A stretch of DNA of 64,000 nucleotides from NCBI GenBank assembly GCA_965263035.1, contig OZ253580.1, positions 1,696,001 through 1,760,000 of the forward strand. The letters run 5' to 3'. Below the pieces are notes generated by a model. It did no database searches and was not told the origin of the DNA. It saw only the letters and a program-made list of their open reading frames with translations. The DNA is from Acidobacteriota bacterium (GTDB taxonomy: Bacteria; Acidobacteriota; UBA6911; RPQK01; JAJDTT01). The position numbers were made by a program, and so were the translations under genes. Every line of letters begins with the position of its first letter. The first letter of the stretch is position 1. This document shows positions 1 to 64,000 of this stretch, one piece after another.

Positions 1-222
1 GCCCGGGTCCAAGTCCGATCAGGAGGAAAAAAACTCCGAGGAATCCCATCGCCACAGCTAAACTATCGGCTGCCCCGAGTAGTTTCGTCTATTCCGAATC
101 CGGAAACCACCCGGATCTCCAACGGCACTCTTTCCTTTTCAAGCGGCTTCCTGCACAATTTAGAAAACTATAGTGGATGCCGATCTACTGACAAAGCGAG
201 TTTTTGCAAACCAGCGGCCCGA

Positions 223-282
223 ATGATTCGCAACACAAATATAAATAAGTGTGAATATATCAATATATTCGTGCCGAATCAT
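223..282. promoter_or_regulatory. AT-rich nested inverted repeats, candidate operator
   Basis: GAATATAT-ca-ATATATTC (253-270) lies inside ATGATTCG...CGAATCAT (223-230/275-282), upstream of the hydrolase. Confidence 0.4.
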
Positions 283-317
283 AATGCCACGCTCGTCACA
301 TGCCGGAGGGAAATCGT

Positions 318-1541
318 ATGGACTCCAAGTTGCCGACACTCAATCGCAGGGACTGCCTGAAGACACTTTCTCTGGCGGCGTTCGCCGGAACCGCGGCCGG
401 CGCCCTCTCGGCTTGCCGGCGGGATGGACTCGGAGTCCCGGAGTGGGTCACCTATCCGGAAGAGGAATGGGTGAAGATCGATCCGGCCGACGCGGGTCTG
501 GACGCGGGACGAATGGACCGCATCTTCGCCGCCGCCGACATTCACCCGGGAGGCTTCGGCGGCACCGCTCCCGGCGATGAGGAATGGGGCGCCGTCCTGA
601 CTCGCGGGGGCTACCTCGTCTATTCCTTCGGCGATCCAACCTACAAGACGCAGTCGGCGTCGTTGGGGAAATGTCTCGTCCGCGCCCTACTGGGGTTGGC
701 GGTGGATGACGGCCTGGTCGACCCGGACGAACCCATCTGGAAGACCTGGACCGGGCGGGATGAGCTGTCGCATCCCCACAAGTACCTGGATCAAGGGCAT
801 CACAAGACCCTCACCTGGCGGAAACTGGTCAACCACCGGGGAGGATTCATCCTGGAGAGCGGTTACCACTGGCGGAACAAGCCGGGAGAGCGGGACCCGG
901 AAGTCGCGGCGCATTGGATCCACGGCACCATTCCGGACTGGGCGAAATGGACCGGCGACCCGATCCATGACAACTATTCCCATACGGAACCGGGTACCGT
1001 CACTCGATACAGCAGCGGAGGCTACGTGAGGCTGGGCCAGGCGTTGACCGCCCTCTGGGACCGGGATCTCAAGGAAGTCATCGACGAGCGGTTGTTCAGC
1101 CGCATGGGGATCCCTCCCGACCGATGGGAATGGAAGCCCGGCAAGGTGCTGCAGGACACGAAGGGCTTCTATCCCGCCATTCCCCACTACGGCGAGTACG
1201 TCGATCCGCCTTACGAGATCAACGGGAACGTGGTTCGGGGCGGTCCCGGCTGGTTCCTGATCAGTTCGGAAGACCTGGCCCGCTTCGGCCTGTTGATCGC
1301 AACCCGGGGGATCTGGCGCGGCGAACGGCTCATCAGTCCCGAGTGGCTCCGGGGTCATGCCGGATTGGACATCCACGTGACGGGCGGCGATCCCGACACC
1401 TATGTCTCACTGGGCAAGACGAACACGAAGAACTTCCCCTTCGGGAGAGAGGTCGGCGCCCGGGGGTATTTCTCCTTTCCCAAGGATCTCGTCACGGGCC
1501 CGGTCTCGCCGCCTCAGGCATCGTCCTATAGTGCATACTGA
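318..1541 (+). CDS. Beta-lactamase-family serine hydrolase, Tat-exported lipoprotein
   Basis: RRDCLK twin-arginine motif, LSAC lipobox, SxxK (SLGK), YSS, and the family-typical 'DLARFGLL...G.W.G.RLIS..W'. GGAGG precedes ATG 318. Confidence 0.8.
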   Translation: MDSKLPTLNRRDCLKTLSLAAFAGTAAGALSACRRDGLGVPEWVTYPEEEWVKIDPADAGLDAGRMDRIFAAADIHPGGFGGTAPGDEEWGAVLTRGGYLVYSFGDPTYKTQSASLGKCLVRALLGLAVDDGLVDPDEPIWKTWTGRDELSHPHKYLDQGHHKTLTWRKLVNHRGGFILESGYHWRNKPGERDPEVAAHWIHGTIPDWAKWTGDPIHDNYSHTEPGTVTRYSSGGYVRLGQALTALWDRDLKEVIDERLFSRMGIPPDRWEWKPGKVLQDTKGFYPAIPHYGEYVDPPYEINGNVVRGGPGWFLISSEDLARFGLLIATRGIWRGERLISPEWLRGHAGLDIHVTGGDPDTYVSLGKTNTKNFPFGREVGARGYFSFPKDLVTGPVSPPQASSYSAY

Positions 1542-1651
1542 AATAAATAAGATAACTATTGATATAAAATAAGTTATAATGAAATAATTTATTTTATAAA
1601 TGTTATTGATGCCCGTTTGTTAGATAAAATTCATTGGTGGAGAAAATATAT

Positions 1652-3781
1652 ATGGAATCAGGCAACAATACTTGTATATACTGGACCCTCACGAAACGCA
1701 AGGAGTGCGCCCGGCCCCTATTTATTGCACTAATTCTGCTTTTCCTGTCCCCCTCAATCGTTCATTCAAAAGGAAAGATGTCTGAACCAAAATATAAAAA
1801 CAATCTTAAAGTGGAATTCGTACGGGTTCCCATGCGGGACGGCGTCGAGCTGGCGGCCAAGATCGTGCGGCCCGACGCCGAAGGCCGGTTTCCCGGGGTC
1901 ATGATGTACTACCCGTATCGTTTTCTGAACGACTCGGAGGACCTGGGCTTCCCCTGGCCCGTCGGGCCCACCCCCTACCTGGCGGCGAGGGGCTATGCGG
2001 TCGTGCAGTACGAAGTCCGCGGGACCGGAAATTCGGGGGGCTGGACGAAAGACATCTACTCCGCCGACGAGAGGCGGGACGGTTACGAGATGGTGGAGTG
2101 GATCGCCGACCAACCCTGGTGCAACGGCAACGTGGGCATGATGGGGATCTCCTATGGAGGAGTGGTGCAGTGGCAGGTCGCGGTGCAGGCGCCTCCCAGT
2201 CTGAAGGCCATCATCGTCCGCTCCGCCAACGACGACGTCTACACCGAGTGGACCTACCCCGGCGGTGTCCTCCGGCCGTACATGTTCGACACCTTCTCGC
2301 CCCTGATGACGGCATCCAACCTGCTGCCGCCCAATCCGGACATCACCGGCCCCAAGTGGAGCGAAATCTGGCAGGAACGGCTGCAGAAGAGCGAGCCCTG
2401 GGGGATCGGATACATCTCCAACCAGCAGCAAGGTCCGTACTGGCAGGACCGTTCGTTGTCGAAGGATTTCAACCGGGTCAAATGCGCCGTCTACGTCATC
2501 GGGGGCTGGTCCGACTGCTATCCCACCGCGCTGCTGCGGGCCTACTCGAACTTGAAGGTTCCCAAACGGGCGCTGATCGGTCCCTGGGGACACTGGTGGC
2601 CGGAAGTGGAACGGGCGGTTCCCGGGCCCAGGATCCAGGGCGGCATCGAGTACGTGAAGTGGTTCGACTACTGGCTCAAGGGGATCGACAACGGCGTCAT
2701 GGACGAACCGCCGGTGACCATCTTCGTCAAGAAGTACAAGAAACCTTCCGCCCGGATGTATGTGGAGGAACCCGGGTCCTGGCGGTCGGAGCGGGAATGG
2801 CCCATCGCCCGCACCCGACCGACGCCGCTCTACTTCCATGCCGACGGCCGGCTGAGCCGCGAAGAAGACGCCACCGAAGGGCGCGACGAGTATGAATACA
2901 ACCCGATCGCGGGACTCACGTCGGGGATGCACTGGGGCGGCGGTGTCCTCCCCTGGGGAATGCCCATCGATCAGCGGTTGGACGAAGCCTTCTCCGTGAC
3001 CTATACGACACCCCCGCTGGAAGCGGAACTGGAAGTGACGGGAACCCCCACGGCGGTGCTCAACATCTCCTCCAGTGCCGAGGTCGCCTATTTCCGGGTG
3101 AAGCTCATAGACGTGGCTCCCGACGGGACGTCCAAGCTGGTCCGTTACGGGGGACTCAATGCGACTCACCGCAACTCGCACTTCGAGCCCGAACCCTTGG
3201 AGCCGGGACGAACCCACGAGATCAAGGTCGAGTTGAAGACGATTTCCTACGTCTACGCTCCGGGACACCGGATCCGGGTGGCCGTCACCAGCGCCGACAT
3301 CCAGAACGCGTGGCCGACGGCACAGAGCGCCACCAACACCATCCACCGAGGAGGGAGTTTTCCGTCCCGGATCATCCTCCCCGCGATTCCGCGGCAGAGT
3401 CCGAGCCTCCCGCCGCCCGATCTGAAAATCCTGCCCTCTGCCGATCCGGATATCCTCGCCAAGCCCACGGAATACTCCATCACCCGCGACCTGGTGAACG
3501 AGACCGCAACGGTCCGGTTGTCCGTGGACGATCGGGAGTACGGCCGGCTCATCGAGTCCAGCTTCACGGTGTCGTCGAAAGAACCCGCCAACGCCGTGCT
3601 CAAGGCCCGCTCCATCCGGTCGATGAACCGCCCCGACATGGAGATTCAGGTGGAGGCGAACGAGGTCACCACGAGCGACCGGTCCGCCTTTCACCATGTG
3701 GGCCAGGTCGAGGTCCGGGTCAACGGCAAGCGTCACACCAACAAGAGCTGGTCCGTGACCGTGCCCAGGAAACTGAACTGA
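1652..3781 (+). CDS. CocE/NonD (peptidase S15) family hydrolase
   Basis: VPMRDGVELAA, GISYGG nucleophile elbow, GPWGH, PepX_C-like C-terminal domain. Start uncertain. Confidence 0.9.
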   Translation: MESGNNTCIYWTLTKRKECARPLFIALILLFLSPSIVHSKGKMSEPKYKNNLKVEFVRVPMRDGVELAAKIVRPDAEGRFPGVMMYYPYRFLNDSEDLGFPWPVGPTPYLAARGYAVVQYEVRGTGNSGGWTKDIYSADERRDGYEMVEWIADQPWCNGNVGMMGISYGGVVQWQVAVQAPPSLKAIIVRSANDDVYTEWTYPGGVLRPYMFDTFSPLMTASNLLPPNPDITGPKWSEIWQERLQKSEPWGIGYISNQQQGPYWQDRSLSKDFNRVKCAVYVIGGWSDCYPTALLRAYSNLKVPKRALIGPWGHWWPEVERAVPGPRIQGGIEYVKWFDYWLKGIDNGVMDEPPVTIFVKKYKKPSARMYVEEPGSWRSEREWPIARTRPTPLYFHADGRLSREEDATEGRDEYEYNPIAGLTSGMHWGGGVLPWGMPIDQRLDEAFSVTYTTPPLEAELEVTGTPTAVLNISSSAEVAYFRVKLIDVAPDGTSKLVRYGGLNATHRNSHFEPEPLEPGRTHEIKVELKTISYVYAPGHRIRVAVTSADIQNAWPTAQSATNTIHRGGSFPSRIILPAIPRQSPSLPPPDLKILPSADPDILAKPTEYSITRDLVNETATVRLSVDDREYGRLIESSFTVSSKEPANAVLKARSIRSMNRPDMEIQVEANEVTTSDRSAFHHVGQVEVRVNGKRHTNKSWSVTVPRKLN

Positions 3782-3787
3782 GCCCAG

Positions 3788-3946
3788 GAGCCTGCGCCGC
3801 AGAAATTGATCTACTGCGAAAGCGGTAGAATCGGTCCATATTTCCTCGATTTCTCGGCGAATAGAACAACTATGCACCTCAAAATCGAGAAAATCTGGCC
3901 TCGATTCCCCACTTTCTCGCTACGATCATTTCTACCGCGCAGACTC
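3788..3946. mobile_element. MITE family A, copy 1 (159 bp)
   Basis: Near-identical to 31496-31662 and 34217-34375. Imperfect TIR GAGCCTGCGCCGCAGAAAT/ATTTCTACCGCGCAGACTC, flanked by CCAG/CTAG. Confidence 0.85.
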
Positions 3947-3950
3947 CTAG

Positions 3951-4060
3951 GAGGCTGTCCGAGAATGCGATTTTCGTCCAAAATCTACAGATATAAGTTA
4001 TTGATTTATAAGAAGATAGGTTTTTCGGGATCGTGATTTTTCGAGTTCTCGGACAGCCTC
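3951..4060. mobile_element. MITE family B (110 bp)
   Basis: Perfect 15-bp TIR GAGGCTGTCCGAGAA/TTCTCGGACAGCCTC, CTAG duplication (3947-3950, 4061-4064), internal IHF-consensus TAAGTTATTGATT. Confidence 0.85.
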
Positions 4061-4143
4061 CTAGGTCTCGCTCTGTTTTCCGGTTCCGGCCATTGCGGGA
4101 TCATCTGTATTGAAACTTCGTTCGTTCGGCGAAGGAATCCCTG

Positions 4144-6474
4144 ATGCGAAGCGGATTATTCAGTGTCTTGTCCATTCTCCTGTTTGCCAGCCAGGCCAGT
4201 CTGACGGTTCACTCGTCCCCTCCGAGTGAAAGGTCCCGGACGGCTCTGATGGGATACGCCGACCGCTTGAGCGTCCAGCCAGGCCAGTTGGTTCGCTTCA
4301 TGGTCAGTTGCGACTTTGCGGAATATCGAGCCGACATCGTTCGACTCATCCACGGTGACATCAATCCAAAGGGGCCCGGATTCAAGGAGGAACTCATTCA
4401 CACTCGGGTCAGCGGAGAATACCCGGGTCGACGTCAGGATCTCCGCGCCGGATCGCACGTCACCGTCCCCGACAGCCCTTCTCTTCGCCTGACTGGAAGC
4501 CTGACGCTTCAGGCGTGGATCGCCTCGAGCACACCCCAAAAAGGCGTCCAGGGCATTATCACCAAGTGGTCTCCGGCGGACCGCGCCGGCTATGGATTGT
4601 TTCTGGACCAGGATGGCAGCCTCTCCCTCTGGCTCTACGACGGCCAAGGCAGGCTCGTCAAGGTCAGAACGGGACGGCCTCTTCGTGCTTCGATTCCGGC
4701 CAGTTCAACCCGTCGCGGGGACAAGTCCACTGGAACCCGGATGCACCAGATGGTCAATCAGACCGACTGGTATTTTGTAGCCGCCACGTTCGAATCGGAA
4801 ACCGGCAAAGTCGTCCTCTACCAGGAACCGGTAATCTCCTGGCCGCTGGAGGACACCCGCAGCTTGACCGCACAGGAGACTTCGGCCCGCTCCGTGGGCA
4901 GCAGCCGAGCCGACCTCTTGCTGGCAGGCTACCGGACGGAAGATGCAGTCGAAAGCGTGTTCAACGGCAAGCTCGAGAGCCCCAAGATCTTCGACCGCGC
5001 TCTCAACCACCAGGAGATCGAGGCTCTCAAGGAGGGACGAGAAGTAGCGAATCCGGTGGCTGCCTGGGACTTCTCGCAGAGGATCTCCTCCCGCGATGTA
5101 ATGGATACCTCCTCCAATCAACTGCACGGCAAAACGGTGCAGATGCCGACTCGGGCCGTGACCGGCCACAATTGGACCGGCGCGGAGACGAACTTCAGAC
5201 TGGCCCCCGAACAATATGGCGCCATTTATTTTCACGACGACGATCTGGACGACGCCGGGTGGGAGGTCGATTTCGAGTTCAGGGCACCGGCCAACCTTGG
5301 AAGCGGTGTCTACGCCGCCCGGTTGCAGTCCGGAACTGCGGAGGACTACATTCCCTTCTTTGTCCGGCCCGCGCCGGGAACGACGACCGCACCCATCGCC
5401 CTCTTGATGCCCACCTTCAGCTACCTGGCCTACGGCGCTTCCGGATCCCCTGTGTTGAGTCTCTACAGCTTTCACTCTGACGGAAGCGGCGTCTGCCATG
5501 TCTCTTCACGTCGTCCGATTCTGAACCTGCGCCCCAAGGTCGTGGAGAACTGGCAGGGAATCGATCTGGTGCATATGTTCAACGCCGATCTTCATCTGGT
5601 GGACTGGCTGGAAGCCAAAGGATTCCAATATGACGTCATCACCGACGGGGACCTCCATGATGAGGGGGAAGGACTGCTGTCCCCGTACAAGGTCGTCATC
5701 ACCGGCTCCCACCCTGAATACTGGTCCGAGCAGATGCTGGATGGACTGCAGGACTATCTGTCCCAGGGCGGCCGGCTCATGTATCTGGGCGGCAACGGTT
5801 TCTACTGGGTGACTTCGGTCGACCCCGTCGGAGGGCACACCCTCGAGGTCCGGCGCAAGGACGGGACCCAAATGTGGGAGGCTGCGCCAGGAGAGTACTA
5901 CCACAGCACCACCGGAGAACTCGGAGGTCTCTGGCGTTTTCGGGGCCGGCCTCCGCAGAAGCTGGTAGGGGTCGGATTCACTTCCGTATCCGCACTTCGG
6001 CCGGAGCCGGGAAGACCGTTTCGGCGGCAGCCCGGCAGTTTCGACCCGCGCGTGGCCTTCATCTTCGAGGGTATTGGACCCGACGAGGTGATCGGAGACT
6101 TCCCTTCACTCCTAATTTATGGGGATTACGGTGCTGGCGGATTCGAGCTTGACCGAATGGACTATCGGCTCGGGACCCCGCCTCACACACTCCTGCTGGC
6201 GACCGCCTCAGGCTACTCCGATGCCTATCAGCACGTCGTGGAGGAGGTCATGCAAGCGGACTCGATGCAATCCGGGTCCGTCAACCCCTGGGTCCGATCG
6301 GACATGGTCTACTTCGAGCATCCCAATGGGGGATCTGTCTTCTCGGTCGGTTCAATTGCCTGGGATGCCAGCCTGTCCTACAACGAGTATGAAAACAACG
6401 TCTCGCGCATCACCGAGAATGTCCTGACGAAGTTCGCCTCGGACGAACGGTCTCCTGAAGACAACTCGAATTAA
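4144..6474 (+). CDS. N,N-dimethylformamidase large (beta) subunit-like protein with LamG-like domain and signal peptide
   Basis: GYADRLSV.PG, AIYFHDDDLDDAGW, PTFSYLAY, SLY..HSDGSG, GSHPEYWS, LMYLGGNGFYW, VFSVGSIAW. Confidence 0.85.
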   Translation: MRSGLFSVLSILLFASQASLTVHSSPPSERSRTALMGYADRLSVQPGQLVRFMVSCDFAEYRADIVRLIHGDINPKGPGFKEELIHTRVSGEYPGRRQDLRAGSHVTVPDSPSLRLTGSLTLQAWIASSTPQKGVQGIITKWSPADRAGYGLFLDQDGSLSLWLYDGQGRLVKVRTGRPLRASIPASSTRRGDKSTGTRMHQMVNQTDWYFVAATFESETGKVVLYQEPVISWPLEDTRSLTAQETSARSVGSSRADLLLAGYRTEDAVESVFNGKLESPKIFDRALNHQEIEALKEGREVANPVAAWDFSQRISSRDVMDTSSNQLHGKTVQMPTRAVTGHNWTGAETNFRLAPEQYGAIYFHDDDLDDAGWEVDFEFRAPANLGSGVYAARLQSGTAEDYIPFFVRPAPGTTTAPIALLMPTFSYLAYGASGSPVLSLYSFHSDGSGVCHVSSRRPILNLRPKVVENWQGIDLVHMFNADLHLVDWLEAKGFQYDVITDGDLHDEGEGLLSPYKVVITGSHPEYWSEQMLDGLQDYLSQGGRLMYLGGNGFYWVTSVDPVGGHTLEVRRKDGTQMWEAAPGEYYHSTTGELGGLWRFRGRPPQKLVGVGFTSVSALRPEPGRPFRRQPGSFDPRVAFIFEGIGPDEVIGDFPSLLIYGDYGAGGFELDRMDYRLGTPPHTLLLATASGYSDAYQHVVEEVMQADSMQSGSVNPWVRSDMVYFEHPNGGSVFSVGSIAWDASLSYNEYENNVSRITENVLTKFASDERSPEDNSN

Positions 6475-6561
6475 TCTTCCAACCCCCCTTACCGGCCCAG
6501 CCCAGAAAGAAACCAGAGTTACGCCTATGCACCATGCGCAATATGAGGCTAACGGGCACGA

Positions 6562-8091
6562 CTAGTTCCCGAGCGCATTCTCACTCCGTCGAGACCTCAA
6601 GGTTTCGAGCATGTCGAGTAACTTGCCCACGACCTTGCGCTCGGCCTGGGCTTCCAGATAGCTGTGTTCGCCCCGCCAAGTTTCGAAACCGCCCAGCGCG
6701 TGGTGTCTGGGCGGAGGAAGATAACTTCTTCCGCCCGCCAGGGAAATCGTGAACGTGGTCCCGAAAGGGCTCTCCTGCTTCAACTCCAGACCGGTCTCCG
6801 CAAAGACTTCATTGGGGATGGCGAGGATCGCCAAATCGCCAATTCGGACGACCTGCAACGGCCGCGTGAGCGTCTCCGGATATTGGCTCAACAGGGTCGT
6901 TTCCAATGCGAAGTACTTCTTCAGCGCCTGGTTCCTGTTGCCAGGGGAGATCTTGAGCGGATACTCGGTTTGGTCCACGATTCTCTTGGCCTGCTCGACT
7001 TCACCTGGACTGGGAAGGCGGACCCCCAGCTCCAAATCGGCGTTGATCACGTCCAGCGATACCCAGTCCTGGTACTCAAGGGTTTGATGGATTCGAAAGA
7101 CTTCGGCGGCCACTGCTCCGGCGATCCGATCCACCCAATGATACCGGTCAGCCTGGGGGAGGCGCCGCCGGAGGTTTCTCCAGCCGACATCGCCACTCGT
7201 GCCATTGGAGAGTATTCCCACGAACGGCGGGTCCTGACGCTGGACCTCCATCAGACGCTCCAAGTGATCGGCGAAGGCTCCGAAGTAGTCGGAAGAAACG
7301 TGGCCCACCGGAACTCCCACGTAGTGCAACGAATAGTTGGCGAGGAGAGCGATCGGTTGACCTTCCAGCGAATGGACCGCAACAAATGAGACGTCCGGGT
7401 CGACTGGACCGGCCGGCTCCAGCAGGTCGGGACTGCCTGCCGGTGGGTGCATCACAACCTGATCGATTCCACCCAGGGGATTGTGCACAATGGTTCCAGG
7501 CTTCATCTTCCATCTGCGATTGAAGACGAACTCGGGAACCTTGCCCACACCCCAACCGATCCGGGCCGGCACCAGATGGTTGATGGCAAGCTGAACCCCG
7601 TCGGCGATCTTCACCTTGAGGAGCCGCAGGTAATTCTCATCCGGCTCCATCTGGTTGGCCTTGACCACCGCCGGAGCAGAATGTGTGTGGGTCGCCGACA
7701 TCAGCAAGCTTTCGACAGGGATGCCGGTTCGCTGATGGGTCAGTTGCTTGATCTCCAGCCAGAGCTGCTGGGAAATAATCGTGTTGTCGACGACGACGAT
7801 CGCCAGTCGCGTCTCGCCGTCGTCCAGGACGAGGCAACGAGCCTTCAACTCATCGTGAATGTGTTCCGCTCGCCGGTCATGGAGCGCGCCGGCCAGGGAA
7901 ATTCCCAGCCACGGCGTGATATTGCTGGTGGCGGCTCCGGCCTGGAACTGTCTGGCCGGCTGCGCTGCAACGAGTTGGTGGGGCTGAAACCAACAAGTGA
8001 CTGACAGAGCTACGCCCGCCAGGAATAGAGATTGCCACGGCGTTCCGCGAAGCCCTTTCGCCGATAACCTACCTGCTCCCATTGCGACCAT
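6562..8091 (-). CDS. Neutral/alkaline ceramidase N-terminal-domain protein (secreted metallohydrolase)
   Basis: AGAATSNITP, IHDELKARCLVLDDG, SATHTHSAP, NYSLHY, SSDYFG, GTSGDV, IPNEVF. GGAGGA precedes ATG 8091. Confidence 0.8.
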   Translation of the reverse strand: MVAMGAGRLSAKGLRGTPWQSLFLAGVALSVTCWFQPHQLVAAQPARQFQAGAATSNITPWLGISLAGALHDRRAEHIHDELKARCLVLDDGETRLAIVVVDNTIISQQLWLEIKQLTHQRTGIPVESLLMSATHTHSAPAVVKANQMEPDENYLRLLKVKIADGVQLAINHLVPARIGWGVGKVPEFVFNRRWKMKPGTIVHNPLGGIDQVVMHPPAGSPDLLEPAGPVDPDVSFVAVHSLEGQPIALLANYSLHYVGVPVGHVSSDYFGAFADHLERLMEVQRQDPPFVGILSNGTSGDVGWRNLRRRLPQADRYHWVDRIAGAVAAEVFRIHQTLEYQDWVSLDVINADLELGVRLPSPGEVEQAKRIVDQTEYPLKISPGNRNQALKKYFALETTLLSQYPETLTRPLQVVRIGDLAILAIPNEVFAETGLELKQESPFGTTFTISLAGGRSYLPPPRHHALGGFETWRGEHSYLEAQAERKVVGKLLDMLETLRSRRSENALGN

Positions 8092-8184
8092 GCGCTGTCC
8101 TCCAGGCCAAACCATGAACCGACAAATCCGCTGACCACAGGGCAACGGAGCCCAAGATCGAAACTGTCGCCAGCTCTATCCTCG

Positions 8185-9571
8185 TTACTCGTTCACCTGC
8201 CGTACCAGTTGGTGAATCCGGCGCACCACGATCTCTTCGATTTCAGGGGCGAAGGGCCCGGGCAGACCGACCAGCAACATCGATCGTTCCGCCTCGTATC
8301 CACCTTCCTGCAACACTCGCCGGGAGGGTATATATGTCGTAACGTCATTCGAGTAGCCGACGATCCACGAGTCTCGATCGCGGGTGGCCAGTTCTTTTCT
8401 CAAGCGCACCCCGTAGTCGGCGACCACTTCACCGCCCAGGGCGATCAAAGTGAGAGAAGACCCCAATCGAATCGCTTGTAGCGGCAACAGATGGTGGCTC
8501 GCAAGTTTGCCGTCCCGCTCCAATCGAGACAGCGAGTACTCGGCGTGCTTGCGAACGTAGTCCTTATCGGCAGATAGTCGCTTCTGAAGGAACTCACGTG
8601 TCGGCGGTGGACCGAATGGAACCGGGACTTCGGCCAACGCGCTGTCCAGGTGTCCGCGAATCGACCGGCCGGAGTCCGACATGGCTCGAGAAACCGCGGC
8701 CGCCAATGCTCCTCCATGCCGGCGGGCCAACTCGAGGCTGCCTCGTTCACCGGGTTGGGCATCTCCTCCACATCCCTGCATGAACAGAGCCACCGCACCG
8801 GAATGGGTCGCTTCCAGACCACTTTGCGCAAAGCCCGGATAGTCGCCACTGATTCGATGAAAATCGCCTCGAAGGGTGGTGGGGTGGCAGGCGTAGCTGA
8901 AGAGAATCGCTTTGACGCCCCCATCACTACTTGAGACGCGCAGCACCGGGACGCCGTGGTCCACCAGTCCCTCAGGATTGGGAGCCAGCTTGACACCCTC
9001 GGGTGTGGGCAACCGGCGACTCATAGCGAACTTCGCCTCACCGCGGTGAAAGGAGAGGCGGGCCGGCGCCAGGTCCGTCAAGGCTCCATTCACCACCTGC
9101 ACCATTCGTTCCTGCACCATCCGGGTGTAACGCCGCAACCCGCCAAGCTGTTCCTGGTCGAGAACGTACATCATCTCCAGTGGACGCCGAACATGCTCGA
9201 CCAGAGGTCCCGTATGGGTGTGAGAGGCGTTGAACAACAGCTGCCGGCGCTGGAGAGCGTGTCGCCTTTCGATTCGGGCGGCCACGGGTTCAAGCATTTC
9301 CCGCTCGAATCCGGCCAGATCGGAGGTCACGATCACGACCCGGTTCCCCGCTGGATCCTCTATCGCCAGAGCCCGGACATGGATCTCATGTGCGATCCCC
9401 TGAGAATACCGGACTCCCAAGTACCCCCACATGCAGACGGACTCGTGCGGCGTGATCGTGACTTTGGCGACTCCTGCCTTCCACCTCCGGCGCCCGGATC
9501 GCCGGCAGGGCGTTCAGAGCACTCAGAGCGAAACACAGAACCACGAATACTGTCCTGGTCTTGAGCCTCAC
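8185..9571 (-). pseudogene. Ceramidase-like hydrolase with a frameshift after the signal peptide
   Basis: Signal peptide from GTG 9571 is in a different frame from WKAGVAKVTITP...MWGY. The body has SHTHTGP, YACHPT, SGDYPG, GGEVV. Confidence 0.7.
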
Positions 9572-9741
9572 ATTCCACCAACTTTCGTTCGGGATGCCTC
9601 TCGAATCCAAGTCGTCTGCTCCCGCCGGTCAACGGCGTCAACAGAACGGGCCGAGGAGCATTTTCCCTTCCGGTTCGCGGGATTCGATTTCGTTGACCGA
9701 AGAGGAGACAATCGCTATTCTGACGGCAATTCAGCCATCCT

Positions 9742-11325
9742 ATGTCAACCATAGCACTCATCACCATCCTGCTTCTTTTCCATGGACTCGTTTGTGCCCA
9801 GGACGTGCGGGACGAAGAGGTCGAGGACTATTTCAATAAATGGCTCCGCGAAGACGCCGTGTACATCATTTCTCCCGAGGAAAGGTCAGTCTTCGAAAAG
9901 CTCTCGAGCCCGGAAGAGAAGGAGCGCTTTATCGAACAATTCTGGTTTCGTCGTGATCCCGATCCTCGAAACGCGTTTAACGAGTTCAAGGAGGAACACT
10001 ACCGGCGCATCGCCTATGCGAATGAACATTACAAGGCGGGCAGGGCTGGCTGGACTACGGACCGCGGCCGCATCTATATCATTCATGGACCTCCCGCCAA
10101 CATCATGATGCGGCCCATGGGGGGTCTACATAAACGAACTTTGCAGGAAGGCGGTGGCGCCACGACGACTTTTCCTCACGAAGTCTGGAGTTACCGCTAC
10201 ATCGAGGGTATTGGAAACGATGTCGAATTCGAGTTCGTGGACTCGAATCTGAGCGGCAACTACCGGTTGGCCCTCACGCCGGACGAGAAGGACGCCCTCT
10301 TGTATACCGGCATGGGATCAACTCTCGAAGAGAGCCTCGGCATGAAGACCCGGGCGGACCGGATCCGGGAGCAGACCATGCTGCGCCCGTTGGAAGACCG
10401 GACTCTTGGTGCTCAGAAAAGCCCTATAGAACGCCTGCAGAATTACTTCCAGGCGTTCAGGAATCCTGCAATTACCTACAACGACTTGCAGAAGATCGTC
10501 GAAACTCGAGTCACCTACGAGGAACTCCCGCTGGGTACTCGCGCAGACTATTTTTGGGTTGCTGGGGAGAGATTCATGGCAACGGTGACGCTCCAACTGG
10601 CCAACCGGGAGCTGACCTACAAGCCAGACGGCGCCAGGAGCGGGGCGCGCGTTGACGTGTATGGCGCGGTCCAGGACCTTTCCGGAAAGATGGCCTACGA
10701 GTTCGAGCAGACTCTTTTTGTCAACACCCCTTCAGAAATCGCAATGGAAAAGGGACATACTCTCTACCAGCATGCCATCCCTTTGGAGCCGGGACGGTAC
10801 AAACTGGATTGGGTGGTTCGCGACCTTCATTCCGGAAAACTGGGCACCTCCTCACACGCTCTGATCCTGCCTCAGCGCAGAGAGGACGAGCTTTTCACCA
10901 GCTCTCTCATCCTGGCCAACCGCATCCGTGGAGGCTCAGGTGATCCCCTTGAGCCCTTCAACACACTTTCGGGTCTGAAAGTTTATCCCAACGTCAAGAA
11001 GAACACCTTCGCCCTCGGCGATAAAATCGGCTTTTATTTCGAAATCTACAACGCTGCCCTGGACTCGGCTTCAGGCAACCCGGCTCTGCACGCCGTCCTG
11101 CGCATCCGGGGTCGCGAGGATCAGGTCGTGGAAGAGCGGCGGCTGGACGAGTGGGCTCTGAACTACGCCAACGAGCGGGCTTTTGGCTCGACCATCCTGC
11201 GCCTCGATTCCATGACGCCCGGTTCCTACCTGGCCGAGGTTTCGGTTCAAGATTCGATTTCCGGGCAGCACAAGACACTCACCTCCCGCTTCCGACTGGT
11301 TTCTCCGGACGCTGACGGCGAATGA
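9742..11325 (+). CDS. GWxTD domain protein
   Basis: Signal peptide, KWLREDAVYII, FW.RRDPDP...NEFKEEHYRRIAYAN, GWTTDRGRIYI.HGPP. Confidence 0.92.
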   Translation: MSTIALITILLLFHGLVCAQDVRDEEVEDYFNKWLREDAVYIISPEERSVFEKLSSPEEKERFIEQFWFRRDPDPRNAFNEFKEEHYRRIAYANEHYKAGRAGWTTDRGRIYIIHGPPANIMMRPMGGLHKRTLQEGGGATTTFPHEVWSYRYIEGIGNDVEFEFVDSNLSGNYRLALTPDEKDALLYTGMGSTLEESLGMKTRADRIREQTMLRPLEDRTLGAQKSPIERLQNYFQAFRNPAITYNDLQKIVETRVTYEELPLGTRADYFWVAGERFMATVTLQLANRELTYKPDGARSGARVDVYGAVQDLSGKMAYEFEQTLFVNTPSEIAMEKGHTLYQHAIPLEPGRYKLDWVVRDLHSGKLGTSSHALILPQRREDELFTSSLILANRIRGGSGDPLEPFNTLSGLKVYPNVKKNTFALGDKIGFYFEIYNAALDSASGNPALHAVLRIRGREDQVVEERRLDEWALNYANERAFGSTILRLDSMTPGSYLAEVSVQDSISGQHKTLTSRFRLVSPDADGE

Positions 11326-11341
11326 TGTCGAGGAGTGTCCA

Positions 11342-12547
11342 TTGATTCCATCAGGAGCGCCGTCACTGCGCCCCCAGGGAAGGGTTTCTACGCTCCGGAC
11401 AACTCCGGCGGGAAACTCCCGCCCCCGCCTATGGGCCGTGGTTGCGATATTCGGCCTGAGTTCACTTCTCCGGGCCCAGACGGTGGATCTTGAGCAGGTG
11501 CAAGCTCTCGCCAGCTCCGGCGACCTGGCGGAGGCGCGACTCCTTCTCACCAGAGCCGTGGCAGCGGATCCGCTATCGACGCAACTATGGGCCATGCTCG
11601 GGGGCGTGTGTGCAAAGCTCGAGGATTGGCCCGCCGCCCGGGACGCCTACGATCAGGCTCTGCGTCGAGCACCGGAGAACCCCAGGCTTCTGGCTGGACT
11701 GGGTTTTGTCCTGGCTCGTCAGGGCCAACTCAAGAAAGCAACGACGACGCTCCAAAAGAGTTTGAGCCTTGACCCGGAGAACGCGTCGATTCGCTTCCTG
11801 CTGGGGCGGGTTCAGTTCGAGGCGCAGCAATTCGAAGCGGCCGTGTCCAACTTCGAGCAGGCGATTCTCAAGGAGCCGGATAACGAGACATTTTATCTGG
11901 ACTACGCCCGGATTCTGGCGCGAGGTCAAGCCTATTCCGGGGCGGAGAAGATCCTGGAGTACGGCCTACAGCAACTGCCTCGTTCGGCCGCGATCCGCTT
12001 CGAGTTGGCGGTCTGCCACCAGAAGCAGTTGAAGAGCCGGAAGGCGCAGCAGGCGTTTCGGCGCGTGATCGAGTTGGACGCGACCTTCCCCGGGATCTAC
12101 GCCGCGCTGGCCAGTTCGTTGCTGGAGAGCGGGCAGTTGGAGGACGCGGAGCCCGTACTCCGGAATGCACTCAAGACCAACGGCAGCGATTTCGACGCGC
12201 TCTATCTTTACGCCGTGTTGCTCACCCGGCTGGGACGACAACCGGAGGCTGTTGCGCAATTCAGGAAATGTCTTGAGTTGAGAGCCGATGACGCTCGAGT
12301 CCACTACCAGTTGGGTAAGACGTTATCTGAATCCGGGGAGATTGAGGCTGCGGAATCCGAGTTGAACGCCGCAGTCCGGCTATCCCCCGAGTTCAAGGAA
12401 GCCCATCTGGAGTTGGGTCGCCTCCATTCCAAGCAGGGCCTCACGCAAAAGGCGCGGCAGGCTTTTGGCAGGTTCGAAGAACTCCGTCAGAAACAGGAAC
12501 GGGAGGACCAGGAACAACCCAGCAGAGTCCTGATCATCGAGGACTGA
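11342..12547 (+). CDS. Tetratricopeptide repeat protein (secreted)
   Basis: About 9 tandem 34-aa TPR-like units after a hydrophobic leader. Start uncertain. Confidence 0.85.
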   Translation: MIPSGAPSLRPQGRVSTLRTTPAGNSRPRLWAVVAIFGLSSLLRAQTVDLEQVQALASSGDLAEARLLLTRAVAADPLSTQLWAMLGGVCAKLEDWPAARDAYDQALRRAPENPRLLAGLGFVLARQGQLKKATTTLQKSLSLDPENASIRFLLGRVQFEAQQFEAAVSNFEQAILKEPDNETFYLDYARILARGQAYSGAEKILEYGLQQLPRSAAIRFELAVCHQKQLKSRKAQQAFRRVIELDATFPGIYAALASSLLESGQLEDAEPVLRNALKTNGSDFDALYLYAVLLTRLGRQPEAVAQFRKCLELRADDARVHYQLGKTLSESGEIEAAESELNAAVRLSPEFKEAHLELGRLHSKQGLTQKARQAFGRFEELRQKQEREDQEQPSRVLIIED

Positions 12548-12905
12548 ACCCAAGCTGGAGGTGTTTCTGCGTTCCAAGCAGTCCGTGGTGAAGGTCCCGC
12601 GTAGCACCGAGACCGGAGTTGCGCCCGCCGGACAGGGTGTGACGAGGGAGCATACCGGGAGTATGGGACCGAGGAACAACGCAGTCCGCCGGGATGCAGA
12701 TCCGGTCGAATGCCGCGACGACCTTTGCCAGAGGCTGACTTCCGTGCTCGAACGCGCGGGATCTGCTCCGATCGTTCGTAATTTCTCGCCCAGTTTGACT
12801 CTTCCTCTCATCGGGTTCAGGATTGCCTACAGCTTTTTCATTCAGGCAGGAAGCCTCCGTGTCCCATCTGAATAGCACCACATCCGACAAAGGGAGAATG
12901 GCCGA

Positions 12906-15900
12906 ATGATCTCTCCACGAAGCTTCAACGCTATTTTTATTGGCCTTATTGGGCTCTTTCTATTTCCGGCTGCGGCCCTTGCCCAAGAGGCGCAAGGAGT
13001 CATTGTAGGGATCGTGCAGGATAAGACGAGAGCCGTCGTACCTGGTGTTGAGGTGACGGTTACGGACGTCGGTCAGGGGCGGTCGCGGGTAACGATCACC
13101 GGCGATGCCGGCAACTACCGGGTCGGCAATCTCGACCCCGGGGAATACGAAATCAGAGCTTCCCTGGTCGGATTCGAAACCACGGTCCTGACCGGAATCG
13201 TACTGCAGGTGGGTCAGATCGCCCGGATTCCGATCACACTGTCGGTGGGCGAAGTCTCCCAGGAATTGACGGTTGAAAGTGTGTCTCCCATCATCCAGAC
13301 CGACCACGCAACGGTGGGCGAAGTCATAGACACGACCAAAGTGACGGAACTTCCCCTGAACGGCCGTGATTTTTACCAGTTGGCGACCCTGACGCCTGGC
13401 GTGGTCGCGAATACTCAAGACCAGGTGGGCGTCTTTGCCCACACCGGGACCAGTATCTCGGCCAATGGTATCGGCCCGCAGTCGACCAATGTCATGGTCG
13501 ATGGAATTCAAAACGTCGAGTTCGGCGCCGGCCGGCTGGCCTTCACCCCCAGCATTGACCTGATTCAAGAGTTCCAGATCGTCACCAACGTCTACGACGC
13601 CGAGTTTGGGGGAACCCCGGCCGCCCAGATCAACATGGCGACCAAGCGCGGGTCTCTCGACTATCACGGCTCCCTTTTCTATTTTCGCCGCAGTGACGCC
13701 CTGGATGCGCGCAACTTTTTTGAAACGGGAGCACTCCCTCCCTTCGAACGTGAACAGTTCGGAGGCTCCCTCGGCGGGCATGTTCCCGGATCGGAAAAGG
13801 ACTTCTTCTTTTTCGTGTACGAGGGGCAACGGCAAGCCCGCGGTTTGACACTACGGGCCAGCGTGCCCCCGGTTGCGCTTCGGAATGGGGATTTCGGTGA
13901 GTTCGGGACGACCATTTACGATCCAATGACCACGGACCCGGCCACCGGCGAGCGGCAGCCCTTCCCCAACAACGTGATCCCAGCGAACAGAATCACTCCC
14001 CAGGCCGCCTATATATCCTCGCTGTGGCCTGAGCCGACCCTCCCCGGAACCGTGGCAAACTTCGTCGCCAACCCGGATCGGCTTCGCAACTTCGATCAAT
14101 GGAGCATACGCTACGATCGCGACCTGACCGATGCGGACAGCATCATGGTTCGTTTTACCCGGAACAAGAATTCCTATCTGGAGCCTCAGCCGAGGGCCTT
14201 CACGTTGCCGGTCAATGGATTCCGTCAAAACCAGACGTTCGTCGGACCGAACTGGAAAGCAGGCTGGACCCGTACCATCAGCCCGACCACGCTGAACAGC
14301 TTCAACATCGGTTACAGCAAGTTCGATCAGTGTCGCGACTCGGAGGCCACGGATCCTGAACTTTTCGGGTGTGGCGGGCCTCACGGTCCACTGACCGGAC
14401 CGGAGTTTTTCGAAAATTCCGGAATCCAAGGCGTCTCGCCCGAAGCGCAACGTGCCGATATCCCCAGGATCCGGGTCAGCGGCTGGAATGACATCGCGAC
14501 TTCGACCTTTGCACCCGTCGCCTCCAAAGAACCTCATTACCAGATCAACAACGTGTTCAGTAAGGTTGAGGGGAATCATTCCTGGAAGGCGGGAGTCGAC
14601 ATCCTCGACAGCTTTTTTGAACTGAATTTCGAGGCCCGCACGCGTGGCAGGATCGATTTCGCGTCTCGGTTCACGACCGCCTCCGTGGGCTCCCCAGGAA
14701 ACGAGTTCCATTCATTCGCGGACTTTCTCCTGGGACAGGTCAATTTCAGCAACTTGTTCGGAAACGCCTTGTTCCAGGAGATAGAACTGACCTGGTGGAG
14801 CTTTTTCATTCAAGACGACTGGAGCGTCCACCCCGATGTGACGCTCAATCTCGGTCTTCGGTATGAGATATTTCAGCGCCCCGTGGAGAGGGGTAATCGT
14901 GTCGTGGCCTTCGACCTCGCGACCGAACAGTTCGTTTTCCCGGGTTCGGTGCCCAACCTGCCGGGCACCCCTCCCAATTCGGTGACCGCCGATAGCCTGG
15001 GCTATTCCCGCACCCTGCAGCATGACACGGACCGGAATGATTACGGCCCCCGCTTGGGTTTCGCCTGGAGAATCGGTGGAGACAACAGCACCGTGTTGCG
15101 GGGTGGCTTCGGTGTCTTCTACACCTGGTTTGTGGAAGACATGCAGGTCGGCCAGGGTTTCGGCCCACCCTTCGTGCCTCAGGCCAGCAACCGCAGCGAT
15201 CCGGATCGCCCGGCCGCGACCTTCGAAGCCCCGTTTGCCGGCAGCGCGGCTGCCACGGTGAGACCCTCAGGAGTCGCGGTTAAAGACAACAACACCGGAT
15301 ATCTCTACCAGTACTCGCTGGGCTTGGATCGAGCCCTGACCCCCACGCTGGGTTTCGAGATCAGTATTGTCGGGAATGCCGCACGCAAGATGCTTCGCAG
15401 TCACAATTACAATCAGGCGATCCCGGGGCCCGCACCCATTTCCGAACGGGTCCCCTTCCCGCAGTATGGAAGCCTCACTGCCCGGCAAAGCTGGGCCAAC
15501 GGCAGTTACAGCGGGCTCCAAATGAAGCTTCGCAAGGATTTTTCGGGAGGTCTGATGGGGCTGGTTTCCTATACCTGGGGAAGGGCGATAGGCCACGTGG
15601 TTCCAGGGGCGGCCTTCCGCCAACAGCCCAATCGGAATCACAATAACTGGAAAGCGGACTACGGACCGACGCAGTGGGATATCCCTCAGATCCTTTCCCT
15701 GTCCTGGGTCTGGGATCTCCCCGTGGGCCGCGGCAAACCGGTAGGGAAGGATCTGACGGGGGTCGCCAATGCCATCTTCGGTGGGTGGAAATTCGGCGGC
15801 ATCGCCAATTTCCAAGCCGGAAACAAGTTTACGGTCGGCGATATTTTCAATAACTCGAACGCCGGGGGCAGCCGGCCCGACATGATCAGCAATCCGAACG

Positions 15901-16223
15901 GCGTTTCTCATGGCTCCAACGCCTCCAAGATCGCCCAGTTTTTCAAGACGTCCGCTTTCGTCCGGGCGCCGAGATATACGTTCGGCAATACTGGGGTCGG
16001 GGTGGTTTCGGGTCCCGGCCTGGGGATTTGGGATCTATCCCTGTACAAGGACATCCACGTGGGCGAGGGGATGCGAGCTCAATTCCGGGTGGAGTTTTTC
16101 AACGCCTTCAACAAAGCCAACTTCTTCAATCCGAACAGCGCGTTCGGCAGCAGCAGCTTCGGCGTGATCAGCCGGACCCGAGATGCCCGCCAGATTCAGT
16201 GGGGGCTCCGTTTCGACTTCTAG
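12906..16223 (+). CDS. TonB-dependent receptor (Oar-like, carboxypeptidase-regulatory-like N-terminal domain)
   Basis: G.V.DKTRAVVPGVEVT, LPLNGRDF.QLA.L.PG, IQEFQI.TN.YDAEFG, C-terminal RQIQWGLRFDF. Confidence 0.92.
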   Translation: MISPRSFNAIFIGLIGLFLFPAAALAQEAQGVIVGIVQDKTRAVVPGVEVTVTDVGQGRSRVTITGDAGNYRVGNLDPGEYEIRASLVGFETTVLTGIVLQVGQIARIPITLSVGEVSQELTVESVSPIIQTDHATVGEVIDTTKVTELPLNGRDFYQLATLTPGVVANTQDQVGVFAHTGTSISANGIGPQSTNVMVDGIQNVEFGAGRLAFTPSIDLIQEFQIVTNVYDAEFGGTPAAQINMATKRGSLDYHGSLFYFRRSDALDARNFFETGALPPFEREQFGGSLGGHVPGSEKDFFFFVYEGQRQARGLTLRASVPPVALRNGDFGEFGTTIYDPMTTDPATGERQPFPNNVIPANRITPQAAYISSLWPEPTLPGTVANFVANPDRLRNFDQWSIRYDRDLTDADSIMVRFTRNKNSYLEPQPRAFTLPVNGFRQNQTFVGPNWKAGWTRTISPTTLNSFNIGYSKFDQCRDSEATDPELFGCGGPHGPLTGPEFFENSGIQGVSPEAQRADIPRIRVSGWNDIATSTFAPVASKEPHYQINNVFSKVEGNHSWKAGVDILDSFFELNFEARTRGRIDFASRFTTASVGSPGNEFHSFADFLLGQVNFSNLFGNALFQEIELTWWSFFIQDDWSVHPDVTLNLGLRYEIFQRPVERGNRVVAFDLATEQFVFPGSVPNLPGTPPNSVTADSLGYSRTLQHDTDRNDYGPRLGFAWRIGGDNSTVLRGGFGVFYTWFVEDMQVGQGFGPPFVPQASNRSDPDRPAATFEAPFAGSAAATVRPSGVAVKDNNTGYLYQYSLGLDRALTPTLGFEISIVGNAARKMLRSHNYNQAIPGPAPISERVPFPQYGSLTARQSWANGSYSGLQMKLRKDFSGGLMGLVSYTWGRAIGHVVPGAAFRQQPNRNHNNWKADYGPTQWDIPQILSLSWVWDLPVGRGKPVGKDLTGVANAIFGGWKFGGIANFQAGNKFTVGDIFNNSNAGGSRPDMISNPNGVSHGSNASKIAQFFKTSAFVRAPRYTFGNTGVGVVSGPGLGIWDLSLYKDIHVGEGMRAQFRVEFFNAFNKANFFNPNSAFGSSSFGVISRTRDARQIQWGLRFDF

Positions 16224-16249
16224 TCCTCATTTCCAACCGGGGGGCGCAA

Positions 16250-16385
16250 GGAGGGGCGATTTCCAGTCGCCCCTTCCTCGGCACCCCCGTACGCTCATTC
16301 CCCCATGCTCTCCTGACCCCTTGGGAGTTCGGCGGTTAGAAACCGCCGCTCCGCTCATGTTCGGCGACTAAAAGTCGCCGCTCCC
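16250..16385. repeat. REPIN (inverted GGAG-type REP pair) plus a third REP
   Basis: GGAG-GGGCGATTTCCAGTCGCCC ... CGGCGGTTAGAAACCGCCG-CTCC, then CGGCGACTAAAAGTCGCCG-CTCCC, between convergent genes. Confidence 0.8.
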
Positions 16386-19300
16386 GGCCGCGGTGTCCGC
16401 GCCCAGGTGGGTCAGGTATTCCAGAAGATCCGTCATCTGCCGGACGCTGATGTCTTCCTGGACTCCCTCCGGCATGGCGGACACTCCCAGAGACCGGAGA
16501 TTGGCGATCTGGCTCCGGGCGAGCGTGTCCTCCTCTCCCTCGCTTCGCCTCAGGGTGACCGTCGCCGGTCCCTGGCTGGCCATCACGCCCGTCAGCGCGC
16601 GTCCGTCATGGGTCTCGACCAGGTACTCCTCATATCCGGGGACGATGTTGGAGTTGGGATCGAGAATGTTTTCCAGGAATTCGTACTTGGTCCGGCCTGA
16701 AAGGCTGAGCAGGTCCGGTCCGACCTCCGAGCCGGTATCCCCGACCTTGTGACACTGACTGCAATGCTCGGAGAAGACGTCGCGTCCGGCATCGATGTCT
16801 CCGGTAGTGCGGGCGGCAACTCCGTATTGGTCCGTCAACGCCCGCAGGTCGGGAGGCGAACTCCGCAGGAGAGTCCTGGCGCGATCCAGGGTCTCTCCCT
16901 CCGAGACCCGAAACAGGCGGCCTCGCCTGGCGCCTCGGATGGTCCAGGGCTGCACGGTCCCCGCCTCGACAGCGTCCAGCAGGCTGGGCACCCGCCTCGG
17001 TTCTCTGAGGATCCCGTCCAGTGCCACGTTCTGGAGAGAAGCCGTGAACGATCGCCAGGCGTCCAGAAGAATCTCAGTCGACTTCGGATGGGGCAGGACG
17101 ATCAGCGCGCGCGTCGCCGCCATCTGAATCTCTTCCGGCTGCCGGGGTTGCAGCAACCCTGCCAGCAGGGAGTAGTCCGTCCGGGAGGGGGCCAGGGCCG
17201 CCAATCGGATGGCGTGGACCCGTGCGTCAAGACCGGCTCCCTCATCGGCGGCCAGCGCGGCAGCCTGCCGCATCAAAGACCGAAATTGGAGCGTGTCCGA
17301 CAGACGGACTCCGTCCACGACCTCAAGAGCCGCTGTGCCCAACCGATTCGGTTTGGACAGAAACTCCAACAGGATTTGCTGTGCCCGGCGGGGAAGGTTG
17401 ACCTCTGACTCGGTCCCCCGTTTCAATCCTTCCGCCAGTCCTTCCAGGCTCAGAGCGGGCCACCACAGGTCCGCATCCCCCGCGGCATTGAGCACGGCCG
17501 CCAGAACCGCCGTCAGTTCCCGAGCCTTCTGGCGGGCTCCGATCATGGAAGTCAGCCGGCGCAGGAAAAGCTGCCGGCCCTCCGTCCCTCCAGAGGTGAA
17601 CTCTTCGTTCCGGATCACGGCGCGAAACCACCGGACCGGGTCGTCAGCGGTGGCGCTGAGCACCGCGACCTGAAACCAAGGGTCCTCCATGTGGTCCGCG
17701 GCGATCTCCACCAAGGGCTTGAAAGCAATGTTGGCAGGAAGTTCTCCCAGCGTGCACGCCAACTGGAACCGGACCCGCTCATCCGGGTCCCCGGTCATCT
17801 CCATCATCCGGTCCACGATGCGGCGGTCCGACAGATAGGACTCCCCCATGCGGATCGCCTGCTCGCGAACCTCCGGGCTTTCGTCACTCAAACCGCCCAG
17901 AACCAGGCCGGCGTCCAAGGCATCCAGCCCTTCCAGCGTCCAGAGGGCATGCATTCGGCCGCGGGCCGAGGCACCGCTACGGGCGAGCTCCTTCAGGCGG
18001 GGAACCACCGACTGATCTTGACTCTCAACCAGGAGCCGCTGGGCCGTGAGCCGCCACCACCGATTGGGATGGGAGAGCCGGTCTGCAAGTTCCGCCGCGC
18101 CGGCCTGGTCGAGTCGAGGCGGCTGCTCCGGCTCTGTCTCGCCGTGGACGATCCGGTAGATCCGGCCGTGATCCTGACCCGCGTAAAACAGTTCCTGGTC
18201 GTCGACGAAGTCCTCACGAATCCATTCCGGATGCTCGACGATCTTTCGGTGGAAGTCGACCACGTACAGGGCCCCGTCGGGACCGGTCGTGGTGAAGACC
18301 GGCATGAACCAGCTGTCCCGGGAAGCCAGGAACTCGGACTCCTCAAAGGCGCCGGCGCCGGTATAGGTCGCCCCCTGCGCCGACAGAATATCGCTGTGCA
18401 CGAGATTGTGCGCCGGCTCTGCGATGAAATAGGCCCCATGGTACCGCTGGGGAAATCGGCCGCCCGCATAGATGCTCTGGCCGCAGGCGGAAGTGAAATG
18501 GCCGAGCTCCTTCAACAGACGAGTCTGGCGAATGTCCTGAAGGTGCGGATCGTCGGTAATGGGATAGACCGGCGCCGGTTGTCCGTGGTCGGAAACCGTC
18601 TGCATGGGGTTGTCGACCTGGAGATGGGGATTGCGGTCCAGGTATCGAGTTTCGATCACCGAATGCCTCAGATGATTGTTGTTCCAGGAGGGGAAGCGGT
18701 GGCCTCTGGCATTGAAGGTGTGCCCGAACTCGGAGTTGCCGCTGACCGGCTCGAGCTGCAGCTTGTCCGGCTTGAAGCGAATATCCGAACGCCGCTCGAA
18801 GACATCGACGGGTGCGATCTCGGGATGATCGGGGAAATGGATCGGCTGGCCCTGATCGCTGAACTGCTTGAAGCGGCGGCCGACCCCGAATCTCGGGTAG
18901 GCGGCGTAGATCCAGTTGTCCATTTCATAGAGCGGCGTATTGATGCGGAGCTGTGGATTGACCTGCGCGAAGCCGGTCAGGATCACTTTGCGCTGGTCGG
19001 CCCGGCCGTCGTCATCGGTGTCGGTGAAATGGAGAATGTCGGGGGCGCAGGTGACCAGGATCCCCCCCTTCCAGGGCAACACGCCATGGGCCATGTGGAG
19101 CCCGTCGACGAACACGCTGCTGTGCTCGAACCGGCCGTCGCCGTCCCGATCCTCGAGCAGCTTGATCCTGGAAAGTGGTTTGTCGGAGATGGGGTAGTCC
19201 CTCATCTCGACGACGAACAGGCGGCCGCGTTCATCGAACGCCATGGAGACGGGATCCACGACCTGGGGTTCGGCAGCCGCCAGCTCGATCCGGAAACCCG

Positions 19301-19442
19301 GAGCCAGTTGAAAGGTCTGGAGAGCGGCCTCCGGAGAGTAGGGAGGTTCCGCATCCCCGCAGCCGCCGGTGAGAACTGCGGCCAGAACTGCGGCGAACCG
19401 GACGGCCTGTCTCAACCTCGTCCCCGCCCGTTTCTTGCTCAA
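16368..19442 (-). CDS. PVC-type heme-binding CxxCH protein (propeller dehydrogenase domain, HEAT repeats, cytochrome c)
   Basis: Lipobox LTGGC, GFRIELAAAEPQVVDPV.MAFD, GPDGALYVVD, GRIYRI, CSQCH, GPDL, SAMPEG. Confidence 0.9.
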   Translation of the reverse strand: MSKKRAGTRLRQAVRFAAVLAAVLTGGCGDAEPPYSPEAALQTFQLAPGFRIELAAAEPQVVDPVSMAFDERGRLFVVEMRDYPISDKPLSRIKLLEDRDGDGRFEHSSVFVDGLHMAHGVLPWKGGILVTCAPDILHFTDTDDDGRADQRKVILTGFAQVNPQLRINTPLYEMDNWIYAAYPRFGVGRRFKQFSDQGQPIHFPDHPEIAPVDVFERRSDIRFKPDKLQLEPVSGNSEFGHTFNARGHRFPSWNNNHLRHSVIETRYLDRNPHLQVDNPMQTVSDHGQPAPVYPITDDPHLQDIRQTRLLKELGHFTSACGQSIYAGGRFPQRYHGAYFIAEPAHNLVHSDILSAQGATYTGAGAFEESEFLASRDSWFMPVFTTTGPDGALYVVDFHRKIVEHPEWIREDFVDDQELFYAGQDHGRIYRIVHGETEPEQPPRLDQAGAAELADRLSHPNRWWRLTAQRLLVESQDQSVVPRLKELARSGASARGRMHALWTLEGLDALDAGLVLGGLSDESPEVREQAIRMGESYLSDRRIVDRMMEMTGDPDERVRFQLACTLGELPANIAFKPLVEIAADHMEDPWFQVAVLSATADDPVRWFRAVIRNEEFTSGGTEGRQLFLRRLTSMIGARQKARELTAVLAAVLNAAGDADLWWPALSLEGLAEGLKRGTESEVNLPRRAQQILLEFLSKPNRLGTAALEVVDGVRLSDTLQFRSLMRQAAALAADEGAGLDARVHAIRLAALAPSRTDYSLLAGLLQPRQPEEIQMAATRALIVLPHPKSTEILLDAWRSFTASLQNVALDGILREPRRVPSLLDAVEAGTVQPWTIRGARRGRLFRVSEGETLDRARTLLRSSPPDLRALTDQYGVAARTTGDIDAGRDVFSEHCSQCHKVGDTGSEVGPDLLSLSGRTKYEFLENILDPNSNIVPGYEEYLVETHDGRALTGVMASQGPATVTLRRSEGEEDTLARSQIANLRSLGVSAMPEGVQEDISVRQMTDLLEYLTHLGADTAAGSGDF

Positions 19443-21016
19443 CCCGAATTGTCCTGGATCCGAAATCGGATGCTCATATCCTTGGTCTGGCCCGAGATCA
19501 GGTCCTGAACGGAGATCTCGGCGCGGTAGTCCCCGACGCCGTCGATATAGAGATGGGTAGAGGCCGAAGCCCGTTCCCCCAGGTAGGTCAGACCGACGTG
19601 ATCCAGACGGATCTCCTGGACCACCCGCCCCTCCCGGTCCAGAACGCGCAGCGGAATCTTCAGGTCCGCCTCGCCGGTGGCGGCGTCCACGGAGAAGTTG
19701 TAGATCTCGAAATAGAGTCCGACCCGTTCTCCGGCCGGAAACGTATTCTTCTGGAGGTTGGGATAGACCTTCAGTCCGGACAGCGTGGCGAAGGGCTCCA
19801 GTGGATTGGCCTCCTTCTGGACTCGAATCCGATCCGCCAGGATCAGCGAACTGGTGAAGAGTTCCTTCCCCGGCTTGGGCGGCACCACGATGGAATGGAC
19901 CGAGGTGCCGATCTTCCCGGAGTGAACGTCGCGGACCACCCAGTCCAGCTTGTAGCGGCCCGACTTCAGGGGAATCGTGTGTTGGTAGAGAGACTTCCCC
20001 TGTTCCACGAACGGGCGGTAGCCGGTGTCCTCCACGTAGACCTGGTCTTCGAACTCGTAGACGATCTTCCCCAGGAGGTCATGAACGGCGCCGTAGATCT
20101 CGACGCGGGCCTTGCGGATTTCGTTCTCCGGCTGATAGGTCAAGAGCCGGTTCCAGATCTGAAGCGTGGCCGGCACCATGAATTGCTCCGCATTGACCCA
20201 GACGATGGCCGCGCGGGTGTCGACGGGCAACTCCTCGTAGTGGATGCGCGTCCCGACGACTTTCTGCAGGTCCTTGTACTTGATGTTGGGAGGAGTGAGC
20301 GCCCGGAAGTAGTCCTCGATGCGCTGGAGGTTGCTCTTGTTGATGCCGAGACCGGTGTGATCCAGAGGCCTCAGAATGCCCTGCTGCCGGATGCGGTCGA
20401 GGCGCGTCCTGGATCCGAAGACCTCGTCCATGGTCAGCCCGTAGCCGGTCATGAGCAGAGCGTCCTTCTCGTCCGGGGTGAGAGCCAGGCGGTAGTTGCC
20501 GTTCATGCCGGAGTCCACGAACTCGAACAGGATGTCGTTTCCCAGGCCTTTGATGTAGCGATAGTTCCAAACCTCGTAAGGGAAAGTAGTGGTCGACCCA
20601 CCGCCTTCGGAAAGCGGACGGTTGTGAAGTCCGCCCATGGGATGCATTTCGATGTGGGCCGGTGGGCCGAAAACGATATAGATCCGTCCCCGATCCGTGA
20701 GCCACCCGTCACGCCCCGCCTTGAAGCGCTCATTGGCGTACGCGATGCGGCGGTAGTGCTCCTCCTTGAATTCGTTTATGGACGTTCTGGGATCGGGATC
20801 CCGGCGCAGCCAGAACTGCTCGATGAACCGCTCCTTTTCCTCCGGCGAGGAAAGTGTCTGGAAGACGCTCTTTTCTTCCGGATTGACGATGTAGCGAACG
20901 TCCTCATCCAGCCACTTTCTGAAGTACTGCTCGGATTCCTCGTCTCTGACGGATTGGCCGAGGGAGACGGAAGTAATTAGGAGAAAGAGACAAATTCCCG
21001 GAATTGCCGGACCCAT
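19439..21016 (-). CDS. GWxTD domain protein (paralog of 9742-11325)
   Basis: GWLTDRGRIYIVFGPP, collinear similarity to the first copy. Its stop overlaps the next gene's start. Confidence 0.92.
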   Translation of the reverse strand: MGPAIPGICLFLLITSVSLGQSVRDEESEQYFRKWLDEDVRYIVNPEEKSVFQTLSSPEEKERFIEQFWLRRDPDPRTSINEFKEEHYRRIAYANERFKAGRDGWLTDRGRIYIVFGPPAHIEMHPMGGLHNRPLSEGGGSTTTFPYEVWNYRYIKGLGNDILFEFVDSGMNGNYRLALTPDEKDALLMTGYGLTMDEVFGSRTRLDRIRQQGILRPLDHTGLGINKSNLQRIEDYFRALTPPNIKYKDLQKVVGTRIHYEELPVDTRAAIVWVNAEQFMVPATLQIWNRLLTYQPENEIRKARVEIYGAVHDLLGKIVYEFEDQVYVEDTGYRPFVEQGKSLYQHTIPLKSGRYKLDWVVRDVHSGKIGTSVHSIVVPPKPGKELFTSSLILADRIRVQKEANPLEPFATLSGLKVYPNLQKNTFPAGERVGLYFEIYNFSVDAATGEADLKIPLRVLDREGRVVQEIRLDHVGLTYLGERASASTHLYIDGVGDYRAEISVQDLISGQTKDMSIRFRIQDNSG

Positions 21017-21078
21017 GGGTTGCCGAAGAGTATAACGAATGACCATCTCCCGCGGTAGCGAGCCCGTTCCACCCCATG

Positions 21079-21138
21079 GGAGCGGGGACATTGTTGTCCC
21101 CGGGACTCCCCGGAATCGGGGGTTTCAAACGCCGCTCC
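21079..21138. repeat. REPIN
   Basis: GGAG-CGGGGACATTGTTGTCCCCG ... CGGGGGTTTCAAACGCCG-CTCC. Confidence 0.7.
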
Positions 21139-21141
21139 TAT

Positions 21142-21170
21142 TTGACATTGCGACCCACCCTTCATATTCT
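21142..21170 (+). promoter_or_regulatory. Sigma70-type promoter of the cocE-cocE-sulfatase cluster
   Basis: TTGACA-17 nt-TATTCT, 60 nt upstream of ATG 21231. Confidence 0.7.
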
Positions 21171-21230
21171 GAGCCGCAAATTTTCACTCAGCTTCCAGTC
21201 CAATCAATCAGCAAGAATGGGAGGTCGCTC

Positions 21231-23147
21231 ATGAGGGGTTCGTCGTGGACTCTGCTGTTCACAGTGGGACTCTGCTGTGTTGGCTTTTCGGCCGCCGGGC
21301 CGACGGTGGAGGGTAAGACCATGGATGTCGTCGTCTTGAAGGATGTCATGGTCCCGATGCGGGACGGAGTCGAGCTGGCGACGGATCTGTACCTGCCCGC
21401 AAAGGACGGCCGACCGCTGGAGGGCAAGTTTCCGGTGGTCCTGCAACGGACGCCCTACGACAAGGAGAACCAGTTCTACAAGGACCCGGCCACCTTCTTT
21501 GCCAGCCACGGTTACCTGTCGGTGATTCAGGACTGCCGGGGGCGGTTCCGATCGGGAGGCGAATTCTTCCCCATGCGGGACGAGGCGGAGGACGGCTACG
21601 ATACGGTGGAATGGCTGGCCCGGCATCCCTCCAGCAGCGGAAAGGTGGGAACCTACGGAGTCTCCTACATGGGTTGGGTGCAAATCCAGATGGCGACGCT
21701 GAATCCGCCCAGCCTGGCCACCATGATCCCTCACACCGGACCGAACAACGCGTACTACTACAGCATGCACGTCGGTGGGACCCGAACTCTGGGTCTGTTG
21801 AGGTGGCACCTGCACATGGCCACTACGAGTTGGGAGGCTAAGGAGAACCCCTCCATCGTGGAAGCCATAAAGCCGATGCTGACCTCCAAGGGGTTTCTGC
21901 AGTGGGCGTCACGGATTCCATGGCGGCGCGGGCAGACGCCGCTGAGCGTGGCTCCCAGGTACGAGGACGCCGCTTTCCAGTTCTACTTCGACAACAACGA
22001 CTACACCGAGTTCTGGCAACGGCCCGGCTTGGCCATGGACGAATACTTCGACAACTATCCGGACATTCCCATCATGTGGGTCACCGGATGGTACGAAGTC
22101 TACGCCCGCTCCATCGTGGACGGCTACCTGGAGATGCTCAAGCGAGGCCGCCGCGACCAGTATCTTGTGGCCGGCCCCTGGACCCACGCCAACTGGGATC
22201 CCTACAACGGGGACGCCAACTACGGCGCCAAGGCGGGGCTCATGCCACCCAACGATCTCGAATTCCTCGACTACGAGCTGCAGTGGTTCGATCGCTGGCT
22301 CAAGGGGGACGAGAGCGCCGAGCTCGGCCATCCGGTGAAGGTGTTCGTGATGGGCGGCGGTGACGGCGGGCGCGGTGAAAAAGACCGGATGAACCATGGA
22401 GGCGCCTGGCATACCGGCGACGAATGGCCCGCCGTCGATACCTCTGCCAGGAAATACTATTTCCACGGCGACGGCACGCTGGCGGCAACGAAACCCAGCG
22501 GCGGCGCCGATTCCACCACCTACACCTACGACCCTCGAAACACGGTCCACAGCGACGGCCGCTGCGAGATCGCCTACGGACCGGCGTCCGAACTCGGGTT
22601 CCGGGGAATGGGACCCTACAATCAGATTCAGATGGAGACCCTCCCGGGCCACGGGATACCCGGACTTCCCACCGCCTCCCGTCCCGACGTGCTGGTCTTC
22701 CAGACGCCTCCCCTCTCCCGGGATACCGTCGTGGCGGGCAATCTTCGAGCCGTGCTCTACGTGTCGTCCGACGCTCCCGACACCGACTTCTTCGTCAAGC
22801 TGATCGACGTCTATCCGGCCAGCGAGGATTACCCTGCCGGCTACGCCTTCCCCGTCACCGACGGAATCATTCGAGCCCGGTACCGGAACAGCTTCAAGAC
22901 GCCGGAGCTGATGGAGCCGGGCACCGTGTATGAGATTCGCCTGCCGATTCAGCCGGCGGCCAACCTGTTCAAGGCGGGCCATCGCCTCCGGGTGGACATT
23001 TCCAGCAGCAGCTTTCCCAACTTCGATATCAACCGGAACACGGGCGACCCGCTGAGCCGGCAGTGGCGCATCGCCAACAACACGGTTTATCACGGCGGCA
23101 AACACGCTTCCTTCATCGAGTTGGCGATTCAGGAGAGGCGTCCATGA
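21231..23147 (+). CDS. CocE/NonD family hydrolase
   Basis: Signal peptide, VPMRDGVELATD, RTPY, GVSYMG, GPWTH, SSSSFPNFD. GGAGG RBS. Confidence 0.92.
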   Translation: MRGSSWTLLFTVGLCCVGFSAAGPTVEGKTMDVVVLKDVMVPMRDGVELATDLYLPAKDGRPLEGKFPVVLQRTPYDKENQFYKDPATFFASHGYLSVIQDCRGRFRSGGEFFPMRDEAEDGYDTVEWLARHPSSSGKVGTYGVSYMGWVQIQMATLNPPSLATMIPHTGPNNAYYYSMHVGGTRTLGLLRWHLHMATTSWEAKENPSIVEAIKPMLTSKGFLQWASRIPWRRGQTPLSVAPRYEDAAFQFYFDNNDYTEFWQRPGLAMDEYFDNYPDIPIMWVTGWYEVYARSIVDGYLEMLKRGRRDQYLVAGPWTHANWDPYNGDANYGAKAGLMPPNDLEFLDYELQWFDRWLKGDESAELGHPVKVFVMGGGDGGRGEKDRMNHGGAWHTGDEWPAVDTSARKYYFHGDGTLAATKPSGGADSTTYTYDPRNTVHSDGRCEIAYGPASELGFRGMGPYNQIQMETLPGHGIPGLPTASRPDVLVFQTPPLSRDTVVAGNLRAVLYVSSDAPDTDFFVKLIDVYPASEDYPAGYAFPVTDGIIRARYRNSFKTPELMEPGTVYEIRLPIQPAANLFKAGHRLRVDISSSSFPNFDINRNTGDPLSRQWRIANNTVYHGGKHASFIELAIQERRP

Positions 23148-24961
23148 TTCGCATGACTCGCCACTGGACGCGAGGGCTTCTTGTCATGTGCCTGCAATCC
23201 ACACTCATCTCGCCGTCCTTGGCCGAGAGACCGGCCTGGAAGGACCTGCTGTCTCCGCCGGAACACAGCCCCGCCACGCTGATCGACGTCCGGGTGCCCA
23301 TGCGGGACGGGGTGTCGTTGTCGGCGGACGTCTATCTCCCCAGGAAGGAAGGCCGGTGGCCGGTCATTCTGGAGCGGACGCCGTATGGCAACAGCTCCGA
23401 CTGGTACGTCAACCGGGCCTTGTATTTCGCCCGGCGCGGTTACGTGTACGTGCTCCAGGACTGCCGCGGCCGTTTCGATTCGGATGGCAAGTGGTCCGGG
23501 TGGATCGTGGAGATCGAAGATGGGCGCGACACGCTGGACTGGTGCGGCACGCAGTCCTGGTCGGACGGCAACGTGGGCATGATGGGGATGTCCCACATGG
23601 GACTCACCCAGTGGAAGGCAGCTCAGACCGGTTCACCCTACCTGAAAGCCATCGCCCCTCAGATGGGGCCGGCCGACGAATACCTGTACGGGATGAACTA
23701 CAGCGGGGGCGCCTTTCTGCTGCAGATCGGCATTCCCTGGTCCATCGGCGTCCGCGGGCGGACCCAGCAGACGCGCAAACCCTATGAATGGGACAAGCTG
23801 TTTCGCCACCTGCCCATTCTGACGGCCGACGTCGAGGCCACGGGGAAACCGATCGGTTTCTACCGCGACTGGATCCAGCATCCGAGCTACGACGAGTTCT
23901 GGAAGAAGGCCAGTAATTACGGGCACTTCCGCGAAATGGACATCCCCATTTTGCAGGTGAGCGGCTGGCTCGACCTGCACGCCAAGTCGCTGTTCGCCAA
24001 CTACGAGGCCATACAGCGGGAGGGCACCGAGCGCGCCAAGCGTTTGCAGAAGGTGGTGGTGGGCCCCTGGGTTCATACCGATCGGCCCAAGCAGGGATAC
24101 GGAGTGCTGGATTTCGGAGTCGAATCGATCATCGATCTCTATGCGCTCTACCTGCGCTGGATGGACCGGTGGCTGAAGGGGATCGAGAACGGGGTCGAGA
24201 ACGAGCCCCCTCTTAAACTGTTCATGATGGGGAAGAACCGCTGGCGAACCGCCGACAAATGGCCTCTCCCCGAGACCCAATGGACACCCTTCTACCTGCG
24301 CAGCGGCGGGCGGGCCAATTCCCTCTACGGCGACGGCACCCTCTCCACCGATCCGGCGCCCGACGGCGAGTCGGCCGACCGTTACACCTATAATCCGGAG
24401 GACCCGGTCCCGACTCTGGGGATGGACCCCAACGGCGAGGTGGCGCCCCTGGACCACCGGCCCGTGGAGAACCGGGACGACGTTCTCGTCTACAGCACCG
24501 ACGTCCTGGAAGAAGAGCTGGAAGTGACGGGGCCGATACAGGCCAGCATCTACGCCAGCAGCTCCGCTCTGGACACGGACTGGACCGTCAAGCTGCTGGA
24601 CGTCTACCCGGACGGGAAGGCGGTCAACCTCTGGGACGGCATCCTCCGGGCGCGTTACCGGGAGCCCGCGGCCGTGAGGGCGGGCGTCCCGTCACCGGGA
24701 CAGTTCGAGAATCCCCAACTGCTGGAACCGGGGACGGTCTACAAATTCTTCATCGAGGTGGGCGTCGTCAGCAATGTCTTTCTCAAGGGTCACCGGATCC
24801 GCGTCGAGGTCTCCAGCAGCAATTTCCCCCGCTTCGACCGCAATCTGAACAACGGAGGAAGACTGGGCGTCGACACCGAGATTGTCGCCGCCCATCAGAC
24901 CGTCTACCACGATGCCGACCACCCGTCCCACATCCTGCTGCCGGTCATTCCGGAGCGGTGA
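23144..24961 (+). CDS. CocE/NonD family hydrolase
   Basis: ATGA overlap with the previous gene, RTPY, GMSHMG, GPWVH, SSSNFPRFDRN. Confidence 0.92.
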   Translation: MIRMTRHWTRGLLVMCLQSTLISPSLAERPAWKDLLSPPEHSPATLIDVRVPMRDGVSLSADVYLPRKEGRWPVILERTPYGNSSDWYVNRALYFARRGYVYVLQDCRGRFDSDGKWSGWIVEIEDGRDTLDWCGTQSWSDGNVGMMGMSHMGLTQWKAAQTGSPYLKAIAPQMGPADEYLYGMNYSGGAFLLQIGIPWSIGVRGRTQQTRKPYEWDKLFRHLPILTADVEATGKPIGFYRDWIQHPSYDEFWKKASNYGHFREMDIPILQVSGWLDLHAKSLFANYEAIQREGTERAKRLQKVVVGPWVHTDRPKQGYGVLDFGVESIIDLYALYLRWMDRWLKGIENGVENEPPLKLFMMGKNRWRTADKWPLPETQWTPFYLRSGGRANSLYGDGTLSTDPAPDGESADRYTYNPEDPVPTLGMDPNGEVAPLDHRPVENRDDVLVYSTDVLEEELEVTGPIQASIYASSSALDTDWTVKLLDVYPDGKAVNLWDGILRARYREPAAVRAGVPSPGQFENPQLLEPGTVYKFFIEVGVVSNVFLKGHRIRVEVSSSNFPRFDRNLNNGGRLGVDTEIVAAHQTVYHDADHPSHILLPVIPER

Positions 24962-24963
24962 CC

Positions 24964-25022
24964 GGAGCGGCGACTTCCCAGTCGCCGATAGGGGGGGTAG
25001 GGGGGACGGGAGTCCCCCCTCT
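24964..25022. repeat. REPIN
   Basis: GGAG-CGGCGACTTCCCAGTCGCCG followed by an inverted poly-G/ACGGGAGT/poly-C hairpin. Confidence 0.7.
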
Positions 25023-25070
25023 ACACCCTCCCCAACTCCACCCGTATCCCAAGGCGACTATATTGTGAGC

Positions 25071-26912
25071 ATGTTGATGCGTACTATCGTCCTGCTCGTA
25101 GCATCCATCGTCCCCGCCTTTGCCGACACTCCCAACATCCTGTGGATCAGCTCCGAAGACAACGGTCCCCACTTGGGCGTCTACGGCGACTCCTACGCCG
25201 ACACTCCGAACCTGGATGCCTTCGGCGCCCGCGGCATGATCTACCGCAACGCGTGGTCCACGGCACCCGTTTGCGCGCCTGCGCGCACCACCATCATCAG
25301 CGGCATGTACCCGCCGTCCACGGGGTCGCAGCACATGCGCTCGTCGACGCGGCTGCCGACGCGGATGAAGATGTTCCCCCAGTACCTCTGCGAGGCCGGC
25401 TACTACACCTCGAACAACTCCAAGGAGGACTACAACCTGGTCAAGCCCGGGAAGGTCTGGGACGAGTCAAATACCCAGGCGCACTGGCGCAAGCGGGCTC
25501 CCGGCCAGCCCTTCTTCTCGGTCTTCAATCTCACGGTCACCCACGAGTCCCAGATTCGGAGGCGCCCGCATACGGCCGTCCACGACCCTGCTTCGGTGCG
25601 GGTCCCCACCTACCAACCCGACACCCCGGAAACCCGGCGGGACTGGGCCCAGTATCACGACAAGATCACGGAGATGGACGCTCTGGCCGGCGACGTACTG
25701 GGACAGTTGAAAGAAGACGGCCTGGAAGAGGACACCATCGTCTTCTACTGGGCGGACCACGGGCCCGGCCTGCCCCGCAGCAAGCGTTGGACCTACAACT
25801 CCGGGCTGAACGTGCCGCTGATCCTGTACATCCCGGAGAAGTTCCGGCACCTGCGCCCGGCCGAGTACACCACGGGCGGGGAGAGCGGCCGCCTCGTCGG
25901 CTTCGTCGACTTCGCGGCAACGGTGCTCAGCCTCGCGGGCATCCGACCTCCGGATCACTTCCAGGGCCACGCCTTCGCGGGCAAGTACGAGGCTCCACCG
26001 CAACCGTACCTGTACGGATTTCGCGGACGCATGGACGAGCGTTACGACATGGTCCGCAGCGTTCGCGGCCAGCGCTACATCTACATCCGCAACTTCATGC
26101 CGCACCGGATCTACGGCCAGTTCGTCGAGTACATGTTCCGGACGACGACGACGGCCGTCTGGCACCAGCTGTACCACGAGGGCAAGCTGAGCCCTCCTCG
26201 CACCCACTTCTGGGAGACCAAGCCGGCCGAGGAACTCTACGACCTGGCGGAAGATCCCGATGAGACGAGAAATCTCGCCGACAGCCCCGAGCATACGGCG
26301 GTTCTGGAGCGCCTCCGGACCGCGCTACGCGAGTGGTCACTGTCGATCCGCGACCTGGGATTCCTGCCCGAAATTGCCATCCACGCGCGGTCGGGCCGCG
26401 ACGCGCCCCACACGATGGGGGCCAGCCCGGACAGGTACCCGCTGGAGCGCATCATGAGCATGGCCGAATTGGCTTCCTCCATGCGGGATGGCGTAGAGGA
26501 CGAACTCCGCGCCGGGTTCGCAGATCCTGACGGTGCGGTGCGCTATTGGGCGGCCCTGGGCACCTTGATTCGAGGCAAGAAGGCGGTTCGGTCCCTGGCC
26601 GAAACGCTCCGGAAGGCGCTCTCGGACGAGGACCCGGCGGTGCGCGTCGCCGCCGGAGAAGCCCTCGGACGCCACGGCAGCGACGCGGACTCCGAACGCG
26701 CGGTGGACGTGCTGGTAGGACTGGCCGATGCCGAAAAGCACGGCCTCCACGTCGCCATGATGGCTCTCAACGCTCTCGACTACCTGGACGGCCGAGCCGA
26801 GCCGGCGCTTGAGCGAATCCTCGCCTTGCCCCAGGAGCTGCCGGGAATGGACCGGCGGTTCCGCATCTATCTACCCAACCTCATCGCCAAGATCCGCTCG
26901 GACTTTGAGTGA
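25071..26912 (+). CDS. Formylglycine-dependent sulfatase with C-terminal HEAT repeats
   Basis: PNILWI..ED, TPNLD, CAPAR (CxPxR), ADHG, EELYDL..DP.E..NLA. Confidence 0.92.
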   Translation: MLMRTIVLLVASIVPAFADTPNILWISSEDNGPHLGVYGDSYADTPNLDAFGARGMIYRNAWSTAPVCAPARTTIISGMYPPSTGSQHMRSSTRLPTRMKMFPQYLCEAGYYTSNNSKEDYNLVKPGKVWDESNTQAHWRKRAPGQPFFSVFNLTVTHESQIRRRPHTAVHDPASVRVPTYQPDTPETRRDWAQYHDKITEMDALAGDVLGQLKEDGLEEDTIVFYWADHGPGLPRSKRWTYNSGLNVPLILYIPEKFRHLRPAEYTTGGESGRLVGFVDFAATVLSLAGIRPPDHFQGHAFAGKYEAPPQPYLYGFRGRMDERYDMVRSVRGQRYIYIRNFMPHRIYGQFVEYMFRTTTTAVWHQLYHEGKLSPPRTHFWETKPAEELYDLAEDPDETRNLADSPEHTAVLERLRTALREWSLSIRDLGFLPEIAIHARSGRDAPHTMGASPDRYPLERIMSMAELASSMRDGVEDELRAGFADPDGAVRYWAALGTLIRGKKAVRSLAETLRKALSDEDPAVRVAAGEALGRHGSDADSERAVDVLVGLADAEKHGLHVAMMALNALDYLDGRAEPALERILALPQELPGMDRRFRIYLPNLIAKIRSDFE

Positions 26913-26972
26913 CCGGCGCCAGCGTCGCAGACGGCACACAGCGGGTCGTCAACGATGCAGTTCCTGCTTGGT

Positions 26973-27374
26973 TCAGGAATATTCCAAGTCCAACAGCGGG
27001 ATGTCCATGGCGCGGGCGACGGTTGTCATCCGGCGATCGTAGCTCGCAAGTGCAACTGATTGTCCTTGCTTGCGCAGGAAATCGCAGGAGGCAAGATGCA
27101 AGGCATCGAGGGTGCGTACGAATACAGACACGGGAAAGGCATCCAGAGCACGCGCCAATACCGGTGGAGTAAGCTCCAGCAACGCGACTCGTCCGATGAG
27201 TCGAAGGGCCGCCTCACCGTGGGAATCGGCGAGTCTGCGGGCGTGTAGCTGGGTCCAAACCTCGTACTCCATCAAACGGCTTGACACCAGGATCTCGCTC
27301 CAAAGCGAGGCGGGTGGGCGACGATCTTCGGCCAGTAGCTGGGCAAGAGCGACGGAGGTATCGAGGTAGATCAT
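26973..27374 (-). CDS. vapC: PIN-domain (VapC-like) toxin
   Basis: MIYLDTS, E.EV, RTLDALHLA, SYDRRM acidic active-site motifs, 133 aa. Confidence 0.88.
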   Translation of the reverse strand: MIYLDTSVALAQLLAEDRRPPASLWSEILVSSRLMEYEVWTQLHARRLADSHGEAALRLIGRVALLELTPPVLARALDAFPVSVFVRTLDALHLASCDFLRKQGQSVALASYDRRMTTVARAMDIPLLDLEYS

Positions 27375-27664
27375 CGTTCGCTCCGGTGTTCTTCCAATTC
27401 GGCGAGAAGATCCCGGAGCGGCGCCACCGGTTCAGGTGTCGGCGGCTCACCATCGGATGGTAGTGCCGGGGGCGTCAACCAGCCCTTACGTACCGCCTCT
27501 GCGAGCAGCGCGTCGGCAAGAATCGGACTCCTCGTCGGTTTTGGCGGACCGATTTCGGCTACGACTCGGTCACGGTCTGTCACCAGAACGGTTTCCCCGG
27601 ATGCGGCCAGCCGTATGTATTCGCTTAAACGGCTGTTGAGTATCTTTATCCCTACCGATCTCAT
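27371..27664 (-). CDS. Phd/YefM-family antitoxin
   Basis: VGIK.L..RLSEYIR.A.SGE.VLVTDR.RVVAEI. ATGA overlap with the toxin gene. Confidence 0.88.
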   Translation of the reverse strand: MRSVGIKILNSRLSEYIRLAASGETVLVTDRDRVVAEIGPPKPTRSPILADALLAEAVRKGWLTPPALPSDGEPPTPEPVAPLRDLLAELEEHRSER

Positions 27665-27671
27665 ACGGAAT

Positions 27672-27700
27672 AAAGTAGCAACTGGTAGCTACCAGTTCAA
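27672..27700 (-). promoter_or_regulatory. TA promoter with palindromic operator, probably leaderless
   Basis: TTGAAC-17-TACTTT ends 7 nt before the ATG. Perfect 18-bp palindrome AACTGGTAGCTACCAGTT at 27680-27697. Confidence 0.7.
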
Positions 27701-27726
27701 GCTGTGCCCACGTGACCAATACGATT

Positions 27727-27800
27727 ATGGACCCGATGTTTCGCATCTATCTGCCGAAACTCCTCGCCAAGACCCGCTTGAACTTCGAGTGAGCGGCGCC
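27727..27800 (+). repeat. Diverged duplicate of the sulfatase 3' end (26847-26920)
   Basis: 61/74 nt identical by manual ungapped alignment. MDPMFRIYLPKLLAKTRLNFE* versus MDRRFRIYLPNLIAKIRSDFE*. Confidence 0.85.
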
Positions 27801-27823
27801 GGTGGCCCGACGAGAAATACGGG

Positions 27824-28942
27824 TCAGGCGGAACTCTTTTCTTTCTTCCAAAGTTTGTACAAACCCAGAGTCATCAACGGCACGATGTAGACCACCATGA
27901 ATCCCCAGCTGACCGCTCCGTAGCCCTTGGCGACCAAGTGGACCAGCCCGAATGTCGACAGCGCCAGTCCCACGAGGAGAAGACCTGTGGCAACCAGGGG
28001 CCTGACCCGTCGAGGAAGGTCTCTCCCCCGAGCCTGTAGAGCCGACTGCAAGCGTTGGTTGACGGAATGAATCATTCCCGTCCCGGTCTCGACCAGAGTT
28101 CCCAGCAGGACCACCTGAAAGACGATGAGGAAAAGGGGCAGTTGGGCTTCGCGCAAGATGTAGACCGCCGGGATCTCCTGGGAAAGCACCTGTGGATAGT
28201 GGCCGACGATGGCGAGGTAGAAGAGCAAGCCGGGGAAAATTCCGATCACGCCGCCGAGGAGACCTGCTCCGACGGCCTGCCGCCGGCTCTTGATGTGATG
28301 CGTGGCGAATAGAACCGCAGGAATCGCACCCAGGTTGTAGAAACCGTACTTGAACGCCCCCACGACCCAGAGGGAGGAATCGATCCCGGTGGAGAGGCTG
28401 TCTCGAATCTCGGCACCGAAGCGGAGGAAGCACAGAACGAAGAAGACCAAATAAACTCCGTAGAGGAGCAGCGACCACCCGGAGAGAAACTTCTCGATCA
28501 GGCCCGTTCCCTTGAAGGTGAGAAATCCGACGGAAGCCAGCATGATCGCGACCCCGAGCAGGTAGGGAAGGCCGAAGTTGTCACGCAATAGAACTCCCGC
28601 GGTGGAGCCGATCACCGCCAATACGATGAGCAGCAGAATCAGATAGAGAACTTCGAAGCTGTACCAGAAACGGCCCAGCAACTGGAGGAAGAAGGTTCGA
28701 TAGTCATGTGCCCGGTAGATCCTTGCGAATTCGATGGAGACGGCCAGAACCACCGACCACATCACGGTACTGATGAAAATCATTCCCAGCAGTCCGCCGA
28801 CGGGTCCGTAGTTGAGGAAGTACTCCACCATTTCCCGTCCCGTCCCGTATCCCCCGGCGATGATCACCGACTGGAATACGATTCCGGGTAGCACGTAGGC
28901 CTTGAACACGGACGTGAATCTATTGCGTTGCACGGCAGTCAT
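27824..28942 (-). CDS. YkvI-like polytopic membrane protein (putative amino-acid transporter)
   Basis: FQSVIIAGGYGTGRE.VEYF motif, about 10 hydrophobic segments. Confidence 0.8.
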   Translation of the reverse strand: MTAVQRNRFTSVFKAYVLPGIVFQSVIIAGGYGTGREMVEYFLNYGPVGGLLGMIFISTVMWSVVLAVSIEFARIYRAHDYRTFFLQLLGRFWYSFEVLYLILLLIVLAVIGSTAGVLLRDNFGLPYLLGVAIMLASVGFLTFKGTGLIEKFLSGWSLLLYGVYLVFFVLCFLRFGAEIRDSLSTGIDSSLWVVGAFKYGFYNLGAIPAVLFATHHIKSRRQAVGAGLLGGVIGIFPGLLFYLAIVGHYPQVLSQEIPAVYILREAQLPLFLIVFQVVLLGTLVETGTGMIHSVNQRLQSALQARGRDLPRRVRPLVATGLLLVGLALSTFGLVHLVAKGYGAVSWGFMVVYIVPLMTLGLYKLWKKEKSSA

Positions 28943-29142
28943 GAGATCGTGGCCGGACGTCTTGTCGAAAACATCGGCAGAGTCCGGTTTCTATACGATA
29001 AATATTTATATATCAATATCTTAAAGAGTGCCTAAAGTACGATCTTATGGCCGCAGAGTGTATCAGAACAAAGAGGTGGGTTCACAATATGGGCCGCTCC
29101 AAGTCGCCCTGAATAAGATAGAGTACGCTGTCGCGCGGAATG

Positions 29143-30130
29143 ATGAACGGGCAGAGAAACCAGCAGGAGATCGGCGTTACCCTCAGCAGACTGGGTGTTC
29201 CCGCCGGTGAGATCCGGCGCGTGGAAACGATCTCCGTCCGTCCCGGCCATCGTCTCTACAGAATTCACACTCGCCGACGCTCGTATATTCTCAAGTCGTT
29301 CCCCGTCAAGAACCCGGGAAACGAGATCAAGGGCTACGGTCTCCTCCGGCAACTCGGTGTACCCACCATAGACGTCATCGCGATGACGGGACCGATCGCC
29401 TGCCGGAAGATCTCACCTGTAGCAAAGAGTGGAGGTTGGCCACCGAGCTGGACGCCGGGGATCGGCACGTGGGTCGAGCGGTCGCCCGCTGGTACTGGTA
29501 CTTCCACGAGAAAGGCTCGGCTCTGGCGGAATCCGGCTCGGGGCCGCCGCCGTTCCTCAAACGAGAAGAGGATCTGCTCGATCGCGCCAGCATCGAATCG
29601 GCGGGCCGCGCCTTGGGTCTTTCCCGCCTGGATTCGTGGCGTCTCGCGGCCGGCCACATCGACCTTCTGAAACTCATCCTGTCCAATTTCGGGACGACCC
29701 TGAACTACAACGACTTCCACTGGACGAACTTGGCCCTGAGCAGGAATTCCGGCACCGGAATGGAAGCCATGGTGTTCGACTACGACCTGCTCGGAATCGG
29801 CACCCGTTACAGCGACGTCCGCAATGCGGTGGGGTCCTTGTCGGGGGAAGCGATCACGGGGTTCCAAGAGGTCTACGGAAGCGTCGATCCCGGCGAGATG
29901 ACGCTCGACCGGCCCCTGGCCACCCTGTATGCGCTGGTGTCAGCGGCAAGGATGGCGACTTCCCAAAGTGGGCTGAAGAAAGCAGACAGGCCGTCTTGAA
30001 CGGTACCTTCAAGACGGATCTGCTCCAGGCAGTCGGCTTGGTAAGTGACGAGAGGAAAAGGGATGCGACGATTCCTACGGCCAATCAAGCAACCATAAAA
30101 CCAACCAAGCCGAAACCATACCCGTTATAA
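29143..30130 (+). pseudogene. APH/choline kinase-like phosphotransferase, two frameshifts
   Basis: Three overlapping frames: LYRI...YILK.F, then YNDFHWTN...FDYD, then FPKWAEES. Shifts near 29390 and 29955. Confidence 0.7.
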
Positions 30131-30342
30131 ATCCGACCACTAACTGCTTGATCGTGCTCCAATCGCGTATAGCCATATCGTCAGCGCCATCCTTTCCCCA
30201 AGTTGCCCGTGCATTCGACGGCGGAAAATTCTAATGCATGGGAACCCTCACTATAAACGATCCTGGAAAAGCTGAACGTTTGCGCTACGATGATCGTCAC
30301 TACAACGTCACCCGCGCGAGTTCGGCTAAAGGAGGGACCCCC

Positions 30343-31356
30343 ATGCCAAGAACGATCCCCATTGCCCTCATTTCCGTCCTGTTCGGCGCCACCATGGTGG
30401 CCGTTCAACTGCCTCCCCACGTGATGTTGGACCGCCATCTGTTGCACTCGGAACGGCTGCTGGCTCAAGGAGACCCGGTAAGGGCCCTCGAAGCGATGCA
30501 GAAGGCCCTTGATCTGAAGATGGATCGCGATCTCGAGTTGCCGGAGGATTTCGACTTCAAGTATGCGGAGGTGGCCTTCTCGGCCGGCTCGCTGCAGGCC
30601 GCCATGGACTCCGTGAACCGGTATTTGAGAGTGGCCGCGAGGGAAGACCGCTTCTACCGGGAGGCGCTGGAGTTGTCGCTCGATATCGAGGCCAATCTGC
30701 CGGCACAGAACTCGTGCTCGGACCGACCCAAGGGCGCCGAGTGCTGGATGGAGTTGGCCAAACAGCCAGGATGCCACGTCTGGAATTCCGACCTCCAGCC
30801 CGACGAGACCGTCACCTGGTCATCCATTTGTGCCAGGAGCGTGGCCCAAGGGACGGGGACGATCAAACGAGTCTGGAACAACGGCAAATCAACTGTTGAA
30901 GGAACCGGACGTCTCCAGTACGGCAAGCGGCAGGGCGACTGGGTCGTGCGCGAAGCAAACGGGGATGTCTCGGAAGGACCTTACGTCGCCGGCCTGAAAC
31001 ACGGCCTCTGGGTCGAGCGCCGGGCCGACGGCGCCGTCTGGAAAGGCTCCTATGTGGCCGGCGTGAGGCAAGGCCGGTGGGTCGTCCGCGAAGCCTATCG
31101 CAGCGTCTGGGAAGGACCCTACGTGGACGGCATGAGGAACGGCGACTGGGTCGTCCGCCATGCCGACGGCGGGGTTTGGGAAGGGCCCTACTTCGACGAC
31201 AAGATGCACGGCGATTGGGTCTGGCGCCTTGCGGACGGGGGTGTCTGGAAGGGGCAATACATGTACGGCGAGATGGACGGTGACTGGCTCATTCGCAACA
31301 AGGACGGAAGCACCAGCAACGTCTACTACCGGAACGGTGTGGCGTACTACGAATAG
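30343..31356 (+). CDS. Secreted MORN-repeat protein with N-terminal helical (TPR-like) domain
   Basis: GGAGG RBS, signal peptide, Cys-rich linker, about six 23-aa repeats G.R.G.WV.R.ADG.VWEGPYV. Confidence 0.8.
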   Translation: MPRTIPIALISVLFGATMVAVQLPPHVMLDRHLLHSERLLAQGDPVRALEAMQKALDLKMDRDLELPEDFDFKYAEVAFSAGSLQAAMDSVNRYLRVAAREDRFYREALELSLDIEANLPAQNSCSDRPKGAECWMELAKQPGCHVWNSDLQPDETVTWSSICARSVAQGTGTIKRVWNNGKSTVEGTGRLQYGKRQGDWVVREANGDVSEGPYVAGLKHGLWVERRADGAVWKGSYVAGVRQGRWVVREAYRSVWEGPYVDGMRNGDWVVRHADGGVWEGPYFDDKMHGDWVWRLADGGVWKGQYMYGEMDGDWLIRNKDGSTSNVYYRNGVAYYE

Positions 31357-31434
31357 GTTGGCCCGGAGTTCGGATGTGTTCTGGAGAAATTCGGTTTTTT
31401 CCCGGCGCCGGCCGTGAGTGAACGAAAACAGATG

Positions 31435-31492
31435 GGAGAGGGGGTTTTCAACCCCCAGTTCCGGGGTGGGGGGGGCTGAAAGTCCCCCCTCC
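31435..31492. repeat. REPIN
   Basis: GGAG-AGGGGGTTTTCAACCCCC ... GGGGGGCTGAAAGTCCCCC-CTCC, abutting MITE A copy 2. Confidence 0.7.
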
Positions 31493-31495
31493 TAG

Positions 31496-31662
31496 GAGCC
31501 TGCGCCGCAGAAATTGATCTACTGCGAAAGCGGTAGAATCGGTCCATATTTCCCCGCTTTCTCGGCGAATAGAACGACTATGCACCTCCAAATCGAGAAA
31601 ATCCGGCCTCGATTTCCCGCTTTCCCGCTTTCCCGCTACGATCATTTCTACCGCGCAGACTC
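31496..31662. mobile_element. MITE family A, copy 2 (167 bp)
   Basis: CTAG on both sides. Internal TTTCCCGC triplication. The right CTAG contains the LRR gene stop codon. Confidence 0.88.
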
Positions 31663-34185
31663 CTAGTAGGACGGAAGAGGGCGCCGGAGCGGTAGGACGG
31701 GCAACGTCGTGAAGATCCGGTTGTCGGCGTCCATCTCCAAGGCCACTCCGGTGAACTTTTCGTCTCCCAGCGTGCTGCAGCGCACCGTCCCCGTGAAGTC
31801 GGTCGTATCGGTCCGGGTGAACCACTCATCGATGAACCCGGCTGTCTGTCCGTTTCCTGGCAGCCCGATTTCCTTCTCTTCCAGCACCTCTCCGCCTCGC
31901 ATCAATTGACAGTCCACCTGGATCGGGTCCACGGCCGGGTTCTGGATCGCCGCTCCCGTGTTGATCCCCCCCGCCCGCCGGCGGACGGGAAAGATCGCTT
32001 CCTGGACGGACTCTCCGGCGCCGACACCGGCCACGCCGACCGAGGAGACGTCGAAGCGCAGGACACCGCCGATGAAGCCGTCGGCGACGACCCTCACCGA
32101 CCCGGTCACCAGCTCCCCGCGTCCGTGGGTCGAGAGCGTCACCTCTCCCGAGCCCTGAACGCTTGCCCGCATGATCAGACCGCCGTCCTGCCGCACTTGG
32201 AGATTCTCTCCCAGATCCACCACCGATTCGGGATCGATAAGATGTCCGTTCTGGTCGTAGAAGTGGATCACGGGACGGACCGGAGAGCGGCCCGTGTTCA
32301 CCAGCACCAGGTCGGAGGTGGTGGAAGACCCGTTGGCGAAATGAGGGAAGTTCAGGTATACGGAGTCCCGCGGCCGCGTCCTTGGCACCGACACCACCGG
32401 CATGGTGGTGAAGATCCCGTCTTCGGCATCCATCTCGAACGCCACTCCCGTGAAGCTTCCCCGGCAGCGCAGCGACCCCGTGAAGTCGGTCGTGTCGGTC
32501 TGAGTGAACCACTCATCGATGAACCGGGCTTTCTGCCCATTGGCATTGAATTCCAGTCGCACCTGTTCATACACGCTGCCCTGTCGCATCAATTGGCAGG
32601 TGACCGGCCTGGACCCCTCACCCAGATAGCGGATCGCAGCCCCGGTGTTGATGCCTCCCTCCTGTCGGCGCACCGGGAAGATGGCGTCGCGGAGGGGACG
32701 GCTGGACCCCACGCCCGCCACCCCTATCCCCGGGGCGTCGAAACGCAGGACTCCGCCGATGGGGCCGTCGGCCACGACCCGCGCCGATCCGGTCACCAGT
32801 TCCCCGCGGCCGTGGGTCGAAAGCGTCAGCTCTCCCAAGGGTTCCACGTCCGTCCGGACAGCCAGGGCTCCATCTCCTCGAACTTCCAGGTTCCGTGCGA
32901 CATCCACCACCGACCCGGCATCGATGGGTTCTCCCTCCTTGTCGAAAAAGTAGAAGGAGGGACGGATCGGCTCGGTTCCGACGTTCACGATCACCAACTC
33001 GGAGGTGATGGACGACCCGTTGGCGAAATGGGCGAAGTCCAGGGAGAGCGGTTCCCATAACGTCAGCGTCATGGGGGATCGGACAAGCGTGTAACCGTAG
33101 TGGGGTAGAGGGCGTGTCGGCAGACGCTGGATATCGGCGGTGACGGCAGCGGCTGCATCGGAAGCCCGGGACACCGAACGGGCCGGGCTTTCCGTTTGCC
33201 CTCTGGGAATCGTAAGTCGTCGTGAACCCCCTTCGATGAGAACACCGCCGGTCAGGAGGATGGAAAGGTCGATATCGAAAGGGGCCCCAGTCGGCGCCCG
33301 GGCCTGGAACCGGCCCGGCTCCACCCATTCCAGGAGAACCGGAACGAGCAAGGGGTCGACAGGATTTCCGTTCAGGGAGATCCATTCCAAGGAAACCAGG
33401 CCGGAAAAGAAACCGTCCGGCAAGCTCCTCAACTGGTTTCGGTACAACCGGAGCGCTTTCAGTGCCAAGAGGCCGGAGAATACCCCTTCCGGAAAGCTCT
33501 CCCGGCTCAAGTTGTTGCTATTCAGATTGAGCTCTCGCAACGAGGAAAGGCCGGCAAAGAGGCCGGACGGCAGGCGGCTCAGTTGGTTGCGATTCAGCTG
33601 GAGCAATTCCAATGCGGACAGCCCTGAAAACATCCCTTCCGGCAGACTGCTCAATTGGTTTGATTCCAGAAAAATCCTCTCCAGTGCGGGGAGATCGGCG
33701 AACGTCCGGTCCGGCAGGTTCTTCAGTTCGTTGTCTTGCAGGTAGAGTAGCTGCAAGGAGTCCAGCCCGGAGAAGAGTCCCTCCGGCAGGCTGGTCAGAT
33801 TGTTCCGGGCCAGGTCGATCTCTCGCAACGACGTCAGTCCCGAGAAATCGCCCGCCTTCAATTCCGAAATGATGTCCGGACGAGTTTCCCGCTCATTGAT
33901 CGGTACCGACAAGATGTCTTGCGGTCCTCGCAGATTCAGGATCTCTTCGATCCCGGCCAGGTGCGCTGCGGTCACGTCGGCGCAATCGGTCACCTCGGGT
34001 ATCAGGGTCACGATCTCGTCGCGCACTCGGGGAGTCCGGTCGCAGACCGGAGTCACACCGTTCGCCTGAGCCACCGCTTGCACCGGCAGGGCCGCCAGCA
34101 GGAACAGGGCCCACGCTGCCGGCAGGAGATTGGATTCGGGTCTCCTTGGGGGACGATGCGGATTTGTCGAGGGGTACGTTGTCAT
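31663..34185 (-). CDS. Secreted leucine-rich repeat protein (about 7 LRRs) with two repeated C-terminal beta domains
   Basis: Signal peptide, VCDRT...DC cap, 24-aa LxxLxLxxNxLxxLPxGxFxGL repeats, two 'L.F.HFANGSS..S.LV.VN' domains. Confidence 0.88.
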   Translation of the reverse strand: MTTYPSTNPHRPPRRPESNLLPAAWALFLLAALPVQAVAQANGVTPVCDRTPRVRDEIVTLIPEVTDCADVTAAHLAGIEEILNLRGPQDILSVPINERETRPDIISELKAGDFSGLTSLREIDLARNNLTSLPEGLFSGLDSLQLLYLQDNELKNLPDRTFADLPALERIFLESNQLSSLPEGMFSGLSALELLQLNRNQLSRLPSGLFAGLSSLRELNLNSNNLSRESFPEGVFSGLLALKALRLYRNQLRSLPDGFFSGLVSLEWISLNGNPVDPLLVPVLLEWVEPGRFQARAPTGAPFDIDLSILLTGGVLIEGGSRRLTIPRGQTESPARSVSRASDAAAAVTADIQRLPTRPLPHYGYTLVRSPMTLTLWEPLSLDFAHFANGSSITSELVIVNVGTEPIRPSFYFFDKEGEPIDAGSVVDVARNLEVRGDGALAVRTDVEPLGELTLSTHGRGELVTGSARVVADGPIGGVLRFDAPGIGVAGVGSSRPLRDAIFPVRRQEGGINTGAAIRYLGEGSRPVTCQLMRQGSVYEQVRLEFNANGQKARFIDEWFTQTDTTDFTGSLRCRGSFTGVAFEMDAEDGIFTTMPVVSVPRTRPRDSVYLNFPHFANGSSTTSDLVLVNTGRSPVRPVIHFYDQNGHLIDPESVVDLGENLQVRQDGGLIMRASVQGSGEVTLSTHGRGELVTGSVRVVADGFIGGVLRFDVSSVGVAGVGAGESVQEAIFPVRRRAGGINTGAAIQNPAVDPIQVDCQLMRGGEVLEEKEIGLPGNGQTAGFIDEWFTRTDTTDFTGTVRCSTLGDEKFTGVALEMDADNRIFTTLPVLPLRRPLPSY

Positions 34186-34216
34186 TTGGTGTCTATCCTC
34201 CGGCACGAGGCCCTAG

Positions 34217-34375
34217 GAGCCTGCGCGGCAGAAATTGATCTACTGCGAAAGCGGTAGAATCGGTCCATATTTCCCCGATTTGTCGGCGAATAGAAAAACT
34301 ATGCACCTCCAAATCGAGAAAATCTGGCCTCGATTCCCCGCTTTCTCGCTACGATCATTTCTACCACGCAGACTC
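34217..34375. mobile_element. MITE family A, copy 3 (159 bp)
   Basis: CTAG at 34213-34216 and 34376-34379. Same orientation as copy 2. Confidence 0.88.
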
Positions 34376-34417
34376 CTAGCCTTCGGTCAACTCCTACGTT
34401 CCGGTATCGCTGACAAG

Positions 34418-37129
34418 TCATCTGCGGACCGGAACCATCGGCAGCGTCGTCAAGATCCGGTTTCGAACGTCCATCTCCAGCGCCACTCCCGTGAACTCTT
34501 CGCCGTCCCGGGCCGTGCAACGCACCGACCCCACGAAGTCGGACCGCTTCGGCCCGTCGAACAACTCGTCAACGAAGAGTGCCGCCTGACCGTTCGTCAT
34601 CAACGGGATCAATTTCTCTTCCAGTACCATGCCGCCTTGCAGCAGCCGGCACGTCACCTCCGCCGCGGTCGCTCCCCGGTTGCGGATGGCAACCCCCGTC
34701 CGGATGCCCCCCAAGCGGTTCCGGGCCGGAAAGAGGGCGTCCTGAACCGGTTGACTGGCTCCCACTCCGGCAACGCCGATCTCCGGGATGTCGAACCGCA
34801 GGAATCCACCCACCGGACCGTCAGCGACGACTTTCACCGATCCGTTCACCAGGTCTCCCCGCCCGTGGGTCGAAATGGTGAGTTCTCCCAGGGGAGCCAC
34901 GGCCGTCCGCACGGTCAGGGCCCCGTCGGCTCGGACCTGAAACCGGTCCCCAAGGTCCACCACCGATGCCGGGGCTATGGGTTTGCCCCCATAGTCATGG
35001 AAATAGACGGCGGGGCGGATCGGCCGTGCGGCCACGTTCACGAACACCAGTTCGGAGGAGAAGGAGGAACCGTTGGCGAAGTGGGCGAAATAGAGGTGCG
35101 TGTAGTCTTGATTCCGCTTCTGCGGAACGGAAACCACGGGCAAAGTCGTGAATATGGCCTGTTCGAAATCCATCTCCAGGGCGACTCCGGCGAAAGACGC
35201 CTCGACGGGCGCGCCGCAGCGTACGGATCCCAAAAAGTTCAAGGTGTCGGTCCCGGGGAACAGCTCGTTGATGAACAGAGCCGCCTGTCCGTTCGCCTCC
35301 AACGGGATTTCCGCCTCTTCCAGCACGTTGGCCTCTTGCATCAATTGACACGTTACCGTGATGGGGTCCTCTCCCAGGTTGCGGATCGCCGCACCGGTGT
35401 TGATGCCTCCCTCGTTGCGGCGCACCGGGAAGACGGCGTCCCGTAGGGGTCGGCTGGACCCGACGCCCGCCACGCCGATCCCGGGGGCATTGAAGCGCAG
35501 GACTCCGCCGATGGGGCCGTCGGCTGCGACCCGCGCCGATCCTCTGACCAGTTCCCCGCGGCCGTGAGTCGAAATCGTCAGCTCTCCCAGCGGCTCCACC
35601 GCCGTCCGGATGCTCAGAACCCCGTCTCCTTGGACCTCCATATCTCCCGTGACGTCCACCACCGATCCGGCATCGATGGGATCGCCCTCCTTGTCGTAGA
35701 AGTGGATGGAGGGAAGGACCGGTTGGGTTCCAACGTTCACGATCACCAGGTCGGACGTGATGGAGGATCCGTTGGCGAAGTGAGCGAAGTCCAGGGATTG
35801 CGACTCCCACACCGCCAGCGGCAGGGGAGATCGAATGAGGACGTAGCCGTAGTGGGGTCCAGGGCGTCTGGGAAGACCCGCAATCTCGACGGTGACGGCA
35901 GAAGCGGTATCGGGACTCCGGGAGACCGAAAAGACCGGGCTTTCCGTGTGGCCCGTGGGAATCGTGATGCGGGGCGAGTCTCCTTCGATCGCGGAACCCG
36001 CGGACAGTTCGAGAGCCAGCTCGATCTCGTAGGGGGCGCCGGTCGGGGCCCGGGCCCGGAATCGGCCCGGCTCCACCCATTCCAGGGAAACGGGAACGAG
36101 CAAGGGGTCGCCGGGATTGTCGGCCAGGTTCAACCAATTCAGGGAGGTCAGGCCCGAGAAGATCCCGTCCGGCAGTCGCCTGAGTTGATTCTGATGCAAC
36201 CGGAGTTCGTAAAGGGAGGTCAGGCCGGAGAAAACCCTCGCCGGCAAGTGGCTCAGACGATTCCCCGCCAGGTAGAGACGGATCATCGAGGAGGATCCGG
36301 AGAAGATCCCTTCCGGCAGGGTGGCCAGTCGATTCCATTCGATCCGGAGCCATTCCAGCGAGATGAGACCCGCGAAGAGGCCTTCCGGCAGGCGGCTGAG
36401 TTCGTTGCCGTCGAGCCAGAGCCAGCGGAGCGAGGAGAGCCCTGCGAAAACCCCCGGCGGCAGGCGGCTCAGCCGGTTGCGGTCCAGACTGAGCACCACC
36501 AGGGCGGGGAGCCCGGTGAAGGTCCCCTCCGGAAGTGTGTTCATCTGATTGTCATTCAGATAAAGAACCTGGAGCGACGAGAGGCCGGAGAAAATCCCCT
36601 CCGGCAGGGTGGTCAGCTTGTTGTCCCGTAGGCTGAGACTCGAGAGAGACGAGAGACCGGAGAAGATGCCCTCCGGAAGGCTGCTCGTTTGATTGCTGAC
36701 GATCGAAAGAGACAGTAGCGCCGCGAGCCCGGAGAATATTCCCTTCGGAAGGGTGGACAATTCATTCCGGCCGATGATGATCGATCTCAGCGAAGTCAGG
36801 CCGGAAAAATCCCCTTCCTTCAACTCCTTGATAGGATCGGGGTAGCCAGTGAAAAAGCCGTTGAAGGGACCGTAAAGACTGAGGGAACCTCGAAACGCGG
36901 CCAGATGCTCCTCAGTCACATCGGCGCAATCGCTTACCCCTGGAATCCTTCTCACAATTTCGTCTCGGACTTCCGGAGTCCGGTCGCAAACCGGAGTCAC
37001 CCCGGGCATCTGGGCCATGGCCGGCACCGGGGCGGCCAATAGCAGGAACATGCCCAGGGTCGCGGCCGAAAAGAGAGACTGGGATCTGACGCGGGGAAGA
37101 TGAGGGGTCTTAGGGGGGTGGGTCAACAT
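34418..37129 (-). CDS. Secreted leucine-rich repeat protein (about 10 LRRs), paralog of 31663-34185
   Basis: Same architecture with three more LRR units. GGAGGA upstream of ATG 37129. Confidence 0.88.
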   Translation of the reverse strand: MLTHPPKTPHLPRVRSQSLFSAATLGMFLLLAAPVPAMAQMPGVTPVCDRTPEVRDEIVRRIPGVSDCADVTEEHLAAFRGSLSLYGPFNGFFTGYPDPIKELKEGDFSGLTSLRSIIIGRNELSTLPKGIFSGLAALLSLSIVSNQTSSLPEGIFSGLSSLSSLSLRDNKLTTLPEGIFSGLSSLQVLYLNDNQMNTLPEGTFTGLPALVVLSLDRNRLSRLPPGVFAGLSSLRWLWLDGNELSRLPEGLFAGLISLEWLRIEWNRLATLPEGIFSGSSSMIRLYLAGNRLSHLPARVFSGLTSLYELRLHQNQLRRLPDGIFSGLTSLNWLNLADNPGDPLLVPVSLEWVEPGRFRARAPTGAPYEIELALELSAGSAIEGDSPRITIPTGHTESPVFSVSRSPDTASAVTVEIAGLPRRPGPHYGYVLIRSPLPLAVWESQSLDFAHFANGSSITSDLVIVNVGTQPVLPSIHFYDKEGDPIDAGSVVDVTGDMEVQGDGVLSIRTAVEPLGELTISTHGRGELVRGSARVAADGPIGGVLRFNAPGIGVAGVGSSRPLRDAVFPVRRNEGGINTGAAIRNLGEDPITVTCQLMQEANVLEEAEIPLEANGQAALFINELFPGTDTLNFLGSVRCGAPVEASFAGVALEMDFEQAIFTTLPVVSVPQKRNQDYTHLYFAHFANGSSFSSELVFVNVAARPIRPAVYFHDYGGKPIAPASVVDLGDRFQVRADGALTVRTAVAPLGELTISTHGRGDLVNGSVKVVADGPVGGFLRFDIPEIGVAGVGASQPVQDALFPARNRLGGIRTGVAIRNRGATAAEVTCRLLQGGMVLEEKLIPLMTNGQAALFVDELFDGPKRSDFVGSVRCTARDGEEFTGVALEMDVRNRILTTLPMVPVRR

Positions 37130-37449
37130 GTGATTTCGGTCCTCCGAGGGGGGTCGGTCGTGCTCAGAGAGGCGGGAGGCTCCTCCGAGCAGCATTTCAG
37201 CGCGTTCGCATTACTCAATAGGATGCGGGAATTGTCGATCATTTTGAACCGTACGGATTTCTCACAAGTTCTGAACCACCGTCGCCGTGTTGTTCCCGCA
37301 CGTCTCGTGTTTCGGGCATTGTCCTGAGTTGCACCACGATGCTCACAAAAGGGAATGTGAGTTTTCCGTCCAAAATGGCTCACCGAATCTCAAATTCATA
37401 GAAGCGCTCCCACCAGTTGGCGTCCGGCGAAGTCCCGGAAGGAAAAGGA

Positions 37450-37544
37450 GGAGCGGCGGTTTCCAACCGCCGAACTCCCAAAGGGGCATGGGGGCAGGAG
37501 CGCACGGGGGAATGGAAGAATGGGGGACTACAAGTCCCCCCTCC
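37450..37544. repeat. REPIN
   Basis: GGAG-CGGCGGTTTCCAACCGCCG ... GGGGGACTACAAGTCCCCC-CTCC. Confidence 0.8.
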
Positions 37545-37749
37545 GGGTCTGGAAATCGGGGATCGATTCTGTAAGACTGAGTCTTCTCTCAAGACTGTAC
37601 ACTACGAATGAGCGTCACGGAGCCAACCTGGGACCTATCCAACCGGGAGTTCTGCCAAGTTCCCCATAACTCTGGAGTCCGCATCCCTCGGGCCAGTGTT
37701 TCCCTGCCACCCGGGATAGCCTCGTTGATTCGATCGGGAGTGTCACGTC

Positions 37750-40700
37750 ATGCCGAATAAGAGCTTTATCCGTTCTTGTCTTCCTGGCTCCGGTCGCTCT
37801 CTGCGTCAACCGGGAACCGCGGCCGCGCTGCTGCTGGCCGGCACCGTTCTGCTCCCCGCCCAGACCGACACCGGCACCATCCGGGGTTACGTCTACGACG
37901 AGACCCGGGCCGTCCTTCCCGGCGTCGCCGTCACCGCCACTTATCAGGGCCGGGGCGTGATCCGGGAGACCTTCACCTCGGACCTCGGCGAATATGTCAT
38001 GAGCCGAATCGATCCGGGCCTCTACACGCTTCGCTTCGAATTGCCGGGCTTCGCTCCCTACGTGGTGCAGGATCTGGAGGTCCTGGTCGGAGAAACCCAG
38101 GCCTTCTCCCCGGAGATCGTCGTGGCCGCCGAAGAAATCGTCATCACGGCGGAGGCACGGCGGATCGTCGTCGCCCGCGACAAGACCCAGCAGTCCAACC
38201 ATATCGACTCGGCCAGCATCGAGGACCTCCCCATCAACCGCCGCGACTACCTGGACCTGGCCCTTCTCACGCCTGGAGTCGTGGACTCGAACTACGTGGC
38301 CGACGATCGTGACTTCCGCATCGCCCCGACACCCGCGTCCGGACTCGGCATCGGCGGTGGCGGTGGGCGCGGCAACACCTTCACCATCGACGGGCTGAAC
38401 AACAACTACTCCACCGGGAGCGTCCGGTCCTCCATCAGCCAGGACGCGGTGCAGGAGTTCCAGATCAACCGGAATTCGTTCTCCGCGGAGCTGGGCGGAG
38501 CGCCCGGGGGGGCCATCAACATCGTGACCAAGGGCGGCACGAACGATTACCGCGGATCTATCTTTGGAGTACTCCGCAACCGCCGTTTCCAGGCCCGCAA
38601 TCATTTCGATCCGGCCGAGTCGGCATACACCCGGGCCCAGAGCGGGGGTTCCTTCGGCGGTCCCATCCTGCGCGGCACAACGTTCTTCTACACCTCCTAC
38701 GAACGCCTCGACCGGCACGAGTCGTCGTTCGTTCCCCTGCTCCGGGACAAGTCGTTCCTGTACGAGCTGACGCCCTCGCAGCAGGCTCTGGCCGACGGGA
38801 TCGCCAGCGACTCGGCTCCACCCGAATTCGCGCCACTGGCTCCGTTGGTCGGGTACCTTGCGGAGGCCCTGGTTCCGGGAAACTATCCCCACGTGGTCCG
38901 TCTGTTCGAGAGCAACAGCGGGGTCTTCCCCTTCTCGGAAGAGCGGCAGCAATTCATAACTCGCGTCGACCATGCGATAGGGTCGGCGCACAAACTATTC
39001 TTGCGAGGAAATTGGACGGGACTGAACAGCCAGAATACCAACTTCGGGTCGTTGATCGCCCGCGACCGGGGCCGGAACAACGACCTGAACGATTTCTCGG
39101 TCGCGGTCGGGAACGCCTCGGTGATCAGCCCGGAGTGGATCAGCGAAACCTGGCTGGGGATCGGGTACCACGACTTCGGCGTCTATCCTACCGACCCGCA
39201 TGGACCCTCCATCGACATCAACGGATTCGGCTATTTCGGACGAGACCTCATCCTGCCCACCCGGAACGTGGAACGGACGGGACAGGCGCGGCAGAACTTC
39301 ACCTACGTCTCCGGCGGACATTCGGTCAAATTCGGCGCCGACTACAATCCATTGTACGACCGGGCGCGGTCCGAAACCTTCTTCAGCGGGAAGTTCGTCT
39401 TTGGAGAGGCCATTCCGCTTTCGGTTCTGATCGACCAAGGCGCCGGGTACACCGTCGCTCCATTGCTCAAGGATCTGTTTCATTCGGTCGGGCAGCCCCA
39501 GTTGGCCGCGGCAGTCGATGCTCCCATCTCCTCATTGCAGGCCTACGCGCTCGGCCTGCCCCTGGTCTACCAGCAGGGTTTCGGCGATCCTTTCTACAGC
39601 GGATGGGCCCACACCTACGGCTTCTTCGTCGAGGACTCGTGGCGCGTCCACCAGAACTTCCTGCTGACCCTGGGGCTGCGCTACGAACTCTTCCGCAAGG
39701 CGGGTTTCCCCCGGGACAACAACAACTTCGGTCCCCGGATGGGGTTCGCCTGGAGTCCCGACGCCAAGACCGTGATCCGAGGCGGCTACGGGATCTTCCA
39801 CTCTCGGATCGACGGCCACATCACGTTCATCAACGACCTGCTGGGGGAAGACGTCCAGCAGATCATTCAGGTCTTCATCCCCCTGAACGGCATCCCGGGA
39901 GTCAACAGTGCATTGACCGGAGAGCCGCTCAACTCGGCGGAAATCTATCATACGCTCTTGAACCGCGGCGTCCTGGGCAAGCGGCCGATCACGGCCGAGG
40001 ATCTGGCCCTCCATGGATTCGTTCCAACTCCCGGACTGCCCTTTCACGTCCGGTTCCAGATCGCCGACGACATGGTGAATCCCTATTCCCAACAGGCGAG
40101 CCTCGAGGTTCAGAGGGAGGCCGCCGGATTCGCCCTTTCGGCCGGGTACAACTTCAACCGCGGAGTCCACATCGTCCGACCGCTCGACGTCAATGCCTAC
40201 CGCGCCGGGACCAATGCCCTGGGGCGGCCCGTCGTCGGTTTTCACAACCCGATCATCTTGCAGGACAACATCTACGGCAGTTGGTCCAATTCCTTCTACC
40301 ACGCCCTGATCCTGCAACTGGAGAAACGGTTCTCGGATGGTTTCCTGATCTCGGCTCATCACACCTGGAGCAAGGCGATGGACGAGATCACCGATTACAA
40401 CACCTCGTTCCAGCCACATTTGCAATGGGACGCCGCGTCGGAAATGGCCTTGTCTTCCTACCATCGCGGGCACCGATTCGTCGTCCGCTCCATGGTCCAG
40501 CTTCCCTGGAAGGCCGGCCGGGGAAAGGGCTTTCTCGACAACCTGCTCGGGGATCTAACCATCTCCGGGATTGTCACGGCACGCTCGTTCGCCCCGTTCA
40601 ATCTCAATACGGGTTACGACAACGTAGGGGACCGCCACAACGACACCCACCGGCCCTGGGGCGTGGGCCGCAACGTGGGGATCGGACCCAACTTCTTCAG

Positions 40701-40947
40701 CGCCGACCTGCGCCTGAAGCGCCGGATCTCCGTCTTGGAGGACCTGAGCGTAGACATCGTGGCCGAGGGATTCAACCTGCTCAACCGCACCAACTTCAAG
40801 CACGTCAACGGCACCGTCGGCCCGCTCACGCTGGAAGAGCTTCCGTCCTCGTACAAGGGGCGCCGGGGGCCGGTGACGGAGCCGTTCTCCTACACGTCGG
40901 CATTCGCGCCGAGGCAGTTCCAGTTCTCTCTCCGCGTCAACTTCTGA
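37750..40947 (+). CDS. TonB-dependent receptor (Oar-like)
   Basis: G.VYDETRAVLPGV.VT, LPINRRDYLDLALLTPG, AVQEFQI, DNNNFGPRMGFAW, C-terminal RQFQFSLRVNF. Confidence 0.92.
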   Translation: MPNKSFIRSCLPGSGRSLRQPGTAAALLLAGTVLLPAQTDTGTIRGYVYDETRAVLPGVAVTATYQGRGVIRETFTSDLGEYVMSRIDPGLYTLRFELPGFAPYVVQDLEVLVGETQAFSPEIVVAAEEIVITAEARRIVVARDKTQQSNHIDSASIEDLPINRRDYLDLALLTPGVVDSNYVADDRDFRIAPTPASGLGIGGGGGRGNTFTIDGLNNNYSTGSVRSSISQDAVQEFQINRNSFSAELGGAPGGAINIVTKGGTNDYRGSIFGVLRNRRFQARNHFDPAESAYTRAQSGGSFGGPILRGTTFFYTSYERLDRHESSFVPLLRDKSFLYELTPSQQALADGIASDSAPPEFAPLAPLVGYLAEALVPGNYPHVVRLFESNSGVFPFSEERQQFITRVDHAIGSAHKLFLRGNWTGLNSQNTNFGSLIARDRGRNNDLNDFSVAVGNASVISPEWISETWLGIGYHDFGVYPTDPHGPSIDINGFGYFGRDLILPTRNVERTGQARQNFTYVSGGHSVKFGADYNPLYDRARSETFFSGKFVFGEAIPLSVLIDQGAGYTVAPLLKDLFHSVGQPQLAAAVDAPISSLQAYALGLPLVYQQGFGDPFYSGWAHTYGFFVEDSWRVHQNFLLTLGLRYELFRKAGFPRDNNNFGPRMGFAWSPDAKTVIRGGYGIFHSRIDGHITFINDLLGEDVQQIIQVFIPLNGIPGVNSALTGEPLNSAEIYHTLLNRGVLGKRPITAEDLALHGFVPTPGLPFHVRFQIADDMVNPYSQQASLEVQREAAGFALSAGYNFNRGVHIVRPLDVNAYRAGTNALGRPVVGFHNPIILQDNIYGSWSNSFYHALILQLEKRFSDGFLISAHHTWSKAMDEITDYNTSFQPHLQWDAASEMALSSYHRGHRFVVRSMVQLPWKAGRGKGFLDNLLGDLTISGIVTARSFAPFNLNTGYDNVGDRHNDTHRPWGVGRNVGIGPNFFSADLRLKRRISVLEDLSVDIVAEGFNLLNRTNFKHVNGTVGPLTLEELPSSYKGRRGPVTEPFSYTSAFAPRQFQFSLRVNF

Positions 40948-40959
40948 GACAGGGGCGGC

Positions 40960-41030
40960 GGATCGGCGGTTTCCAACCGCCGATCTCTCGACGAGGGATG
41001 GGGAACGGGGGACAAGACTGCCCCCCCTCC
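40960..41030. repeat. REPIN
   Basis: GGAT-CGGCGGTTTCCAACCGCCG ... GGGGGACAAGACTGCCCCCC-CTCC. Confidence 0.75.
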
Positions 41031-41053
41031 TGTCCATTCGGGAAAGGAATCAG

Positions 41054-42019
41054 ATGAAATACCGTCACCTTGGAAACAGCGGCGTCAAAGTCTCGATCAT
41101 CGGCCTCGGCACCAATGTCTTCGGCCAGCACGACACCTTCACCCACTACTGCGATGAAAGGGAGACGGCCGCCATCATCCACCGGGCGGCCGACCTGGAC
41201 ATCAACCACATCGACACCGCCGACATGTACTCGCGCGGCGTTTCCGAAACCTACATCGGCAAGGCCATCGCCGGACAGCGCGACCGGTTCGTCATCGCCA
41301 GCAAGGTCGGCCTGCCGGTGGGGGACGGCCCCAACGATGCCGGGCTCTCGCGCGGCCATATCATGGACAGCATCGAAGGCACCCTCCGACGGCTGGAAAC
41401 GGACTACGTCGACCTCTACTACGCGCACCGTCCGGACCCGGCGACGCCCATCGAGGAGACGCTCCGCGCCTTCGACGATCTCGTCCGGCAGGGGAAGGTG
41501 CGCTACGTCGGCTGCTCGAACTACGCGGGCTGGGAAATCGCCACGGCGAGCGCCGCTGCCGAGCGGCGCGGCTACATGCCGTTCCTGGTCAGCCAGTCGC
41601 CCTACAACCTCTTCGAACGGTCATTGGAAGCCGAGGTCCTGCCCTGCTGCCGGCACCACGGGATGAGCATCGCCGCATACTCTCCGCTGGCCCAGGGCGT
41701 ATTGACGGGCAAGTATCGCCGGGGTGCGCCGATCCCGCGCGGCACCCGGGCCTGGAAGAATCCGAGTCCCTTCCTGGCCCGTTACATGACCGACGAGCGT
41801 CTGGAGACGGTCGAACGGCTCGATGCCTGGACCCGGGATCAGGGCCGCCGGTTGAGCGAACTGGCCATCGCCTGGCTGCTGGACAAGTCCTATGTCTGTA
41901 CCGTTCTCGTCGCGGTCACCAGCATCGAACAACTGGAAGCCAACGTCGCGGCCACCGACTGGACGCTCTCGCCGGATCAAGTGCAGGAAGTTGAAGCCAT
42001 CGTGGCAGGGGGTTTGTAG
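41054..42019 (+). CDS. Aldo/keto reductase
   Basis: LGNSGVKVS.IGLG, IDTADMY, ASK, LYYAHRPD, GKVRYVGCSN, YSPLAQG.L. Confidence 0.95.
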   Translation: MKYRHLGNSGVKVSIIGLGTNVFGQHDTFTHYCDERETAAIIHRAADLDINHIDTADMYSRGVSETYIGKAIAGQRDRFVIASKVGLPVGDGPNDAGLSRGHIMDSIEGTLRRLETDYVDLYYAHRPDPATPIEETLRAFDDLVRQGKVRYVGCSNYAGWEIATASAAAERRGYMPFLVSQSPYNLFERSLEAEVLPCCRHHGMSIAAYSPLAQGVLTGKYRRGAPIPRGTRAWKNPSPFLARYMTDERLETVERLDAWTRDQGRRLSELAIAWLLDKSYVCTVLVAVTSIEQLEANVAATDWTLSPDQVQEVEAIVAGGL

Positions 42020-42040
42020 CTGTCGAACTCCGGACGGGTG

Positions 42041-42133
42041 GGAGCGGGGGTTTGCAACCCCCGATTCCGGCGTGTGTGGGGGAAAAGGACGATCTTCTCC
42101 CGCGAAGAGGGGGGACAGGGATGTCCCCCCTCC
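42041..42133. repeat. REPIN between convergent genes
   Basis: GGAG-CGGGGGTTTGCAACCCCCG ... GGGGGACAGGGATGTCCCCC-CTCC. Confidence 0.8.
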
Positions 42134-42138
42134 CACGG

Positions 42139-42885
42139 CTACCGGTCCAGGCGAAGCAACCAGCTGGACGCATTACGGATGAGCCGCTGCATCATGGGGT
42201 GACCCAGCGCTTCAGGCGTGTGCCCAGGTGCCAGATAGCAGAATCGTCCCTTCCCCATCTCCCGCCACCATCCGGCCGGGGCAGCCAGGTTGTCGCGCGC
42301 GATGGATCGCAGCAGGAGGTGTTCGTGGTCGAGATGGTATTTCACCGTGTGCTGCTCGTCGAAGATTTCAAAATCCTCCACGCCCGAGGTCACGGGGTGA
42401 TTCCTGTCTTCGACTCGAACGGTGAAGACATAGGGCTCGGGATGGCCTCCGTAGTCTCCTCCGAAGAGTTTGTAGTAGAGGCCGTCCGGCGGGTACAGGC
42501 CTTGGGAGTTGTGCAGAGCCAGGAAACCGCCGCCGCCGTGGACAAAATCCCAGATGGCCTGCTGCTGCGTGTCCGTCATCCACTTGACGTGCGGTTGGTC
42601 ATATCCGCCGGGCCAGTTCATGCCATCGCGAAGGATGATGAGCAGATCATGTTTGGCCAGTGATTCCGCGTTCAGGGCTTCGACGTTCTCGATGAAGGTC
42701 ACCGGGATGTTTTCTCGAACCAGGGCTTGGATCAAGTGATCCCGAATGTAGACCGGACTGTGGTACCGGTCGCCGATCAGGGCCAGCGCACGGGGCCGCT
42801 CAGCCGTCTGGTAGACCTCGAACGCTCTCTGCGCCGGAAGAGCCAGGGTCAGGGCGAACAGGGTCAACAACAATATTTTCTTCAT
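42139..42885 (-). CDS. ThuA-like (class I glutamine amidotransferase-like) domain protein
   Basis: Signal peptide, FV.GGGGFLALH, GGHP, HPVT.GV.DF.IFDE, GKGRFCY.APGH. Confidence 0.85.
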   Translation of the reverse strand: MKKILLLTLFALTLALPAQRAFEVYQTAERPRALALIGDRYHSPVYIRDHLIQALVRENIPVTFIENVEALNAESLAKHDLLIILRDGMNWPGGYDQPHVKWMTDTQQQAIWDFVHGGGGFLALHNSQGLYPPDGLYYKLFGGDYGGHPEPYVFTVRVEDRNHPVTSGVEDFEIFDEQHTVKYHLDHEHLLLRSIARDNLAAPAGWWREMGKGRFCYLAPGHTPEALGHPMMQRLIRNASSWLLRLDR

Positions 42886-44304
42886 GGCTCTCCTCCGTAC
42901 ACCAGGTTCCATCTATTCCGGCCCCGGCGGCCAGTTCAGCCGTGGATTCGACGAAATGGATGGCATTACTTGCAACACGAGATGCGCCGGCCCGCCTCAC
43001 CTCCGGAACGCGAAGCTGAAGAGGGACGCCTCCTGGAGCCGGAAGCGCAGGACGACCGGTTGCCCCGCCCAGCGGGACAGATCCGGGCTCCCGGGAAAGG
43101 ACAGCTCCTGGCGTAGCGAATCGCCGGTGAAGCGGGTGGACGGCCGCAATTCCTCGATCGGCCGGCCGGCCACGTCCAGGATCTCCACCGTAATCCACCC
43201 TTGGGGCCGGGTCTGGGCGTTGAGCACCAGACGGGAACCGGAAAAGGTGACCGGCACCGTGGTGAGAACGCCTTCCCGGGCGCCCGCATCCACCGAGACG
43301 AACCGATCCAGGGGCCAGGTCGCCAAGCCGATGGAGGCCGTGATCCGTCCCCGGCCGGTGGGCCGGCCGTCCTCGAAGGCGGCTCGATAGAGGGCGGGTG
43401 TGCCGTGGGTGTAGTTGGCGCCGTCGTAGTAGACCCGTATCTCGTCGCCCACCCGGAGGGCCCGGTTGCCGGTGGCCTGGTAGCAGCAGTCCCATTCCCC
43501 CATGTCACCCATGGGAATGACCGGCGTGCGAAAGGGCCTCTCCCAGTGGAAGAGATCCCGGGAGACGGCCAGTTGGACCTCCTGGGGTCCCTCGTGGTTG
43601 CCCCAGCGCGCGTTGTTGTTGATGGTGAAGATCCAGGGGAACCCGATGGTGCAGCTCTCGGCCGTGTAGACGCCGATGCCGTAATACTCCGTTCGCATGA
43701 GCTGGGGATCGTCGGGCCGATCCAGGACGGACCGGACGTGCTCGAGCCGGGCCAGGGATCCGGCGTCGTCCCGGGCGTCGGTGGTCCAGGTGAGGACCGG
43801 CTCCGTCCAGGCGACGAAGTCTCGGCTGGTGATGGTGTAGAAGAGGCGCCGCTTGTGACCCAGCCAGTAGGTGCGGGCCCGGTTCCCCACTTTGGGAAAC
43901 ATGACGAAGAGGCTCCGGCGCTCATCCCAGAATCCGGTGGTGGCGTCGGAGAAATCGGGCCAGACCGACCCCTGGCTGTAGGGACGCCAGTGGAGTCCGT
44001 CCGGGGAGACGTAGGTCTTCCCGTGGGAGCCCATCATCTTGTAGCGGCGGTTGGGATCGGGGTCCCGGGAATCCTTGACCACGTTGCCCAGGGTGGTCCC
44101 GGTGAGAACGGCGTTGTGGGGCTGGCCGTTGTTGGAGGGCAAAGTCCCCACCAGGGGCTTCTCCCATCGGATCCCGTCCCGGCTGGTGGCATAGCAGATG
44201 AAGTAGCGGGATTCGAAGTAGTCCCGGGAGTCTCCCGCGTCCCCCAGGTACCACATCTTGAAGGGGATTATATACGAAAGTGCCGAAAAAGTTGCCCGTA
44301 GGGG

Positions 44305-44333
44305 TTGACAATCCCGGAACTTTCCTATATAAT
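44305..44333 (+). promoter_or_regulatory. Consensus sigma70 promoter of the IS1595 transposase
   Basis: TTGACA-17 nt-TATAAT, exact consensus, followed by AGGAGG and ATG 44359. Confidence 0.85.
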
Positions 44334-44358
44334 ATGTCTTGTAAGTCAGGAGGCTGCA

Positions 44359-45309
44359 ATGAGTTACGAGACACGGAACAAGGCACCCGGCAAGGCGTTC
44401 CGAGAGGGACTTTCACTTCGCGGATTCTTCAAGAGATTTCCCGACGATAAAGCCGCTGAGGAATGGTTCATAAAGCAGCGGTGGCCGGAGGAAGTCTGTT
44501 GCGTCCATTGCGGCTCCACCAACGTCCAGACCGGAGCCAAGCATCCTTCCATGCCGTATCGTTGCCGCGATTGCGGCAAGCGGTTCAGCGTCCGGGTCGG
44601 GACGGTTATGCAGTCCTCCAAACTCGGCTATCAGACTTGGTTGCTTGCGACCTACCTCCTTACTACCAGCCTCAAGAGCGTTTCCTCCATGAAGCTGCAT
44701 CGTGACCTGGACGTAACACAGAAGACGGCTTGGCACCTTGCTCACCGGATACGGAAAGGTCTGAACCTGACTGGAATGGCCCTGTTCTCCGGCCCGGTCG
44801 AGGCTGACGAGGCGTATCTCGGCGGAAAGCGGAAGAATATGCCGAAGGCCAAACGCGCCAAACTGAAGGGACGTGGAGCCGTTGGAAAGACGGCCGTGGC
44901 TGCCGTCAAAGATCGCCCCTCCAACCAAGTGTCGGCCCGAGTCGTCCCTGACACCAAGTCTGAAACCCTCTCCCGTTTCGTCTTGGAGCACGTGGGAGAA
45001 GATGCCAAGATCTACACGGACGATTCAACCTCTTACGGCCGGCTTGTCCATCACGAGACGGTCAGACATTCTCTTCAGGAGTACGTCAAAGGCAACTGCC
45101 ACACCAACGGAGCCGAATCGTTCTGGTCCATGTTGAAGCGGAGTTACCACGGAACCTTTCACCACTTCTCGGAACAGCACACCGACCGATACGTTGGAGA
45201 GTTTGCCGCACGTCACAACCTAAGGCGCATGGACACGTTGGATCAAATGGCCCTGGTCGCTGACCGGATGGTGGGAAAGCGGCTGCGTTACAAGGATTTG
45301 GTGGGTTGA
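44359..45309 (+). CDS. IS1595-family DDE transposase
   Basis: Zn ribbon CVHC...CRDC, HTH (SSMKLHRDLDVTQKTAW), VEADEAYLGG, IYTD, HTNGAESFWS.LKR. Confidence 0.95.
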   Translation: MSYETRNKAPGKAFREGLSLRGFFKRFPDDKAAEEWFIKQRWPEEVCCVHCGSTNVQTGAKHPSMPYRCRDCGKRFSVRVGTVMQSSKLGYQTWLLATYLLTTSLKSVSSMKLHRDLDVTQKTAWHLAHRIRKGLNLTGMALFSGPVEADEAYLGGKRKNMPKAKRAKLKGRGAVGKTAVAAVKDRPSNQVSARVVPDTKSETLSRFVLEHVGEDAKIYTDDSTSYGRLVHHETVRHSLQEYVKGNCHTNGAESFWSMLKRSYHGTFHHFSEQHTDRYVGEFAARHNLRRMDTLDQMALVADRMVGKRLRYKDLVG

Positions 45310-45811
45310 ACGAAAATCGACTGATCTTTGGAGACAACCTTGAAGTCATGCGGGAGGATGTCCCGGATGAATCCGTTGGGAACACACCCAATACATTGGC
45401 CTTCCCCATACCATCACACACGCTCAGGAGCTTGCCAGCATCGATAAATTCCGGTTTGAGAGGTGGGCTGCTGCTCTGGTGGACGGTATGGAGCCGAACC
45501 GAATCCAGAGACGGGATGGCGGAATTGACGGCGTGGGACGGCTCCCGATCCGCCAGGGCCGGTTCATTGACATCGTTTCTCAGGTCAAAGGCGGCTCTAC
45601 CAATCCCGGACACGTCCAAGCCTTCAACGGCGCACGTCAACAGGCCGGAGCTGATCTCGGCATCTTCACCTGCTTTCGAGACAGAGTGACCAACGGCATG
45701 AGAAATGCCGCCGTCAACGCCGGACGCTTCATGGACCTGCCCAAGATTCAAATCTACACGCCGGAAGACTCCTTTGAGGGGAAGCAACCTAGGATGCCGA
45801 GGGCCGCATGA
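45306..45811 (+). pseudogene. Internally deleted DNA methyltransferase / Mrr-like endonuclease fusion remnant
   Basis: NRLIFGDNLEVMREDVPDESV (MTase N-terminus) is joined out of frame to ...DKFRFERWA...DGGIDG...SQVKGG (PD-(D/E)xK-like). Confidence 0.7.
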
Positions 45812-45990
45812 AGAAACCCAGACACAATCCCCAACATCCCACCATCGAACTGGTCAAGGATTCCTACCAACCGACCAAGGCCGAACTGGAACAGGATATG
45901 CGCGTGGAAGCAGACTTCGAGGAGCTGGCCCGTGCATTGGTCCAGCCCGTGAATATCAGATGGATAGACCGGCCACGGAACCGGCGTTAA
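45808..45990 (+). CDS. Small hypothetical passenger protein (60 aa)
   Basis: ATGA overlap with the upstream frame, ends 8 nt before the right TIR, SYQPTKAELE...EELARALVQPV. Confidence 0.6.
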   Translation: MKKPRHNPQHPTIELVKDSYQPTKAELEQDMRVEADFEELARALVQPVNIRWIDRPRNRR

Positions 45991-46339
45991 TGCTCAGGTT
46001 TCGGCACTTTCGTATATAATCCCCATCTTGAAGATCCCCTCTTCCTGGTCGTAAATGACCGTTCCGTGCATCTCCAGGCGCCACCCCTCCCAGGGCCGGT
46101 CGGCCAGGATGAGGGGGTTCTCGGGGTGGGGACGGCCCGAATGCTGGGTGAAGAAGACCCGGTCCGCCTTGTGCACCAGGATCCGGTCCACGAAGAGCTG
46201 CGCGCGGTCGCCGACGTCGAAGGGGGATTCGGCGGCCAACCCGGTGGCAGCAAAGAGCAGGAGGACGACAACCAGACCGGAGAACCGCCGGCGATCGAGA
46301 CCAATCATCGCCACCTCCATCGGATGGGTGCTCAGGAGG

Positions 46340-47338
46340 TCAGGCGCGAATTGCCGCCTCGTCCCTCCGGATGTGCTGCCAGTTGAATTCGGTCTCGCTC
46401 ATGGGGGAGTCGGGGAAGGGCTGCCAGACCTGGGTCCGCTCCTTCTTGCCCAGGGCCCGGGCCATCTCCGCCATGTGACTGCCGATGCATCCGCAGCATC
46501 CCCCGATGAAGCTGACCCCCAGGTCACGGGCCTTGGGGGCAAACTCTCCCATCTGGTAGCGGGTCAGCAAAGTCTTCTCCAGTTGATCGGGAAAGGCCGG
46601 ATTGGCGGTGAACCAGGGGACCTGGTCGGTGCAGGCGAAGGCCACGGGCTGCGCCGCCAGGTAGACGTCGGTGGCCTCCCGCATCTCGTCGATGATGGGA
46701 TAGGTTCGGTCGGGGTCCCGCATGCAGTTGGTCCCCACGATGTCCGCCCCCTCAGCCGTGAGGATGCGGGCGCACTCGGAGGGGGAGTAGCCGTCCACCG
46801 TCTTCTCGCCGCTCCGGAAGGAGACGGTGATCATGGCCGGGACCGTGCTGTGCTGCTTGATCGTCTCCAGACAGAGACGGGCCTCTCCCAGATACCAGAA
46901 GGTCTCTCCGATGATGAAGTCGACCCCCTCCTGGGCCTCGATCTGCTCCTGGAACATGGCCGCCACCAGATCCCGGGCGCTGGGGCTGTCCGCCTCCCAT
47001 TTCCAGGTGGCGCAGAGGTCCCCCGCCACCAGGGCCTCGTCTCCCGCCACCTCCCGGCAGATCTGGGCGGCCTTCCGGTTGATCTCGATGGTCTGGTGGT
47101 CCCGGCCCACCGTGGCCAGCTTCTCGCGGCTCCCGTAGAAGGCCATGACCTGCAGCACCTCGGCGCCGGCGTTGAGAAACTCGACGTGGAGCTGCCGGAT
47201 GGCCTCGGGATGGTCCAGAACGAAGTGGGGCGTGAAGGCCCCGGCCGTTCCGTATCCCCGGCGTTCCAGCTCGATGATGTAGCCGCCGTCACAGAGGACG
47301 GGTCCCGCAGCCAGCCTTTCCAGGATGTTTCGATTCAT
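46340..47338 (-). CDS. Homocysteine S-methyltransferase family protein (BHMT-like)
   Basis: DGGYIIELERRGY, LH.EF..AGA, ET, GTNC and IGGCCG zinc ligands. Confidence 0.88.
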   Translation of the reverse strand: MNRNILERLAAGPVLCDGGYIIELERRGYGTAGAFTPHFVLDHPEAIRQLHVEFLNAGAEVLQVMAFYGSREKLATVGRDHQTIEINRKAAQICREVAGDEALVAGDLCATWKWEADSPSARDLVAAMFQEQIEAQEGVDFIIGETFWYLGEARLCLETIKQHSTVPAMITVSFRSGEKTVDGYSPSECARILTAEGADIVGTNCMRDPDRTYPIIDEMREATDVYLAAQPVAFACTDQVPWFTANPAFPDQLEKTLLTRYQMGEFAPKARDLGVSFIGGCCGCIGSHMAEMARALGKKERTQVWQPFPDSPMSETEFNWQHIRRDEAAIRA

Positions 47339-47495
47339 GACAAGACCCCCTTTCCGTTCTCGTTTCCAAGCCGGGCGCGTGCTCGAAAGATCTCGACAAA
47401 AAGCGCGTAAGCGACTGAGGAAAACACTCATTCATAATACACTCATCGAACCGGTGAGGAACTCGTGCAAGCCCCGGGCAGAGGTTTCGACTGAG

Positions 47496-48848
47496 ATGTA
47501 TGGCAGAAGACTGTCGAGGCGGGACCTGCTGAGCCGGATGGGCGCCGTCGCCGCCGGCCTGGGATGGAGTTGGCATCCGGGCCTTGTTGCAGCGGCGGGA
47601 AGTCCCGCCGGGTCCTTCCTTCTCTCCCGCCAGGGATGCGGCCGGGCCACGGGGTACTCCGAATCCAACAAGATCGTCACCTGGCGCCGCCGGACTCACG
47701 TGGCCTGGTTGGATTCACCCCCGGAGGGTTTCCGGGTCCGGGTTCGAAGCTGCGATCGAGGCACCGGGGAGTGGTCTCCCACCGTCACCGCCGGTCACGC
47801 CCATGACAATCACGGAGGGCCCGCGTTCACCGTCGACAGCGCAGGCTATCTCCACATCGTCTACTATCCCCACCACCATGCCATGTGCTACCGCCGATCG
47901 CGCCGGCCCGGGGATTCCTCCGAGTGGGAGGAAGAGGTCCGATTCGGCGAGCGCCTGACCTATCCGACGCTGGTTTGCGGCCCGGACGACACCTTGTTGC
48001 TGAGCGCCCGCCGCAGCTTCGCGAATCGTCCCTGGGAGGTGGAACTGTGGGAGCGGCAGCGGGGCCGGCAGTGGCAGCGCCGACGTGCCCTTTTGAAGTC
48101 ACGCCACCCCGGTTACTCCCATTTTCAGGAGTCTCTCGCCTGGGGGCCCGATCACCGGACGCTCCATCTGTGCTGCCGGTTCCACGAACGGTCGGACAGC
48201 CAGGCTTACGGCCGTCTGCAGACGGTGGCCTACCTGGTGAGTCCCGACGCCGGCCGGACCTGGAACCGCAGTGACGGAACTCCGGTCTCCCTCCCGGCGA
48301 CGCCCGACTCCGCCGAGGTCCTGGCCCGGGGGGGAGTGGACCAGAGCAGACTTCTCCGGGCAGGAGCCCTGTCCGTGGATGCCGGCGGGCGGCCCCACGC
48401 CGTCTACAGTGATGAAGAGGGGGGCCGCTCCCGGCTGATCCTGGCTCGCCCCAACGGCGACGGAAGCTGGGACCGCACGGATCTGAGCCGGTTCCTGCCC
48501 GTGCAGTGGAAGGATCGGCTCCTGCTGGCGCCGGCGGGGGTCACATTTACCTCGAGCGGCGAGATGGTCATCGCGGCACAGATCGAGCCACCCGTGGACG
48601 GCTCCTCCTCCTGGGGCGGTTCCGGAAACGAAGTCGTGGCCTTCAGGTCTCCGGACGGAGGAAGGAGTTTCACGGTTTCCCCGATCAGCCGGCCGGATGG
48701 GAACCGGGCGCACTGGCTGCCCAATATCGAGCGACCCACCGGCCACAACCGGGTTCCGGGGAAGCCCGGCCTTATTTACACCGGAGGCGGTCCGGGCACC
48801 AAGAATACGGATCTCCTGTCCAACCAGGTTTTCTTCTCCTGGGGATGA
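47496..48848 (+). CDS. Tat-exported BNR-4/Asp-box beta-propeller protein
   Basis: SRRDLL, DNHGGP...DS.GYLHIVY..HH, TYP, SPDAGRTW and SPDGGRSF Asp-boxes. Confidence 0.82.
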   Translation: MYGRRLSRRDLLSRMGAVAAGLGWSWHPGLVAAAGSPAGSFLLSRQGCGRATGYSESNKIVTWRRRTHVAWLDSPPEGFRVRVRSCDRGTGEWSPTVTAGHAHDNHGGPAFTVDSAGYLHIVYYPHHHAMCYRRSRRPGDSSEWEEEVRFGERLTYPTLVCGPDDTLLLSARRSFANRPWEVELWERQRGRQWQRRRALLKSRHPGYSHFQESLAWGPDHRTLHLCCRFHERSDSQAYGRLQTVAYLVSPDAGRTWNRSDGTPVSLPATPDSAEVLARGGVDQSRLLRAGALSVDAGGRPHAVYSDEEGGRSRLILARPNGDGSWDRTDLSRFLPVQWKDRLLLAPAGVTFTSSGEMVIAAQIEPPVDGSSSWGGSGNEVVAFRSPDGGRSFTVSPISRPDGNRAHWLPNIERPTGHNRVPGKPGLIYTGGGPGTKNTDLLSNQVFFSWG

Positions 48849-48854
48849 TGCCCC

Positions 48855-49688
48855 ATGCTCGTCATCGACTGCCACGCCCACATCTACTCGCCGGACGAAG
48901 AGCGCTACCCGCCGGTAGCACAGCCCCTGCGGGTACCGGGGGGAGGAGGCTCTATCCAAGACCTGCGGGCCGTGATGCGGGCCAACGGCGTCGCGGCGGT
49001 CCGGGCCGTTCAGACCGTCTCCTTTTACGGATACGACAACCGCTATCTTGCCGATGTCTGCCGCGCGAACCCCGGCTGGGTCAGCGGGCTGTGCACGTTG
49101 GATCCCGACGATCCGCGAAGTCCGGCGATGCTCTGGGACCTGGTGCAGAAGCATGGGGTCCGGGCGCTACGGAGCATTCCGGCGGAGTCCCGGACCCGGT
49201 TCGATCATCCGGCGGTGCGGCGGCTCTGGCAGGCCGCTCACGAGCTGGGGATCACCGTCGACATCTTCCTCATGCAGTTGGAATGGGTGGAGGATGCCGA
49301 GAGGCTGCTGCAAGAGTTCGCCCACCTCACCGTGGCCTTCTGCCACTGTCTGGATCTGAAGCCGGGGGAAGAGTACCAGCGGAGGCTGGACGCCGTCTTG
49401 CGGCTGGCCCGGTTCCCCAATCTGATCGCCAAAGTGGACTTCATCAGTACCGGGACCGAGAAGGGTTTCCCGGGAGACGATCTCCACGAGGCGGCTCTCA
49501 AGATCATCGAGGCCTACGGGGCCGAGCGCTGTGTCTGGGGAAGCAACTACCCGAACCGTCTCTGGACACCCAAAATGAGCTATGCGGAACATCTCCGGAT
49601 TTTTCGCGAGGTCCTGCCGCTGAAGGAAGAGGATCGCCGGCAGATCCTGGGTGATAATGCGCGGCGGCTCTGGTTTCCGGAGCTGTAG
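48855..49688 (+). CDS. Amidohydrolase_2 family protein
   Basis: IDCHAH, YDN.Y, PNL..K, YGAERCVWGSNYP, ILG.NA.RL. Confidence 0.9.
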   Translation: MLVIDCHAHIYSPDEERYPPVAQPLRVPGGGGSIQDLRAVMRANGVAAVRAVQTVSFYGYDNRYLADVCRANPGWVSGLCTLDPDDPRSPAMLWDLVQKHGVRALRSIPAESRTRFDHPAVRRLWQAAHELGITVDIFLMQLEWVEDAERLLQEFAHLTVAFCHCLDLKPGEEYQRRLDAVLRLARFPNLIAKVDFISTGTEKGFPGDDLHEAALKIIEAYGAERCVWGSNYPNRLWTPKMSYAEHLRIFREVLPLKEEDRRQILGDNARRLWFPEL

Positions 49689-49751
49689 CGGCCGGTCGGC
49701 CCGGGTCGGGGTTTGAGGTGTGGGCACGATTGCGCGGATTGGAGCGAAGAG

Positions 49752-49802
49752 GCGGCGACAAGAAAGTCGCCGCTCCCATTCGGCGGCAAGAAAGCCGCCG
49801 CT
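49752..49802 (-). repeat. Tandem REP array, left part (IS110 target)
   Basis: CGGCGACAAGAAAGTCGCCGCTCCCATT CGGCGGCAAGAAAGCCGCCGCT; continues after the IS as CCCATTTGGCGGCAAGAAAGTCGCCGCTCCC (51355-51385). Confidence 0.85.
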
Positions 49803-49818
49803 TGTCTGTTTAAATGGG

Positions 49819-49982
49819 GCCGTCCGGGTCGCTCATGAGCGACCCGGACGGCGGTGGCTGGACCGTACCGCCGCGGACTGTTACGAACCGTATGGGAGTG
49901 AGGTCGGCCACCGTCTTTCCCGATGTCCTGAATGGATACGAGGGCATCAAGGCCCGAATGACAAGCACAGGAGACAGGAAAG
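49819..49982 (+). ncRNA. IS110 bridge RNA (predicted)
   Basis: 5' hairpin 49819-49852; target-binding loop about 49852-49913 with ACCGCCGC and ATGGGAG; donor-binding loop 49915-49982 with ATGGATAC and GACAAG. Confidence 0.85.
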
Positions 49983-50930
49983 ATGAAACAGCATACCGTA
50001 GGCATCGACATCTCGAAAGCGCACCTGGACGCGCACCGGCTGGCCGACGGCCATTCCGCCCAGTTCGACAATGACCCGGCCGGCTTCCGGGCGCTGATTG
50101 ATTGGATCGGAACTCCGGTCGAGTGCGTCGCGTACGAGGCCACCGGTCCCTACCACCGGGACCTCGAGGAAGCGCTGTCCAAAGCGAAGCTGCCGCTGGC
50201 GAAGGTGAACCCCTGGCAGGCGCGGCGCTTCGCCGAGGCGACCGGGAGCCGCGCCAAGACCGACGCCGTAGACGCTCGGAAACTGGCCCAGCTGGCCGCC
50301 ACGCTGGAGCCGCGCCGGACCCAGGTGCCGTCCAAAACGCAACGCCGGCTCCAGGATCTGCAGACGTCCCGGGACGCGCTGATGCGCCAGCGCACGGCCG
50401 CGCTCAACCGCCGCCGACAGCTCCGCGAACCCCTGCTCAAACAGCAGAACCAGATCCAGATCAACATGTTCGAGCGCCACCTGCGCGCCATCGACCGCAA
50501 AATGCAGCAGCTGATTGCGGCCGACGAGGCGCGGGCCCGCAAGTTGGAGATCCTCACCTCCATCCCGGGGATCGCGGCCACCACCGCCGCCGGTCTGCTG
50601 GCCGAGATGCCCGAGCTGGGCGCCCTCAGCGGCAAGGCCGCCGCCAGTCTGGCCGGGTTGGCCGCCGTTCCGCGCGAGTCGGGGGCTTGGCAGGGCCGGG
50701 CCTTCATCCGGGGCGGACGGGCGCGGGCGCGACGGCTCCTGTACATGCCGGCGGTGGCCGCCCTGCGTTGGAACCCCGACTTGGCCGAGGTGTACCGGAG
50801 GCTGAGCGAGCGCGGCAAGCCCGGCAAGGTGGCCCTCGTCGCCGTCATGCGCAAGCTTATCGTCCTGGCCAACACCCTCGTCCGGCAGGACCGCACCTGG
50901 TTGCCCGTAGCGCCCCGAGCGACCTTCTGA
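49983..50930 (+). CDS. IS110-family recombinase/transposase
   Basis: DEDD RuvC-like motifs GIDISK, YEATG, KTDAVDA; SIPGI; RESG catalytic Ser; GK..KVALVAVMRKL. Confidence 0.95.
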   Translation: MKQHTVGIDISKAHLDAHRLADGHSAQFDNDPAGFRALIDWIGTPVECVAYEATGPYHRDLEEALSKAKLPLAKVNPWQARRFAEATGSRAKTDAVDARKLAQLAATLEPRRTQVPSKTQRRLQDLQTSRDALMRQRTAALNRRRQLREPLLKQQNQIQINMFERHLRAIDRKMQQLIAADEARARKLEILTSIPGIAATTAAGLLAEMPELGALSGKAAASLAGLAAVPRESGAWQGRAFIRGGRARARRLLYMPAVAALRWNPDLAEVYRRLSERGKPGKVALVAVMRKLIVLANTLVRQDRTWLPVAPRATF

Positions 50931-51386
50931 GGCCACGGAGAAACCCCGTGAGGAAAGGGAGCGTGTGGACCCCCTGATGGCCGTCTGTCGAACTTCCGGT
51001 CAAGTCTGGCCGGAAGCTTGCTTACGGCCATGAAAGCTCTTCACGCCCTGGGGAGCGCCGGGTCACCCGAAGGGTCGCAGCGAAGCGGAGGAGCCGGAGG
51101 CTTGACCCGACGCTCCCCAGGGCGTATCCGGACCTCCCGGAGGACTGACGTCGACGATCTCAGGTCCCTCGATCCAGTTATCGGTCCACTCATCGCCCCC
51201 TGCACGGCGCCCGGCGGATCCAGCTCGATCTCCGCCTCACCTCCGGCGGAAGAACGCTCCTCCTAACCCTGTGCCCTTTGGACCGGACAGATCACGTACT
51301 AACGACACGGGATGGAAACACCGATTAGCACCCACCACTTGCAACATGGATACTCCCATTTGGCGGCAAGAAAGTCGCCGCTCCCG

Positions 51387-51998
51387 CTACGCGACGATCT
51401 GCAGGCCGTATTCCCGGGCCGAGTGATGGAGCCATAGGCCCAGATAGTCGGCGAAGCTGCGGCGGACGATCACGTCGAAGGACTGGGAGTCGGAACCTTT
51501 GCCCCTGGGAATCAGTACGACTCCGGCCTTGCCCAGATTGGTCTGGGCACATTGGCCGGGGGAGGAGCTCCTGGGGTGCAGGTCCAGAGTGCATCCCTTG
51601 GCCAGAAGTTCCCGCCTCCGGGGGCCGGAAACGTTCACCAGGGTGTAGCCACCCGTGGTGTCGACGGCAGAGGCGTGGTGCTCCCCCAGAGCCTCCCTCA
51701 GGTCAGTCACGCACCGGGTCTGCGCGCCGGGACGGAGGACGAGCAACCACTCGTCGGGGCCCATCCAGCAGACGGTGACGTCCTCGCCTTCGGCGATGGT
51801 GTTGGGATCGACCGGGAGGCCCATGTCCAGAACTCCCTCCACCGCGGCCAGAAATGGTGCATCGCCGGCATCGCCCCGCAGATTCACGTAGCCCAGAAAG
51901 GGCCGCTCAGTGAGTACGACGCCAGGACTGCCGGTGTCTCCCGCGGCTGTGCTCGACAGGACCCCGACAAAGGGGGACTCTTGCCTGAGGTCAGACAT
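51387..51998 (-). CDS. soxG: Sarcosine oxidase gamma subunit
   Basis: VNLRG, WMGPDEWL, KGCTLDLHP, VRRSFADY. Last gene of the operon. Confidence 0.92.
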   Translation of the reverse strand: MSDLRQESPFVGVLSSTAAGDTGSPGVVLTERPFLGYVNLRGDAGDAPFLAAVEGVLDMGLPVDPNTIAEGEDVTVCWMGPDEWLLVLRPGAQTRCVTDLREALGEHHASAVDTTGGYTLVNVSGPRRRELLAKGCTLDLHPRSSSPGQCAQTNLGKAGVVLIPRGKGSDSQSFDVIVRRSFADYLGLWLHHSAREYGLQIVA

Positions 51999-54996
51999 TC
52001 TGTCTCTCTCCCCCCGGGTCGTAGAAGACCGGGTCGGCGATCCTGGCGGCGATGGTCCTGCCGTCGAAGTTCTGGACGTGGACGGTCTCGCCCATTCGCC
52101 CGTGTCCCCCCTTGACCAGTCCCAGAGCGACGGAGCGCTCCAGGGCGGCGCTGTAGTAGGACGACGTCACGTGGCCCAGCATGGGCCGGGGCAGAGGCGC
52201 CGACGGATCGTCCACGATCTGCCCCCCCTCGGGCAGCACCTCCTGCGGGTCTTCGGTCAACAGCCCGACGAACTGCTTGCGGTCCTTCCGGACCAGGTAG
52301 GAGCGGAAGAGGGACCGCTTTCCCAGGAAGTCCTTGTTCTTCCCCAGCATCCGTTCCATGCCCAGATCCACGGGCGTGACCGAGCCGTCCGTATCCTGGC
52401 CCACGATGATGTACCCCTTCTCGGCCCGGAGGACGTGCATCGCCTCGGTGCCGTAGGGGGTGATTCCGTACTCCTCCCCCGCATCCATGACCGCTTCCCA
52501 GACGTGGCGCCCAAAGTTGGCGTTGACGTTGACCTCGTAGGTCAGCTCCCCCGTGAAGCTGATTCGGAAGATCCGTGCCGGTACGCCGGCGACCGTGCCC
52601 TCCCGGAGGGCCATGAAGGGGAAGGATTCCCGGCTGAGATCCACGTCGGAACAGAGCTTGCGGAGGACGCGGCGGCTGTCGGGTCCACAGACCGAAACGG
52701 TCGCCCAATGGTCGGTCACGGACGTCATGTAGACCTGCAACTCGGGCCACTCGGTCTGGAGCCAGAGCTCCAGCCAGGACATGACGTGGGCCGCACCGCC
52801 GGTGGTGGTGTGCATCAGGTAGTGGTTCTCGCCGAGCCGGGCCGTCACCCCGTCGTCCATGAGCATGCCGTTTTCATCCAGCATGAGACCGTACCGGCAG
52901 CGTCCCACGGGGACCTTCAGGAAGGGGTTGGTGTAGACGCGATTCAGAAAGACGTTGGCATCGGGCCCCTGGATGTCGATCTTCCCCAACGTCGAGGCGT
53001 CCAGCACACCGACGCGGCGGCGCACCGCGAGACACTCCCGGTCGACGGCCTCGTGCAGCGACTCGCCCGGTCTCGGGAAGTACCACGGCCGCTTCCATTG
53101 GCCCACGGTCTCGAAGAGAGCCCCCTGCTGGACGTGCCACTCGTGGATGGCCGTCTTGCGGACGGGATCGAACAGGTCCCGTTGCTCCCCTCCCGAGAGG
53201 GCGGCGAAGGTGACGGGAGTGTACATGGGCCGAAACGTGGTGGTGCCGATGGAGCCGGGGTCGGTCTGGTGATGGCCGGCCAGGATGGCGATGCCGTTGA
53301 CGTTCCCCAGCCTGCCCTGGTCGGGACCCATGCCCAGGTTGGTGTACCGCTTGACGTACTCGATGGAATCGTAACCCTCCCGTGCCGCGGTCAGAATGTC
53401 GGCGGAGGAAACGTCCATGAGGGGGTCGACGAACTGCTTGGGGGCCCGCGAAACGGGTTTCACGGCCGGAACGATCCAGAGCGGGCGGATCGAGTCTCCC
53501 TCCTTGGCTTCCACCCGTGGGATCGGCCGCGAGAGCACGCCGTCGCCGTGGCCTGCGGCGTGAGCCGCTTCGGCACCTGCCCGGAATCCCTCGGTGACGC
53601 AGGCTCCCAGCTCGAAACTCCCTCTACAGGCACCCGCCGACCGCTCCGCCTGGACGGACGCGCCTGGAACGAAACCGGCCTGCTTGGAGTCATAGACCGG
53701 GCGTGCGCCCGACTGGGCGTGGAGCTGGACGGTTGGGCTCCAGCCGCCGGAGACGGCCAGCAGGTCGCACTCCAGACGACGGACTCGACCCGAAACGGAC
53801 CCGCCGTCCCCGCTCAGGGTCATGAGCTGCACTCCCCGAATCCTCTTCGTCCCCCGGACGTCGATGACGGCGTGCCGGTTAATGACCTCCAAGCCCCGCT
53901 CTCGCGCCTCGGCGCTCCGATGGCCGGCCGGCCGTGCATCCACGACGGCTTCCACCTTCGCTCCCGCATCCAGCAGGTCGAAAGCCGTCCGGTAGGCGCT
54001 GTCGTTGGTGGTGAAGACCACGACTCGGGACCCCGGAAGGACCCCGTACCGGTGGATGTATTCCGAGACCCCGGAAGCCAGCATGACGCCGGGCCGGTCG
54101 TTGTTGCAGAAGACCAGGGGGCGCTCGATGGCGCCCGTGGCCAGCACGACCTGCCTGGCCCGGATCCGCCAGAGCCGCTGACGCGGGCCTTGGCCCTCAC
54201 CCGGAGGAAGGTGGTCCGTCCGGCGCTCCAGCGCCAGCAGGAAGTTGTGCTCGTAGTAACCCGCCGCGGTGGTCCGAGTCAGCACCTGGACCTCCGGCAG
54301 AGAAGCCAGCTCCTCGAATCTCAGACCGGCCCACTGCCAAGCCGGAGCCTGATCGATCCGGTCGCTGCTCCCGATGAGCGTACCTCCCGACTCCGTTCGT
54401 TCGTCGATGAGGATCACGCGGGCCCCGGTCCGTCCCGCTGCCAGGGCGGCGGCCAAGCCGGCGGGGCCGGCTCCCACGACCAGCACGTCGCAGTGGGCGT
54501 TCATGTGATCGTAGTCGTCGGGATCGGCGTCCGCCGGGACCACGCCGAATCCGGCCGCTTTGCGGATATGATGCTCGTACTGCCGCCAGGAACCCGCCGG
54601 CCACATGAAGGTCTTGTAGTAGAAGCCGGGCGGCATGAAGCGCGCGAACCAACCGTGGACGGCCCGCAGGTCGAACCCGACGCTGGGGAAGACGTTGACG
54701 CTTCGGGCCGCCAGACCGTCATAGAGCTCCACCTGGGTGGCCACCAGGTTGGGCAGGGAGCGGGCTCCCTCTCCCACTTGGACCAGCGCGTTGGACTCCT
54801 CCACGCCTGCGGCGACGATGCCCCGGGGCCGGTGATACTTCAGGCTCCGAGCCACCAGGTGAACGCCGTTGGCCAGCAGCCCTGAGGCCAGCGTGTCTCC
54901 CCGGAATGCGGGGTAGTCGCGGCCGTTGAAGGTGAACGTCAGCGGTTGGTTCCGGTCGATCCGGCCACCGGTGGCAAGACGATGGGACTGGCTCAT
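51991..54996 (-). CDS. soxA: Sarcosine oxidase alpha subunit
   Basis: GDTLAS.LLANG, KYHRPRG, GAGPAGL, KRYT, GcvT-like C-terminus (LDASTLGKI, FYDP.GER). Confidence 0.95.
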   Translation of the reverse strand: MSQSHRLATGGRIDRNQPLTFTFNGRDYPAFRGDTLASGLLANGVHLVARSLKYHRPRGIVAAGVEESNALVQVGEGARSLPNLVATQVELYDGLAARSVNVFPSVGFDLRAVHGWFARFMPPGFYYKTFMWPAGSWRQYEHHIRKAAGFGVVPADADPDDYDHMNAHCDVLVVGAGPAGLAAALAAGRTGARVILIDERTESGGTLIGSSDRIDQAPAWQWAGLRFEELASLPEVQVLTRTTAAGYYEHNFLLALERRTDHLPPGEGQGPRQRLWRIRARQVVLATGAIERPLVFCNNDRPGVMLASGVSEYIHRYGVLPGSRVVVFTTNDSAYRTAFDLLDAGAKVEAVVDARPAGHRSAEARERGLEVINRHAVIDVRGTKRIRGVQLMTLSGDGGSVSGRVRRLECDLLAVSGGWSPTVQLHAQSGARPVYDSKQAGFVPGASVQAERSAGACRGSFELGACVTEGFRAGAEAAHAAGHGDGVLSRPIPRVEAKEGDSIRPLWIVPAVKPVSRAPKQFVDPLMDVSSADILTAAREGYDSIEYVKRYTNLGMGPDQGRLGNVNGIAILAGHHQTDPGSIGTTTFRPMYTPVTFAALSGGEQRDLFDPVRKTAIHEWHVQQGALFETVGQWKRPWYFPRPGESLHEAVDRECLAVRRRVGVLDASTLGKIDIQGPDANVFLNRVYTNPFLKVPVGRCRYGLMLDENGMLMDDGVTARLGENHYLMHTTTGGAAHVMSWLELWLQTEWPELQVYMTSVTDHWATVSVCGPDSRRVLRKLCSDVDLSRESFPFMALREGTVAGVPARIFRISFTGELTYEVNVNANFGRHVWEAVMDAGEEYGITPYGTEAMHVLRAEKGYIIVGQDTDGSVTPVDLGMERMLGKNKDFLGKRSLFRSYLVRKDRKQFVGLLTEDPQEVLPEGGQIVDDPSAPLPRPMLGHVTSSYYSAALERSVALGLVKGGHGRMGETVHVQNFDGRTIAARIADPVFYDPGGERQNV

Positions 54997-55274
54997 CCCG
55001 TCGCTCCCGGAGGCGGCTCGCCTGACTTGTACACCGACTTGATCCGGTTGGTCACGGTGTCCCGCTGGACGTTGAAATATCGCCGGCAGCCCGAGGCGTG
55101 GCACCACTGCTCCAGATGGTCCCCCCGGGTGTTCCTCCGGTAGAAGAGATAGTCGGCCCACTCTTCGTCGGTGAGCGCTTCCGGCTTCAGGGGCCGGACG
55201 ATGTGGGCTTCGCCGGAGTAGGCGAACTCCGACTCGTCGCGGGGGCCGCACCAGGGACACTCGATCAGGAGCAT
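54993..55274 (-). CDS. soxD: Sarcosine oxidase delta subunit
   Basis: MLLIECPWCGPRDE.EF, W.H..GCRRYFN..RDTVT. Confidence 0.95.
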   Translation of the reverse strand: MLLIECPWCGPRDESEFAYSGEAHIVRPLKPEALTDEEWADYLFYRRNTRGDHLEQWCHASGCRRYFNVQRDTVTNRIKSVYKSGEPPPGATG

Positions 55275-55293
55275 GGGGTTCGCTCTCCGGGCG

Positions 55294-56544
55294 TCAGTGG
55301 GCCACTCCCGCGGCGCCGTGCTCGTCGATGAGGTGCCCCGTCGCGAACCGCTCCAGCGAGAACGGCTCGTTGAGGCGATGGGGACGATTCTGCGCGATGG
55401 TGTAGGCGAAGACCCAACCCGAACCCGGCGTCGACTTGTAGCCCCCGGTCCCCCAACCGCAGTTGAAGTAGAGGCCCTTCACCGGAGTGAGGCCGATGAT
55501 GGGGCAGGCGTCCGGACAGGTGTCCACCGTGCCCGCCCACTGTCTCAGCATGCGAACGCGGCTGAATCTGGGGAACATCTCGATAATGGCGGCGATGGCG
55601 TGCTCCAGGGTGTTGGGACTGCCGCGTTGGCCATAGCCGTTGTAGGAGTCGACACCGGCGCCGCAGAGCAGTTCTCCCCGGTCGGTCTGGCTGATATAGG
55701 CGTGCACGGCGTTGGACATGATCACCACGTCCAGAATCGGCTTGAGGGGTTGGGAGACCCAGGCCTGCAGGGGACGACTCTCCAAGGGCAGCCGCATCCC
55801 GGCCATGGAGGCCAGGACTCCCGAGTTGCCTGCCGTGACGCAGCCCACCTTGCCGGCCTTGATGAGACCTCTGGAAGTCTCCACTCCGGTGACGGCCCCA
55901 TTTTCCCGGCGGAACCCCGTCACCTCGCAATTCTGGATGATGTCCACCCCCACCGAATCCGCCGCCCGGGCCAGGCCCCAGGCCAGGGCATCGTGCCGGG
56001 CCGTCCCTCCACGCCGCTGCAGGGAGGCTCCGAGGATGGGATAGCGGGCCCGGGGAGAGACGTCGATGGCCGGGACCATCTCCTTGATCTGTTCGGGCGT
56101 GAGGAATTCGCTGTCGATGCCGTTGAGGAGGTTGGCGTTGATGCGGCGCTGGATGTCCCGAAGATCCTGGAGCGTGTGTCCCAGGCTCAGCAGTCCCCGC
56201 TGGCTGAACATCAGATTGAAGTTGATCTCCTGAGTCAGGCCCTCCCAGAGCTTCAGGGAGAACTCGTAGATGTGGGCGGCCTCGTCCCAGAGGTAGTTGG
56301 ACCGGACGATCTCGGTGTTGCGCCCGGTGTTGCCGCCCCCGACGTATCCCTTCTCGAGCACGGCGACGCTGCCGACGCGGTGCTCCTTCACCAGATAGTA
56401 GGCGGTGGCGAGGCCATGGCCCCCACCCCCCACGATGACCACGTCGTACCGGGGCTTCGGGTCCGGACTCCGCCAGGCGCGCTGCCAGTTCTCGTGATAG
56501 GTGAGGGCGTTCCGGGCCAGACTGAGGAAGGAGTACTTCTGCAT
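55294..56544 (-). CDS. soxB: Sarcosine oxidase beta subunit
   Basis: [22 protein letters not shown]...[30 protein letters not shown]. Confidence 0.95.
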
Positions 56545-56615
56545 CGGGAAGCGCAGATTATACCCAAAGGGGGTGGGCCGGGCTATGAATCGGGGGGAGG
56601 AACAGCCCTACTTAT

Positions 56616-56696
56616 GGAGGGTCGACTTTTTAGTCGTCCGATCCTTTTTGGGCGTATTGTGACTCTGGAGTTCGGCGGCTGGAAAGCCGCCGCTCC
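56616..56696. repeat. REPIN overlapping the 3' end of a PhyH gene
   Basis: GGAG-GGTCGACTTTTTAGTCGTCC ... CGGCGGCTGGAAAGCCGCCG-CTCC. Confidence 0.75.
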
Positions 56697-57706
56697 TGGG
56701 CGTCCAGCCGTGTCAGCAGAGTTTGGGCCCGGGTGCGCTTGTCCGGATTGAGATCCCGGGCGACGATGCGCTGCAGGGTCGAGCGGGCCAGCTCGTCCCC
56801 TTTTTCCGCCATCTCCATGGCCAGTACGTCGCGACGTTCGAAATAGCTGGGGTCGTAGTCCACGATCCGGGGATCCCAATCCTTCCAATAGTACTGAAAT
56901 TCGCCGGAAGTCCAGTTCGCGTAGATCTCTTCCCAACTCAACCCGTCGACACCCATATGCGGCGTCAGGCTGTCCCGGGTGATGGGATCGCTTCTCTTCT
57001 GGTAGCGGCCGTCAATGGACAGACGCATGCGTTCTCCCCGGTTCGGGACCCCCCGGTGCGCCGCCAGGCTATGGAAGAAAAGGACGTCACCTTGCTGGAA
57101 ACTGTTGCCCACCCAGCCATCTCCCAGGTCGTCGATGATCTCGAAACCGCCGGCGCCCAGGGCCGGCTTGATTTCGTAGACCCCGCCCAGGTGTGAGCCG
57201 GCGGCAATCTGCAGCCCACCCATCTCTTCCGGCAGGTCCGACAGCGGGAGCCAGGCGGTGTAGGTCTCTTCGGTCCCCTGGATCGGGATGAAGTCCTGGT
57301 GCGCCTTGGTCGTGTAAGCGTTGCGCTGCGGAAACATGAAGCGTCCGATGATGCGCGGATGGTGAATGACCGGCTCTCCGAGCATCCGTTCCAGCAACCC
57401 CAGGATGCGGGGGTGGTGCGGCAGTGCGTGGAAGTCCTGGAGCCGGTAGAACTGCTCGTAGACCTCCATGTATTTCGGCTCCGGCTCGACGCAGAACCCG
57501 GTCAGGTCGGCGACACCTTCCTCTATGGGCACTTGAGTGCTGACCCAGCCGTTGGCGGCCGCGATTTCGAGAAACTGTATGCGCAGGGATTCCAACGGTT
57601 CCGACGGCAGTAGACCACGCACGAACAGATAGCCGTCTCTTTTCATGCGGCGGGCCAGTTCGGGACCGTCGCCGACCACACCGGAAGAGTCTAAAAAGGG
57701 TTTCAT
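56630..57706 (-). CDS. PhyH-family Fe(II)/2-oxoglutarate dioxygenase
   Basis: DGYLFVRGLL, HQD, TAWLPL, GGL.I.AGSH, GDVLFFH...H, R.S.D.RY. Confidence 0.9.
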   Translation of the reverse strand: MKPFLDSSGVVGDGPELARRMKRDGYLFVRGLLPSEPLESLRIQFLEIAAANGWVSTQVPIEEGVADLTGFCVEPEPKYMEVYEQFYRLQDFHALPHHPRILGLLERMLGEPVIHHPRIIGRFMFPQRNAYTTKAHQDFIPIQGTEETYTAWLPLSDLPEEMGGLQIAAGSHLGGVYEIKPALGAGGFEIIDDLGDGWVGNSFQQGDVLFFHSLAAHRGVPNRGERMRLSIDGRYQKRSDPITRDSLTPHMGVDGLSWEEIYANWTSGEFQYYWKDWDPRIVDYDPSYFERRDVLAMEMAEKGDELARSTLQRIVARDLNPDKRTRAQTLLTRLDAQERRLSSRRTPESQYAQKGSDD

Positions 57707-57883
57707 GACGGGGCGCTCCGGACTGAGGTTTCAGCTTCGTTATTCGAGCATGTTAGAATCCGACGCCAAACTTGAGAATATCCTACCTCGAATTTCTTCT
57801 TAAAGACACATTTGGACAATGGTTTGTCCTATTGCGACACCCTCGAAAAACCCGGAAACACCGGTTGGAAAGAGAGGCCCGAA

Positions 57884-59605
57884 ATGACTTCGCCGACGCG
57901 ACTATTCCCTTGCCTACTCCTGCTTCTCTCGGCCTGCTCGGCTCCTGGCTCCGATCCCGCCGGTCCATCGCAACCCGTTCACAAAATTGTCGATGAGAGC
58001 AAAGTACCCGTCCCCATGCAGGACGGCGTCAACCTGGCCGCCCACGTCTACCGTCCCGATGCGCCCGGCAAGTTTCCGGCGCTCATGCTGTTGAGATATT
58101 TTCGGGCTCCCTTCCAGAATGAACACGCCGAGTACTTCGCCAAGAGAGGTTATGCCGTCGCCCTGGTGGATTCCCGGGGGCGCTACGATTCCGGCGGGAA
58201 ATGGGTTCCCTACGTGAACGAACCCCGCGATGGCTATGACGCCCAGCAGTGGCTCGGTCAACAACCATGGTCGAACGGAGAGATCGGCACCATGGGGATC
58301 TCCTACAACGGTTTCACGCAGGTGATGCCGGCGCCACTGGGCAGCCCCTACCTGAAGTGTCTGGTGCCGCGCGAGAACCAACAGACCAACTTCGGACACC
58401 TCTACAACGACGGCGTCATGCAGTTGAACGTGGTCTTCGAGTTCGGGCTCTTCACCAAGCAGGGCTCCCAGACCCAGAAGATCCTGCCTTCGGAAGATCC
58501 CCACTATCGCCGGCTGCCCCTGCTGGCGGCCGTAGACGAGTTCCCGCAGGTCGAGCACGTGAAGGACTGGTTCGCCCATGCCAAATACGACCATTACTGG
58601 CAGTCCTACGGGATCAAGGAGAAGTACGGCAAGATCCAGGTCCCGGCCTACTTCATGACCGGCTGGTACGACAATCTCGTCCACGAGGGCTGGAGGAACT
58701 TCAAGGGCTTCACCGAAGAGGGCGCAACCGAAGCGGCCCGCCAAGGCACGAAGATCCTGGTCGGTCCCTGGGAACACGGGGGGACCAACTCCTATCCCGA
58801 GCTGCTCGATGTCGAGTTGAGGTGGTACGACTATTGGCTCAAGGGGATCCGGAACGGGATCGGCACCGAGCCCCCCATCAAGATCTTCGTCATGGGTCCT
58901 GACGTCTGGCGCTTCGAGAACGAGTGGCCGCTGGCCCGGACCCAGTTCACCAAGTACTACATCCGCAGCTCGGGCAAGGCAAACGGAGACCAGGGGGACG
59001 GTACTCTGGCGTCTTCACCGGCCCAGGACGAGCCCCCGGACCGCTACGCCTACGATCCGGAAGACCCGGTGCCGACTCTGGGAGGACAGATCTCGACTCA
59101 CAAGGAAATTCGCGGTCGGAAAGACAGAAGCTCGGTTCAGAGCCGGAAGGATATCCTGGTCTACACTTCCGAACCGCTGGAACAGGACATGGAGGTCACC
59201 GGCCCGGTCGCGTTCAAGCTTTTCGCGGCCTCCAGCGCCGTGGACACCGACTGGACGGCCACGCTGAGCGACCTCGGTCCCGACGGCCAGGCGATTCACG
59301 TCTGCGAGGGGATTCGGGGAGCGCGCTTCCGGGATTCCCTGGAAACTCCGGCGCTGATCGAACCGGGGAAGGTCTACGAGTACAACATCAGCTTGTGGGA
59401 GACCAGCTACGTTTTCAAGGCGGGACATCGGATCCGCCTGGAAATCTCGAGCAGCAACTTTCCCCGGTTTGCCCGCAATCAGAATATCGGCGAGCCGCTG
59501 GGGACGAGTGACCAACTCGTCGTGGCCAAACAGACCATCTACCACGACGCCCAATACCCGTCCCATCTGGTGCTCCCCGTGATTCCATCCGGGAGCGGGG
59601 ATTGA
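57884..59605 (+). CDS. CocE/NonD family hydrolase, lipoprotein
   Basis: LLLSAC lipobox, VPMQDGV.LAA, GISYNG, GPWEH, SSSNFPRF.RN. Confidence 0.92.
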   Translation: MTSPTRLFPCLLLLLSACSAPGSDPAGPSQPVHKIVDESKVPVPMQDGVNLAAHVYRPDAPGKFPALMLLRYFRAPFQNEHAEYFAKRGYAVALVDSRGRYDSGGKWVPYVNEPRDGYDAQQWLGQQPWSNGEIGTMGISYNGFTQVMPAPLGSPYLKCLVPRENQQTNFGHLYNDGVMQLNVVFEFGLFTKQGSQTQKILPSEDPHYRRLPLLAAVDEFPQVEHVKDWFAHAKYDHYWQSYGIKEKYGKIQVPAYFMTGWYDNLVHEGWRNFKGFTEEGATEAARQGTKILVGPWEHGGTNSYPELLDVELRWYDYWLKGIRNGIGTEPPIKIFVMGPDVWRFENEWPLARTQFTKYYIRSSGKANGDQGDGTLASSPAQDEPPDRYAYDPEDPVPTLGGQISTHKEIRGRKDRSSVQSRKDILVYTSEPLEQDMEVTGPVAFKLFAASSAVDTDWTATLSDLGPDGQAIHVCEGIRGARFRDSLETPALIEPGKVYEYNISLWETSYVFKAGHRIRLEISSSNFPRFARNQNIGEPLGTSDQLVVAKQTIYHDAQYPSHLVLPVIPSGSGD

Positions 59606-59663
59606 CGCGGGGCCGGACCCAATTCCCTTCCCTCACACGGAACCTGACCATGGAGACAGGCGC

Positions 59664-60647
59664 ATGACACACCCTCCGGACGCGGGTTCAAACGGACCGC
59701 TCGCCCCTTTCCACGAGGTCCGGATCGGCCGCGACGATCCGGCGGAGACCCGACGCTCCTATGACGAGAACGGCTACCTCTTTTTCAAGGGCGCCCTCAA
59801 TGCGGACACCGTGCTCAGAGCGAAAGAGGACATTGCCGGCGTTCTGCAACAGCAGAGCTACATGCAGAAGGGTTCAGCCGAACCGCGGCCGACTCCTGGC
59901 GCCAGCGCCGTCGAGGTCGACTACGGGCCCCTCTACCGGCTGAAATCTCCCTGGGAGCTGATGGCTTCTCCGGAACTCCAGGAGGCCGTCGATATCGCTT
60001 ATGGAGAGAAGGTGCGGGTCGGACGGTCTATCGGATTCCGTTACTCCATGCCCACCGATGCTCCCTATCTCACGCCCCCTCATCAGGACCACTTCTATAT
60101 CCGGGAGACGGATGAGTTCCGCATGATCTGGATTCCCCTGATGGATATGGAGATCGCCAACGGAGGACTGGCGATCGCGGCCGACTCCCACAAGCACGGC
60201 CTTCAGGAACATGTCGAATTCGACGGAGTCTACTCCTATTTATTCAAGGGACGGCCGCAAAAGGGAGTGCGTCCCGAAGCCATCCGCGGCATTTGGACCT
60301 CGTCGCGGTTCGAAGTGGGCGATCTCCTCATGTTCCACAGTTGCGCGGTCCATCGAGCGCTCCCCAACACCAGCGGCCTGGTCAGACTCTCGCTCAACAC
60401 CATCACCTACCCGGCGCGAAGGCCGACGATGTGGCAGGCCGAGAGAACCGGGCCGGAACTGGAAGTCTTCCGCGAGCGCATTAAGCGGATCTGCGACGCC
60501 GAGGGCATCGTCGGCGACCGGTTCGAAGAGATCCAGATCATGGCCTTCAAGCAGGGGGAGGATCCGAGTCCGGAATTGGTCGCGAAGCTGGCCGCGCAGT
60601 TGGAGGGAGCGGCGGTTTCTAACCGCCGAACTCCCAAAGCAGGTTGA
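59664..60647 (+). CDS. PhyH-family Fe(II)/2-oxoglutarate dioxygenase
   Basis: NGYLFF, PPHQD, WIPL, GGLAIA.DSH, GDLLMFH...VH, RLS. Confidence 0.9.
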   Translation: MTHPPDAGSNGPLAPFHEVRIGRDDPAETRRSYDENGYLFFKGALNADTVLRAKEDIAGVLQQQSYMQKGSAEPRPTPGASAVEVDYGPLYRLKSPWELMASPELQEAVDIAYGEKVRVGRSIGFRYSMPTDAPYLTPPHQDHFYIRETDEFRMIWIPLMDMEIANGGLAIAADSHKHGLQEHVEFDGVYSYLFKGRPQKGVRPEAIRGIWTSSRFEVGDLLMFHSCAVHRALPNTSGLVRLSLNTITYPARRPTMWQAERTGPELEVFRERIKRICDAEGIVGDRFEEIQIMAFKQGEDPSPELVAKLAAQLEGAAVSNRRTPKAG

Positions 60648-60713
60648 GGCAAGAAAGAATGCGGGCGTGACGAATGGGAAATGAAGAATGGGGGACAGGA
60701 ATGTCCCCCCTCC
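60606..60713. repeat. REPIN overlapping the 3' end of a PhyH gene
   Basis: GGAG-CGGCGGTTTCTAACCGCCG ... GGGGGACAGGAATGTCCCCC-CTCC. Confidence 0.8.
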
Positions 60714-60725
60714 ATGCCCCCCCTC

Positions 60726-61541
60726 CTAGATTCTCAACCGGCAGACAACGCCCACATCGTCGCAATACCACAGGACGCCGTCCCGGATGGTCATCCCGTG
60801 GGGTAGCGGATCGTCATCCGCGAGCTGGATCTTCTCGACGACCTCTCCGCTGTCGGGATCGTGCTTGAAGAAGGCGTTGTGGTTGGTGTCCGTACACCAC
60901 AGATATCTGCCTTCCCAGCCGATCCCATGGGGACGGTTGCCGTAGGTTGGGAAACGCTGCTCGACGATCCAGCTCTCGGGATCGATGCGGTAGATCATTC
61001 GTGACGGCGGGACCGCCATCCAGAGCTTGCTGTCCCGCCATTCGAGACCGTGAGCGCCGGTTCCGGCACGGGGACTGGCATCGTAGACAGCAGGCGCGGG
61101 CTGCCCGCTCGGCGAAGGCTCCGGAGGGGGTGCGAGCGGACTCTGCCGGTTGGGAGGATCCGAAGGCATTTTGTAGATCACACCCGCCCCCGGCGTGAAA
61201 AACTTCGCCATCGTCTTGCCGTTGGACGCGTCGGCGCGGATGATCTCCCGGCTGTAGGTCGACGCTATCCAGATCGCCTCCCCGTCGAAAGTGATCCCGC
61301 TGGGGCCAACGGACTCGGTCTCGAAGTCGCGCAGGACCTTGCCGTCTTCGTAGCGGACGAGGAAGACGCGGCCATCATCCGCGCCGATGATCCAGAGGCC
61401 TTCCCGCGTGGCCTGCAGACCGTTGGGGTGGGGACCGGGGCTCTTGAAGACGGTCTCTACCCGGCCGGCGTCGCGCACCGGCACTTTGCCCATCACCGGG
61501 GCGGCGGCCATGAATGCCAGGAACTGTCTGCGTACCATCAT
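60726..61541 (-). CDS. Tat-exported beta-propeller protein (Vgb/glutaminyl cyclase-like repeats)
   Basis: RRQFL; repeated PNGL/PSGITFDG/AHGLEW/PHGIGW/PHGMT blades. Confidence 0.7.
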   Translation of the reverse strand: MMVRRQFLAFMAAAPVMGKVPVRDAGRVETVFKSPGPHPNGLQATREGLWIIGADDGRVFLVRYEDGKVLRDFETESVGPSGITFDGEAIWIASTYSREIIRADASNGKTMAKFFTPGAGVIYKMPSDPPNRQSPLAPPPEPSPSGQPAPAVYDASPRAGTGAHGLEWRDSKLWMAVPPSRMIYRIDPESWIVEQRFPTYGNRPHGIGWEGRYLWCTDTNHNAFFKHDPDSGEVVEKIQLADDDPLPHGMTIRDGVLWYCDDVGVVCRLRI

Positions 61542-61552
61542 TCGACTTGCCT

Positions 61553-63439
61553 CTATCCGGGAGTTTCCAATCTGAGATCCCACCCGTCCAGAATCCACAT
61601 TCGGCTCGCGGCCGGGAGCAGGCTGGGCTTCCCCTTCCGGACCCATTCCTCCACCTCGGAGCGGTGCCCGATGCGAGCCGCCCGCCGCCACCGGCCCACG
61701 CCTCCCGTCCGCCCCAGGCCGTCCCAGAAAAAAAAGCGCTCCACGCCGGACTGGTACAGGCGATAAGCCAGGTCGTAGTACTCACGCGAAGTCAGATCCC
61801 GCGGCATCAAGTTGAGCGCCAAGGTGCAATCGGTACCCTTGACCAACGACACGAAGTGCTCGACGTCCTTCGGATCATCCCAGGCGGGCACGAAGCTGTT
61901 CAGCCGGACCGATGAGGAATAGGGGACCAGCGTGTCCACCAGACCCTCCCGGACCCAGGTCTTCAGGTCCATGCCATGCAGGATGTTCTCACCCGGCCGG
62001 CACACGACTGCGGTCACGGCCAGCCGGCTGCGCCCCTGCTCACGCTCCACTTCGTCCAGCATCGCCCGCAACTCCCGCATGAACCGGGTCAGGAAGGTGG
62101 ACCGGTATTGAAGCCACCGTTCATCCAGAGAATCCAACTCCCTGGGATCCTCCCCGTACTCGGCCTGGAAACCCTCCACGATGGGAGCCTCATAGGCCAG
62201 CAGCGGCGGCCGGCGATTGTAGAGGAGGGCCACTCCGTCAATGGCGTAGTTGGACGCCATCTCACGAAACAGGGACAGGACGTACTTTCGAGTTTCGGGA
62301 AAGGCATAGGAGATCCGGGGCAGCGGGTTGCCCTCGCGATCGACGCACACCAGTTCGGGATGCTGCTCGAAGAAGCTGCCTTTGGTTTCGGAATAATGAG
62401 GAACCGGGAAGCGGAAGCCTGCCACCCGGTAGGCGGCGTGGAGCTCGATGCCATGCTCATGCGCGAATTCCACCGCCACCTCCAAGGGTTCGACCCCGGT
62501 CTTTTGGTAGGCCTGCCAAGTCTTGGATTCGACCCCGTCGTAGGCGCGGCCGTAAAAGGGTTTGTCCGGATCGTCTCCGTGGTTATGAGTCTCGGTTGGT
62601 TGCCGGCCGATACTGGAGGAATAGAAGACCCGGTCCCCCATGCCCGTTTCCCAGTAGAGGCGGGCCACATCCCCATGGCGGAGCGGGTCCAAAAGGGAGA
62701 GGAGAGTCTCCTTGGCGCCGGATTCGTTGGAGATCCCGGGATCGATGTGGACAAACAGCCGCTTGTGTACCGGGTTGGTGCGATCCGCTTCGAATTCCCT
62801 AACCTGCTCCTCCGACAGGGGCACCAGCTTGACGAACGCCAGCCACGCTTCGCGAATCTGGGGAAAAGTGATCTGGCGGAAATGAATGGCCTGTCCCGTC
62901 AGGTCGGCCGTCTTCCAATAGACCTCGTACAGCCGGTTTTCCTGGTGATCCTTGCCTCCCTCGCGTCCCTCCAATGTCGCAAAAGAAGCGTCTCGAGAGA
63001 GTCTGACGTCGACCGCTTTGGTCCCTTCGAAGGGTTTCTGATAGATGCCGATGTAGATTCGATGCCAGCCAGTGCGGTTCAGGGAATAGGTAATCTCCGG
63101 AGCTCGACTGTCGTGCATGGCCAGCAGCAGAGTGCCGGAGAAGGTCCGGCTGGGATCGGGCGTCTGCCGAAACGCGTCGCGAATCGACTGGATGTCAATG
63201 GCTTGAGCATCCCGTTCGGCGGTGTAGTCGACAACGCGCCAGGCACCATGTTTCCACTCCCGGGAAAGAGAGGACTGGGGCTCCGACCGGTCCAGGTCGC
63301 TCAGATAGATGGCTTCCGAAGATGCGGTTTCCAATTGTTCAGTAGCCGGCGTGGACGCGGGACCGTCGTTTCCGGTCTCCGAACAGGACGCGACCAGAAA
63401 AAGCGTCACGATCGGCAGGAATCTGTTCCGTAGCAGCAT
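61553..63439 (-). CDS. Glycosyl hydrolase-like 10 (GHL10-type) lipoprotein
   Basis: LVASC lipobox, FAHEHGIELHAAYR, FFEQHPE, SYAFPETR......EMA.NY.IDGV.L. Confidence 0.7.
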   Translation of the reverse strand: MLLRNRFLPIVTLFLVASCSETGNDGPASTPATEQLETASSEAIYLSDLDRSEPQSSLSREWKHGAWRVVDYTAERDAQAIDIQSIRDAFRQTPDPSRTFSGTLLLAMHDSRAPEITYSLNRTGWHRIYIGIYQKPFEGTKAVDVRLSRDASFATLEGREGGKDHQENRLYEVYWKTADLTGQAIHFRQITFPQIREAWLAFVKLVPLSEEQVREFEADRTNPVHKRLFVHIDPGISNESGAKETLLSLLDPLRHGDVARLYWETGMGDRVFYSSSIGRQPTETHNHGDDPDKPFYGRAYDGVESKTWQAYQKTGVEPLEVAVEFAHEHGIELHAAYRVAGFRFPVPHYSETKGSFFEQHPELVCVDREGNPLPRISYAFPETRKYVLSLFREMASNYAIDGVALLYNRRPPLLAYEAPIVEGFQAEYGEDPRELDSLDERWLQYRSTFLTRFMRELRAMLDEVEREQGRSRLAVTAVVCRPGENILHGMDLKTWVREGLVDTLVPYSSSVRLNSFVPAWDDPKDVEHFVSLVKGTDCTLALNLMPRDLTSREYYDLAYRLYQSGVERFFFWDGLGRTGGVGRWRRAARIGHRSEVEEWVRKGKPSLLPAASRMWILDGWDLRLETPG

Positions 63440-63644
63440 GGTTGAAGCTCCGCGGGATGACGCCGTACGGCAGTCAGTTCCACCCAGCATTCCAAAGCGA
63501 ATTTGGGCGGATGTGAATCTCCCGGCCCCCTGAAGGCCGGCGAGCATCTGACGAGCATCCTAACAGGGGACCGCCATGCGCGGGAACCTTCTGATCTCCT
63601 CCACTTCCCTGCAAGTCGGATATGATCCGGTTTGGAGCGACCGG

Positions 63645-64000
63645 ATGAAGACCATGTCCAAGAGACGGGATTTCATCAAGGGGGTGGCTGGATTGGCGGC
63701 GGGTCTTCTCACCGGATCCTGCCTCAGCGAAACGTCTGAATGGCGGAACCGCCAACCCGGGAGCGACCGGTCCGAAGGCGGCAACCCGGCGCGAAAGGAA
63801 TGGGCCATGATCGTCGACTCACACGCCTACGTGTTTCCACCCGGGGACGAGCCTGCGGGCCACGCCAGCCCCGAAGAACATCTCGCCTGGATCCAGGCGG
63901 CCCACGCGGGACATCATCAGCCGGCCTGGAGAGTCCGGGACCGGGCCCCGGCCTCGTCCAGGCCTCTGGCGCCGGGGGGATTCAAGAGCCTGTCCGAGTT
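63645..64000 (+). CDS. Tat-exported amidohydrolase-like protein (truncated by window edge)
   Basis: Manual translation MKTMSKRRDFIKGVAGL...MIVDSHAYVFPP, open to the window end. Confidence 0.65.
   Translation, partial: MKTMSKRRDFIKGVAGLAAGLLTGSCLSETSEWRNRQPGSDRSEGGNPARKEWAMIVDSHAYVFPPGDEPAGHASPEEHLAWIQAAHAGHHQPAWRVRDRAPASSRPLAPGGFKSLSE

What the first reader, a model, noticed from the sequence alone, without database searches (positions are those of the whole stretch)
49801..51360. IS110 bridge-RNA recombinase programmed against the host's own REP repeat, with all four guides readable
Seen: the element is bounded by CT cores. The reconstituted target is GCCGCCG-CT-CCCAT and the circle-junction donor is ATGGATA-CT-TGTC. 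The 180-nt left end folds into a 34-nt palindromic hairpin and two internal loops. Loop 1 holds ACCGCCGC (49867-74; 7/8 match to this target, 8/8 to REPs at 16342, 37450, 60606) and ATGGGAG (49892-98, reverse complement of CTCCCAT). Loop 2 holds ATGGATAC (49932-39, identical to 51346-53) and GACAAG (49960-65, reverse complement of CTTGTC). Known: this is the IS621 bridge-RNA layout (LTG/RTG/LDG/RDG, CT core). Inference: an intact, probably uncharacterised, reprogrammable 315-aa ortholog that targets a GGAG-type REP as a safe haven.
Basis: partly seen in the sequence, partly recalled or inferred. Interest (0 to 1): 0.9.

Follow-up and report, generated by a model that had tools for sequence, protein, structure and literature searches.

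The report
IS110 insertion sequence with bridge RNA
This is an intact jumping gene of the well-known IS110 family whose own small RNA reads both its ends and its landing site, a short repeat scattered through the host genome; it is a clear but ordinary new member of a known kind.

Summary
Window 49803-51352 is a 1550-bp IS110-group element flanked by CT. It encodes a 315-aa DEDD/Ser recombinase (PF01548 + PF02371; NCBIfam 'IS110 family RNA-guided transposase').

The 180-nt left end carries an IS621-type bridge RNA: a 34-nt 5' hairpin, a target-binding loop and a donor-binding loop.

- **Chance:** all four guide matches occur together in 0 of 20000 shuffles of the left end.
- **Copies:** the genome holds 13 copies, all with the same ends, all in ACCG(C/A)CG-CT sites. 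Most sit on the 3' arm of a REP stem-loop.
- **Alleles:** three target-loop alleles coexist. One has a single LTG change (C to A) and sits only in ACCGACG-CT sites inside the left end of an IS1182-like element, from at least two independent insertions.
- **Relatives (34-94% protein identity):** the four helices show compensatory changes (96.1% paired, 20 of 26 pairs). The guides, handshake bases and a split -35/-10 junction promoter track each element's own ends and flanks.

Not shown: RNA expression, the circular intermediate, and recombination itself.

One oddity is the 422-nt right end, which is longer than the left end. It results from inserted palindromic repeats that relatives lack.

This is a new member of a known kind, of modest interest.

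The parts
49781..49800 (+). REP stem-loop that supplies the left target half. Its 3' arm, GCCGCCG (49794-49800), is the left target (LT).
   Evidence: Seven G-C pairs. With the U-rich start of the element it scores as terminator-like. The same stem-loop precedes most other copies. There are 190 REPs of this type in the genome.
49801..49802 (+). Left copy of the CT core
   Evidence: CT precedes all 13 of 13 copies and all 19 elements compared across relatives.
49803..51352 (+). The insertion sequence itself, 1550 bp
   Evidence: 13 copies at 92-100% identity share these ends.
49810..49815 (+). -10 half (TTAAAT) of the split junction promoter. It would act only when the right end is joined to the left end.
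   Evidence: 17-nt spacing to TTGCAA in the right end. The same split arrangement is found in 14 of 14 relatives scored. This is a consensus match only.
49819..49852 (+). 5' stem-loop of the bridge RNA: 34-nt palindrome, 15-bp stem
   Evidence: It corresponds to the 5' stem-loop of the IS621 bridge RNA, reported as repressive (passages).
49853..49912 (+). Target-binding loop. Outer stem 49853-64 pairs with 49902-12. LTG is 49867-75 (ACCGCCGCG), RTG 49892-98 (AUGGGAG), handshake bases 49899-900 (UG).
   Evidence: Outer stem: 11 pairs, 10 with compensatory changes, 98% paired. Guides match flanks. 11 of the 14 variable left-end positions among the 13 copies lie at 49871-49900.
49915..49982 (+). 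Donor-binding loop. Closing stem 49915-20 pairs with 49977-82, outer stem 49926-30 with 49968-72, inner hairpin 49942-45 with 49952-55. LDG is 49932-39 (AUGGAUAC), RDG 49960-65 (GACAAG), handshake bases 49966-67 (CA).
   Evidence: Three helices supported by covariation. The LDG equals the right end plus C in 19 of 19 elements. The RDG changes together with the left end in relatives.
49983..50930 (+). Recombinase gene, 315 aa, with a DEDD RuvC-like domain and a Tnp domain
   Evidence: PF01548 7.1e-23 and PF02371 9.5e-19. NF033542 at 208 bits against a cut-off of 140. ISCro4 1.7e-35 and IS621 3e-32. D9, E52, D94, D97 and S233 align with the IS621 catalytic residues.
50931..51352 (+). Right end, 422 nt: a short ancestral right end plus inserted blocks
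   Evidence: The non-coding right end (stop codon to last base) is 11-78 nt in L038, L044 and the Foliamicus copies (L040, L041), 310 in L035, 423-424 in L031/L033, and about 2.3 kb in L032/L034. The fold is -183.3 kcal/mol, z = -3.35.
51043..51125 (+). 83-nt palindromic repeat nested in the right end
   Evidence: Also found outside the element, for example at genome 2981641-723 (95%). Element positions 1244-1309, which lie inside it, do not align in 3 of the 13 copies, and about 76 nt are gapped in the one such copy aligned. A contig of run X18 skips 51045-51120.
51339..51344 (+). -35 half (TTGCAA) of the split junction promoter
   Evidence: Relatives carry TTGACA or TTGACT at the matching place.
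51346..51352 (+). Left donor (LD), ATGGATA, the last 7 nt of the element
   Evidence: Identical to the LDG. It ends 12 of 12 copies that have a right end.
51353..51359 (+). Right copy of the CT core (51353-54) and right target CCCAT (51355-59)
   Evidence: Reverse complement of the RTG. The right flanks of the other copies begin CT-CC in 11 of 12.

Best explanation
This is an intact copy of an IS110-group insertion sequence that moves by bridge-RNA-guided recombination, as described for IS621.

**Inferred cycle**
1. The element excises as a circle.
2. Joining the right end to the left end across the CT core brings a -35 box (51339-44) and a -10 box (49810-15) together at 17-nt spacing.
3. Transcription then starts near 49822 and yields an RNA of about 160 nt with a 5' hairpin and two internal loops.
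4. A tetramer of the 315-aa recombinase binds this RNA.
5. The donor loop pairs with the circle junction. [quoted passage not shown]
6. The target loop pairs with a REP. [quoted passage not shown]
7. The strands are cut and exchanged at CT through a serine-DNA intermediate, and the bases just 3' of RTG and RDG ('handshake' bases) pair with the partner DNA.
8. The result is an insertion flanked by CT.

**Shown here:** the sequence anatomy, family membership, the conserved RNA fold, and guide-to-DNA matching within the genome and across relatives.

**Inferred:** transcription, the circle, and catalysis.
For: **Protein**
- IS110 family by Pfam and NCBIfam.
- It aligns over residues 3-299 with IS621 and ISCro4, with D9/E52/D94/D97/S233 at the catalytic columns (residue roles passages).

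**Copies in this genome**
- 13 copies share identical termini. CT lies on the left of 13 of 13 and on the right of 12 of 12 complete right ends.
- 10 of 13 have an open full-length frame, and three are 100% identical.

**Guides within the genome**
- The LTG ACCGCCGC matches 8 of 8 in 8 of the 10 copies that carry it and 7 of 8 in the window copy; the truncated copy at 5835261 was not scored.
- The three copies with LTG ACCGACGC all sit in ACCGACG-CT sites.
- Those three copies are 98.6-99.1% identical to one another, while one of their host elements is only 88.6-88.7% identical to the other two. That argues for at least two independent insertions.
- Variation among the copies concentrates in the target loop and spares LDG and RDG. 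Durrant et al. report the same pattern (passage on Extended Data Fig. 3).

**RNA fold**
- A covariance model built from 13 left ends finds the RNA just upstream of the recombinase gene in relatives down to 34% protein identity.
- On 25 sequences, 96.1% of cells pair and 20 of 26 pairs have compensatory changes. No shuffle of 500 reached this, and slid partners give 34-56%.
- RNAalifold recovers the same helices.

**Guides across relatives**
- The LDG 8-mer is found exactly once downstream of the gene, followed by T, in 9 of 9 relatives tested.
- The LDG equals the right end in 19 of 19 elements. Mean exact match for cognate against non-cognate pairs is 4.9 against 2.3 for LTG-LT and 3.8 against 1.5 for RTG-RT.
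- The RDG changes with the left end: CT-TGTA pairs with UACAAG, and CT-TATC with GAUAAG.
- The first handshake base pairs with position 7 of the partner DNA in 18 of 19 elements for each loop, with changes on both sides.

**Promoter and junction**
- A split -35/-10 at 16-18 nt is found in 14 of 14 elements scored.
- The REP hairpin plus the U-rich left end is terminator-like, as reported for ISPpu10 (passages).
Against: - No direct evidence of activity. The runs available are assembled contigs only.
- Rfam has no matching family.
- The ninth LTG base, opposite the second core base, is G where U would be expected. This holds in all 13 copies.
- RTG matches to the real right flanks are short: core plus 0-5 nt within this genome. 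The allele with RTG AAAAGCAG fits its own flanks poorly.
- The right end (422 nt) is longer than the left end (180 nt), the opposite of the IS110-group rule quoted. Inserted repeats explain this.
- 3 of 13 copies have broken frames.
- The covariation alignment was fitted to the model's structure, and the sequences are kin, so shuffle counts overstate the support.
- The inner hairpin of the target loop has no conserved register among the closest relatives.
Confidence: 0.9

Rival explanations
1. The element is a real IS110 member but a resident fossil here. The copies are inherited or spread by other recombination, and the bridge RNA is no longer made or used.
For: - 3 of 13 copies are broken.
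- No promoter-like site was found inside the integrated element.
- The second core base of the LTG is mismatched in all copies.
- There are rearranged right-end remnants at genome 4205113-4205524 and 5347234-307.
Against: - Three copies are 100% identical and six are 99-100% identical.
- 10 of 13 frames are open.
- All catalytic residues are kept.
- Nearly identical allele-B copies lie in host elements that are 11% diverged, which needs recent site-specific insertion.
- Lack of an internal promoter is expected for this family, where the promoter forms on the circle (passages).
Confidence: 0.07
2. The 'guides' are DNA-level sub-terminal repeats (recombinase binding sites) rather than RNA guides. 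The resemblance to the target is a by-product of insertion into a GC-rich repeat.
For: LDG is a direct repeat of the right end and RDG an inverted repeat of the left end. Many transposons have such repeats. No RNA has been shown.
Against: - The target guides match DNA outside the element and change with it, within the genome and across relatives.
- The stems that frame the guides keep pairing through compensatory changes, which is a constraint at the RNA level.
- In the family's type member the RNA is required in vitro (passages).
Confidence: 0.02
3. It is an IS1111-type element whose guide RNA lies in the long right end, and the left-end matches are incidental.
For: The right end (422 nt) is longer than the left end (180 nt) and strongly structured (z = -3.35). 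Long right ends typify IS1111 (passage).
Against: - All four guides lie in the left end.
- The right end shrinks to 11-78 nt in relatives that keep the same ends and the same left-end RNA.
- Parts of the right end are separate genomic repeats.
- Element positions 1244-1309 of the right end do not align in three copies that are otherwise complete.
Confidence: 0.01

Closest known systems
IS621 of Escherichia coli, the type bridge recombinase (Durrant et al. 2024, PMC11208160; Hiraizumi et al. 2024, PMC11208158; passages read)
   Same: - DEDD plus Ser recombinase of similar size.
- Bridge RNA in the left end with a 5' stem-loop, target loop and donor loop.
- LTG and LDG have the sense of the top strand, while RTG and RDG are complementary to it.
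- CT core, handshake bases and a split junction promoter.
- REP targets.
   Different: - The protein alignment covers residues 3-299 at E = 3e-32.
- The RDG is contiguous here (6 nt), whereas it is discontiguous in IS621.
- The RTG can reach 7 nt against 4 in IS621.
- The ninth LTG base is G, not U.
- The right end is 422 nt because of inserted repeats.
- The host is an Acidobacteriota-like genome of 62% G+C.
ISCro4 (PDB 9t56) and IS622, engineered bridge recombinases (listing and abstract)
   Same: Best solved-structure match, E = 1.7e-35, with the same domains and catalytic columns.
   Different: A distant orthologue. No functional data exist for the present element.
ISPpu10 of Pseudomonas putida (bioRxiv 10.64898/2026.03.19.712850; abstract and passages read)
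   Same: - It inserts next to a REP hairpin whose 3' arm is the left target.
- The target hairpin plus the U-rich element end forms a terminator-like junction (here).
- Many unoccupied REP sites remain.
   Different: ISPpu10 is reported to lack the 5' stem-loop of the RNA, whereas this element has a very stable one. Whether the hairpin is required here was not tested.
ISPpu9 of P. putida (PMC12288879; listing and abstract seen)
   Same: A REP-inserted IS110 member with an extra module downstream of the transposase gene, which also occurs separately elsewhere in the genome.
   Different: The module here is a set of palindromic repeats with no shown RNA product. No similarity to Ssr9 was tested.
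IS4321 and IS5075, IS1111-group elements that insert into the terminal repeats of Tn21-type transposons (recalled, from no call)
   Same: Allele B of this element likewise sits inside the end of another transposable element.
   Different: A different subgroup, with the guide RNA at the other end. Here the change of target rests on a single LTG base.

Membership tests
IS110 family bridge recombinase element (IS110 group) | Recombinase with an N-terminal DEDD RuvC-like domain and a C-terminal Tnp domain | tested here: met
   PF01548 (residues 6-147) and PF02371 (189-272). NF033542 'IS110 family RNA-guided transposase' at 208.2 bits against a cut-off of 140.
IS110 family bridge recombinase element (IS110 group) | Catalytic Asp, Glu, Asp, Asp and Ser (IS621 D11, E60, D102, D105, S241) | tested here: met
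   The alignment to chain 8wt6_A puts D9, E52, D94, D97 and S233-G234 at these columns. The two-residue offset between chain and paper numbering is my inference.
IS110 family bridge recombinase element (IS110 group) | Structured non-coding RNA in the left end with a 5' stem-loop and two internal loops | tested here: met
   Four helices at 96.1% paired, 20 of 26 pairs with compensatory changes. RNAalifold agrees. The alternative fold reaches only 64.8%. There is no Rfam family to compare with.
IS110 family bridge recombinase element (IS110 group) | The 5' sides of the loops match the top-strand sense of left target and left donor. The 3' sides are complementary to right target and right donor. 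The core is included. | tested here: met
   The LDG equals the right end in 19 of 19 elements. Cognate pairs exceed non-cognate pairs for all four guides.
IS110 family bridge recombinase element (IS110 group) | A core dinucleotide (CT) present once in the target and once at the circle junction, so that it flanks the inserted element | tested here: met
   Left CT in 13 of 13 copies and right CT in 12 of 12. All 19 elements across relatives have it.
IS110 family bridge recombinase element (IS110 group) | Handshake bases 3' of RTG and RDG that pair with the non-cognate DNA | tested here: met
   18 of 19 elements for each loop, with U:A changing to C:G and C:G changing to A:T or G:C. The rule comes passages.
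IS110 family bridge recombinase element (IS110 group) | Promoter reconstituted across the joined ends | tested here: inconclusive
   TTGCAA, 17 nt, then TTAAAT (4 of 6 matches each). A split -35/-10 is conserved in 14 of 14 relatives. These are consensus matches only.
IS110 family bridge recombinase element (IS110 group) | Left end longer than right end | tested here: not met
   The left end is 180 nt and the right end 422 nt in this copy. The excess is inserted repeat DNA that relatives lack. I read this as a secondary change, not as grounds for exclusion.
IS110 family bridge recombinase element (IS110 group) | Circular intermediate and RNA-dependent recombination | not testable with these tools
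   Only assembled contigs of public runs were available.
IS1111 group | Guide RNA in a long right end, and sub-terminal inverted repeats of 7-17 bp | tested here: not met
   The guides are in the left end. The right end is dispensable in relatives. The termini TGTCTG... and ...ATGGATA show no such inverted repeat.

The most novel reading that the evidence does not exclude
One genome holds a natural series of target-loop alleles of a single bridge recombinase.

- A single LTG substitution (ACCGCCGC to ACCGACGC), together with an RTG change, has moved one lineage from the host's REPs to a site about 45 nt inside the left end of an IS1182-like element. This lies between that element's end and its transposase start.
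- That lineage made at least two independent insertions there.

This would be a mobile element that reprogrammed itself to land in, and possibly ride on or silence, another mobile element. It would also be a ready-made natural test set for guide rules.
Probability: 0.55. Interest if true: 0.45.

Novelty: new member of a known kind. Interest (0 to 1): 0.3.

Why it matters
For biology, this extends the IS621 rules to an element from a poorly studied, high-G+C lineage: four guides, CT core, handshake bases and a split promoter. The closest copies are in Acidobacteriota genomes assembled from metagenomes, with relatives in Ca. Foliamicus and an alphaproteobacterium.

The genome also shows, on its own, how a single-base change in the target guide goes with a change of landing site.

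For tool builders, it offers a compact 315-aa orthologue with three natural target-loop alleles and their natural sites.

None of this changes the current picture of the family. Thousands of such RNAs have already been predicted (passage), and NCBI's family model already names the protein an RNA-guided transposase.

Tried and rejected
- **Rfam:** the scan of 49500-51700 at E up to 1 gave four weak chance hits (two miRNA families, RsmW and P17, all far below their gathering scores) and no bridge-RNA family.
- **Minimum-energy fold of the donor loop:** the hairpin GAUGUCCU/AGGGCAUC with the LDG in its loop was tested as a rival. It is rejected on 64.8% pairing, no better than slid controls.
- **Inner hairpin of the target loop:** I looked for a conserved register and found none among the closest relatives. 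I left it out of the model.
- **Public runs:**
  - All 24 runs are kept as contigs. I laid four of them (X16, X18, X1, X5).
  - Contigs from two metatranscriptome libraries of two studies cover the left end, gene and right end. Examples are X16 at 49821-50244 and X18 at 49893-50195. The tool warns that DNA can be present in such libraries, so this does not show transcription.
  - Depth figures cannot rank parts of a gene, so I draw nothing from them.
  - No joint from the right end back to the left end was listed. Contigs drop rare forms, so this says nothing about circles.
  - A joint 49802 to 51361 with 4 letters between it and only 22 letters on the shorter side most likely comes from other REP copies. 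I do not read it as an empty site.
- **Promoter scan:** the integrated element gave 0 promoter-like sites. The terminator-like count (2 found, 1.2 expected) is not significant as a count; only the position of one site is of interest.
- **Not used:** structure prediction, complex prediction and the large protein searches, because family membership was already clear.
Full report
**What is there**

Window 49803-51352 (+) is a 1550-bp element bounded on both sides by CT (49801-02 and 51353-54). It holds one long gene, 49983-50930, of 315 aa.

- The protein carries the two domains of IS110-family recombinases: PF01548 at 7.1e-23 and PF02371 at 9.5e-19.
- It passes NCBI's model NF033542, 'IS110 family RNA-guided transposase', at 208.2 bits against a cut-off of 140.
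- Its best solved relatives are ISCro4 (9t56, E = 1.7e-35) and IS621 (8wt6, E = 3e-32).
- In the IS621 alignment, D9, E52, D94, D97 and S233-G234 stand at the columns of D11, E60, D102, D105 and S241-G242. Those are the residues that cut and join DNA in IS621 (roles from passages of PMC11208158). The two-residue offset between chain and paper numbering is my inference.

- Reconstituted target: GCCGCCG-CT-CCCAT.
- Junction of the joined ends: ATGGATA-CT-TGTC.
- ACCGCCGC at 49867-74. It matches this copy's left flank at 7 of 8.
- ATGGGAG at 49892-98, the reverse complement of CTCCCAT.
- ATGGATAC at 49932-39, equal to 51346-53.
- GACAAG at 49960-65, the reverse complement of CTTGTC.
- The 34-nt palindrome at 49819-49852.
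- ACCGCCGCT in REP stem-loops at 16342 (+), 37452-60 (-) and 60608-16 (-).

In 20000 dinucleotide shuffles of the left end, the four matches occurred in 2083, 503, 62 and 1095 shuffles respectively. All four occurred together in none.

The genome is 6.198 Mb, one contig, 62% G+C. It holds 13 copies.

| Group | Number | Size |
|---|---|---|
| Full length | 9 | 1550-1553 bp |
| Lacking part of a hairpin in the right end | 3 | 1472-1475 bp |
| Truncated | 1 | 1123 bp |

- All 13 begin TGTCTGTTTAAA after a CT. All 12 with a right end finish GCAACATGGATA before a CT.
- Nine copies lie directly after a stem-loop of the type GGCGG-loop-CCGCC. The 3' arm of that stem-loop is the left target.
- The genome has 190 such REPs by a simple pattern, and 91 unoccupied ACCGCCG-CT-CC sites. 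Ten of these sites extend to CCCA.
- The window copy sits between two convergent genes, an amidohydrolase (ends 49688) and a SoxG-family gene (ends 51387), inside a run of three REPs.
- Ten of 13 copies have an open full-length frame: nine of 315 aa and one of 314 aa. Three are broken. Three copies are 100% identical.

**Three target-loop alleles**

Among the 13 copies, the first 185 positions vary at 14 places. Eleven of these lie at 49871-49900, inside the target loop, and none lies in the donor guides. Durrant et al. describe the same contrast for the family (legend of Extended Data Fig. 3).

| Allele | Copies | LTG | RTG region | Observed sites |
|---|---|---|---|---|
| A | 6 | ACCGCCGC | UAUGGGAG | REP sites |
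| C | 4 | ACCGCCGC | AAAAGGAG or AAAAGCAG | CT-CCTCTT, CT-CCTGTT, CT-CTCGAG |
| B | 3 | ACCGACGC | UUUGGGAG | cACCGACG-CT-CCCTA, all three |

For allele C, the fit is fair for the AAAAGGAG form and poor for the AAAAGCAG form.

The allele-B site is not a REP.

- It lies about 45 nt inside the left end of another repeated element.
- That element encodes a DUF772 + DDE_Tnp_1_6 transposase, which I take to be the IS1182/IS5 type; that family label is recalled, the domains are.
- An empty copy of this element at genome position 1954209 reads ACCGACG-CT-CCCAAA. This is the exact site predicted from allele B's guides.
- The three allele-B copies are 98.6-99.1% identical to one another. The host element at 653131 is only 88.6-88.7% identical to the other two hosts.
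- So at least two insertions into this site were independent. The third may have been copied together with its host.

**The RNA fold**

Single-sequence folding gives a very stable structure (-87.8 kcal/mol, z = -5.35), but it places the donor guide in a hairpin loop.

I collected relatives in two searches.

| Group | Protein identity |
|---|---|
| Acidobacteriota MAGs | 84-94% |
| Ca. Foliamicus | 65-69% |
| One genome of the same order | 57% |
| An alphaproteobacterial MAG with dozens of copies | 39-44% |
| Further genomes of the phylum | 34-44% |

The element is sparse in the phylum. 16 of 401 genomes sampled, counting the window's own genome, match at E up to 1e-40.

- A covariance model built from 13 left ends found the RNA directly upstream of the gene in all these groups, with E from 5e-37 to 6e-3.
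- On the 25-sequence alignment, the four helices are the target-loop outer stem, the donor-loop closing stem, the donor-loop outer stem and its inner hairpin.
- Together they pair in 96.1% of cells. Twenty of 26 pairs show changes on both sides.
- No shuffle of 500 reaches the observed values. Sliding the partners by 1-3 columns drops pairing to 34-56%.
- RNAalifold predicts the same helices on that alignment.
- The minimum-energy alternative for the donor loop reaches only 64.8% and is not better than its controls.

Caveats: the alignment was fitted to the model, the sequences are related, and the small inner hairpin of the target loop has no conserved register in the closest relatives.

**Guides track DNA across relatives**

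- Left ends and the RDG change together. CT-TGTC goes with GACAAG, CT-TGTA with UACAAG (Foliamicus), and CT-TATC with GAUAAG (L044).
- The LTG follows the left flank. GCCCUCGCU goes with GCCCTCG-CT, GUCGCCGCU with GTCGCCG-CT, and UUCGUGUCU with TTCGTGT-CT.
- In 9 of 9 more distant relatives, the LDG 8-mer read from the RNA occurs exactly once downstream of the gene. It lies 942-1084 nt after the RNA, is followed by T, and is preceded by a TTGAC-type (in one relative TTGAT) -35 box.
- The right flank matches the reverse complement of the RTG for the core plus 4-6 nt in 8 of those 9. This count was made by eye.
- In the seven most distant relatives, a conserved CT-TGTAT start of the left end was found. 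The 5-9 nt before it recur in the 5' side of the target loop. This too was read by eye.
- A crude exact-match score over 19 elements gives:

| Guide pair | Cognate mean | Non-cognate mean |
|---|---|---|
| LTG-LT | 4.9 | 2.3 |
| RTG-RT | 3.8 | 1.5 |
| LDG-LD | 7.0 | 1.1 |
| RDG-RD | 3.5 | 2.4 |

The elements are kin, so they are not independent trials.

- The base just 3' of the RTG pairs with the last base of the right end in 18 of 19 elements (U:A, or C:G where the end is G).
- The base just 3' of the RDG pairs with the last base of the left target in 18 of 19 (C:G, A:T or G:C).
- This is the handshake rule of Hiraizumi et al. (passages).

**Promoter and junction features**

- Joining the ends would place TTGCAA (51339-44) 17 nt upstream of TTAAAT (49810-15). 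A split -35/-10 at 16-18 nt is found in all 14 elements scored, with TTGACA or TTGACT in most relatives.
- No promoter-like site lies inside the integrated element.
- The REP hairpin followed by the U-rich start of the element scores as terminator-like. A preprint reports such a hybrid terminator for ISPpu10 (passages).
- All of these are consensus matches, not evidence of function.

**The long right end**

IS110-group elements are described as having long left ends and short right ends (passage). Here the right end is 422 nt.

| Relative | Non-coding right end (stop codon to last base) |
|---|---|
| Foliamicus L040, L041 | 11 nt |
| L044 | 62 nt |
| L038 | 78 nt |
| L035 | 310 nt |
| L031, L033 | 423-424 nt |
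| L032, L034 | about 2.3 kb |

- All of these relatives have the same last 30-40 nt.
- In L032 the right end contains long open frames on the opposite strand, probably another insertion.
- The extra DNA in the window copy is strongly structured (z = -3.35).
- It includes an 83-nt palindrome (51043-51125) that also occurs on its own elsewhere in the genome.
- Element positions 1244-1309, which lie inside that palindrome, do not align in three of the 13 copies.
- I read the long right end as secondary growth by nested repeats. This is in line with recent reports that IS110 elements expand (abstract seen).

**What is known, and verdict**

Bridge RNAs, their four guides, the CT core, REP targeting, handshake bases, the junction promoter and natural guide-target covariation are all published for this family. 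The element meets every defining feature that sequence can test. The only failed feature is the end-length rule, and that is explained.

It is therefore a new member of a known kind. RNA expression, the circle and recombination remain untested.

The one point a specialist might take from it is the within-genome allele series, in which one lineage was retargeted to the end of another insertion sequence by a single-base change in its guide.

Noticed in passing
L038:1899-2043, L039:2388-2479 (also L092 and L093): In two same-genus genomes, a second bridge-RNA-like left end with different donor guides (LDG AUGGAGAC) lies about 460 nt upstream of this element's own RNA. It is followed by ...GCTGGAGA-CT and then by a copy of the element whose first 15-25 nt are replaced. 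This could be a gene-less mini element carrying only a bridge RNA, or a tandem or nested insertion.
   Followed up: partly
genome C1:4205113-4205524 (outside the window; loci L014, L020, L025): Two right ends of the element face outward around the shared 83-nt palindrome, with no left end or gene between them. One end abuts the IS1182-like element at the allele-B site (CT-CCTAAAATAAGG). This looks like a rearrangement product.
   Followed up: partly
genome C1:5347234-5347307 (locus L022): A solitary right-end remnant, 88% identical, ends ATGGATA-TT rather than ATGGATA-CT.
   Followed up: no
L032:3449-5721 and L034: In a related MAG the right end of the element is about 2.3 kb. It holds long open frames on the opposite strand (401 aa, 141 aa and others). 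This is probably another insertion sequence nested in the right end, or cargo.
   Followed up: partly
genome C1:3360524, 2038245, 4848500, 2456933: Four further PF01548 matches belong to a second, larger IS110-family type with open frames of 505-558 aa. Their ends and RNAs were not examined.
   Followed up: no
window 49875, 49884, 49892: Contigs of other public runs carry the allele-B letters (49884 G and 49892 T, in X18 and X5). They also carry a further variant, G to A at 49875, the ninth LTG base (in X16 and X18). The allele series therefore exists beyond this assembly.
   Followed up: no
window 49751-49779 and 51362-51385: The two REPs on either side of the occupied one have the arm GTCGCCG. 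This differs from the LTG at its first two positions, and both are unoccupied. In related MAGs, elements with LTG GUCGCCGCU sit in exactly this REP variant.
   Followed up: partly
L047-L088 (one alphaproteobacterial MAG): Dozens of copies of a 39-44% identical relative occur in one small genome (41 loci returned). Many lie next to another repeat that begins ATACCAACGGTCAT.
   Followed up: no
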